Source: Tubulanus polymorphus
Taxonomy: Eukaryota > Animalia > Nemertea
Assembly: GCF_964204645.1 (NCBI RefSeq)
Contig: NC_134032.1
Location: forward strand, 7,614,275-7,678,274
Direction of reading: 5' to 3'
DNA length: 64,000 nucleotides
Below are positions 1 to 64,000 of this stretch, piece by piece. The position numbers and the translations under genes were made by a program. The first letter of the stretch is position 1; every line of letters starts with the position of its first letter. The notes beneath the pieces were generated by a model. That model saw nothing but the letters and a program-made list of their open reading frames with translations, was not told the origin of the DNA and searched no databases.

Positions 1-121
1 TGAGTCTATTTCGACAAAATCATCAATATTTTCGATTACTTAAAGGTTTCTCCATTTTTAGTACATGAAAACAAAGTGATTTTTGGGGTATAATTTCATT
101 GCTAGTTCTCTTATTTTACAG

Positions 122-3097
122 GGATGTCTCAACACTACTCTACCAGTTCCTATACATTTCTTTGATATGCGCATCATGGAAATTCGGTAAGGCACAATTT
201 ATCAAATATTTTGTTTGTTCATCTTGCTTGACATCGTTCGATTCTCGGTTTCCCAAGACGTTGACCCTATTGGATTAATCATTTAAACTTACGACGTGAC
301 CGCGGTCTTTGAAGCGTAGTTTGCAGAGCAGCCGGCATGACTCGAACTCACTTGCCACTCAAGCAGTGACATGATTTTCTATTCAAACTTATATGTAGCT
401 ATTAACCTTGTGTCTGTACATAGCCCTCAGACGTTCGACAAACATTCACCCTTTTCCCAAATCATGCTCACCCAGGCGTTGTCGTCCCAATAGCAGTTAC
501 CATGACAATTTTCTTTTTAAATGAAATTGGGTTTCGTGTCGGAACCATGAACAATGAATGTCCGAACATTCACAATTTGGGAAAATGGGTTGGGTCCAGA
601 TATTGCCATCTTCAAAAGATGATTGGCTGAGGGGTTGGTACTAACAGGCATCAGATTGACAGTTGAATAATGTTTTAAGAGATGATATACGAACGGGACT
701 CTTAACTCTCATTGCAGATTCCGTTGTCAGCGTTGAGGAAAGAAGTTTGGACCAGTTTGGCCATATGATGAAAGAATTGACGAAACGTCCGGTTGCAGAT
801 TTTAACAGATATGGCAACTATTGTGGAAAGGGGGGCAGTGGTCGTGTCCTTGATCAGATTGACAGGTATTCAGCACCCAACAATTACGATTACATCACAT
901 TTTGTATGATCCTGCGATGGACAGGTCTACGCTTATTTTCTCAGTTTTTTAAGCCATTGAATTGCTACAAAAATCTACTTCATGCCAATAGACAGAATCT
1001 TCGGCGTTTCGCAGGAATTTACTTTTTTGAGCGGGACGTTCTTTATCTAACACGAACTCAATTTTCGTTGTTAATTAGATTGTTTATAGAACCAAAATGT
1101 AGTTTGACTGGTCATAAGTTGTTAGATTGGTTAAAGGACCAAACCCTCAGTGTAAACAAAATATGTCTTCATGTGGAATTGTTTTATTATCTGATGTTGT
1201 AATGGGTCCAAAAATCAAATTTTTGCAACAAATGAGGTTCGGTTATAACTTTGACACGAAGTCATGCAATCTACTATGTTTATGTGCAAAATGTAGCTTC
1301 ATCATGTGGCTAAAATCTGTTGAAAATGGAATTTGAATATCGCGTTCATTTAAGAGAAATCGACGAATTTGTTGCGATTTTTAAAGAAACTTCAAGGAGC
1401 ATTTTGTTTCATAAAACGGCTAGAAGGCCGATGTACAACGTTACATTGAAGTAAAATTACTGCTCCCTGCAGATGGCCGAGCTCCCGCTGTCAATCAATG
1501 TAAAAGGGCATATTCAATTGACGCAGACAAACCGGTCTACTCATCTATTAATCTGCTCGGTTCTAGTTTCTCGTTTCCCACTTATGGGAGAGTGTCTTAT
1601 ATGTTTATTTTTAATTTGATATCCGTAGTATCGATTCCGTCCCCCCATATCTATTTCATTATGCAAATAACCGAAGATTCACTCGATAGGCTACTTCACG
1701 GAAGATTATACGCGCACAATCGAATAGGCCCAAACCTCGTGTATATCGGTAACTAAAAACTTGAAGCGAGAGTTTCTTTATTGCAAATGAACTAGAACAT
1801 GGCGGATTTAGGTTCCAATTTCCGGTTCTGACTAGCGCCATCAAACGAGTAATTCAAGAACATGAATTTGTCGATATCCCGTATTGCCGCGATGATTGCT
1901 GATTAGATTTCGATGATAGAAATATAACCACACTCAAACGTGGTGAACGGATAATAAGATAAAATCCCACTATTTACAGATTAAAAGAATTTAAAAACCA
2001 GAATTTAACCAGAACTCACCTGACGATGATCTCTAGGGTGAGATCGAAACGTCGTGTCTTTTATATTTTTGATTGAATAAATAAATTCTGGTTTTTAAAC
2101 TTTTTAAATCTGTAAATAGTGGGATTTTATCTTAGATTTCGATGATGTTGTTCACCGAAATCAGTACATTTTACACATCCATGAAGTGTTCAAGGAAAAC
2201 CTTAAAGATGCATCAATCAGATGGCACCTATACATTACAAAGATAACATTCTGCGCCCGAGATATTAAGATCCGTGGATCTCTTGTTCAATATGTATATT
2301 TCATTTTATTCACTAGTTGGTTTCCTAAATAAGAAGTCCCTTGCTAAAAATTTTCAATATATTTTTCTTAAGGTGCTGTAAAGTGCACGATGATTGTTAT
2401 GGTCGTATTGGCAAGAACGAATGTAAAAGCAAGAGTTTTTTCGATTTTCTGTCTACTTCGGTTTATGTGAATAAATACGCGTGGAAAATGCAGAATGGTG
2501 CCATCGTGTGCGGTACGTATCCAACGAGAAATATGCTTTATCCTGATAAAACATCATATTAACCCTTACGTTGCGTTTTGCGTTTTGAAAATTAGTTTCC
2601 TTAAATTCAATACAAAATGTGTGCCTCCGTTTTGAGGGTACAATGAAGCAAACCATTGATGAAACATTTTTGAGTCATTGTTGTAAAAATACATTTAATA
2701 TAAAATCCCACAATTCGAATAAGAGAGTCCTGAATGTTATCATTTAGTTTTGTTTTATTTGGGCTTTTATAATATAAATCTTTGCACTTGAGAATTAAAA
2801 GAGTCTGAACTATTTCCTTGAGGTAGTTTATTCCACATTTCGACTAGATCGTAATAATCATCGTAATTATAGCCACATCCAACTGCATACGCTGCAAAAG
2901 GGTTAAACTAATCAATAATAGCCATATCTATCGTATTCTCTTTACATCTATTAGAATCAAGTAATTCGAAATGTGATATGGTGTTGTGTGAATGCGACAA
3001 GGCTGCTGCCGAGTGCTTCAAGAAAAATTTGCGTTTTTACAACCCGGCCAGGAAAGCGACGAGTTTGTTGGATCCATTCATCCACGCATACTACTAA
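122..3097 (+). CDS. Secreted phospholipase A2 (group I/II/V/X-type fold); exons 122-186, 718-865, 2373-2512, 2955-3097; start codon probably split (AT|G) with an exon upstream of the window
   Basis: GT-AG splice phases join into (M)DVSTLLYQFLYISLICASWKFDSVVSVEER|SLDQFGHMM...YGNYCGKGGSG...DRCCKVHDDCY...IVCESSNSKCDMVLCECDKAAAECF...HAYY*. Signal-like N-terminus, Ca-binding loop, catalytic HD dyad and CECD motif; AATAAA at 3125-3130. Confidence 0.93.
1918..2131. mobile_element. Penelope-like element pseudo-LTR remnant with inverted partial duplication, in a PLA2 intron
   Basis: 15-bp direct repeat TTAGATTTCGATGAT at 1903-1917 and 2132-2146; ~53-bp inverted arms (~1955-2007 and ~2082-2134); internal hammerhead motif followed by AATAAA; left arm recurs at 18153-18226. 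Confidence 0.7.
2017..2056 (+). ncRNA. Minimal type I hammerhead ribozyme (Penelope-type)
   Basis: CAC-CTGACGA-T-GATCTC-TAGGGT-GAGATC-GAAA-C-GTC-GTG: CUGANGA core, perfect 6-bp stem II, GAAA, minimal palindromic stem III (ACGT), GUC cleavage triplet, 3-bp stem I CAC/GTG. Confidence 0.75.
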
Positions 3098-3370
3098 AAC
3101 AACGTAATAGATGTGACCCGCCGCAATAAATACACGTTGAGTCTTCGTCACTGAGTTGATCATTATATATTTTGAAAAAATGTTTCGGGACCTGTAGTTC
3201 TTCACTCTCACTCTTCATGGTGACTTAAACTCTGGTCTAGGGTTAGGGTTAGGGGTAACCAACTTGAGCTTTAGATTGGTCCTTTTGTTAGATTGGTTTT
3301 TGAATTTAGATGAGTTAGATTCGTTATCGAATCAGAGCGAGCTGGTCTTAAGCTGTTCTATTAGCTTTTA

Positions 3371-4014
3371 GGCCCTGCAAAGTTGATACCTTATTGTTTC
3401 TCATCAAATCGCGAGCAGCGTCACCTCCGAAAGCCATGATAAAAAGAAAAAAAGAATGTCCGAAACCCGCATCAGATTGTTTATGGTCGGTTCTTTCTTT
3501 TTAAAATAAAAACACCTGACGCCCGCGCGATGATGCGTTGTGCAGTTTTCGTTTTGATGCAGTTCGCTTTTATCGATAGTTAGTATTGTATATCAGTAAT
3601 GAACCAGTCAATCAAGAGAAAAATCGGCTCAGTGTTATTTAGTCTATTCAGAGTTTAGATAAGAATGACATTCCCAGCCATTCAGAAAATGATTGGGCAT
3701 GTGACCCTGGAGATAAATTGCCATTGTGGACTGCATTTGAAATTTTGTAGTTTCGATGTTTTAGATAAGAAAATGAGCAAATGAACGCGTGTCTTGGTTC
3801 TGCCCACTTGACCTTCTATGGATCGGGATTCTCGTATAAATGTATTGCACAGTCAATAATTTTTCGGATTTAAAAAGAAAAAACCTCCCGCCCTCGTCTC
3901 CTTGGAAAATACGAGTTTATTTCCACTTTTTTTCTGAACAGCTCGTAACTAAAAAATCCGCCCGCCCTCGCCTTGTCTAGAAAAGAGGTTTTAAGGTATC
4001 AACTTTGAAGGGCC
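3371..4014. mobile_element. MITE, PIF/Harbinger-like
   Basis: TIRs GGCCCTGCAAAGTTGATACCTTA / TAAGGTATCAACTTTGAAGGGCC; TTA on both flanks (3368-3370, 4015-4017). Confidence 0.75.
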
Positions 4015-4155
4015 TTAAACCAGAAAGAGCTTTGAATGATCGCAAGTTGTTAGATTGATAATACGTACATTGTAGAACCAATATGAGCGAAGACTGCTCT
4101 AAAGTTGTTGAATTGAACCGAAACCGAAATGAGCTTAGAATGGTTTTAAGAAAAT

Positions 4156-4340
4156 AACAAGAGGCACATGGGTGCTGTTGGGTCTAGAAGATTTGTTGTG
4201 TCCTCTGACTTTCCTCTATTGCTGTTCTTACTAATGCTGCACCACTGGGTCTTCCTTTTTTCTCATGAAGATATACAGTGCACTAAAGTATTTCACACTG
4301 ATCACACTGTTTCTTTTATTCTTCTTCCTACTCTTACATT
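4156..4340 (+). repeat. Dispersed repeat (Helentron/HINE-like family) shared with 36760-37075
   Basis: TTGTGTCCTCTGACT...CTTCCTTTTTTCTCA..AGATATA.AGTGC is present at ~4196-4281 and ~36926-37011; both copies begin AAC(A/T)AGAGG. Confidence 0.55.
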
Positions 4341-4819
4341 ACTTTCTGTTTTCTCTTCCTCCCCCTCTACCTCAAGAACCTTAGACTTATATACTTATAT
4401 GTACATTTTTCACATTCCCAAATCATGACCTCACCCCAAACCATGACCTCACCCGCTTCTAACCTTACCCTATTTGGTATGTTCAATCCCTGCTACTTCC
4501 GTTCTACTGCCTCCTAAACTACGCTCACCATACCTTGTTAGTCCTTTTATTTTATCAAATATAGCATCTAAATGCACTTCCGTCTTTCTCACAAACTCCC
4601 ACCTTGTAATCCTTCAGTGTGAGCATCAGCACACATCTAATGTGCGCTATATGCACATACACTATCTACTCATATACAATATTGAATTGAATTGAAATAT
4701 ATCTCTATAACTATTAGCCCTACGTACAGAAGCATTGGTAGATTATATACTGTGGTAAAGCATAAATGGTTAATGTTTTACATTTGCCGGAACATGTTCA
4801 ATTACGACGATGTTGTTTT

Positions 4820-5348
4820 GTAGGACCGCAGACTTAAGGTCAATTTGTCGAAAATGAATTTCATTTTTTTGCCGAACGATTGAGCCTACGCTAATTGTAT
4901 AGTTAAAACCCCCATTTGGGCGATTCTGTTAACAGACGAAACTTGTTTACTCCGAAGTTTTCCTGCGTGTCCCAACTGAGATATATATATCAATCAAGAT
5001 AAGAAAATACGAAAACCCATTCAATACAACAATATCGGCAATGCATACAAGATTCGTATGAACGACGTACAACTGCAAGGGTAATCTCGACGACTGTTTT
5101 TCTTGCAGGAATTCATACTATTAGGCCACAATTGCCGATTAATGAAAACAAAAATAGAACGATTTTTCTGAATGCAAAATCCTTAGTGATGCACAATAGG
5201 TGTACGTAGATCATCCGACCATAAACAAACGTACGCATCAAAACGTCGCACAAAGAGCATGCCGGCGTATAGTAATGTCGAGGCAGGCTGGTGAATAATT
5301 CAATTCAAAAATATTACTGCGGCGGCAAATAACCATCGCGATATTGCA
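4820..5348 (+). repeat. Dispersed repeat, second copy at ~52494-53124
   Basis: Shared blocks GACC.CAGACTTAAG, TATATCAATCAAGAT, AAGGGTAATCTCGA, AACGTACGCATCAAAA.GTCGCACA and GGCAAATAACCATCGCGATATTGCA. Confidence 0.75.
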
Positions 5349-7870
5349 CATAGGGCCAAATCTACGATAAATAACGTATGGATAAGATCTTTGTAGTGTT
5401 CGTAAGTGTTCGTTTTTTCCCAACGCGATATTTACGAAGCAAATCTATCTGCCGAGTGCGTAGGGGCCACCGCCTCGCGCGTTTGCAGGAGGCTGGCTGG
5501 GAATTTCAATGAAAACTTATCTTAGAATATAGCCGAACCCATGACATTCTGCGAACCAAACAATCCTGGCTTTCAGCGGATATACTGCCGATAGCGTGAT
5601 GAGAAAAATGGATAACAATAAACAAGAAAAAAAACAGCGCCTGAGAGCGATGGATACTAATCACGAGTCTGTTTAAGCAGTTCTTAACACGGATTTTCGT
5701 CCTTACAATAAACTGTCAGTCCGCTGATTGATGATACAACATGGCGCACTTAACAACGATATTTTCCTCTGATAAACAACTCCGGTTAAATTGAATAACA
5801 TTATCTATCTTTATTGGTGATATGATAATTTTTTTGCGCAGGAATGTGCCCTTTTCTGGCAAATATAATACCTGTCCTGTGAAAATCCTGGCTACGGGGC
5901 GTTGAAAGTCACAGAAAAATTGGACCCAAGATCCGCGACAATGCGGACATATCACTACGCGAGTGCTTAATCCCCACTCATCCATCACATAACTAACGAG
6001 CAAAATGCGATAGAATAACTTTTTGGACCATTGAATATTTAAAAAAAATCTGACGATGCTATGTTGTGGGAATAATCGAAACATTATGTTTGAGTCATTT
6101 TCTGCTATATCTACTTGAGATGATTTTATACCTTGGGTTTGGCCTTTAGAGAAACAACAATGTCAACAGACTGATAGGTACCATAATCAACCATATTCGA
6201 TCGCAAAAATCGGATGCATTTAAAACGCCACTGTTATGAAATGTTCCATGGTTCGGATACATCTCGGTCATACAATTCGACCAATGTTTACTTGAAGTAA
6301 CGCAACCAATCAAAATGAAATAGTAATCGAAAACAGGCTAGCAATATTGTCACGCCATCCTATCTTAATCATTGTATTAATATTTGTAGAGAAAAAAACA
6401 ATTCAAATTGAGTAATTAGTTGTACTTAATCAGATAATTGTGATTGGCCATTGGCACGCCATACAAATTTTGATGCAAAATCTGTAATCGCAGTCATTGG
6501 GCAAATAAATTTGATCAGTGTGAACCCTGTTTAACCTGCAAGATGATCGACAATGGCAAGCTCTGGAAATCTTACTTTATCACTTGTTTCGATGGCTTCT
6601 TGCAAATTTCTCCATCAGTAGTACTCAGGTCAGAACTCTCCAGTGCTCGTTGCAGCTTTTTGCTAGCTTCTTGATAATTTTCTGTAAATATAAGTACAGC
6701 ATATAATTTCAAAGTCGTATATAAAGTTGACTATAAAATTAAGTGCTTACCACATCTACGTAGCAAGCGGTATGGAAACACATCTACCCAACTTTCTTCG
6801 GGAACAATTGGTTGCCTCACAGCGTCGTTGAATTTCTTGAAGCCAGTTTATATGGAGGCCAGTGGCAAAGACTTCTTCCCGACTCTTCGAAACGCCAGCA
6901 TTCCGGAATAACCTCGCTTTCCAGGCAATTAGGTCCGTGAAACTCAACTACCAAAAAACCCATAACCTAGAATAAAATTTTGCACAATAAAACATGTGCA
7001 TCTGTGATCTGGATTCACCACATAATTTAAAGTAAAGAAATCATAGCTTGGCAAATGTGTATAGGGAAGGAAGTGGGTCGAAGCAGGCCTAGTACGTACA
7101 CACCGTTTGATGCCTTTTTTGTTACAGCATTTAAAACCAACTTGCTTCAACACAATAAACCAGATACAATCTTATCATGAGGCTTTAACAATCACGATGA
7201 TTGTGGCCATTGTGATTGTGGCCACATGGGCTGAATTAAGAAGGTATAATGACTTCTTTAGGTTGTCCAGATAAGCTTATCTAAGTATCGAAGCTGAAAA
7301 TTTGCCTCGATTGAGTAGGTTTCACTGATAAAACGGTAGTTACCATTAATACATATATCACCGAAAATCATAACACATACGTACAGGGGTAGGGTAAATT
7401 TGAATTTTAAAGCAAAACCTGTAGACGATACCATGGTTTTACATAAACACATGCTGATTTTTTGGCTAAGCCAATCATAGAAAAGACTTAGCTTTCTGAT
7501 AGGCTGTTTAAGATTGATAATTTGCGTTCAGATTTTTGCAAAAAAAAACTCCTGTTAATTTTACTAAGACCCTGTTTTTCAAAATTCAGCTTCTGTTAAT
7601 ATAATGTTTGAATGCAAATAAACGTTCAGTTGCACGGTGAAAAAGCCTTTTCGTAAACCATTTCATTCAAATTAGCTCTAATTGTATACAGTCAACCCCG
7701 TACAAGTCTTAGCCCTCGGGACTGACGACTTTTCTACGACTTACGTGACGTACGAGTAACATGTAAGTCGTATTTTTACGAGTTATCTATAACAGGGATG
7801 AAAATCTGGACGAGAAAAAGTGAACGCAATGACCTGCTGGACTAATGTCTCAAGTGAGATGAAATTAAAA

Positions 7871-9330
7871 TTATAACTGATGCAACAAAGGTAATGCAAC
7901 AAATCTGTCTTTGTGTGGAAGAAGTACGCACTTCGTTGTTTCTATTGGAGAGACTGCAATAAATCTTCTACTAAGCTGAGAACCCTGCCGTATTCCCAAA
8001 GATTTCATCGGATATGCGAAGACATTATCTTGCTGGGTGAATTTTTCAATTAAAACTTTAACCTCAATGCCTTCTTGGTACGATAGGATGTTTCGCACAA
8101 GAGCAATTTCATCAGAAAGCAGCACACGGTTGACTGGATGATCCACTTTGATCACAGATTTGTTGTCAACGAATTTTTCAAACTGTTTACAACTTGATGT
8201 TGCATAGCGCACTGGCAATGGGCCATTGTGATGCTCCCCCAAGGTTGAATAACCACAATCTAAACTAGAGGTGGGTCTGATCAAATTCTGTTTTCCACTT
8301 AATCGGCGAATTAGTTGCTGCAAAGGCAGCCGAGCATTTCTAACCTGGCCTTTTAATCTTCCCCAAATAATTTTCAAAAGGAAATGCTGAGAAATCATCG
8401 AGGGGTCCATGCATTCTTACCTATGCCTCTAAATGTACTAAATTATGTACATTGTAAACAACAGCGTCAGGTCCATTAAGTTCAGAAAAATGTGCAACAA
8501 AGAGATCATGTGCATATTGGATAAAATGTTCATCAATGCAACATTGAGGACTACACAAAATATTAATGGCCGTTGATAATAATAAAAAATTTCCTGTACA
8601 AGTTGATGCAGGACAACAATACCAGTATACAATAGAAACTGTCTGTACTCAGTGGCTTTCTAATATACCAACTCATAAATGGCCTTAATCAGTTCGTAAA
8701 GGGACATTAAAATTGGGAAAAAGTCACGCGATTGCTTGAATATACACCTTTAGTTGTACACTTTTCACAGCCATGATAACATGTGTGCGATTTGATGCAT
8801 TTTACAAATGCCCTAGCTGGGGCATCACAAATGAATGAGTTGATTCAAAGAAAAACAATTATTTCATTGTACTGAAAACCATAATTACAAAGATGTGTCA
8901 TTTCTGCGATGAACTTTAGTCTTAAATTCTGTATCACTGGGTTTGGAAGATCATGAAAAACTCCGACTGCAAAAGGTGACCCGAAGACCGAATAATTCCT
9001 ATCGAATGATAAAACTCAAACGAGAATGGGCCAAAACTGATCATTTTTGCTTTTGTGCAATGGTAGCACTTCTACGTTAATTTGGATTTCACAAAATGTA
9101 TCAACATCGAATATAATGTTTTGCTCTTGGAAAAAGGATATTCGCTGATTTTGTACACCAAAATGGTAAAAAGAACCACCAGAAATACTATCAATATTGT
9201 ATGAAACTTGGGTTTCAAGCAATATCCTTGGGTCTTTGGGCAAGGATAGATTATGTTCATTTAACAGCGATAATAAATCTTTCATTGCTATAACCGTAAC
9301 GTTATTTTCCTGTGCCCACTGGCGTAACGA
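7871..9330 (-). pseudogene. Degraded CACTA/EnSpm-type (CMC) transposase
   Basis: Broken frames read LPKDPRILL...GGSFYHFG...INV.VLPLHKSKNDQFWPIL, FICDAPARAFVKCIKSHTCYHGCEKC, *KATEYRQFLLYTG, VYNVHNLVHL, FSAFPFENYLG, PLQQLIRRL; multiple stops and frameshifts. Confidence 0.82.
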
Positions 9331-9961
9331 TTATTTTAATGGTAATGTTTACCTGGAAGTATTGTTGAACTAGACATAGCTGCCTGTAATTACAACACCA
9401 GATAAATCACTTCATACAGCGATTCAATACTATAATAGCTAGGTTATTCGAGTTGGAAATTGTATTGTCATGCGATAAATGCTTACTGAACAATGAACGA
9501 ATGAAGTTAACAGAGGATTGAAAGCGATTTCCACACAAAGAAGGCACACAGAAAATGAACAATGAAAATGGCGATTAGCGTGACCTCTTGACGGCGAGAT
9601 AGATGGCGAAGGTCGATACATCAATTCAATTCAATTGATCCCGCGAAGTGTTCCAATGGAATTCACTCACTTTTCAGATATAGACGTTTTGTGGAAGTCG
9701 GGCCAACAGCAGTAACTGTATATATCTTGTTTCAGATCAAGGTCGCACGCTCGTATTTATTTTCATTTTTTATTCACTCAACCCTTCAACCTTTAATCTG
9801 AAACAAGATATAAACAATTACTCTAATATTTATATATGTGATATTTATATATATTATTTCAATTTATATATGATAATTTTAATTTTAGTAAAAAATTGTT
9901 ATTGATATGGAGAGTAAACAAATACACAATGAGAACAAATCATTTCTAACAAAAATTAAAG

Positions 9962-11073
9962 ATACTACAAATGCTAAATCAGTAGACTATAGATTTAAAA
10001 CGTAAACAGAATTAACAATTCATGAGAAATATTTAATTTAAAAATATTGAAACAATTACTAATAAATATGGATATAAATTAGTAATTCATTTAGAATATG
10101 AAGGATTAAAAGGAAATAATTATAAATGCAGAACATATTTACCAGATAGATTTCATAGATTATCTAGTGAAGATATTGAAGAATTATGTTCTGATGATTT
10201 CCATTTCATATATAAAGGTAATAACGAAAAAGGGCACCATGATATATATTTCGAATAGAAAACATGTAAAATAAATGCAAGATAAATTAAAAGAATACAG
10301 ATTATATGTTGATTCTAGAAGCCTTACAAATTATAAATCTCATAATACAATTAGATAGAGAATTTAAAAATTGCGTTGATTTAAAATTAGTAAATGTAAG
10401 TTTATGTTACTCTTGTAACGCCCGATAGGCTCTATGTGATTAGCCAGTGCTGCCACCTGTGGTGTGCGCCGGAAGTGAGAAGTTTTTCAGTTGGAGTGGC
10501 AGATTTAATAATTTGTTATACTACAAATGCTAAATCAGTAGACTATAGATTTAAAACGTAAACATAATTAACAATTCATGAGAAATATTTAATTCAAAAA
10601 TATTGAAACAATTACTAATAAATATGGATATAAATTAGTAATTCATTAAGAATATGAAGGATTAAAAGGAAATAATTATAAATGCAGAACATATTTACCA
10701 GATAGATTTCATAGATTATCTAGTGAAGATATTGAAGAATTATGTTCTGATGATTTCTATTTCATATATGAAGGTAAGAACGAAAAAGGGCACCATGATA
10801 TATATTTCGAATAGAAAATATGTAAAATAAATGCAAGATAAATTAAAAGAATACAGATTATATGTTGATTCTAGAAGACTTACAAATTATAAATCTCATA
10901 ATACAATTAGATAGAGAATTTAAAAATTGCGTTGATTTAAAATTAGTAAATGTAAGTTTATGTTACTCTTGTAAAGCCCGATAGGCTCTATGTGATTAGC
11001 CAGTGCTGCCACCTGTGGTGTGCGCCGGAAGTGAGAAGCTTTTCAGTTGGAGTGGCAGATTTAATAATTTGTT
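9962..11073 (+). repeat. 556-bp tandem duplication (9962-10517 / 10518-11073)
   Basis: Both units start ATACTACAAATGCTAAATCAG and end GGCAGATTTAATAATTTGTT; near-identical. Confidence 0.92.
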
Positions 11074-11482
11074 CGGTAGTTATTTGGAGAAAACACGACG
11101 GTAAGCATTTCTATGCATTTAAAGTTTGTTTGTTAAAGATAATGGTTTTTTGGTGTATCATTTAAGCGTAAATATTGCTTTGTAAGATGTTTCACGTAGC
11201 CAGGAAGGGTGATTTTGCGAGATATTCATATGACCTTGACCTTCCATTTTAGGTGAAATGTTTTTTGGACAAACCATTTACTATTGTAATTTTTGTATTT
11301 TCAGTCAATCGTAATCGTACTCGTATTCGTATGCGTACTCGTATTCGCATTCGTATATTTCATTAGAACGAATTGACGCTGTTTGACATAATGAAAATTA
11401 GAATCATGGAAAATAAACTTGAATACCGTAACTGAATTTTATGGACTTATTCGTTAATCATATGGCAATATCTATCCCTACA
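10970..11482 (+). mobile_element. Solo LTR (513 bp; possibly BEL/Pao-like)
   Basis: TGTA...TACA ends; 5-bp TSD ACTCT (10965-10969, 11483-11487); internal AATAAA; removal restores CYS-FYNI in the host ORF; partial copy at 10414-10517. Confidence 0.8.
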
Positions 11483-12049
11483 ACTCTTTTTATAATATAT
11501 CGGATAAAACTATTGAACATCGTCTTTTTAATTCATGATAGAAGTAAAAATAAATGGTTTCATCTATATCTAAAAGCAGGATTATATAATTTAGATACAT
11601 TATCTCAAGAAATCAATAGAAGAGCTCGGTCAAAAATGGGTGCATCTGCTGGATTTGGACAAAGACTTATTAAAAGCGATAGCTCATATAAAATAAGACT
11701 AAAGTTTTAGTCAAAAACATTAGCTAAAATTTTAGGAATAACCCCAGATGTAAGGATACGTAACAATGATACTACACACCAAATTTAATACCTTTTACGC
11801 ATTTTTATATTTATCGCAATTTAATTGACCCTTCAAAAACATTTGAAGCAAATGAAAGTACAACTGTTAATTCTAACTTGCAGCTTTCAGATGCTAAAAA
11901 TAACAAAATATGAGTCAATTTTTAAAGGGATATTTGTAATACTATTATAAGCGTATTTCGAGTACGTTTTATCGAATCGTATTCAAATGCTTTGTCTTCG
12001 TATAAAGCGTAGCTATTCATAAAACTGTATTACTTATCTCGTTTTCGAA

Positions 12050-13038
12050 CAGCGGTGCAAAAGCATTTTTTGAAGAGAGAATAGTCCAAACGTCTTTACT
12101 CTCTAACCCTTGAAAATGACCATAGAATTGAACACCACTAACTCGAAACCAAAACCATCTTTCCCCTTAGCAATTTCTCGAAATAGAATTTAAGTGCAAA
12201 CACCATTTTTTTTCTATTTCAATTTATTGTATCCATGTGTTCTGCTCATAAATCGATGGGTTGACAGTATCCAGAAGTGTTCATGCAGTTCTTCTTGAAA
12301 TGTTCAGTGTAGGAATTGAAATCGCAGTATGTTTTCATAACGTTACGGTTAGGCTGGAAATAAACAAAATCAGGTTCGGATTAAGTTTGAGTTAGGTCTC
12401 TGGATCCGGTTGAACAATGTTTCAGTAAGATCTACTGATCCAGTTCCAAGTGAGTTGGTTAAAAGAAAAATGTGAGATAAAATCAGTCATTTTCAATGAG
12501 CTAACTCCGAGTCAAATCATTTCCCGGAACAGTCAAACTGGGTCCTTGATGCAAAGTTCATGACAAGTAAACGTTAATAAGATATTTTCAATACAAATTA
12601 TGAATAATCCCGATTCCGATGAAGTATGTGAGACAAAGAATCGCTGCACGCCATACAGGGCACTGTTAGCGGGTTCGTTGGTTCTGTATTTCAAAATAAC
12701 GAGGAAACAGAAAAATCTGGTTGTGAGCCAAACCCCGATATCTGGGTTTACTGGTGTTCGAATCGACCGCCTCGGTTGTTATACGTCAATCGCTATATCA
12801 ACCTGACTGGAAAAAATAATATGTCATCGCTTACTCGTCTTAGTCCCGACAAATGATTTTATCTACTCACATGGCACAATTGTATCGCCAACACTAAGAA
12901 TATCCAGAAAAGGAGACTGTGTATATCATTCGTAGATAGTATCACACGTGCTCAGTCTGATCGAATCGAACTTACCCACAAAGGAAGCACGTCCTTTTAC
13001 AAAGGACGTGCTCTTTAAAAAAAGCTTTTGCGCCGCTG
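12050..13038. mobile_element. Non-autonomous TIR element (Tc1/mariner-like ends)
   Basis: TIRs CAGCGGTGCAAAAGCATTTTTTGAAGAG / CTCTTTAAAAAAAGCTTTTGCGCCGCTG; TA on the right flank, AA on the left. Confidence 0.6.
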
Positions 13039-14011
13039 TAAAAGTTTTCCTTTTTTTGACATAGCTATGGGTTGCACAATATGAACTCCATCCGCCACAT
13101 CTTAAGTCATTGTCGACGCACGCTACACAATTAAACGAAACATCATCCAGTATTTAATATGTTTGTAGCAAAATGATATCGTCATTTATTAATTCCCTAG
13201 CTACGAGAGTGATTCCTGTCGAATAACTTCCGAATAATTTGTCAAATACAACGAGGTCGTAATAAGATTCAATATAGCTATAAAATGCAAATAGTATGTG
13301 GTTGTCTACGGCTTTCTTATGTATTTGGATAACTGAGTTTTTTCACGAAGATAAAGGCAGGCAAAAATAATGAACGTAAAACTTTATTTTATTAATTGCA
13401 GTTTGATAATGGAAGGGAAACGGAAATAATTGAAAATATTTGTTTCAATTACTTGTGAATAAGAAATAAAAGAAATAATAAGAAATAAAACTTTGGCAGG
13501 AATGTGAGAGAAGGAGTGGAAATTATGATGAACTTGATTCAAATGATTGAAAAATAAATGAAGAAACCTCTTTGCAAATGATGAGATTAGAAATTGAGAG
13601 ATGAAAATCACTTTTACAAGTTACTAGATTGAAAATAAATACGGACATTACAAAACAATTTTTTTTCTAATTGAAAAATTGTGATGACTAATTTTTTCAA
13701 TTTTATATTTTTCCTCTAAGTAATTGAAAAAGGCCTTTACAGCTATGTGTTATATTCACATGTACACGTACGCCATATAGGTTAGTAAACACAATATGTG
13801 ATTACATGACAGAACTTCGAATTTTTTATCAGGAGCGGATCCAGAACAATTTTCACTGTTTTTCGAATTTTATCAAGACAATTAAATACTTTGCACGGGG
13901 GACCTTTTGTTGACCTTTTAACGGTCACCAACTAATCAACAGGTCCCCATGCATTACATTAAGCCCCTTCACTGAAAATGTGGTATAGACACTTATTCAA
14001 GTTGACGAAAT

Positions 14012-14209
14012 AGATACTTATTCAAGTTGTCACCGGCAGAACTCGTTTGAAGTTATTATCAAAATTGCACAAAAATTTATAAGGCCTTAGAGGAAAAAAC
14101 ATCATTTTCAAGATACTTATTCAAGTTGTCACCGGCAGAACTCGTTTGAGTTTATTATCAAAATTTAACAAAAATTCATAAGGCCTTAGAGGAAAAAACA
14201 TCATTTTCA
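14012..14209 (+). repeat. 99-bp tandem duplication
   Basis: AGATACTTATTCAAGTTGTCACCGGCAG...CATCATTTTCA occurs twice in tandem. Confidence 0.85.
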
Positions 14210-15044
14210 AGCATCATTGTATTCAAGAAAAACATTGAATGCGGTCTTGGTCCGTTCTCAAACTCCTGGTTACCTTATTTCGTCAAACACTAATGATTTG
14301 CATGACCGACTCTCTAAGTTTTTTAAAGGGTAACTGACACTTTGTTTTTAATTTCAAAATATGATGTATTCTATTGATCTATACACTCATCTTCAACCGT
14401 TCTGTTCCAAAATGTTTAGTTAACGCGCAATTTGTGATTTTGTAACAAGATTTTTGACCTCATTTCGTTGTTTACATCACTTACTGTTCAGCGTCGGCTA
14501 AATCAGCAGGTGCGCGCTGTAACGTCATAACAGGCAGAGCTGAGAAATAGCGTCTATAGAAATGCGTTGAATTTTGAGGAAACTGCGTGTATTTTCTGTT
14601 ATATCTCAATGCCAGATTGTTTTACAGCTTTGAAACTGGCCAGGGAGGTAAAGGGATCTATTGTCTATTGCATAAACCTATTTCAAAGAATCAATGAGTA
14701 ATTTGAATAGGCTAAATCGATCAAATTGAAGATGCAAATTTCAATCCGCTGCTATGAAGCTATTTTAAAGTACACTATGAGTTTTAGGGGTAATGGGCTT
14801 TCAGATCAAAGGTCGAACGGTCGAGCTCATTAAAAAACAAAACATTAAAAGTAATTAAAAACTATAATATATTTTCATAACCGTGTGTATTTTATATTAA
14901 AACTAAATATTTATTCTAAGATATCAATAATTTAAAAAGCATATTGTATTAAATCAATTGGTCGCTCCACTTCGCTACCGCTCCGCTCCGCGACCAATTG
15001 ATTTATTTACAATACACAAATTCATATAATATTATCTGATACAT

Positions 15045-15685
15045 TTCAAAAAACTATTATCTGATAACGATGTAGATTATTTTTCAACACACTCAGATAA
15101 AAAAGCATCTATTATAGAAAGATTTAATAAAACATTGAAAACTAGAATGTGGAAATATTTTACTGCTAATGAAACATATATTTATATCGATGTATTAGAT
15201 GATTTAGTGATAGGTTATAATAATTCTAAACATAGTTCTATAAATATGAAACCTATACAAGCTAGAAAAGAAGATAATTCGGAAATAGTTTGGAATAATT
15301 TATATGGAGCGTTTGTTACACATGATTTCGGTGAACCTAGATTCAAAATTGGACAACACGTAGAATATCTAAATATAGAAAAACATTTTATAAAGGTTAT
15401 ACCCCAAATTTTACTGAAGAAATATTCAAGATTAAAAAGATAATATTAACTAAACCTTTTGTTTATAAATTAGAAGATCTAAAAGATGAAGAAATATTAG
15501 GTTATTTCTATGAACAAGAATTATCACTTGTACCAAATCCAGATGAAATAGAATACAAAATAGAAAAAGTATTGAAAACAAAATCTCTGAAAGGGAAAAA
15601 GTATTCTTTGGTGAAATATAAAGGATACGATGATAAATTTAATGAATGGATTTTATCTAGTAAAATTAAAAGAATAAATGAATAA
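15045..15685 (+). pseudogene. Maverick/Polinton integrase, C-terminal part with chromodomain (5'-truncated, one frameshift ~15360)
   Basis: KASIIERFNKTLKTRMWKYF...YNNSKHSSINMKP...FKIGQHV/RISK...KGYTPNFTEEIFKI...YKLED...GYFYEQEL...LVKYKGYDDKFNEWI. Confidence 0.9.
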
Positions 15686-16289
15686 AGATTTATTTATATT
15701 TGAACCGCATAATATGTTAATAACTGGAGTAACCAATTGTGGTAAAACACATTTCATATTAGATTTGTTAGAAACTATTTATAAGAATCATTTTGATAAT
15801 ATAATATTATTCTGTCCTACTTATGAAATGAATAAAACATATAATAGAGATATAGTTAAGATAAAAAAGTTTATTATATTAAATCCTAAAACAGTAAAAG
15901 AAAATTTAGATAATTGTATAAAAATAGCAATTGATACTTATAAAGGATCAAATACATTATTCATTGTAGATGATTGCGCAAATTTACATGATTCAAAAGT
16001 TAGAGAAAGTGAGTTATGTTATTTAGCTTTTTCTGGTAGACATTTCGGGATAACAACATGGGTTTTAAATCAAAAATATAATTCAATTGTTAAAGACTTT
16101 AGGGAGAATATAAGATTTCTAGTTTTATTTTATAACAAAGATAAAAAATCTATGCAACAATCATTGGAAGAAAATCAAATTATACCTACTGAATTACATG
16201 ATGAATATATGAATAAATTAAAGAATAATAAAGGTTCAAAATTATTAATGAGATTACAATTTCCATATGAATATAAATTTATAAAATAA
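15678..16289 (+). CDS. Maverick/Polinton DNA-packaging ATPase (A32/FtsK-HerA-like)
   Basis: Open 203-aa ORF with Walker A GVTNCGKT, Walker B LFIVDD, GRH arginine finger and LNQ sensor; overlaps the integrase stop by 8 nt. Confidence 0.88.
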   Translation: MNKDLFIFEPHNMLITGVTNCGKTHFILDLLETIYKNHFDNIILFCPTYEMNKTYNRDIVKIKKFIILNPKTVKENLDNCIKIAIDTYKGSNTLFIVDDCANLHDSKVRESELCYLAFSGRHFGITTWVLNQKYNSIVKDFRENIRFLVLFYNKDKKSMQQSLEENQIIPTELHDEYMNKLKNNKGSKLLMRLQFPYEYKFIK

Positions 16290-16319
16290 AATCCTAATTT
16301 GGCATATTAAAGAAACTAA

Positions 16320-16687
16320 TTTATATATCTATGTATTAGACGTACGAGTAAGAAAGTAAGATTCTTACCTTTTTACTTTCTTGGCAAGAATCTTGGATTC
16401 TTACGTACGTCTAGTCCATAGAAACATGAATTATTAAATGAAATATATAATAATGAATAAATCATATATTAAAACTATATTTATAATTTATGTTTATAAT
16501 TTATATTTATAATTTATGTTTATAATTTATGTTTATAATTTATGTTTATAATTTATGTTTATAATTTATGTTTATAATTTATGTTTATAATTTATGTTTG
16601 TAATTTATGTTTATAATTTATATTTCTTGGCAAGGATTCTTGGATTCTTACTTTCTTACTCATACGTCTAGTGCATAGATATATAAA
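16320..16687. repeat. ~45-bp inverted repeats enclosing a 13-bp minisatellite (TTATAATTTATGT, ~11 copies, 16481-16624)
   Basis: TTTATATATCTATGTATTAGACGTACGAGTAAGAAAGTAAGATTC vs GATTCTTACTTTCTTACTCATACGTCTAGTGCATAGATATATAAA. Confidence 0.85.
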
Positions 16688-18026
16688 TATTTTTATAGAT
16701 ATATAAATAGTTTTATAATAATTATTCTAATTTTGTTTCCAATATATTTATAAAATCATCTTTGTTTATATCAAATTCATCAGAAGTATTTGGCATATTT
16801 ATTAATTCTATTTCACCCTGAGAAAATACTCGTCATTTTTTCTCGGTATATGTTTTATAATAATTTATTCGAAATCACCTTATGAAGCTACCCCGGCTAT
16901 GCACTTGAAGTGAAAGCTCGTAACTTCAGATGGAATCGTTCAACATCTCGGAATCTCTCAAACTCTGAAAAAGTGAAAAGTTGATTGCAAAAAAGACGAG
17001 TTAGAATTTATCAAATTTCCATTTTTTCACTGTAAACGATTTTCCTTCAGTACATTTGTATAATTTGGGAATTCCTCTTGGATATTTTGCCCCGTTGTTG
17101 ACGATATTTCAAGGTTATCGTGAAGAGTTTGCCCACTATGCTTAATTCATCATTTTTCAATAGATTCAGTTTATCTACCGCTGAGAAAATCCATCCTTGC
17201 CAAAAGCAGTTACATTTCCTGTATAGCGTGAAGGCTAAATACGTGTTGTTTCTGTCTTTTTAGACAAATCCAGAATTCGAGGAATACAAAAGTAACTACT
17301 ATTTTGTCCGTCTTTTGTTTGCTAATTATATATAAAGATAAACCTAAAAATGTATAGCTAAAAATAAATGTTTTCTCGCAGGGACGCATATGGGAGAGTT
17401 TTCAGGAAACTTCGAAGGGGATGTGGCTGGAATTTTTGACAAGCGTAATTCAATTATCTGATTGATGCTTGTTAAACTTGTTATCGATGTGAATTTCACT
17501 TCAGAAACGCGGCCAGCAGTTTTAGAAAATTGACCGACGGATAAGTCTACTACGATATGTCGGCTGTGAGTACGTATTCAAAGTTATGGCTTGGACATCA
17601 TCCAAGAGAAAACATCCCCTTACTCGCGCAAACTGGGAACGCGGAAAATTTGTTCTCGGCTAAGCGAAAACCAAAGTTAAGAAAAGGAAAATGCGTCAGG
17701 AGGTCTGAAAATAATTTATTTTCTGTACTGAGACGGTCACGATTGAATCTTAAAAGATTTGGCACATAATTTCGACCCCCAAAATAGATTCTTAAGTACA
17801 GGGCTCACTTGCACTTTCATTAAGTCCAAAAATCGAAAATCGTAAGACTTGTCTTAGATTGGTAATAGAACAAATAGGTAATTTTATCCTCGTCATTAGT
17901 TATTAGATTGGTTATGGAACAAATATGATCTTAGACTTGTCTATAGTTGTTGACTAATCAGTTGGGTATCAAAATATCCGTGATAAGATAGTGAGCAAAA
18001 AGCCAACAATGAATGAATGAATCTAA

Positions 18027-18742
18027 GGCCTCTCCAAAAGAAAACCCTTTTTCTCGCGCCCGACCGACCCGATATTTCGTCGTTTCAAATAATCATATTC
18101 CGAATAAAATTTTGATTGCCTATCGACTCCTATTAAAAATTTTGGGTGATATAGAACGATAACCACACTCAAACGTGGTGAACGGATAATAAGATAAAAG
18201 AAAACCCTATCTACAGATTAAAAGAATGGGTGATATAACTTTTTTGGGTGATATAACTTTTTTCCAAAAATGTATATGTGGCCGACCGACTACCAAACTC
18301 TCGATTCTCGTAAATATTTTTTTTCTTTTTAATCAAATCGCGAAGTCGGCACTGAGATCCACATCATAGAAATATTTTATTACATCGGATTTTACAATTT
18401 GATTCTGGAAATGGTGCAGCCATGCTCAGACTAATATGGCATTGATGGCAAGACCTTAGATAGTAAAATTCCAGCAATTCCTTGAAATATGTTCAAAATA
18501 AAGTTTTTTTATAGGTAATTGCACAAACATTTCAATTTCCTTTTATTATTGTGGTCTAGTAGCTGTTAATCATATTCCTGGCTACAAATTTGGTCCAGTA
18601 AAAAGTATTTACGGCGACCTATACCCACTGTAAGAAGAAAAACCGAAATTTTTTTTCTATAAAAAGAAAAAAAGAATCCCTGCCTACTGGGCCATTTTGG
18701 TGATTGCTCCGCCCGAGGAACAGGATTTTTTTTGGCGTGGCC
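18027..18742. mobile_element. MITE, PIF/Harbinger-like, with a nested Penelope pLTR fragment (18153-18226)
   Basis: Imperfect TIRs GGCCTCTCCAAAAGAAAACCC / GGATTTTTTTTGGCGTGGCC with TAA on both flanks. Confidence 0.65.
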
Positions 18743-19094
18743 TAACCTGTATATTTTGAAAATATTTCGGATAATAGCTCGTATTTATATGATAAGTCAT
18801 TTTAGTCGGAAGAAGAGTTGTAGCACCCACCAGAAATATTTATGATTTTTAAAATAAAAACTTTTTAGATTCATTCATTTATTGTATTTGTTGATTGGTT
18901 CAATGAGCATAAAATTCTAATACTGGTCTTAACTTGTAAGATTGGCTTTATAACCAAGATAATCTTATAACTAAGCCATGTTTAAGCAACTGGCCCCCAT
19001 ATAGAGTGGGGCCCACGAAGACTGCGTGCAAGTTAATGGGCACTATCCCTAATACAAACTTCAATAATCCAATCCAGTTTTGTTTTTATTCAAG

Positions 19095-19913
19095 GCTCTT
19101 ATGCTCAATCGAATATTCGCGCTGCTTTGAAAGAATTACAAGATAAAGTTGGCTCATGCCTGCAATTTATAGAAAAAACATACCAAGCGAACTACATCTC
19201 AATATCAAGCTCAAGCGGGTAAGTTAGTACGAAAAAGCAGATATCGTACGGTATATTAAGCTTTTAACCTTTATATGTATTAAACATATAATTATAAGAC
19301 AATCTACAATTGATGATTTGAAAATAAGGACCATTCAACTGACTGTTCAGTGCTGTACTTGTACTAGAAAAGTTTCACGTGATATCATCATAGTTTTTTT
19401 TCACAAATTAGCGACAGGGACTTATATACGTAGCCAACGAAAACAAATAATCAGGGCCATCAGCACTGTCATGCCTTCGATTTTATATCAGCTGAAGCAT
19501 GTCTTAGTTCCATGGTCAGAAAATATATAAGTTACGACGGGTCTCAAGACTTGCACATAATCACACTTGATAATCAGGGGATTTATAAACTCCGAAAGTC
19601 TGCCATGTAAATCAATCATCATTGGACTATTTATACAGTTTTCGAAAAAGAAAAGCCCGTTAGACCTCGGTATATTTCGACCTGACATTCCGTTCATTTT
19701 CTCAGATGATTCAAAGGATCTGTCTATTTTCAGATGTTGGTCGTACGTTGGTATGATTGGTGGTCGCGTCATCGATGTCACTGCAAGAAAACGGATGTCT
19801 CGGAATAGGAACGATCCAGCACGAGTTTCTGCACGGCCTCGGATTCCAGCAAGAGCAGTGTAGATCAGACCGTGACACTTATCTGACCATCAATTGGGAA
19901 AACATATCACCAG
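19095..19913 (+). pseudogene. Astacin-family (M12A) metalloprotease exons 19095-19218 and 19734-19913
   Basis: Spliced: ...IRAALKELQDKVGSCLQFIEK...YISISSSSG|[11 protein letters not shown] (frameshift) [45 protein letters not shown]; third Zn ligand His replaced by Gln. Confidence 0.82.
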
Positions 19914-21384
19914 GTATATATGACTTCATTCATAATACCACCGATTAAGCAAAATTTGAATTGTTTTCAGGACCGTATACAGCCAGAAAATGAGATGTTT
20001 CAACCCATCTAAATCAGTTCAGTACCCTCCAGTGTACCTATATCCATTAGATGCACCATATGTAGCCGACCTGAATGCTACTGCTGTTGGTACTAACTTG
20101 TCGGTCATACTCAGTATACATTCCTATAACAATCGCCTCAAACGATTTCCGGATTCGTAGAATGTTATTTGCCCATTCGGTCGTGTTTTGAATTTTGCAA
20201 TTTTGACACAGCTATTGGATATCAAATTATCTTTTAACCACCTCTGTTTAAGTTCTAGGAAAGTGGTTGAGCTCAATGGCCCATTCAGTCATACCATGTG
20301 TTATTTATCCCGTGACGTATCTCCAGGATTTTTCATCCCATATAGCTATTAGCCACATGGAAGATAGGTTTCAGACCAGATTTATCGGGAATCAATTCAA
20401 TTTCTGATTATTGAGTCCTGACTGGCTAAAATGGAATTCAATGGCTGGCTTTATACAAATATCTTGAACTGTTGAACTGGATCATCGATTCCACAACAAT
20501 TTACTTACGCATAACTCAAAAGGTTATAGGGTCTTAGATTGGTCTTAAGTCTAAGCCATGACTATGAAACTGGCCCCAGGTATAAGACCGCAGTCAAGGG
20601 CGAGGTTGTTTATAAGCAGAAGAGAAATGTCTAGAGTGCTGAATAACGTATAACAGCGCCACCTAGCGAATAGACAACAAAACGAATCAGACAATTCTGA
20701 ATAAGAAAATTTCAATTCTGCAACAGAGGAGAGGGTACAATAGTTTATAATAGATAATCAATTTTGAACTGTACTTTTGAATTTTCTAATTGGCAATTTA
20801 CTGAAAAAATCAGAAAAAAAACACAACATTTTAGTAAAGTTTTGTAATTCGGAAGTCAATTTGTAGATAATTCTAATAAGTTAATTCTTCGCTAATAAGC
20901 GTAGGTTTAACAGATTTCATCGTCGTATTAACTAACCAGAATTAATTAAGCATTTTCAATTTCGAATTATCACCTAAATTGGGCCCAGGGCATTAACCCA
21001 ATTGGCTGTGTGAAAAACTAGCAACATATCACAAGTCACGCCTTTACAATCTATCTCGTTGCTTCATATACTCAAGTCGGAATGATGACGTAGTAGCAGC
21101 TTGCAGTTTTTAACAAGAAAGAAATTTCTGAGGATTCAATGAATGAAAGAAGACATAAATGAGTTTAACCCCTGTAGTGACGAATATATTCCTGAATATT
21201 CAATGAAAACATTGGAATAATCCACCTTAAGAAAGTACTAAAAAATAGAAACGGCACAACCCGATAAAACAAGAACTGGAAAATGTAGGAACGTACACAC
21301 TGAATTATAAAATAAACATCCAAGAGTGGAATATTCAAGAAATACCCTAGTGCACAGGTCAATGCTCCGGGCAAAGCTCGCTGT

Positions 21385-21955
21385 CAGCAGACATGGTTAC
21401 GCAATTGTGTTTAGACGTCTCGATTGGCCTCGTCTCGACTGTTGGCCAAGGTGGACTTCGTTTTAGAGTCCACGGTCAAGGTTGCGGTTAACCCTTTTCA
21501 GCAGACATATTTACGCAATCATCACATTTACCTGCTGTCTGCCATATAGTCGAATCGAATAAGTTTCTCGATAAGTTGCCAGCTTCACATTTTGAACCGG
21601 GAACCGGGAACGGGCTACTGGTTTAAAATGAATTTGCAAATGGCATTCTGAATAAGAAGATGAAACGGGAACATTTGCATTGCGACTGTGAAACTATTGA
21701 AATCGGCACAGACATGATGGTAATTTAGACGTCTCGATTAGCCAGGTGGCCGAAGTCAAGGTCGCGGGTAGCTCTTAATAGCGGACATCATGGTTACGCA
21801 ATTATGTTTAACTGCTGTAAGTTTCTCAATAAGTAGCCAGCTTCACATTTTGAACCGGGAACCATGAACCGGGAACTGGGAAGGGGCTACTGGTTCAGCT
21901 CAAAATAAGTTTCTCAATAAGTAGCCAGCTTCACATTTTGAACTGGGAACCACAA
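21385..21955 (+). repeat. Complex modular tandem repeat
   Basis: Three copies each of (C)AGCAGACAT..TTACGCAAT-like and TAAGTTTCTC.ATAAGT.GCCAGCTTCACATTTTGAAC.GGGAACC; two of TTTAGACGTCTCGATT. Confidence 0.75.
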
Positions 21956-22785
21956 CCGTAGAGTAGATACAGAATTTGTCAACAATTAATATTGATTTTC
22001 TGAGCCTCTTTTGAAAACCGATTGATGGCAGCACAATAAGCGCGCGCACCTGCTTTGTTCATTCTCATAGAAAACTAACCGAATACGACCAGCTGTACGC
22101 GCGCAGTTCCGTAGAGAAAACGGATAACGGGATTCGAGCCCACTTCGTTCTAATGTATTCTCAACCAGGTTTTGAAGATCTATATGTAGTCACAAGTTGA
22201 AATTTGTCAGTCGTCTGCGCCTGGTTGGCTGCTGAAAATCGGATAGGCCAAAACTAACGACTTTCGAGGTACATATTCGCTAATTATTTCTTAGGGGTTT
22301 GGGAAAACGAAATTATCTCAACATACCGATGTAGATGGTGCCATAAGCTTTCCGATGATATATGATACATATGGTTAGATACCTCATGAGTGGCTAGCGA
22401 ATGTCATTCGTTTTTGCGTTTTAAGGACTTTTTTAAGTTTGGCGTTTTTCAGCGCCTACAACCTACGTAGCGCTAGCTGCCCAGGCCTTGCCCCTCCTTC
22501 GAACAAGAACTAGTCACTCTTGCACATCCAAAAAATAAGTCTGGTCTCTTAATATCGTTAAAGTTAAGACCTGAATGAAGCCCAGGGGCTGAAGTCAGGT
22601 CTAGCCTGACAGGCCTAGTCCTATTAGGGTACGACATGCCTAGTCCTACTACAATAAATAGTGAAAAAAACAAAATGATTGATGTTGGAAGTTGAGAAAT
22701 TATCAAGTTAGTTAGGCCAGTTATATAATTGTTTCGTTTACATCCTAAAATAGGTTTGGCGGCAGGATTTTATGTAGATTCGGAT

Positions 22786-23319
22786 GGAGTCTCGAACCCC
22801 GAGTTAGTTGGACCAACTATTTCAAATCTCGGGTCGGAATCTGGTCAGTATTTCAAGTCTCGTGAATTAGTCATACATTTGATGGTAAAAAAGTCTGATA
22901 ATTGTTTGTTTACTTTTTAAAACAGGTTTTTCAGCAGCGTTTTTTGTAATTAAGGCGACCTACATTTGTACGGAGTCTCGAACCCCGAGTTAGTTGGACC
23001 AACTATTTCAAATCTCGGGTCGGAATCTGGTCAGTATTTCAAGTCTCGTGAATTAGTCATACATTTGATAGTAAAAAAGCCTAATAATTCTTTTACTTTT
23101 TAAAACAGGTTTTTCGGCAGCGTTTTTTGTAATTAAGGCGACCTACATTTTGTACGGAGTCTCGAACCATGAGTTAGTTGGACCAACTATTTCAAATCTC
23201 GGGTCGGAATCTGGTCAGTATTTCAAGTCTCGTGAATTAGTCATACATTTGATAGTAAAAAAGTCTAATAATTGTTTGTTTACTTTTTAAAACAGGTTTT
23301 TCGGCAGCGTTTTTTTGTA
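22786..23319 (+). repeat. ~185-bp tandem repeat, 3 copies
   Basis: Units start GGAGTCTCGAACC at 22786, 22972 and 23156. Confidence 0.92.
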
Positions 23320-23973
23320 AGACGATGGATAGTGATAAAAGTCTTTCCTCAAAGTCTGGTTCCAGCAAAAGAAAAAAATATTTCCAGGGAAGCAGTTCGA
23401 GAAAAAATTTAAAAAAATTGTTCAAATGGTTTTATCTAGTAAGTTATTGATACAAATATTGTGATTTTTAGTACAATTAAATTTATTCAAAAGTTACTAA
23501 TTTGTTCTTGTAATTATTGTTAGAGGATTCTATGTTCTGTCTCATTTTCGTTCAATTCCCGTATCCAGAAGGTATCGTATACTCCATTCTTTGCAAATGA
23601 CATTTCATCTATACTTGGAGCAATCATTTAATGGTCAAATCGTTACTCCAAGATCACTTGTTATTAACTTGTGGTACATAAGTCAAACGTTCTTCGACTT
23701 CAGCTGAAAATTGTTGTTCATTCGCAGTAAATTTTTGGAAGTTGCATTTGGATTTGTGCCTAATAACTTTAAACAAATTGGGATCACAAATTTCTTCAGA
23801 GTCAAATGAAACAGTATGAATTCGATGAATCATAGTAATTAGGCATAGTTTAAAAACCTAATTTTACTCGTTAACTTAATTTCATCGATGCTTGTCAGAC
23901 CGTCATTTCATTACAATAAAAATGAATCTCTACAAATGAATACAGGCAATGAAAATATTCTGAATTTCATTAG

Positions 23974-26456
23974 GACAAGGCAATAAACTACACGACACAG
24001 AAAACCTTCTTGCGAGTGAAGATGCCACAACACCAGTACATGAACAAACGATACAGACAGACATATCTGAAGATTATCTGGAACAACTGAATTTATTAAA
24101 AGAACAGCTGAAAAATGTCGAAAAGGAAAATGGCAATTTAAAAATCATTAATAGTCGCTTGGAAAAATTAATGACGGATAATAATGTTTTTACTGTATCG
24201 GAAGGTTCTCTAGATCATATATTCAAAGCTATTATTCTATCAGGTTCTCGAACAAATGAACATCATTTTTGCAAACTTGAAAAACCAAACACATCCATTT
24301 CAGAGTCAAGTCGACAGACTGTTGAGAAGAGAGCTTCCAAAGCAAAATCAATACTACAATTTATTTCATCCAAAGACCAAAGTATCACTGAGGCTGCTAA
24401 ATTAGTTGCACATATGTTGGAGAAAGATGAAAATCTAAAAAATCTTGTAATCAATGAATTTCCAGAAATGAAAGGAACTAAGCTCACTCCTGAACAGTCA
24501 GTTGACTTGAAACTGAATTTGCGTCTTACAATGACCAAAATGCTAGAATTAGACCGTAACTTGAAAAGTCAAAAAATGTAAAGGTGTTTCCCTCATCAGA
24601 TATGATTCGAGCAGAATTAAAAAAACGCAGTGATCACATCGATCAGAATATATTCACTTGCGAAATGAATTTAGTGATCAATGCTCGAACTCTAGAAGAA
24701 AAACTTGTCCCCTATGTATACATAGTGAATTTAAAATCACATCTTGAATACGTTGTTAACAATTTGATAGTCACCGGAAAATTTGTGACTGATGAGCATT
24801 TTCATGATGAAATTTGGGTAAAGATCGGAGCCGATAAAGGTGGTGGCTCTTCGAAGCTAGTACTGTCTGTACTAAATAGTACACTAGTAAACAGTACCGA
24901 TCACACCGAGTTGATCTCATATTTCGAAGCTGTCGATAAGATCATATTTGGCAAAATCTTTGATCAACTGCCACAAATTAGATATGTCGAATGTAGTAGA
25001 GGAACTTTGGCTATAAGATTTTTTCTGATCGGCGATTTAGCTTTTCTGTGTACATGTATGGGCCACCAGGGTTCATCGGCTTCTTATCCATGCCTTTGGT
25101 GTGAAATTAGATTGGAACAGCTGAGAAAACGTGATGGTAAACCACACACACCTGATCATATAGTAGTGCAGTGTAGAACTGTAGCCGATTATAATGTTAA
25201 TGCTGAAAAGCAGCAACCAGGGCAAAACACAAAAAGCATTTGCAATGAAATGCTAGTGAGGATTGACGATTTGGACCATTTAGTTCCTCCTCCACTGCAC
25301 ATATCTTTGGGGTTAGGTCTATTATTCTTTGAGATGTTGGAGCAGAAATGTCAGGAAGTCGACAATGAATGATTAAAAGATCGGGATATCGATTTGTACA
25401 GAAACTGGAAAGAAAAATCCCTAGATGTATGCGCAGTGCAGGAGGAATTAAATCAGTACAAGGAAATGATTGTCACTCTTAATCAAACTGTTGACCTTCT
25501 AAAACAATCCAAAAAAGGGTCGTTGTGTTATTAGTTGTTCAGCAAAGATTTGTTTGATTAGAAACATTCCGAATGCCAAACAAAATGATTTTGTTGAGTG
25601 CATTGATTGCGATTCCCCCTATCACAAGCAATGTATATTTGGACCTACAGCTAATTTCAAATGTATGGAATGTTGTACGGGGAAAACTATGTCAGCGGAT
25701 AGTATTATCAAGCTGAAAATTCAAGAAATATCGGAAAAGAAATCTGAGTTAGCTGATCTAAAATCGAGATTGTCTGAAGCTCAAAACCAATTACAGGAAA
25801 TATTCAAAGTTGTTAATTCATCAATGGGGCCGGTTACAAAACGGCTAAATGAAATTCTTGCCGAAATAGGTATTGATCGGCAAGCGTACTATGGTGGTTG
25901 CATTGTTGGAAACCATATAAATAAAATGCTCAAAAATGATGACAAATCCAACAATCCACAGAAACTATGTAGTGTTCTCTCAGGTCATGCTGATGATGAT
26001 TACACGAAATTTCTCGAGCTATTCGAGAGACTTAGTAACTTATATGCACTATACACGGCATGTAGATTTCTCACAGCAGATGAAAAGTCCTTATTCCGTA
26101 AACTGTGTCATGATTTCGGACGATTTTACACCGACGCATTTCCTAGTTCCACTATCACGCCAAAACTCCATATACTTATTTACCACGCTCCTGATTTTGT
26201 TGATATGTGGGGTTCTCTGGGGCTCTTCGGTGAGCAAGGACTTGAAGGTAAACACGCAAGCGTGAACAGAGACAACAGAATCTACTGTACAGTCCGTGAT
26301 CAAGTTCTGCGAACTAAATATCTATTCATCAATCAAGGTCTTTACGCGACAGAACCACCAAAATCCGAAGCAACGAAACGAAAATGCGAGTGTGGTGGCT
26401 TATACATCAGTCAAGATAACACTCGACAGTGTAAAAAGTGTAAAAGGCTTGTTTGA
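23974..26456 (+). pseudogene. Chapaev-like DDE transposase with inserted PHD finger (2 frameshifts, 1 internal stop); possible upstream exons from 23325
   Basis: IWVKIGADKGGGSSK (D1), FLIGDLAF (D2), SASYPCLWC, PPPLHISLG, QAYYGGCIVGNH, TPKLHILIYH, LGLFGEQGLEGKH (E); lesions at ~24575, 25370 and ~25515. Confidence 0.82.
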
Positions 26457-29431
26457 ATGTATGTACCGTTACCTGAAAAGAAAACGGAAAATTATTGTAA
26501 ATGTATACCGCACGCATGTATATATCTTATATTTCACTTTTATTCGTTAAAATCACACAGATCGGTGAAATAAGGCAGAGTATTTCTTGTTTGCTCTTAA
26601 TATAATTGAGAGAAAAAAATTATGAGATTTTATTTACTCACCTTTTTACTTCACACGAACAGTTGTCGGTTTCAAGATTCACGATATATATACAATTGTC
26701 TTCTCTGCATAAAAAATATTAATTACTGTAAAATATTAAATTGAAAATTTGGAATTCTAATACAAGTAGATTATGAGATTTTGTCTGGTTAGCTAATGAT
26801 AGCTTATTGGTTAATGTTGTGCAGTGATAAATGGAATAACAAATAAATTAATATATTTGGAACAAAAATACTGACAATCATTTTCATGTGCACAATCTTA
26901 AGTATCATGTTGGTTCTGCCAGAATGGGTTAGCTGCGTGAATTGACTTGGAAACTTAACCAAACAGCACAGACTACAGCCTCGAATCAACATTAAATGTT
27001 TCCCATGGACCCGAGTCGACCCAGTTTCCCAAATGAATATTAGACCCAAATCGAACAAATCAACTAGCCACCAGAAACAAACATGGAAGTGGTTCAAAAC
27101 TACTTACTTTATTCTAAAATATTCCTGGGTTCAATCGCCATATTAGTTTAGGGTTCATTTCATTTTCGGTAGCCAAGGCTAAGTTTTGAGTACGTTGTGA
27201 GAAACTTTTTGATTTTCAATCACTGAAATCAAAAGATGAAAGAAACTAAGCCCCCAATACTTAACCTCACTGCCATATATACGGCAATCAGTGGGTCTTT
27301 AGGCCTACTATTAGCTTAGTCTTCATCAAATAAAAAGGAAGGACAAAAAGGCCTACCAGGTACACTGGACCAGGAGACCTAATCAGCCTGTAATTTGCCT
27401 TACAAAAGATCCTATAAATACTTACACGCTTATTTGGCAGCACACATTTCCTAAATAGACTTAATTACTCTCTGCTGTTAAGGGAGAACTCTTTTAAGCT
27501 TTTTTCTTCGTTGAAAAATCGCATTCATCATCGATTCAATAAACCCGGAAGTAAAAGTAAACGTCAATATCAAGTAACTAACAAACTGCATCTTCTCAAG
27601 AATTGTCTTAAGCTCAAATATGAACCGATTGAGGTATAAATATGTTGCGATAGTCCGTGTTTAAACTGATACAGACATCTAAAATACGCGTGAAACGGCA
27701 ATAATCCGCGGTCGTGTCGCTAGCGAAAAGGCGGCCATTGTTATTTCTCGGAACCTATGTATCGGCTTGCTGTCACCGATTCAATTCAATTAAATATTGA
27801 TACATGGCTGAAGCCCGCGGCCGAATCACTGGTGGTAATGAATTTATTTATTTCGATACCTCGTCAACACTACAGCTTTTCTCCGCTGCATCTTTTCGAT
27901 GTGTTTAGTTTAGGCCTACGACTCGCCGGTACTTTAATGGTACTTAAATGATATATCGTACAATATCCGGTTAATTTTGTAAAGGAAAATAGAATATTGT
28001 TAAACTAACTGTTTGAAGGCCAAAACACTGGGTGTAATACATTTATGTGTACTTGATTTGATTCCCATGGCGAGGAGAACTTGCAGCGGATCCGTGGAAC
28101 GACGATGTAAAAACACACGTTGATTCATCGATCTTTACAGCTCGAAAGTGCGTATAATATTCTGAGCAGCAAATATCCTGTGGATCGGTTAAGTGTACTG
28201 ATGAAGAAAATGCTCAATTGTTAAAATTACTGTTTGAAGACCGCGGCTGAATGTGAAGTCATGCGGCAATAAATTTGTTTATTTATACTTGAATTGATAA
28301 TCGAAGTGACGAGCACCTGTGGTGGATTTCGGCATGACGACTCAGGAAAGGTTGAGCCCCATTCGATGAGGCTCAACCTTCGATGTTTACAGTGATTTGT
28401 AACGTCGATTCATCAAAATTCCCATGGAGTATTTGTAGATCGAAGTGAGCACAAGGCAATCAAACGGATTGTATCGGAAACAGTGGTAAGGTAAAAAGCC
28501 CATGTACTGTCGACGAAAATAGTGTGGAAAATGGAAAAAAAGAATAAATCACGTGAATTTCAATAGGGTTTTCTATGGAGAAACAGAAAATGCTAATAAC
28601 TTATCAAGCAGTTTTGTTTTATGTCATAACATTTCATTGATGTGGGCCTACACTGTAAACTAAACAAGACTTATGATCTCCAGTCAAAAGAAAATCTAGA
28701 TTTCCTTCAAAAAGCTACGTTTATTGATTTATGTATATCATTTAATGTAACGTCGCGAAACAGTAAGCGTAAAAGTAAGTGGTAAACTTTTCCAATTCAG
28801 AGTGCTCTATTCTATCCATGGGTACACCGGTATCAATTCCGTAAACCTACTTCAACCGAAAGTCAAATGAGACCCGGGACTAGTAAGATGAATAATCTAA
28901 ACTAAAAGGTATGTGATGTATTGGATCGGTTTATCTCGTGAATTTTAGACGAGAGAAATTTGATACGTAACTTACAACAAAGTCAAAGCCCGACTCAACG
29001 TGCAGCGATACTGCGCCACGCGTAGCGTGTATTAATTTAATTAGGTCAATTTCTGGCATTATACATGAAGAGGCGGGGCTAACTGCCAATCATTGAGTGC
29101 GTCTTGGAAACAATAACAACTTTGACAGGCGTTCCCCAAACCTATATTCGATCATGCCAAACTGAATTTCATAATAATACAGAATGATATGAATTCAATA
29201 CCTGCACCCCATACGTGGTCAAGGTGTGATCTAGTGCGCTACCATAGAGCTTAGACTTGTATCTATATGACTTACCACCAACGGGAAACTATCATGCAGT
29301 ACATTTCTTTGTTTTAATTTAGATTTTTATCGGAGTGTATATTAACGTTTCTTGTGGATGTAATATTGTGTAATAATGCTAAATATAATTCTCTTGTAAA
29401 TTGATCAGCCTGATATTGTGCAATCTCCGGC

Positions 29432-31373
29432 ATGTTGAAATCGCTAGAACTAGATGAAAAACCTGTTTCAAGTGATCAACTCCGTACACAATACATTTAT
29501 CTGGCTAGGAAATACCACCCGGATAAAAATCCAAATGAGGACTCGACAACAAAGTTCCAACAGGTAAACAAAGCCTATATTAACTTACGAGATATCCTGA
29601 AAAATGAATCGGAAGGCAAAATTCGCAGGTCGTCGTCGTCTTCATCTACCCCGGTAACAATCAATGAGAAAACCATGTCGGTTGTAGTTGAGTTAAAAAC
29701 TGATCATGTCCTGCCACTGTTGCGATTATTCAGAGAAAGTTATGGTGACCCGATCGATCGTGGGAACCATGGATTACACTTCAAAACGACGTATGATGAC
29801 AGCTTCTATATTATACACATAATCGTATACAAAGGCTCGAAAAACAAAACCCCTAAAGTGCATGTTCAGGGAAATTCTTTTCTGCTTTGGGTCAGTGAGC
29901 AGCTGCCGGGTATACTCAATAAACTTGCGCAGAAAATCGACAAACCTTTATCACCAACTGAAGCAAAGAAGAAACCGAAGAGCAGTTGTATAATTTGCAC
30001 AAAGTCAGATGACGACGACATGCTGCAATGTTCCCTTTGTGACTCCTGGACTCATAACTGCTGCTCTGCGCTGAATTGCGATTATGTACAGAAGCTCTCA
30101 GCTAACCTAGATGAAGTGTAGACCTACCATCTGTGATCCTGAACTACCTTCCTCTCCGGAAGGAAATGATCCTGCGGTGCCTACATCCACTACCTCTACA
30201 GGTACACAATGTGATGGCGGTGCCGTTGTTTTGGATGCAAGCCTGCTGTTGGAAGTGTTCCAATCGCTACAGTCCTCAGTCGTCCAGTTATGCCAACAAG
30301 TAGAAAAATGTGCGAAAAAATGTGACCTCAAATTCATTTCGGATAAAGTGAATAACTCGATAGAGCGAATTGACAACTTAGCGCAGAATTGTAAACTTTT
30401 TCCTGAGCTTATAAACTACGAAAAAAGTATAAAGACAAACAGTGACCGCAACGAATCACACGTTAAAGAAATCCTGAAATGTACCAAAGCGTTCACCAAA
30501 TCAAGTGACCTTCAATCGGAACTGTGCTCGGTTAAGGAAGCCCTGGAAGAGAGAGATGCTACTATTGTGGAACTGATCGAAAATATCGAAATGTATCGCG
30601 TAGCCAACTCAGAAAAAGTTGATAAATCATCATCTCCGCAGCGTGTTAATAAGACAAAACAAAAGCGTTGCCCCCGTGTGGCTCCGGACGATAACATGGT
30701 TAGGGTCACGGTACCCTATGATACTAACAATAACGAAACACCCGCCAAGTATAATGATGCGCATGAGACTCGCGGCGAATCCATTAACTCTGTATTCAAC
30801 GATCAGGACTCCGCATGTTCTGACAACCACAAGCGAGATCGTCAGCGAAACAATAGGCGTAAACATATAATTATTGTAGGTGATTCAAACCTTAGGTATG
30901 TGGATGAAAGTCGTTTCATCAGAGACCAATGTTTCGTAGAAAAGTATGCGGCGTACACCATGGCAGAAGCGCGTGATGTGATAAGGGAATTGTGTGATGA
31001 ACCCGATTGTATCGTTTTGCATGTCGGTACCAATGATATAAAGAACACAGGTTGCGCTGACAAATGCGTTTTGGAAAGGACCGATCTTGCGAATTTTTTA
31101 AAAAGCAAATTCCCATGTTCAAAGCTTGTTGTGGCTCTAGTTCCGCCCCGATTCGATCACCACCATCTGGATGTCAAGTCCCGACTATTCAACGCTGCAG
31201 TTGAATCAATAGCTGCTGATGACAAATCAACTCTAACATGTCGTGATGATAATCTTAACAACAGAAGACTCTTTGCGGACCGTATCCATCTAAGTCGAAA
31301 TGATGGTGTAAGACTCTTTGCCAGGAACCTGGTAGTCGCAGCTCGAAAATCGTTGGACCTTTTTACACCGTAA
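29432..31373 (+). pseudogene. LINE ORF1: J-domain - QG-motif domain - PHD finger - coiled coil - SGNH/GDSL esterase (stop/frameshift at ~30120)
   Basis: LARKYHPDKNPNEDSTTKFQQVNKAY; IHIIVY...KVHVQG...LLW; CIIC...MLQCSLCDSWTHNCC...TIC; IIIVGDSNL, VLHVGTNDI, DRIHL. Confidence 0.88.
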
Positions 31374-31871
31374 CGTGTCGCGAAATAACATGACCGAATC
31401 ATCGAACATGCTTCAGATATGTAAATGGAATGTGCATGGTCTGATTAATCAGCTTGGAAACAAGCTGATGGACAGCTTCTTCCAAAGACAAATAAAACCG
31501 TATGATATAATCTGTCTTACGGAAACACACACAGATCATGATGCTGTTCTACAGCTCCCTGGTTATTTTATTTATCACTCAGTAAGGGAACGTTCCAAAA
31601 ACGCCAGACGTAACTCAGGAGGAATTGTTATCCTATGTAAAAGCTATCTGAAACATCATGTAAAAGTAGTTGAGCGGTCATCATCTGACATCATTTGGAT
31701 CAAGTTTGATAAAAACCCAAAAAATCTCAAACCACTTTTCATAGCAGCTTGTTACTTAAGCCCCTCGAACTCTACATATGGAACAAAAAATTCAGATGAT
31801 ACCATTCAACTACTAAATCGAGTTGCCTGATATACAGCTCTTTGGGCAATGTGTTACTATTAGGCGATTTT

Positions 31872-31983
31872 TTTTATCTTAAAATAGGGATTGTCCCCAT
31901 TATTTATTTATTTGGCTGGTAAATTTTGTTTGATTTTTCGATTGAGTGTCCCTTACAGACCCACCACACCTGCCGGGAGCAAA
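31872..31983 (-). mobile_element. 112-bp retroposed insert inside the endonuclease region
   Basis: Flanked by 16-bp near-perfect TSD ACTATTAGG(C/T)GATTTT (31856-31871, 31984-31999); minus strand ends AATAAA...A-run. Confidence 0.65.
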
Positions 31984-32502
31984 ACTATTAGGTGATTTTA
32001 ACTGCAGAATAGATGAATCTAATGAAATTAATAGATTTGATGCTTCAGACAAACTTTATTTGCCTAACCTAGCCAGTTTAGAAATATCTCCCCCCCCCCC
32101 CCCACAGTAGGCATATCTAACAGGAAGAGCAAAGATAAAGTAATTAATAAAATGGGGAGGAAACTAATTGATTTGTGCAAAACTTTTAACTCCAACTTCC
32201 TGAATGGCAGGGCACCGGGTGACTTCCTCGGGGAATTCACTTGCCATCAATGGAATGGGGGTAGTGTTGTTGACTTGGCTATAGTAAATGAGGATATCTT
32301 CCCGCTAGTTGAGTATTTTCACGTGCACAGGTGCCTATCAGAACTCTCTGATCACTGTCCGATCGGTATAGGTATTAGCTATGAAAATCTGTATAATCCT
32401 TTTTAACTTCTTGACAATAGTGCCACCAATGAATTTGAATACGTAAATTTTCGAAACAACCATCTTAAGAAATATAAAACACCACCCCAGGTGAAAGACT
32501 TC

Positions 32503-33439
32503 ATAGCTAGTCCTGAGATAGATGCTAAATTAGATAACTTTCTAAGTAACTCCATCTGGAACTCAGCCAATCCAACTGCCAGTGATGTATATAGGATCAA
32601 TGATGAATTTATAAATATTATAAACAACGGCTCTAATATATATACCCGACTTAAATGTTTCACCGATAAATGCAACAAGCTGTGGTACGATAGTGAATGT
32701 ATGAAGTCACGTAGAATTGTTCAAGGCCTTAGCAAGCAGCTGCAAAAATCGCCATCTCAGGCCAATAGACAAAACTACTTTTATGCTAAGAAATACTACA
32801 AAAAACTTGTTAAAGGCAAACGTGCCCAATTTAGACAGTCAAAATTTGATAAAACCGCGAACTGAAAGCAAGACCAAGAGAATATTAGAAGCTTGTAAAC
32901 GAATTAGCAAAAAACGGAAAAATATCCGTATCTGATAATGCTCTTCCAAACCCTGATAAATTTGTTAGTCATAATAGCTAGTCCTGATATAGATGCTAAA
33001 TTAGATAACTTTCTAAGTAACTCCATCTGGAACTCAGCCAATCCAACTGCCAGTGATGTATATAGGATCAATGATGAATTTATAAATATTATAAACAACG
33101 GCTCTAATATATATACCCGACTTAAATGTTTCACCGATAAATGCAACAAGCTGTGGTACGATAGTGAATGTATGAAGTCACGTAGAATTGTTCAAGGCCT
33201 TAGCAAGCAGCTGCAAAAATCGCCATCTCAGGCCAATAGACGAAACTACTTTTATGCTAAGAAATACTACAAAAAAACTTGTTAAAGGCAAACGTGCCCA
33301 ATTTAGACAGTCAAAATTTGATAAAACCGCGAACTGAAAGCAAGACCAAGAGAATATTAGAAGCTTGTAAACGAATTAGCAAAAAACGGAAGAATATCCG
33401 TATCTGATAATGCTCTTCCAAACCCTGATAAATTTGTTA
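32503..33439 (+). repeat. 471-bp tandem duplication inside ORF2
   Basis: Units start ATAGCTAGTCCTGA at 32503 and 32974; same peptide IASP.IDAKLDNFL...KKYYKK appears twice. Confidence 0.92.
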
Positions 33440-36400
33440 ACCATTTCAAAACGATTTTCGAGGCCAAACAAAAGTCAGATGTACAGTCGGAATTATGTGA
33501 CCCTGTCCCAGATAATAACGCTATTTTTCACGAGTTAGACTATTTAATCTCAGATTCCGAAGTCAGAAAAGCCATTTTGGAACTAAAAAACAACAAATCC
33601 CCTGGGATAGACTGCATCACTAATGAACTATTGAAATATGGTCTGGAAAATATCATACAGCCACTAACCAAACTCTTCAATCTAGTATATTCGTCGGGAC
33701 ATTTTCCCAAACAGTGGTCTGAAGGTATAATCGTACCATTACACAAGAAAGGTGACAAGAGTGACCCTGATAATTATCGGGGCATCACATTAAGCATCTG
33801 ATTAGGCAAATTATTCTCCACCATTATTAATAAAAGGCTACTGCCCTTCTTGAAGTCCAACAAAGTTATTGCACCAAACCAAATAGGATTCATGCCCAAA
33901 TGCCGGACGACCGATCATCTCTTCACCCTCAATAGACTTATAGAAAAAAAGTTCTCTCGCAAAGAAAAGCTATACTGTTGCTTCATCGACTTGAAGAAAG
34001 CGGTTGATTCGGTCTGGCATGAGGGGCTGGTACACAAAATTAAAAAATTCGCATTCGGAAAAAACTTCACAAAAATAATTGAGAAGATGTATGAAAATCT
34101 ATCATGGCGTCTGAAAGTCAATCGAGGTCAGGTCTCCCCACAATTCAGCTCAACTATAGGTGTTCAGCAAGGCAATGTTTTGAGCCCATTATTATTTAAT
34201 CTGTACATAAATGACTTAATGTCCGTCTTTGATGAAAGCTGCTGTCCGGTTTCAATTGGAGATATTTTAATTAATTGCTAAGCATATGCAGATGATTAAG
34301 TTATTGTATCAAATATTAAGGAAGGTTTACAGAATTGTCTTGACAAAATTAATGATTATTGTTCAACATGGAAACTTGACATGAACACTGCGAAAAGTAA
34401 AGTCGCAATATTTAATAGAAAAGGGCAGATTCCAATTAACACCGAATTCTTCATAAATGGGCAAAATCTTGAAATTGTTAGCGAACACAAATACTTAGGC
34501 TTGACTTTTTCCGCTAATGGTTCCTTTCATAGGGCAAAGGAAGAACTTAGAAAATCCGCCAATCGAGCTATGTTAAGTATAATACGCATGATAGGACACC
34601 AAAATTGCTATATGGTTGCGAGGTGTGGATGCCCAACAATAACCTGGCCAATAAATTGCTGAAAAACAAGGCTTTCTCTTTGGAAGAAACTTTTGAAAAG
34701 GACATCCACCTCACACAACTTTTAACCAAATTTTGTAAATTCGTGCTGAATGTGAATAGAAGAACCACCAACATAGCTGTGACAGGAGAATTGGGGAAAT
34801 ATCCCTTGTATATTAACTGTTGTACCAGAATTATTACTTATTGGAAACATATATGTACAGATAGCGACGGAATTGTAAATAGAACACTGAAAGATATCCG
34901 GGATGAGGATAAGTTTCATTGTGATTGGAAAGTGTTTTTGAATGCGTTGTTATAGACTAGCAGAAGCGATGTAGATGTATATAGTAATTTTGTACCGACT
35001 AATCTTCCCAACTGTATTAAACATATCCTACAAGAAAGATACAAAATATTTTGGCATGATAAAATCCAAAAATTCAATAAACTTCAATGCTGGAGTAATA
35101 TTAAATCCGAATTTTGCATGGAACTGTACCTACTACTTAATATCCCAAAAACATTTAAATCTGCAATATCCCGACTCAGATTAAGCGCACACTCCCTACT
35201 AATTGAAAAAGGGAGACACCTCAATCTAGCAAGAGAGAATACGTTATGTGAAAAATGTAATATTGTTGAGGATGAATTCCACTTTGTTATGCAATGTTCA
35301 AAGTGGTCTGACAATAGAAAAAGTCTTCTTGAAGAATTATATAGAAATTTTCCGGAATGCAGGAGGTTCTCAAGTGAGTGTAAATTCAGAACCATTATGT
35401 CAACTCTACAGATGGCGTATAGCCTTGGGAAATTTATAAAGGCTTCTTGCTAGATTCAGCTATGTGTATGTATATGACATGATATGACGTTGTTTACTGA
35501 ATCAGATTTTTTACTTTTACATAGCCTACTCATATGAACCGTCTCGGACTATTGAATTCTAGTCATAGTATAGAGAAACTAGTGTATCTGCCTATCTTAT
35601 CATGTTTGTATATAGACTGCTATAAATTATATCTAGTTTTGATATATACTAAACATGTATTCTTGTTTGTTTTCCTCTTTATTGTAAAAAGCCAATAATG
35701 TCATTTGAATATAATGGTGCAATAAAGATTAAATTGAATTGAATTGTGAAAAGGGGCATCAACATCGATGAGTTGTTTGTATTAATTGGAATAGGTAATT
35801 AGTTGTGCTCAAAAGTAATATCAGTGTCACACACATGTCGGTGTCAAAACATGTCAGCTGTACTCATACAGTAGTACTCTCTCCATTATATATAATCTAA
35901 AATATTGTTAAGCACACAGTTTGATAGTTGGAGTTGTAAGATAGAAGTTGAAAATAAATCATCTAAATTCAAGATCATGGCGTTATTTCAATGATGAGAA
36001 AAGGACAAGATATTCACGTCATGACAAAACGACGCTGTTTCAATAGTTTCGGTTTCGGGAACCCCATGAAAGCTAGGGTTGGTTTCATTCATTTCCAATA
36101 GGAGCCAGGTTTGTTCCGTCATTTCCTGGGCAGGCGGTCCACCTCTAGTCTAGTCTTAAGACACTCTTAAATCGATTTTGTTAATTTGTTTTGGGATTTA
36201 GTGAAACTCGTTTTATAAATGGAGTCGTATTAACGGGTCTAAATCGATTTAAGAGTTGAAATCGATTTTAGATTTGAACTTTTTTGTGAAACCGGGCCCT
36301 GGTTTCACCCACCGAAAACACCGATTTTCGTATACAGACTGAAAGCGCCCAACTGTACATTCGTAAGCTTGAACTGGATAGTTCGGTTTTAGTAGCGCAT

Positions 36401-36759
36401 GCTAAGGCACTGGAAAATAATACGGCAAAATATAATTTTTCGAGAACTGAATTATCATCGTTAAACATTCCACGAGGTTATAGAACGATTATCAAGGATT
36501 CCGTTTTCGTCGGCGAGACACCTATTCTTTAAGGCCATTCTTTAAGCTTAAGTGGATGACAAAGCGTCGAGTGGTAATAACAAAAACAATCTATTCTACA
36601 TGTATTTCAAAAATTATTTTTTTGAACTATATAGGGATTACCGTTGATAACGTCCATACACAAAACTCGCCGTTAATTATTGACTCCCGCGGTGACGGAA
36701 ATATGAACACTTAAGAGTGTATTTCGATTGAAGTACAAGAAAATCATGCCATAGACAGT

Positions 36760-37859
36760 AACTAGAGGGGTCCAGAGACGCTATGCCCTCTTGGGAAATG
36801 CTTTGAAATGCTCAACAATCTTACAATTTCAAATCTGTTGATGATGTTATGGTACTACGATCTCCACCACTTGTAATGGGACTGCTATCTCCACCACTGT
36901 TATGTCACGGATTTCTCCGCCAATGTTGTGTCCTCTGACTCTCCTCTAATGTTGTTCTTACTACTGTTGTACCGTTGGACCTTCCTTTTTTCTCAAGCAG
37001 ATATAAAGTGCTAACAAGACTTCCTTGTATGATGATCACCTTCTGTTCTTATATATTATTCTTCATCCTATTGTTACATATTAGTAGCCTTGTTACATTT
37101 ATAAACCAAATATCAAAAGAAACCCATTGAAGCGGGGGACTTGGTATCCGCCTCTGTCCGTCTGTCCATCCGCATCAGCTTGTGAACGCGATTAAAGAAG
37201 AACCGTTGATCGCAGGACTTTGATATTACAGAGTATGATTACCCCTAGGGAGAGGATGTGCCCTATTGATTTTGGGGTCCAAGGATCAAAGGTCAAGGTC
37301 ACTACAGGTCATTCATGTGAAAGCTTGTGATCACGATTCAAGAAGAACCGTTAATAGCAAGACCAAAATATTACGTATGGTGATTATCCCTAGGCAGAGG
37401 ATGAGCCCTATTGATTTTGGGGTCCAAAAATCAAAGTTCACGGTCACTCAGGTTATTCATGTGAAACCTTGTGAACGCGATTCAAGAAGAACCGTTGATC
37501 GCAGGACTATGATATTATGTATTATGATTATCCCATGGGAGAGGATGTGCCATTTTGATTAAACGTATCTCCAATTAAATGGTGATATTGATATACATGT
37601 ATATATATTGATTAAATGGTGTCCGAGGATTTAAGGTCAAGGTCACTACAGGTCATTCATGTGAAACCTTGTGAACGCGATTTAAGAAGAACCGTATACC
37701 ACAGCACCATGATATTACGTATTATGATTATTACCCCTAGGGAGAGGATGCGCCCTATTGATTTTGGTGTTCAAGGTCCAAAGGTCAAGGTTACTACAGG
37801 TCATTCATGTTTAATCTTGTAAACACGATTCAAGAAGAACCACTGATAACAGGACAATG
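36760..37859 (+). repeat. Helentron/HINE-like non-autonomous element with ~145-bp internal satellite (units at 37179, 37324, 37468, 37668, 37816)
   Basis: GCGGGGGAC + (CTGTCC)n microsatellite + tandem units containing TTTTGGGGTC...AAGGTCAAGGTCAC; probable far end ~39760-39804 (GCGGGGGAC, GATAC-GTA-GTATC hairpin, CCTTGTT). Confidence 0.7.
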
Positions 37860-39641
37860 CTATTTCAGTGTAGAAAACAAATCATCTGCTGTGGGTAACG
37901 GATGCAGATTGTCTTCCAAGACCCGGTTTATCGATACTCTGTAGTCCCCACATATTCTCAACTTCCCATCGGTTTTTGGGACTACCATTATTGGTGAAGC
38001 CCATTCACTGTTTTTCACCTTCTTCAAAATACCTGTCCTTTCTAACTGATCCAGCTCCAAACTAACCCTAGATTTTAGCGAATAAGGCACTGGCCTGGTC
38101 TTACGAAAAACTGGTGTGGTCTCTTCCTTTAATCTAAGGTCAGCTTTGAAGCCTTTAATAGTTCCGGGTTTTTCCCCGAAAACGGTCAGGTACTGTTTTA
38201 GGAGTTTCTCCACCTCAGGGTTGTTACTTAGAATACCGAAAATACGCTGTCAGTCAGGCCGTATTATCTTCAACCAGTTTCTCCCAAGCAAAGCAACTCG
38301 TTCACCTTTTGCGACCACGGGGCAAGTTCGCTTTTTGACCATTTGGTCAACCAACACCTTGACCACTCCAACCGCAGGGATGTCACTGGAATAATTTTTG
38401 AACTGCGACATACACATATCATCAAAAAACACCGATACTGCAGCTGCAGTATCGACCGTAAAACACACATTCTGATTGTTGACAAACATTGTCATAGTTA
38501 TTTCGGATTCGTCACACGCGTTTACAGCATATAATGCAGTTTATTCTTCGATTCCGAAATTCGACGCGATGAAGCTTCTTTTGGTTGCCTCTTGCACGAT
38601 TGGTAGCGCCACCTTTTGGTTTCCATTCGATTCATTTATCCCTGTTCGAACGACAAACCTTTTCAAAGTGATCTCGGCCACCACACTTTCGACGTACCTG
38701 CCCACGAGCTGGACAAACTGAATCGCGGCCATTCTGCCCATTGCGACCACATCGGAAACAAGCGCCACCTCTAGTGCCATCTTTTCTTCCTGGTAACGGA
38801 TCCTAAATTATCAGTTTTTGACACTCGGTTCATGGATTCCTTCTTTTCCATACCACCTTAACCTGCGTCCGTCGAATCCAGTTGATAATCAACAGCTTCT
38901 AACTCGCGTGCTATTGACAGGGCGCCATCTAGTGTTATGGTATTCTCTTTCTAGTAATTTTCGGCGTAGCTCCAAAGAACGACATTTCTCGATAACCTGA
39001 TCCCGGATATCTACCCCTGGATGTGCAAAGTTACAAAATTGAGCCTGCTTTTTTAGTTGGGATACAAAATTGTCAACCATGTCGCCCTTTTTTGGGCCAT
39101 TGAACGAAAAACATGCCTTTCATACGGCTCATTCACCTTCCCAACGGTTCAATGTTCGTAATGCACGCTCATATTCATCGGCAGTATCTTGGACAGCATT
39201 TCCTCCAGCCTCTTGCTCGACCACCGCCGGCCCAAGATCAACTAACGTTTCAATAAGTTCTTGAACCTCCACCCCGCACAGTGGAGAAGTAATGCCTGCT
39301 TCTGGGAGGCCCGTTCTACGCCTTAAGCGGCCAAAAATGCTGAAATGCTTTCCGCCATTTTAACAAACGTGGATCTAACGTTGCAGCATTCCCAGACACG
39401 TCAAACCTTTCAACCGCTTGAATTTCAACCCCTACGAGTGCCATCGTGCGTACCTAATATCAGATGAATCCGCGTAAATCCGGCTCGATTCTCGTCGCCA
39501 AATGTGGTATCTCAACTCAAGCACAAACGCCAACTACTTCTTGGTGGACGTGAGAACTTTTATTAATCAGAACTGTGGCTGATAGCCATCTTTTATTAGG
39601 TCATCAATTACAACCGATAGGGTGCACTGCCGTATATAACA
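37860..39641 (-). mobile_element. Ty3/Gypsy LTR retrotransposon, 5' portion (LTR 39503-39641, PBS, gag, protease, start of RT), decayed
   Basis: 139-bp TG...CA LTR with AATAAA; PBS TGGCGACGAG (39491-39500); gag from ATG at 39444 with degenerate CCHC knuckles; FTVDTAAAVS protease; WASPIMVVPK.DGKLRICGDYR..IN. Confidence 0.9.
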
Positions 39642-40610
39642 TTGATTAACCCATTAATCTCGAATACACTGCAAATGATATTTCATAATTGGTTATCCCT
39701 GGATACACTCATCATTTTTCGATATTAAAGATCAGTGTCTTCAAGAGTCCTTTCCTACTCGCTATCGCGGGGGACGTAGATACGTAGTATCAAATTTCCT
39801 TGTTTGTCCATTGTTCTAGTAAAAACTTGTTGTGTTGTTTCTTTTTGAACAAAAAGATCACAAGACAATTAATTATATCTCATTTTAAGTTTCTTATGCC
39901 TCTAGCTTCTACATCGTTTGTTTATATGATATTTCATTAAAATCAATTCGATCAGTTTTTGGATCGGATCGTTTTGATGCAGCGAGTGACTCTTAGTTTC
40001 ATCAATTCTCGTTCATATCGTGAGAATGCTTTTTTGAGAAAAACTAACATGTCTTTGGTTTTGATATTCAATAATTGTTGGTACTGTCATGGGACACTCT
40101 GTAATTGGGTTCACCCAGTGTATCTGTCTTTCCACTAGGATAGTTAGATATCCCAGAACACTTCTGTACTATGATGTAAAATCAACGAAAGAAATACACG
40201 ACGTATCAGAAGATTTATGAGTATACAAAATACTAATGGTTAATAAAGACTAATAAGTGTATCATTCTATCCTTTATTAGCCCAATAATAAGCTAAACGA
40301 ATTGACAAGTTTATGTTCTGCTATCTACAGATACAGAGATTCTTTATGTATGTCAGTGTCTTTCATGCATTCACACATCAGATAGCGACAAACATCCAAA
40401 CAATCCGGATTAAGCGGGCTCCACGCTTAACAACTCAAACTTAAAACTAAAGATACCACGGATGATATATCGTAAACTAAAATAGTACAGCTAATATATC
40501 ATGAAATTTAACAACTTCATGCATGAACAACTATCCGAAAGGAAAGATGAACACTTTACATTGTATGCCGATTCAAGTACAAGATGGTGTTATATCATGC
40601 CATAGACAGG

Positions 40611-40912
40611 TACTAGGGGTCCAGAGACGCCATGCTCACTTGGGAAGTGCTTTGAAATGCTCAACAATCTAACAATTTCAAATCTGTTGATATTTTCCTC
40701 AAAAAGGGTCACAGGACGGCCGTCTGATTGGGCCAGTTTTTGGACTGAAGATGTATCTAGGACAGATACATTTATAAACCAAATATCAAGAGAAACCCAT
40801 TGAAGCGTCTTTAAAACTTTCCAAAATGACTGGATTCCGTCTACGGATGGACGGACGCTATTACAGACGAACAGTCCTTCTGCAACTTTGAGAGCGTCTG
40901 CAACTTCAAATT
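40611..40912 (+). repeat. Helentron/HINE-like repeat related to 36760-37135
   Basis: Shared ACTAG.GGGTCCAGAGACGC...TGCTTTGAAATGCTCAACAATC and ACATTTATAAACCAAATATCAA.AGAAACCCATTGAAGCG; GACG/GATG microsatellite. Confidence 0.65.
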
Positions 40913-41945
40913 TAATTGAACTGCAACCTTGAAAAAGTGTTCTGACAAATAGACCCTGTGTAAATTTGACTAATACATAATATTCAGCATGCATATAAGA
41001 GTTTACAAATATATCACATGCAATCAAATCTACTAACGAGAAGAATTGAAAAATCAAGGCACTGCTCCTCAAAAGCTGCTTTTGCATGTGATAAAACGAG
41101 TGTAGGCAAACAAGGTGTATTAATATCCCCAATGCTAATTCATTTAAAAGAATAAACCTGGAAACAACGATTTTGTAAAATTTTGCAAATTTAATATATG
41201 AATGGATCAACGAGTAAAAAAATTAAATGAAATATATAACGGTTTTTGAAATGTTTGATTTGAATTAACCATTCTTTTATTCTTATATTTATATTTCTGA
41301 TATTTCGAAATATGACGTTTTATGTAGTGCTTAAAACACAATGAGAAATTACTTAAGCAGGGACGAGAGTCCATAAAACCCACAAGACACCCATTGAATT
41401 AAAGATACAGCCATAGGACACTTACTGTCTTAATGCTTTGCCTGACCGATAAGCAGCCAGAAGTACGGCTAATGTTTTGAGGAGTTTATCCTTTTTTGGA
41501 AATTTTTTCAATTCATGCACCTTGAAATTGATATGACGTTTTCATATTTTGAATCTTATCTATCGAAATCATCTCTAGTTGTACACTCTGAAATAAAAAT
41601 GATGTAAAAATAAACATGATGTACAGGGGAGCAACCAGGTTTTTAAAAAAACTCGTCTTCTTGAAGTTTTAGAGTGTTTGAGGCACTCCTTCATCATCTC
41701 ATTATTCAAAATGTAACCTTGTTCTCTGAGTATTCAAAAACTGAAAGAATGATATGAAGGGTATGGGGCTTCGACGCGCACCTGTTGTAGATGTACTCAT
41801 AAACAATAATGTATTTTCAAAATAAAGGATGAACCTGCATCAGCCATTATTCAGTGAAAAATTCAAACATGAAACCGAAAAATCAATATCTAATGTTATT
41901 CATCTACATGTATATAAATTTATTTCTTCTGTGTACTTATCTCTG

Positions 41946-42200
41946 TCAAAATATGCTTCCTTTGCCAGCGGCATCAAATGGAACATCGGTTTCGTCAACG
42001 TTTTCGTCAAGTTCATTCCAAAAGAAACGATAACCCAGTTTTCCTCTTCCAGCGTTTAAAAGTTCATGTCTAATGGCATTTTCGATATCTATGATTGAGC
42101 TTTCATGGTACCTCCTTTTCAAACCAAGTTCTTTCATGCGACGCTGGATCTGCCTTGTTCAGAAGTGACATGGCGACGAGTGTGGGGTCCGAAATGCTCG
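41946..42200 (-). pseudogene. Short N-terminal HTH fragment of an IS3EU-like transposase
   Basis: RQIQRRMKELGLKRR...DIENAIRHELLNAGRGKLGYR matches the pattern I recall for these proteins; no catalytic domain seen. Confidence 0.45.
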
Positions 42201-42921
42201 TCCAAACAAAAAGGATCAAACTTCAAAGATTTGATAACTATTACAGGCCATAAAATGAGTAAGCACGTATTAATTATACACGATTTCTCAACAGTAAAAG
42301 CTATTTACGATCGCATGATATTGTGTTTATCTATCGTCATTATCTTTATTTCCAATATTTGATAACCTAGGTAAAGATAAGATAGTCGTAATACATGGTT
42401 TCGTAATACACGGTATGGAAGGCATCAACATCGTATAAAATAAATCTCATATGTCATATTAGTGGTCTGGGTGCTCCCCCAGAAAATCTTTTTAAATTAG
42501 ACGCGCGGAGACGCGTTCTGGACACGATCAGAGTACGATATAACTCGCAATTTGAATATTGATTTTCACAACTTTCATGAACGATGTAGGACTGCCGTAA
42601 AATAGCGCTGGTAATTTCATACGACGACATAAGTTCACGCATTTTCAGGGATTTCTCACATGCTTGTCTTCGTTCTCACGAAAAGGTCAGTCCATAACAA
42701 ATTAGCGAGTATTTTAGGGGAGGTGCACGTGCCCCTTGTGCACCCTCTGGATTCGCCGCTGCATATGCCGTATCTCGTATGTGGCATCTCATATCTCGTA
42801 TGTTGTATCTCGTATGTTTCATCTTATATCTCGGATGCCGTCTGGGGTCTTCCATACCATAGTGTAGAACTATGAAATTATTTTGTCAATGCAAGTATTT
42901 TTGTGGAAAATTGAAATGATA

Positions 42922-43168
42922 TGTCTATGCGTCTGTCTGTCCATCTGCCAACCTGTCTATATCTATTTGTCTTTCTGTCTATCCGTCTATATGTGTATCT
43001 CACAAACGCATGTCTATGCCTATTACTGAATTTGTATATCTGCCTGCCTGTATTTCTGGCTATCTTCCACATCTATCTGTCTGTCTATCTATTTGCCTGT
43101 CTGTCTATCTGCCTGCCTGTCTGCCTGGTCGCCTGCCTGCCAGCCTGCCTATCTGTCTGTCTGTCTCA
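42922..43168. repeat. Compound tetranucleotide microsatellite (TCTG/TCTA/CCTG)
   Basis: Direct reading. Confidence 0.9.
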
Positions 43169-44708
43169 GGCGCTGATCCACATGAAATCAGCTTTTTCAG
43201 CAAGTAAAATGTATATGGGGACTCACTTAACCTGTCTTCAGAGTATGGACACTTAAAGGGGAACTGCAGTGAACATTTTTTTTGTACCTATGTGTGTGAG
43301 AAACCCTTATAAATACATTTTCAAAGCAGCAGAAAAACATTTCATCTAATACTTTATTCAAAAAGAGGGTTTTGTAGTGCCTGGTCGCCGTCATTTTCTC
43401 CACCACGTAGCAGACGCTTTTCTCTCGGCTGTGACGTAGTTCGGCCCACTGCGATACGTGTTACTGCTGCTATTCATAGTGTTTTCATCACTTGACGTCC
43501 AATAGCAGTTCTAAACTGCAGCATTATGCCACATCAGCAATTATTTGGATTCGTTTCACACAGCAAGTGGATAAATAAAAGTAAGACCCCACTGGCAGCT
43601 CAGCAGGAGTATTGTAATTGCAATTTTCAACTGAGATCTTCGATGAGTATCTATTTGTGTACACACTGGAGTGTGTGATTGGCTGGGATACGTGATCAAT
43701 GTTTACATGCCTCACTTTGGAATTTTAATATTGCGGCTCTCATCTGCCATAAATTCTGCTGTTAACAGTATTAAAATTGTCGTACGGTGTACAAGTTAAT
43801 TAGGAAGAATTGGAAATTTCAACTAGCATTGTGCTAAGCAACAACTAGAGTAGAAATGAATGGCCTGTTATAATTTTTTGACTGCAGTTTAGCGGTTGTT
43901 ATGTAACTTCAATCAATATTTTTGGTCAGATGTAACACGTGTCTACCCGAGGAAATTTAGAATTTAATACTACCTTCGCGTCGCTTGCACAATACGTTCC
44001 GGAAACAGAGCCACATGAAACATAGAAACATGCGCTCTCCTTCCGTGCCACCTTCATCGGCCTTCTAGTTTTGAGTTCTTTTCTACTGAATAAATTAGCT
44101 TGACTTGAACTAGCTTTTATTCAGTACAGTCTTTTTCTAAAAGCACACTTTAAGCCTATAGCGTGGTCTAGAGAAACGACGTGATCTCCAGAAGGCGGAC
44201 TCAACAAACATAACCGGGTGACCTGTCTGAACTGTTTTTATTAAATTTTCGCAAAATTTCTGTGCGATCTATTGATATCATGACATTAAATTTGCCTTCA
44301 CATTCAATTTGCTAGACTGGTGCCATTTTTAGATTTGCCCGATTAAACTTATAGTGCAACAATTATATCTCCTTTAGAATAGTGCGTACCCTTTTCAGCA
44401 AAGGATAGTGCCTTAGATTGCCTTTTTTGAGAATTTATTTTCATTCACACTTTGCTTAAGAAAAGAAACTTTTTCAAGGGGATTTGAAAGCTGTGAGTAC
44501 CGCACGTGCTCCATGTGCGACAGTCTGGATCCGCGGCTGCGGGGGATCTTCCATAGGGTAATTAAGTCTTCTATAAATAGATGCACTTGTACCAGTTATT
44601 TGGCATTAGCCCCGATATTACACGAACGCTGACAATTAATTATACAGCGCAATTGTTACTAGATATGATACAGTATATAGATTGTTTGTAACGTGGCACG
44701 TACGGACC

Positions 44709-50425
<5,717 letters not shown>

Positions 50426-52869
50426 GCAAGCGTTCTAAAAGGAAAATGCCGTTCGAAAGGCCGGGAATTCTTGAAGAATTCACCTTTGTTACGATTTAGC
50501 TATTTTGGCTCGATAGTAATGAATGCTGTTCGTAAATATTTTATATAACTTGATCGACAAGCAAACACGTATTCAGAATTGATAGTGATCTATTGATTTA
50601 TTCTTCGGTATGAAAACTTCCTGAACAATTTATCCCAAAATTTGAATAGGCGACAAACGAAATACTGAGCCTAAACGCAGACTAATATAAGAAAATTGTT
50701 ATCTTTCTTCTAACTATAGTTCGTAGTAAAACAATATAGAATATCTAACCACGCTTTCCCACGTTCTGTTTGTTCTGATTGTTATATCAACAACACCTGC
50801 TATGCTACTTTTCTATTATGATTGCGTAACGAGTGAATGATTGCTGTCAGAGGGTGTGAGAAGGTTTGTATGTTGTGGAGGGAAAAGGACTTATTTAAGC
50901 CGTTAACTTGGCTTTTCCTAACCCCTCGCATAATTTATTGTTACACTGTTTTTTATTATACATGTATACTTAAATGCTTTGTATCAATGTATTATGTGAA
51001 TAAATACTTATTACTTATTACTGCAAGCGCACACTTACCTGCTCGTGGTTGTTTGAATTGAAAGATAGGATTTGGAAAAGTTAATCGGTTGTAATAACTA
51101 TAATTACGTAGCACATGGTAACTAATTTTCTGACTAACTTTCTGGGACACACTGTAAAAATAAACCATTGAAATGATTGATCGAAGCACCTCCACCATTT
51201 GCACTGGAAACCTCAACAAGAAGACCAACAGGTTGTTACAGTCGAGGACAGATTGTATAAGATTATCTAGTAGTGCGCAGATGGGAAAACTACTTTTGAA
51301 CAAATCGGTTCACGATCATCTGCAAGCCAAGTGATTGCAAGTGATGGAGACAGCACTTCGCTTCCGGGTAAAACTGATCGAAACTTCTCGCTGATCTTTC
51401 TCAACATAATTATGAGCTTCAAAGCTGTCCAAAAACTTTTTCAGTAATATAATTTCAAAACCTGAATGCAACACGTCATATATCGATATCCATCGTTGGT
51501 ACAGACAAATGACGCGTTACTTGTATTTTCTAATTCCGATTAGGCTAAAAAATGATACCTTATTTCTCCTAATCGGCCGTGTAATTTTATATGAGTGTTT
51601 AAACGGCAGATGAGTCTAGGGTCAATAATATGTATATACTTAATATGTCATTACTCCTGCATATCATTTGAACTAAGCAAAAGTTTCGTTTTACTCAAAT
51701 TGGTCTGACCTCTCTGAAATCTCTGAACTTCAGCCACGGATATTTAACTCTAACGGTAAAAAGTACCATCCAACAACTTACCAACAAATGAATAAGAACA
51801 TTTGGTGACTTGCCTCCCTCTTCTGAGCAATATCCCAATTTATCCATGGGTAAAAATGAATTCAGAACATTGACAAACTGGAGTGAATTAAAAAAAAGCT
51901 TTAACGTATTCATTGCGATCAATAATCGTTTTTTGTGTGAAACATTTATTGTGCGAAATATACATAATTGTTTGTAACCATTCACATTCGTCACTAAAAT
52001 TAGGCATACACCAAAACTGGGCCGAATTAAAAGCCAATCATTTATTTCGATGAACATGATGAAGTCATGTATCGTGTATGTTCATTTACATTTGTTTGTA
52101 ATTATGTTTTGTAATTCATATTTGAGGCCACGGCTTAAAGGGTTATAAATAGGTTATGTAATGATGATTTTCCTCACTGTTTTCTAAGCTCAATACCAAA
52201 CTTCTACTGTTAGGTTATCCAACACAGTATCAAATTGTGGGTAGAAAGCAACCTTAAACATTGGATCAGTGACCGTTTGTTTGCGAGTTGTTTCCCACAT
52301 TTTGTAACGGTGTGATACACATCATTAACATACAAGTCCCCGTTTGTACATCTCAATGAAACCCATTTCGTGGATGAATTACTTTTGATACGATCATCCA
52401 GTGTCCTTTTCACATGAAAATTTAAACACCGAACAACATCACCGTTGCGAAAGAAGACCAAGTATTTATCTAGGTAATACCACCTGATTGGGAGGACCAC
52501 AGACTTAAGTATTGAATGAATTTGATTTTTCTGCGGAACGATTTACCCTACGCTATATGTATTGTTAAACCTCAATTATGCTATTTAGTCAAAATTGAAA
52601 TTAATTTATTCTGATAGTTTCCATCATGTCCCAGCCAAGAGATTTATATCAATCAAGATTTGTATACAAAAACCCATTCGGCACTTTCGCCTACACAAGA
52701 TTCGTATTTAACGTACAACTAACTGTAAGGGTAATCTCGATTGACTGTGGTTTTCCTTGCATGAACTGCAACATACTTGGATGCATAATAGGTAGATCAA
52801 CCGGACAAACGTACGCATCAAAATGTCGCACAGAGAGCAATGCTGGCGTTGGTGTCAATACTGAGGCTC

Positions 52870-53059
52870 TTGGTTTGTTTACGTCGTTCGGACCTTGAGG
52901 TGTTTAAACCCTCTTGGATTGTTCATTTAACCTCACAATGGGACGGCATTTCAAGTGTTGCCCCGCACACTGTAAGCAGTCAGCAGGACTCGAACCCACT
53001 TGTAACACAACACTGTTAGTGGATGCAACAGCATCACGCCTCACTGAGCTACCGAGGCC
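52870..53059 (-). mobile_element. tRNA-derived SINE
   Basis: Minus strand GGCCTCGGTAGCTCAGTGAGG (A box)...GGTTCGAGTCC (B box), body, then ACGTAAACAAACCAA tail; sits inside the 52494-53124 repeat. Confidence 0.75.
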
Positions 53060-54149
53060 GCTCGATTCAATAAAAAAAAAACAGAAATAAACATCGACGG
53101 CAAATAACCATCGCGATATTGCAATTTACTATGGAAGCGCTGAAGGGACATACGACTTACTACTCACATTTTACCACGTACTACTTACGCTTTACGACTT
53201 ACTACTTACGTTTTACGAGGAACTACTTACGTTACATTGTCGCTTGAATACGCATGCTCGCGCCAGTATTCGCGCCAAATTCACATGCGTACGGCGCCAT
53301 CCCCACATGTACCACAAACATCATGTTGGTGAAAGGGATCGACGGAAGGGACGCTAGTAAGCGTGTTCTGGTATTTGCCAACATGCTGGACGAGTTGTTT
53401 GTGAAAGGTAGGCCTCTAGGGCTAGACAGGGTCGGATCAAACTACTGTTTCGCGGTAGATCTCATAAGGTTCTTGGCGAAAGGCAGGGGCGGGGATCGAC
53501 TGCCACGCTGCCGCTGGGTGGTACTTGTAGAGAAAGATTTGAATTGTGGGTCGGTTTCACCCTTAAAATGATTGATTGATCAGAAACACCGAACACCAGT
53601 GGCAGCGTGGCAGAATACTATGTAATACCCAAGGTAAAAATCCCCTAGGTAAATATCCCCTGGGTGAAACCCCTGGCTTAGGTAAAAAATCCCCAAATAT
53701 TCAAAGTAGGTAAAAATCCCCATTTGGTTATTTTCCAGGATTATTTCAAAGCAAGATGTTTCTGCAATTTTATTCATTTGCAATGAGACTGAAATAGGCC
53801 TATGTTTGAACTGTGTAAACAAATCTTTGAAATATTCGTTACGATAAATGTTTAAGTAAATTCTTAGGGATTTTTAAAGCTAACCGATGGATCCATCCAT
53901 CTGGGCATAAAACGTACTCCTCCTGATTATTAATTGCTATTCATTTCATTCAACGCATTTCAAAACGAACAATTTTCGCCATTTATTTTCATTTTAGTGA
54001 CATGCAAACTGAAGTATTCACCCGTCAAGTTCGTTTTGTTTGATGATTCCGCTGACATCGACGACGACGTAATATTTCAAATATTTTCGTTATTCCGAAG
54101 AAAGATGGAGCATTTAGATTGATCCTTGATTTAGTTAATTTGAATAAAA

Positions 54150-54750
54150 GTGTGAAATATGAATTGATTCCCTTGCTACAGTCCTGAATTTCGTGACCCC
54201 AGGTTGTTATATGTCTTTTTTAGATCTTAAGGAAGTTTATTATTCCATCCCAACTCATGAAAGCGATAGAAAATATCTTAGATTTATATGGAAAGGTCAA
54301 TTTTTTCAATATATCTGTTTAGCAAATGGAATTTCCTCTGCTCCTAGACTTTCTACGAAGTTATTGAAACCTGTATTTGAACCTTTACGTTCAAGAGGGT
54401 TCATCTCATTTGATTATATCGATGATATATATTTACAAGGATATTCTATAATGGAAAATAGTATTAATACAACTGAAACTGAAATTCAGCTATCTAAAGC
54501 AGGGTACTTAATTCATGAAGTTAGACCAGAGAAGGAAGTAGATACTCAAAGAAAATGGTTAGGATTTTGGTTGAATTCAAAACCTTGGATAGTTTTCATA
54601 AGAAATGATAAAACTGACAAGATCAAGAAAAAATGTCAACAGTTGTTAAATTCTTCTTATCCTTCAATTGGTTGCCAGGGTCATTGGAATTTTAGTCTCT
54701 GTGTTCCCTGCTGTTCCATTTGGGCGACTGCAGTATCGCAAATTACATAG
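54150..54750 (+). pseudogene. DIRS-like (tyrosine-recombinase retrotransposon) reverse transcriptase fragment
   Basis: YMSFLDLKEVYYSIP...RKYLRFIWKG..FQY.CL.NG.SSAPR..TKLLKPV...YIDD...WLGF. Confidence 0.82.
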
Positions 54751-54774
54751 TTAACCCTGAAATCAGGAGCCAGT

Positions 54775-57136
54775 CGGTTCCTGAACTTCGCTGAAAAAGC
54801 TGAAACACTGAAAAGCTGAAACGCTGAAATAAAAACGCTGAAATTTCAGGGAATTTCCGAAAAACGCCGAAATTTCAGGGAATTCCCGAAAAACGCTGAA
54901 ATCGTGCTAGGTACCGACAATACACGTTTTGAAATTTTTTCCGGGCCGGTGTCCGCTGACGAGTCCTGAACCGTGTTTTATGCTCTACCTTCGGTTACAG
55001 AGACATGCCTTAAGGTCGTCGTCATGATCGACTTGATCGATTGCGGATTGCGTGGATTGTTAGATGTGTTTTTTGCCATAGTTTTATGTGCATATACCGG
55101 TACGATCTAACAATGAAGTTATCACTTCATTTGAATAAATTCTTAATCACAGTAATATTAATTCACAATATTTTTTCTTATGTTTGGTGATTTCTTGCAA
55201 CTTATCATTGCCAAGTCTCATACAAGTAGTAGCTGAATGAAAGTACAGTTAGGCTGAACCTGATAACCCAAATTAAGTGCTAGCATGGAACTAATGATTA
55301 TTTTGATTCTATTTTCGGTGTCATTGAAATTCGTTAAGAAAGGTTCAACCGTCATAGTATACTGTTCTTTGCATTGCTACAATTGGGTGCCATATTTCTA
55401 CAATTTCTACAAGGAGGAAGGAATCTTTAAGTGTCTTTGTTCCCGGGTAGGTGGTTCACTTTCTCTTTCGACTTGCCGGAGACTACTATCTGCAATGTAT
55501 TGTATGCTTTGATGTGTCTGGCCTATAGGAGTCGAACGATATTTTTTTCCCATACACAGGCTTGGCTTTAGTGTAGATGAAGGCTAGGCACTGCACATTG
55601 TGGATTGACTGGAACTCTTAACTCACAAAATTAAACGAGTCAACAAGAAAGATCCAATAATTGGACATTTGTCTAACTATATTATTTAACAGCTTGAAAT
55701 AAAACATAACACATTCTGCAAGAGTATACAAAGGAAATCAGTTCTTACATTATATCAGAATCAATAGTTCGCTTAACTCTGGCTAGAATTCTGGTTCCAT
55801 TACTTCATATTCTAATGAAATCCACTAGTATACCTTAGAATATCGCTTAGCTTAAGACTAAAAATTTGGTACCAGGAAACAGGGAAGAAAAGTGGGTGTA
55901 CTGTACATCCGCAATTGACTTATTTCTCTCAGGTTGAATCAAGTTATTATTGAAATAGCATTCGAATAGCCATTTTATTTTTAAAAATTGTGTCGTTCAG
56001 CTATCCTGCTGCAAATTTCGCAGTTGAAGTTTACTGGTGCCATCTGATTTCTCAGTATCTCAAAAAATTTGCACATTCTAAGCCTGAATCTAAAAATAGA
56101 AAAAGGTGCATTTTAGTCGGATATAAAAGAATAGTGGCTAATGCACCCTGGACTATATAGCCTATGGGGTGGGCCTAGTTTGAAAGCACTGAGGTCCGAG
56201 AGAACAGCACTTAGTAAATAAATACTGAAATTAAACTTACAAAACACCCAGTACTTGAGATGATGTACTTGACAAGAAGTGTCACCAGCTAAGCAAATCA
56301 ACTCTGTCTATGACTCCTCCTTTTATAGATTCAGTAGTAGTCTAAAAATAAGAATCGGTACATTTTTCTAACAGTTGGTATGTCATTTCTTCAAAAAAAC
56401 TAATTATTATCACGCCACAGCAAATAAATTATTCACAGTTGTTGAATGGTTAGCCCGATTTAGATTAATTGGTTGACGCTAATCAGTATGACCCATACGT
56501 AGGGGCCTACTGCATGCCATTGGCGTCAATCCATTCCATTCCATTCCACAGTGAATTAAAAAGAAATTTAGTTAGATCCCTTTTGTCCAAAAGCTGCATC
56601 ATTTATATAACTAGCTGTCAAATTTAATTTACCTCCTTCAGAGAATACCATAGTGACATAGTCCGTCGCCCATCAACGTGTTGACAAAAGAAAAGTTGCT
56701 GCATGTTTTATACATGAACGTTCAAATAAGATATTTTGCGTCTTGCAGGGAATATTGAGCATAGTGTTTAAGTTGGCTTGCACGGTTTGTGAATGGGTTT
56801 TCCTAATTATGCTGCCTGTATGCATTAAAAATCCGGATTTCAAGCGAATTAATTTGTCCAACAAGTGGCCCTCTAGAAATATACTCCACACATACTGTCC
56901 ATGCATGTCTCTGTAACCGAAGGTAGAGACTAAAACACGGTTCAGGACTCGGCAGCGGACACCGGCCCGGAAAATATTTCAAAACGTGTATTGTTGGTAC
57001 CTAGCACGATTTCAGCGTTTTTCGGGAATTCCCTGAAATTTCGGCGTTTTTCGGAAATTCCCTGAAATTTCAGCGTTTTTATTTCAGCGTTTCAGCGTTT
57101 CAGTGATTCAGCTTTTTCAGCGAAGTTCAGGAACCG
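54775..57136. mobile_element. Non-autonomous long-TIR DNA transposon (Mutator- or Merlin-like)
   Basis: 234-bp near-perfect TIRs (54775-55008, 56903-57136) with internal GCTGAAA repeats; perfect 9-bp TSD GGAGCCAGT (54766-54774, 57137-57145). Confidence 0.92.
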
Positions 57137-57793
57137 GGAGCCAGTACCATAGTTGCGAGTTAGAGTCTATTCTACCAAGACTTTATGCGAAAAATGCACT
57201 TATTGATACGAAATTGTTCATTTTCACTGTTCCCTTCCATCATAATGAAGTCTGAGAAAATAAAATCATAAAAAAACATATTTTCATTTGCCCTCCCATT
57301 TCCTCACGAAAACAATCCGGACAACTCATAATTCAGTAAATGACGTCTTGGAAGGATATAGATCGGAGGTCAATGTAGAAAACGAAGTAAAGCAAAAACA
57401 AACGAACAAACAAATCATTCAAAACTTAAACATGGTCTACAGCCGTTCTGCCCCTCCACAAGGCAATATCTACAATGCAGCATCCATGTGTTTCTACCTC
57501 AAATCTCTACCTGGGGAGATATCAGTATGAAATCATTGCAATGAAATATACGAGTTCGTATATTTCTATCGTATATATATTTCTGACGTAGCTAATTATG
57601 TAAAATGAAAATGAAACCGGGTGAATAAAAAACTAACGAGGGATTAAAATTCAAACCAGTATCATCTACGGAAATAATTGCAGCAGCAAAACTTGCATAA
57701 CTCAAAATTGGATGAACTGTATTAGTGTTGAGTTGGTATTCGGACTAAGATTTCAATCATTTTTCTCATACGGTCAAGTTTATGTAGTTCAGT

Positions 57794-60700
57794 ATGGATT
57801 GACTGTTTTTTTGCGTCGCTGATCGTCTGGCGAATTAACATCGCGCACGCTGATCTGTCTGACTCCTTGACTATCAGTTCGTCTTGCAATGTGACGTTGT
57901 ACCCGGTCGATTCTACGTCCGGTTACATAGTTTCACCGAATTATCCGGCAATTAACGCGCGGTGTTGAATGTCGTTGGATCATCAATAGCTCATCACCCA
58001 GAGGGACTGTCAACATCAAACTACATGTATACCACGACATTGAGCCGTCAATATTCTGCGATGACAACTACCTTCTCGTCGTTGAGTCCGGCAAAAGATT
58101 CTGCAGTGATGGAGAACAAGAAATATTTCGTAACGATTCGATCTCGTTGATGCTTAAGAGTAACGTCGATGGTGCGCGAGGTAGTCGGGTTTTTATCGTG
58201 TATCGTTATGAGCGAATCCATTTGAATTTAAGACACGACTGTGTAAGAAGCTATTTTCTTGAATTGAGCAACATAAAAACATCGAAGGGGTACAAATATG
58301 CAATAACCAGATTGCAATGCCAACTCTATTTAGAATGGGTCGGACTTACAGATGATTACGCTCTGAACCTGACGTTCGTGGGAGTAAGTTTAAAGTTAAC
58401 CCATATTTTCGAATCGGTTTCGGTTAAGATTCGTGACGGCTGGAACACTAGCAGTGAACCCTTCGCCAACATACACGAACAAACTGGCCTACCAGCGGTA
58501 ACATTTTATACAAAATCCAACAAGGCAACCATCACAGGTTTAGCGCATCGTTTCATATTTCGTACACAATTATTAGTGCAAGTTTACAAAATATCTGATT
58601 GGAACGTCACTAATCCGTTAACTCAGATACTTGATAACGAGTCAGGAGTGCTCGTGCCCGAAGGCTCGAGTTTACACGTAATAACTCGATCAAAACATTT
58701 ACACTGCTGGTGTATCACAGTACAGGCGTTGCAGTACGTCATGTTCAACTGGACAACTGTTCTCGTCACTCCAAGTGACGTGATCGGTGTCTATAAACTG
58801 GAAGGGTTACGAGTTGTGGGAAATGATATTTTACTCGGTTTTAACTATCTCGAATCGCTTAGCGCAAAGTCAGACAGCTTTCTCGTCATACTGTGCGTTT
58901 TGATAAAGGATGAACTTGTGATCAAGTCTCGGATAGAAATATATTTCAAAATGGAATCGTCTTCGATGGCGAATTTTAATTTTTTGTCGATGTCAGTAAG
59001 TACATTAATATATTCGAATGTAGGGAAAAAATCTCGAAATCTTTTAAACATGCACATATCAATTTCTAACGAATTTGTATTTTTCTCGACAGCCTGTGAC
59101 ACAATTTCCACTTTTCATAACGTTCGACAGGAGAAAAAATCCGACAATAACGTATCGCGTGTATAGAATAATGTTCACATTGAAAGTCGATATTAACGAT
59201 AATGATTTACGCATGTTGGTTTCATCGGAGAATTGCGAGCAAGCCGTATTTTACATTTTTGATGGTGGCAATTTGTCGGCTAGTCGCTACGGACCGTATT
59301 GTCCTGGTTCAATTAGGTATGACCATAACATCGTTAGTCTCATTTCATCAGGTGGTCCGATTACATTGGTTGTATACGCTTTCAAATGGGTCGGACAGTT
59401 ATTGGAAAATAAAAATTACGAGTCTATCCAATTTCGACCAACAGACTGTACGGGTACACGCTACTGGACGGTGAACGTCAGATCAATACGACATCGCACT
59501 GCGAAGTAATTACACCTAAAAATCGTCGCCTGCCCTTAAAGAACATCCGTATTCTATCAGAACACGAATATCAAATTGACAGATGTTTTCCTCGAAATTG
59601 GCGATCGCCGTGTAGCAGATTTATAGTTTTAAATAATCAGTTTCTGAATAGTGGTCTTGTATTGATCAATGTGACTTTAAAAGGTGACAACAGGTTCCGG
59701 AAGTATCCACTCATAGTTAAACTACGTCGTAAATGCCTAGGTTTGAAGAGAGTAGAGGCCCTCGGTATTGGAACAAAATTTTTCCAGTCCAATAATGAAT
59801 GTGGACTCGTGCAGTCACCGAACTATCTGGGAGTCGCGGGCATCTTTGTGCGATCTCAAATCTATAGCTTTCAAGCTGTAGCGTTAGGAAATGCCAAGAA
59901 ATACATATATTACAGGTTTGTCATCAAATATATAGAAAAGACAATGTGCTCAAAAAGATTTCCAACAGATAAAGATCCGATCACCTACAGTCAAACGATT
60001 GGTTACGTACACCGACAACAACTTGATCAGAGGATCTGTATCACTTATTATCCAATACTCGGTAGCATAATTAACAGTCTAGACGATAGCAATGTCCTTT
60101 TCGTTGTAAGAGATCATATCCCAACCTTCCAAATACAATATACTTTAGAAGAAGCATCACAGATCAAAGGTAATCGCTGTAAATCGGGATTTTTTGATAC
60201 TGGATTTTCGTGCGTCACATACATTAAATCTGAACGTCTGAATTGGGAGAATGCCGAATTGTACTGTAGACGAACGTATGCGGGAAATCTTCTCAGTATC
60301 AACTCGGAACAGGAAATAATTGCTGTAAAAAGATTATTTGCTACGAACCTTCTGCAAGCTGCGTATTTACAGAAAGCGCTCATAATAATGATTGGATTGA
60401 AACCGCAGGTAAATTTGATTTTGCAATTCTTTAGTATTCCGTGTGAAGCCTCAAGCACTCAGCATTGTGTACACATGTTTGATTATCTTGCAGGCCCAAA
60501 ACGAAGAGTAAATAGGCAAAAAGTACCCGTCCCTAAAACACAATTCTAAAATGTATGTAATCAAGGGGAATGCCCCTTTACATCTATTCCAAATTGATGC
60601 ACAGAAAGCCCTAATTGTTTATCTTTTTTCATTACAGTCAGATACTTCTGGTTAGTACGCATGGACTGATGGTATTGAGCTACACAGAGTGGTATAGACC

Positions 60701-63700
60701 TACGAATAACGAAACGATACCAGATGTTATCCAAGGATTGATACCCCTTCGTAGGAAACAACCGATCAATGACGCCAATATGCCGTGTACGGCGATGATT
60801 CTGAATAATCCACGAGGATCTGCAAACTGGGTTCGATTCCCATGTAAAATCGAGGAGGTTCACACAACTTTCGTTTGCGAATCGGACTACAATGATAATA
60901 AGCAAGTGGACAATGTAAAAACCTTTATCAATAAAACCAAGGTAACCGTTAAAACTAATAGAATGCCAGACGCCATCTATTTAAACTCAACGTGCACCCG
61001 GGATTGGCTAGGTTTAGCCAGGAGGTGTTACCAGATACTAACAGAATGGAACAAACAGCAAGGTTTGGATATCAAAACAGCGACAAAGATGTGTCACGCT
61101 ATTGGCGGTGAAATAGCTACGATCACTTCTTTGGCGGAAAAAGAAAATGTTGTGAATGATTTGATCACTAGGTTTAGCTATCAATACCAATATGGCGCTC
61201 TAATAGTACTGAATGGAAGAAACAGATTTAGAGAGATACGGCCATCACTCACAAGGGATGAAATCACGTATATTAATTCATTGGTTTGGTCAATTCGAAC
61301 GATTGACAACGAAGCAGAAATAGGTGTTGTGCATTCTGTTTTGTGTTCCTATAATGTTACTGATGAAGACTTAACTTCTATAAAAGGTTGCAAATTGTGG
61401 CAGTTTCAATGTAGCGACGGAAGATGTATCAGCAACCATCGTGTGTGTGACACTCGACACGACTGTCAAGGCGATGAAGATGAACTAAATTGCACGGATT
61501 TACATCTGTACAGTCAGTTCAGTTGTAACGATGGATGGGTCGTATCAATAAGCGGATTTTGTAACTTCGTAAAGGACTGTTCGGATGGTTCTGATGAGAC
61601 CACATGTTTCCATACTTGGTGTCTCAATGACCAATACCGATGCTATAATGGTCAATGTGTTGATGTGTCAAATAGATGTGACAGAGACACCAATTGTTAA
61701 GACGGCTCCGATGAAATGGGATGCGCTGTTGAACTATGTCAGGGGTTCAGGTGCAACAACAGAGAATGTATCAGCTCCCAGTTTTATCAGGATGGCGTCG
61801 TTGATTGCAGCGGAAGCCTCGAAGAAGATGAATCAGTACATACTACTAATGTTACAGTTACGCCTATAGTTCAGTGCAATAATGAGAATCACTGTAAGAC
61901 TAATTTCACAAACCTGTGCGCGGAACCTGATGAACAAAGATGTTCTTTTAATTCCCTGCATTGCTATTCTAGACGTCACAGATGTATTTTAGAAAGGTTG
62001 ACAAATGATTACCCAGCTTTTAGAAATTTGGAGCACTTATTGAGATGTGAAGAATTTGAATGTCCAGCTGGTACTGTAAAATGTACAGCATCGTATTGTA
62101 TACCTATCAGACAGGTGCGATGGTCGATCTGATTGTCCCAATTCAGAAGATGAGCAAAATTGCGAGACATTGTCATGTCCAGGAATGTTTAAGTGTGGCC
62201 ACGAAAATCGATGTATTCCACAATCCGAGGTTTGTGATGGAATTGTACATTGTGAAATTACTACTGACGACGAGGCTTTCTGTAACGTCACGTGTCCTAA
62301 CCGTTGTAAATGTCAAGGACACTCTGTCGACTGTAGAAATGTTGGTCTCACTGATATCAATGACCGTATCACTATATCAACTCGACTTTTAATGTTGTCA
62401 AATAACAGAGTTATTTTCAATGTGTCGACGTTTTCTTCCTTTGTTTACCTTCGTATGCTCAACATTTCCTTCAATAGATTATCCTACGTTTTGCCCAATT
62501 CGTTCTCCAACCTGCGTAACCTACGCACGTTAGACCTTACGTACAATAATATAACATCCATATCCGCGATTACATTCTTCGGTTTGAATAGTTTAAAGAA
62601 ACTGCTCATTACAGGAAATCCAATTCAGTATTTAGAAGAAGGTAGTATTTATGGTGTAAAGTCACTGCTAACGTTTGATCTTCATGGATTGAGCATTTCG
62701 GTACTTGGCGCAAATGTAGTCAAAGGCCTATCCTCAATAATTTCATTGAATATCAGCAGCAATAGAATCAACTTCATATCTAAATATGCTTTCTCCAGTT
62801 TAAACGAACTCGAGTATCTCGATTTGGCCAATAATTCAAAGTATATTTCAACTGAGAAATCAATTTTCCACAACCTGACATCATCAGTCTTCCTTAAATC
62901 TGACGCTTACAAATTTTGCTGCATGGCTCCGAATGTCGACCGCTGCCTTCCCGAAGCTGATCAATTTTCCTCTTGCTCTGACCTGATGGGTAACTCAGTC
63001 CTCAGAGCAATCATCTGGGTCATCGCTGCGTTCAGTTTCTTCGCTAACAGCATTGTCGTTTTGCTTCGCTTTCAACTTTCATCATCCGAAACGCGCAGCA
63101 GATCTTCTGACATCCTCGTCATGAATCTTGCAGCTTGTGATTTCCTAATGTCAATATATTTGTTTTTGATCGCGGGAGCCGATAAAGTTTATGAAGGCGT
63201 TTATTTCCTACATTCTGAAATTTGGACAAGTAGTTCGTTGTGTCGTGTTGCCGGTATTTTAGTAACTGTTTCTTGTGAAGGCTCTTTGACATTCCTGCTC
63301 GTTCTTACACGTCAGCGATACTCGATTGTAATTGATTTATTTTCCGACCGTTTTTTCGCATCCCCAAAACACGTCAGCGGTTGTTTTTGCTGGCTTATTT
63401 TAAGTTTAATTTCTCTTTTACCGCTTTCACAATTGCTGTACTTCGGTCAAGATTTCTATGGCACTACCGGAGTTTGTTTACCTATGAATTTTCTGACAAA
63501 TGGCGTTCACGCCTGGCAATATTCTCTGGGTATTTTTGCTGTGTCAAACTCGGTCATACCTGCTACGATAATGGTGACTTACGCACAGATGTACAGACTC
63601 GTTTCTGGGAGCAGGTCCAGCTCGGGAAGAATTAATCCTACCGAACTAGTTTTGGCGCGCAGGAAATTGGTGATAAATCTTTCTAATCTATTTTGCTGCC

Positions 63701-63879
63701 TACCAATAATTACCGTTCAGTTTTGCGCGGTGTTTCGAGTAGAAATACCGAATTAGGTGGCGGCTTGGTTGGCGGTTCTTTTCTTGCCCATCAACTCGTC
63801 CATCAATCCCATTCTTTACACTATACTGACTATTGATTTGAAGTCCATACAAGCAAAATATAAACGTCATCGACAGTAA
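57794..63879 (+). pseudogene. GRL101-like leucine-rich-repeat GPCR (CUB - CUB-like - 2 C-type lectin - ~6 LDLa - LRR - 7TM), disabled
   Basis: SGYIVSPNYP...ECRWII CUB; VFYIFDG..YGPYC; LNWENAELYC...LLSINS..E and WTDG lectin motifs; LDLa repeats (DCSDGSDE); LRRs; FSSCSDLM hinge; NLAACDFLM, TGVCLP, LPINSSINPILYT. Stops at 57800, ~60653, 61698, 63754, several frameshifts; one clear intron 60409-60637. Confidence 0.9.
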
Positions 63880-64000
63880 ATTACCAAAATATGGCCTAGG
63901 CGGTTCGACGCTCGCAAACCCCCCTAGGATACGTTTTTTAGACAGAGAAGCAACTACGGAACAGCTTTCTCTTCAAAAATAACGGAGTTTAAAAAAAAGC

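What the first reader, a model, noticed from the sequence alone, without database searches (positions are those of the whole stretch)
29432..31373. LINE ORF1 that begins with a J-domain (Hsp70 co-chaperone module)
Seen: the first ~55 codons (MLKSLEL...DQLRTQYIYLARKYHPDKNPNEDSTTKFQQVNKAYINLRD) form a complete J-domain signature with intact HPD and KF..VN.AY. They run intron-free and in frame into a QG-motif domain and PHD finger, then (after one lesion) a coiled coil and SGNH esterase, directly ahead of APE-RT ORF2. An in-frame TGA at 29411 makes ATG 29432 the start. Established: CR1/L2-group ORF1s are modular (PHD, RRM, esterase); HPD activates Hsp70 ATPase; polyomavirus T antigens carry an N-terminal J-domain; hepadnaviral RT needs Hsp40/Hsp70 for activation. 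I know of no described LINE family with a J-domain. Inference: a retrotransposon lineage encoding its own Hsp70 recruiter for RNP assembly or disassembly, ORF2p folding, or remodelling of host restriction complexes.
Basis: partly seen in the sequence, partly recalled or inferred. Interest (0 to 1): 0.92.

Follow-up and report, generated by a model that had tools for sequence, protein, structure and literature searches.

The report
LINE retrotransposon encoding its own J-domain
The window holds a decayed copy of a jumping gene (a LINE) whose first protein starts with a genuine J-domain, the module that switches on Hsp70 chaperones; many copies in this genome, amphioxus and marine samples carry it, and I found no paper describing it.

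Summary
Observation confirmed; interpretation largely supported. Window 29432-30121 encodes a J-domain: Pfam DnaJ E 3.8e-11, above the curated cut-off, HPD intact, AlphaFold pLDDT about 95. It is followed by a conserved unnamed alpha/beta domain and a PHD finger. After one frameshift come long helices and an SGNH esterase, then a broken APE+RT ORF2 and an (ATTGA)n tail. The element spans 29418-35746.

The J-domain is not a captured host exon. About 16 loci in this genome, in several subfamilies 46-64% identical, carry the same J-first ORF1. All five fetched with long flanks have APE+RT downstream. Outside this genome, 36 of 88 long relatives start with DnaJ. Both ORFs are open in a Branchiostoma lanceolatum locus and a TARA Oceans scaffold. 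HPD is kept in 52 of 53 J-bearing relatives. LINE J-domains separate from ten host J-domains on a tree.

Sister elements carry an RNase H1 hybrid-binding domain or a whole RNase H in the same N-terminal slot.

The domain layout matches Repbase RTEX ORF1s listed, without any J-domain, in Schneider et al. 2013. The clade is therefore more likely RTEX than CR1/L2, but this is untested. Hsp70 recruitment is inferred: the docking test gave only weak support. No RNA evidence was obtained. Another first-stage note (s1-496750) flags the same kind of ORF1 elsewhere in this genome.

The parts
29418..35746 (+). Whole decayed LINE copy: ORF1, ORF2, 3' UTR and tail
   Evidence: Similarity to sister copies on C7 (93% and 87-88% nt) starts at 29418-29420. 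The 3' end CAATAAAGAT + (ATTGA)n is shared with other subfamilies.
29432..29617 (+). J-domain (aa 1-62 of ORF1); HPD at aa 29-31
   Evidence: Pfam DnaJ E 3.8e-11. AF2 pLDDT about 95 with helices 14-28 and 38-62. VIA Z 8.2, rmsd 1.3 A over 59 residues to the Rbj J-domain. H29, P30, D31, F42 and A48 are invariant or nearly so in 56 sequences.
29654..29941 (+).
   Evidence: G114 and Q146 are invariant; G147 and W153 are nearly so. pLDDT is above 90. No Pfam hit. Only middling fold matches, Z 6-7.8, to KA1, CYTH, Med18/20 and the RNase H3 N-domain.
29978..30140 (+). PHD finger, interrupted near its end by the frameshift
   Evidence: Pfam PHD is weak here and at E 4e-6 to 8e-6 in intact copies. VIA Z 6.6 to the Pygo PHD. 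The alignment shows the last Cys pair (ICDP) in the second frame.
30111..30125 (+). Frame change that splits ORF1 into 29432-30121 and 30111-31373
   Evidence: The two ORFs overlap. Intact copies read through this point in one frame.
30237..30611 (+). Long helical (coiled-coil-like) region of ORF1
   Evidence: AF2 helices at aa 43-129 and 132-167 of the second piece, pLDDT 80-95. Weak Pfam coiled-coil hits in relatives.
30861..31373 (+). SGNH/GDSL esterase domain and ORF1 stop
   Evidence: GDSL_2 E 5.8e-7. In the intact sister copy L026, the PDB hit is 4c1b, the ZfL2-1 ORF1p esterase, E 6.3e-5. AF2 pLDDT about 97; Foldseek E 4e-7 to GDSL and PAF-AH folds. S259 and H393 are invariant; N308 and D390 are nearly invariant.
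31375..32406 (+). ORF2 apurinic-type endonuclease, in three frame pieces
   Evidence: Exo_endo_phos E 7.9e-7 and Exo_endo_phos_2 E 7e-4. ORF list.
32496..33444 (+). Tandem duplication of about 471 bp inside ORF2 (98% identical copies)
   Evidence: the repeat finder families D1 and D2, spacing 471-472.
33577..35453 (+). ORF2 reverse transcriptase and C-terminal Cys/His motif, in several frame pieces
   Evidence: RVT_1 E 2.5e-18 at 33850-34278. 67-70% nt identity to the L029 ORF2. C-x2-C...H-x4-C motif in ORF 35118-35453.
35454..35746 (+). 3' UTR with CAATAAAGAT (35720-35729) and (ATTGA)3.8 tail (35728-35746)
   Evidence: The same terminus is seen in L026 and L029, and CAATAAAGAT followed by (ATT)n in the B. 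lanceolatum locus L063.

Best explanation
The window carries a dead copy of a non-LTR retrotransposon whose ORF1 protein is built as follows: J-domain, then a conserved alpha/beta domain, a PHD finger, long dimerising helices, a basic linker and an SGNH esterase. The J-domain is an old, inherited and selected part of this LINE lineage. It is not a recent host capture.

Most likely (inferred) it works as any class C J-domain protein does. Its HPD loop docks on cytosolic Hsp70/Hsc70 in the ATP state and triggers ATP hydrolysis. Hsp70 then clamps onto whatever sits next to the J-domain, here ORF1p itself, ORF2p or the LINE RNP. The element would thereby bring its own chaperone adaptor for assembling or taking apart its RNP, possibly at membranes, since this ORF1p class binds acidic lipids.

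Shown: the domain, its fold, its linkage to ORF2, its spread and its conservation. Inferred: Hsp70 binding and the step of the life cycle it serves.
For: Domain identity:
- Pfam DnaJ is above its cut-off in the window copy and in four further ORF1 copies of this genome tested.
- AF2 and VIA-align give a J fold at Z 8.2, rmsd 1.3 A.
- The consensus of 56 sequences reads like a canonical J-domain, YE.LGL..AS..IK.AYR.LAK.YHPDKN...F..LN.AY..L.

Linkage to ORF2:
- The protein search gave 25 matches at about 16 places in this genome.
- Five loci fetched with long flanks all have ORF1(J) directly followed by APE+RVT_1.
- A common 3' terminus occurs in three subfamilies.
- Outside this genome: L064 (TARA) and L063 (B. 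lanceolatum) have both ORFs open. L065/L066 and L067 have an open ORF1 and an APE+RVT_1 ORF2 that runs to the contig end.

Spread:
- The profile search found 6252 hits, 22 of them at E<=1e-30.
- DnaJ is present in 36 of 88 long representatives, each standing for a cluster at 50% identity.

Selection:
- HPD is kept in 52 of 53 and in 54 of 56.
- Between subfamilies pN is 0.36 in the J-domain against 0.67 in the adjacent linker, with synonymous sites saturated.
- Within subfamilies dN/dS is 0.20-0.29 over 659-670 ORF1 codons.

Origin:
- 60 LINE J-domains and 10 host J-domains fall on two sides of one branch (SH-aLRT 88).
- The six J-domains from this genome form one clade (99).

Docking:
- Window J aa 1-70 against this genome's own Hsp70 (L068) with ATP scored 0.43 (runs 0.42, 0.48, 0.43). 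The best of 3 controls scored 0.01. Contacts agreed in at least 78% and partner pLDDT was at least 73. The tool's verdict was weak support.
Against: There is no biochemical or expression evidence. The RNA-like runs hold none of the element, and no listed holder is RNA.

The docking score lies in the band the tool calls 'more often wrong than right unless likely beforehand', and J-domain/Hsp70 complexes are solved, so the pass may come from memory.

The window copy and every copy examined in this genome have a broken ORF2, so current activity here is not shown.

One relative (P0023) has HLD instead of HPD.

ZfL2-1 ORF1p, the closest studied protein, is dispensable in a HeLa assay (PMC3905857), so ORF1 modules may be accessory.
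Confidence: 0.8

Rival explanations
1. The J-domain is kept for a role that does not involve stimulating Hsp70, as in J-like scaffolding domains such as Tim16/Pam16. It might serve as a protein-protein or membrane adaptor.
For: VIA-align also matches the Tim14-Tim16 complex at Z 7.9. Docking support is only weak. No functional data exist.
Against: J-like domains that do not activate Hsp70 have typically lost HPD (established knowledge). Here HPD is kept in 52 of 53 and 54 of 56 sequences, together with the helix II basic residue and the helix III Phe.
Confidence: 0.12
2. The J-first ORF1s are, at least in part, domesticated host genes derived from a LINE ORF1. The window copy would then be a pseudogene next to an unrelated LINE ORF2.
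For: In Branchiostoma they are annotated as ordinary genes under unrelated names. Copy number per subfamily here is low, at 2-4.
Against: ORF1 is directly followed by APE+RT in all five further loci of this genome fetched with long flanks. Its J-domain clade is 99-supported. The same holds in four other sources. Copies end in a shared LINE 3' terminus. Copies are dispersed and decayed like transposons.
Confidence: 0.04
3. A chance or local event: a host DnaJ exon or retrocopy fused to this one LINE copy.
Against: There are about 16 loci in this genome and dozens of clusters elsewhere. LINE J-domains are separate from the ten host J-domains tested.
Confidence: 0.01

Closest known systems
Esterase-type (Type IV) LINE ORF1p, e.g. 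zebrafish ZfL2-1 ORF1p (PDB 4c1a/4c1b), and the Repbase RTEX ORF1s of Branchiostoma, Saccoglossus and Nematostella
   Same: Both have a coiled-coil region followed by a linker and a catalytically complete SGNH esterase at the C-terminus, upstream of an APE+RT ORF2. The best PDB sequence hit is 4c1b (intact sister copy L026). Coiled-coil and esterase positions match the RTEX-n_BF and RTEX-1_SK rows of Table S1 in PMC3905857.
   Different: ZfL2-1 and vertebrate CR1 ORF1ps start with the coiled coil and have no J-domain, middle domain or PHD. The long N-terminal region of RTEX ORF1s is left undescribed in that paper. No J-domain is mentioned there or in PMC4120745.
CR1-like ORF1 with PHD finger (Kapitonov and Jurka 2003; Metcalfe and Casane 2014, PMC4120745)
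   Same: A PHD finger sits in a modular ORF1 that exchanges domains between lineages.
   Different: The catalogued modules are PHD, RRM, CCHC, Tnp22, coiled coil, esterase and zinc finger/leucine zipper. J-domain, RNase H, HBD and NADAR are not among them. That survey found esterase ORF1 only in vertebrate groups.
Polyomavirus large/small T antigen N-terminal J-domain
   Same: A mobile or parasitic genetic element encodes its own N-terminal J-domain with HPD to use host Hsc70. A fold match was seen to 1faf at Z 6.0.
   Different: It belongs to a DNA virus and a different protein context (helicase/origin-binding protein). No homology beyond the J fold was shown.
Auxilin/GAK (DNAJC6/DNAJC26), a class C J-protein that directs Hsc70 to dismantle an assembled coat
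   Same: A working analogy only: a single J-domain is tethered to a membrane- or lattice-binding body, so that Hsp70 is loaded onto a self-assembled structure.
   Different: In auxilin the J-domain is C-terminal. There is no sequence relationship beyond the J fold, and the analogy is from general knowledge, not tested here.

Membership tests
J-domain proteins (Hsp40/DnaJ, Pfam PF00226) | Sequence match to the J-domain profile above the curated threshold | tested here: met
   43.4 bits against 27.8 in the window. 29.6-42.7 bits in four other copies here. 34-66 bits in all ten representative proteins scanned.
J-domain proteins (Hsp40/DnaJ, Pfam PF00226) | HPD tripeptide in the loop between helices II and III | tested here: met
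   HPD at aa 29-31. Kept in 52 of 53 and 54 of 56 relatives.
J-domain proteins (Hsp40/DnaJ, Pfam PF00226) | Helical hairpin J fold | tested here: met
   AF2 pLDDT about 95. VIA Z 8.2, rmsd 1.3 A over 59 residues to 6jmg, and Z 8.2 to 2ys8. Helix I is not predicted in the window copy, which starts within it.
J-domain proteins (Hsp40/DnaJ, Pfam PF00226) | Binds Hsp70 and stimulates its ATPase | tested here: inconclusive
   Only a predicted complex: score 0.43 against a best control of 0.01, verdict weak support. The ATPase assay cannot be done with these tools.
Non-LTR retrotransposon (LINE) | ORF2 with APE endonuclease and reverse transcriptase downstream of ORF1 on the same strand | tested here: met
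   Window pieces. L026, L028, L029 and L031. L063-L067.
Non-LTR retrotransposon (LINE) | Dispersed, diverged and decayed copies with a common 3' terminus and no LTRs | tested here: met
   About 16 loci on 8 chromosomes. Shared CAATAAAGAT + (ATTGA)n end. Target-site duplications were not found for the window copy.
Esterase-type ORF1p (Khazina-Weichenrieder Type IV) | SGNH esterase with Ser, Asn, Asp and His catalytic residues, preceded by a coiled coil | tested here: met
   S259 and H393 are invariant; N308 and D390 are nearly invariant. SGNH fold. Helices at aa 43-167. Hit to 4c1b with the sister copy L026.
RTEX clade (Repbase, RTE group) | Placement of the RT domain with RTEX reference sequences | not testable with these tools
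   No Repbase or Dfam references were at hand. The only support is the match of ORF1 layout to RTEX rows in PMC3905857 Table S1. The best ORF2 hits are unnamed.
   Same limitation. The esterase and PHD occur in CR1/L2 as well, so ORF1 content does not decide.

The most novel reading that the evidence does not exclude
A widespread, ancient metazoan LINE lineage encodes its own Hsp70 co-chaperone. The N-terminal slot of this ORF1 is a swappable 'effector' position that sister lineages fill with an RNase H1 hybrid-binding domain or a full RNase H. If so, the J-domain together with the TBP/KA1-like middle domain acts on the RNP or RNA:DNA intermediate during target-primed reverse transcription. 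Hsp70 would be used to strip or remodel ORF1p, as auxilin does for coats. This would be the first retroelement-encoded J-protein.
Probability: 0.3. Interest if true: 0.85.

Novelty: new variant of a known kind. Interest (0 to 1): 0.72.

Why it matters
LINE ORF1 proteins are known to be modular, but the described modules bind RNA, chromatin marks or lipids. None is known to enlist the host protein-folding machinery. A conserved, HPD-bearing J-domain at the front of ORF1, found from a 268-Mb invertebrate-type genome to amphioxus and ocean plankton samples, would show a new way for a retrotransposon to use its host. It gives a simple handle (HPD) for testing what chaperones do in LINE RNP assembly or disassembly. 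It also adds RNase H, HBD and NADAR to the list of ORF1 modules. Finally, it shows that a long N-terminal region of elements probably already in Repbase (RTEX) has gone unread.

Tried and rejected
- The search for homologous proteins with the intact 712-aa ORF1 found nothing. This reflects the limits of the word index, because the exhaustive profile search then found thousands of hits.
- The ORF2 search returned only unnamed or 'hypothetical' hits, one of them from Paramuricea clavata, so it gave no clade name.
- The ESM Atlas search gave only weak leads, 0.84 or below.
- Expression: none of the run's holders is RNA. The three small, transcriptome-sized runs hold none of the element. Only the presumed DNA source covers it.
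- Complex prediction gave weak support only (0.43 against a best control of 0.01). I do not count this as evidence of binding.
- Middle domain: the best fold matches have Z below 8 (KA1, CYTH, Med18/20, RNase H3 N-domain), so no assignment is made.
- The esterase alignment in the supplement of PMC3905857 is garbled by OCR and could not be used to compare RTEX sequences.
- Kapitonov and Jurka 2003, and the id I tried for Kapitonov et al. 2009, are not held.
- dS between subfamilies is saturated (pS 0.85), so only pN contrasts are quoted. J-only dN/dS within subfamilies rests on too few changes.
- Rejected readings: host DnaJ exon capture, a chance Pfam hit, and a domesticated gene (see rivals).
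Full report
**What is in the window**

ORF 29432-30121 (229 aa) begins MLKSLELDEKP and contains ...ARKYHPDKN...KFQQVNKAYINLRD. Pfam scores it as a DnaJ domain over aa 6-55, at E 3.8e-11 and 43.4 bits against a curated cut-off of 27.8. There is also a weak PHD hit at aa 186-217.

A frame change near 30111-30125, inside the end of the PHD finger, leads into ORF 30111-31373 (420 aa). Its C-terminal part is a GDSL/SGNH esterase.

ORF2 starts two bases after the ORF1 stop but is in about ten frame pieces:
- apurinic-type endonuclease at 31375-31827 and 32152-32403;
- RVT_1 at 33850-34278, E 2.5e-18;
- a C-x2-C...H-x4-C motif in 35118-35453;
- a 471-bp tandem duplication at 32496-33444.

The copy ends in CAATAAAGAT followed by (ATTGA)3.8 at 35720-35746. 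Its 5' edge is at 29418. Upstream of that is the end of a different repeat with at least 20 copies at 92-97% identity.

**Structure**

I modelled the 229-aa piece with an alignment of 56 relatives. AlphaFold gives mean pLDDT 87:
- a helical hairpin at aa 14-62, pLDDT about 95;
- a compact alpha/beta domain at aa 75-170, pLDDT above 90;
- a small zinc-finger-like unit at aa 183-229.

VIA-align matches the first to J-domains (6jmg at Z 8.2, rmsd 1.3 A over 59 residues; 2ys8 at Z 8.2). It matches the last to the Pygo PHD finger (Z 6.6). Foldseek lists many J-domains at probability 1.00.

The middle domain has only middling matches at Z 6-7.8: KA1 domains, half of a CYTH tunnel, Med18/20 and the RNase H3 N-terminal domain. 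I therefore leave it unnamed.

The 420-aa piece folds into helices at aa 43-129 and 132-167, a disordered basic linker, and an SGNH fold at aa 251-420 with pLDDT about 97. Foldseek matches the SGNH part to GDSL esterases, PAF-AH and the ZfL2-1 ORF1 esterase. The catalytic Ser259 and His393 are invariant, and Asn308 and Asp390 nearly invariant, in 35 relatives.

**Family feature or local accident?**

A six-frame search of the window's own genome (268 Mb) with the 229-aa piece gave 25 matches at about 16 places on eight chromosomes. Amino-acid identity was 46-64%. Many matches cover the query from residue 1-13, and several sit in open frames of 542-722 aa.

I fetched five loci with long flanks. 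In each, the J-first ORF1 is directly followed on the same strand by APE and RVT_1 frames. Pfam finds DnaJ above its cut-off, together with PHD, in all four ORF1s tested, and a GDSL match (one above its cut-off) in three.

These ORF1s start with a conserved MA(A)P about 20 codons before the point where the window's subfamily starts. Three subfamilies share the CAATAAAGAT + (ATTGA)n end.

The window's own subfamily has only two other copies, at 93% and 87-88% nt identity. Both begin at the same position.

No copy I examined here has an intact ORF2.

**Beyond this genome**

A profile of the ORF1 alignment was run against 1.84 billion representative proteins. It found 6252 hits at E<=1e-3 and 22 at E<=1e-30. 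Many hits cover the profile from the J-domain to the end of the esterase.

All ten hits scanned (drawn from the fourteen best) carry DnaJ at E 3e-8 to 3e-18. Nine have the esterase and seven a PHD match; the one without an esterase has DnaJ + PHD + NADAR.

Named sources are Branchiostoma lanceolatum (CAH1250389.1, 'Hypp8850') and B. belcheri (KAI8496768.1, misnamed as a receptor). The rest come from ENA, JGI and Logan assemblies, including a TARA Oceans scaffold.

Genomic context confirms the LINE nature of these hits:
- The 7.9-kb TARA scaffold L064 has ORF1 (1137 aa) followed by an intact 1197-aa APE+RVT_1 ORF2.
- L065/L066 and L067 have an open ORF1 followed by an APE+RVT_1 ORF2 that runs to the contig end.
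- The B. lanceolatum locus L063 has ORF1 (845 aa) followed by an open 1168-aa frame and the same CAATAAAGAT motif.

**Conservation**

HPD is present in 52 of 53 J-bearing representatives and in 54 of 56 aligned sequences. The helix II Ala and basic residue, the invariant helix III Phe and the Ala-Tyr pair are also kept. The family consensus is a textbook J-domain.

Between subfamilies of this genome, synonymous sites are saturated (pS 0.85). Non-synonymous divergence is 0.36 in the J-domain and 0.31 in the middle domain, against 0.67 in the linker between them.

Within subfamilies, dN/dS over whole ORF1s is 0.20-0.29.

On a tree of 58 columns, 60 LINE J-domains and ten single-exon host J-domains from this genome fall on two sides of one branch (SH-aLRT 88). 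The six from this genome form one clade (99). The alignment is short, so this shows that a single origin is not contradicted. It does not prove one.

**A swappable N-terminal slot**

I took the 88 representatives of at least 480 aa and scanned their first 320 residues. The hits were:
- DnaJ in 36;
- PHD in 30;
- the RNase H1 N-terminal hybrid-binding domain (Cauli_VI) in 18;
- a whole RNase H in 6;
- NADAR in 2.

The HBD and RNase H types lack the J and middle domains but share the PHD, helices and esterase. They too are followed by long ORF2s. Those ORF2s are 31-43% identical to the ORF2s of J-type elements, the same range as J-type elements show among themselves apart from the two closely related copies of this genome.

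**How it probably works**

The domain has every sequence and fold feature of an Hsp70-activating J-domain. It has no G/F or client-binding region, so it belongs to class C. From established knowledge of J-proteins, such a domain brings ATP-bound Hsp70 to the protein it is attached to and triggers hydrolysis. I infer that ORF1p uses this to load Hsp70 onto itself, ORF2p or the RNP.

The closest studied relative is ZfL2-1 ORF1p. It dimerises through its coiled coil, has no structured RNA-binding domain and binds negatively charged membranes (PMC3905857). Chaperone-driven assembly or disassembly of a membrane-associated RNP is therefore a reasonable guess.

A predicted complex of the window's J-domain with this genome's own intronless Hsp70 (L068, ending in EEVD) and ATP scored 0.43. 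The best of three controls scored 0.01, contacts agreed in at least 78%, and partner pLDDT was at least 73. The tool rates this as weak support, and similar complexes are solved. I do not count it as evidence.

No RNA evidence could be obtained.

**Comparison with what is known**

The esterase is homologous to that of ZfL2-1 ORF1p (4c1b, E 6.3e-5, query L026).

Table S1 of PMC3905857 lists Repbase RTEX elements of Branchiostoma floridae and Saccoglossus. Their coiled coils start at residues 266-356 and their esterases end at 638-722. This is the layout found here, with an N-terminal region of about 270-350 aa that the paper does not describe.

I could not test this because no reference RT sequences were at hand.

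The survey of ORF1 modules in PMC4120745 lists no J-domain. Ten full-text searches found no paper describing a J-domain, or DnaJ, in a LINE or other retroelement protein. Repbase Reports and most subscription journals are not covered, so prior mention cannot be excluded.

**Verdict**

The J-domain is an integral, conserved module of a widespread LINE lineage. The Hsp70-recruiting mechanism is well motivated but untested. The elements themselves are probably catalogued, while the J-domain appears to be undescribed. I rate this a new variant of a known kind, interest 0.72.

Another first-stage note (s1-496750) reports the same kind of ORF1 on another piece of this genome. It agrees but is not independent evidence.

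Noticed in passing
window 29654-29941 (ORF1 aa 75-170): A strongly conserved alpha/beta domain between the J-domain and the PHD. G114 and Q146 are invariant; G147 and W153 are nearly so. It has no Pfam family and only middling fold matches (KA1, CYTH half, Med18/20, RNase H3 N-domain; Z 6-7.8). It may be the nucleic-acid- or lipid-binding part of this ORF1p.
   Followed up: partly
P0022, P0033, P0035, P0050; loci L074, L076: Sister LINE ORF1s with the same PHD, helices and esterase body start with a full RNase H or the RNase H1 hybrid-binding domain instead of the J and middle domains. P0013 (L064) ends in a NADAR domain instead of the esterase. I did not find these ORF1 modules listed in the ORF1 surveys I read.
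   Followed up: partly
window 29300-29418: The 3' end of an unrelated repeat with at least 20 copies at 92-97% identity abuts the LINE's 5' end exactly. Its full extent and type were not examined.
   Followed up: no
window 32496-33444: A 471-bp tandem duplication (98% identical copies) inside the ORF2 of the window copy.
   Followed up: yes
L026 (G000:C2:12744000-12753999) and L027 (G000:C2:14022500-14032499): Two copies with intact 712-aa ORF1s are 99.9% identical in inverted orientation. The identity runs at least 1.5 kb past the LINE's 3' tail, so this is an inverted segmental duplication 1.3 Mb apart rather than two insertions.
   Followed up: partly
window 29418-29432; L002, L003: All three copies of the window's subfamily begin at the same base, 14 nt before the ATG, and lack the MA(A)P leader and 5' UTR of the other subfamilies. 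Either the subfamily has a very short 5' end or the copies share a truncated source.
   Followed up: partly
window 37177-37496: A tandem repeat with a 145-bp unit, 2.2 copies and 84% matches, downstream of the element.
   Followed up: no
L068:1489-3390 (G000:C5): An intronless cytosolic Hsp70 gene (633 aa, ending EEVD) in the host genome. It was used as the docking partner.
   Followed up: yes
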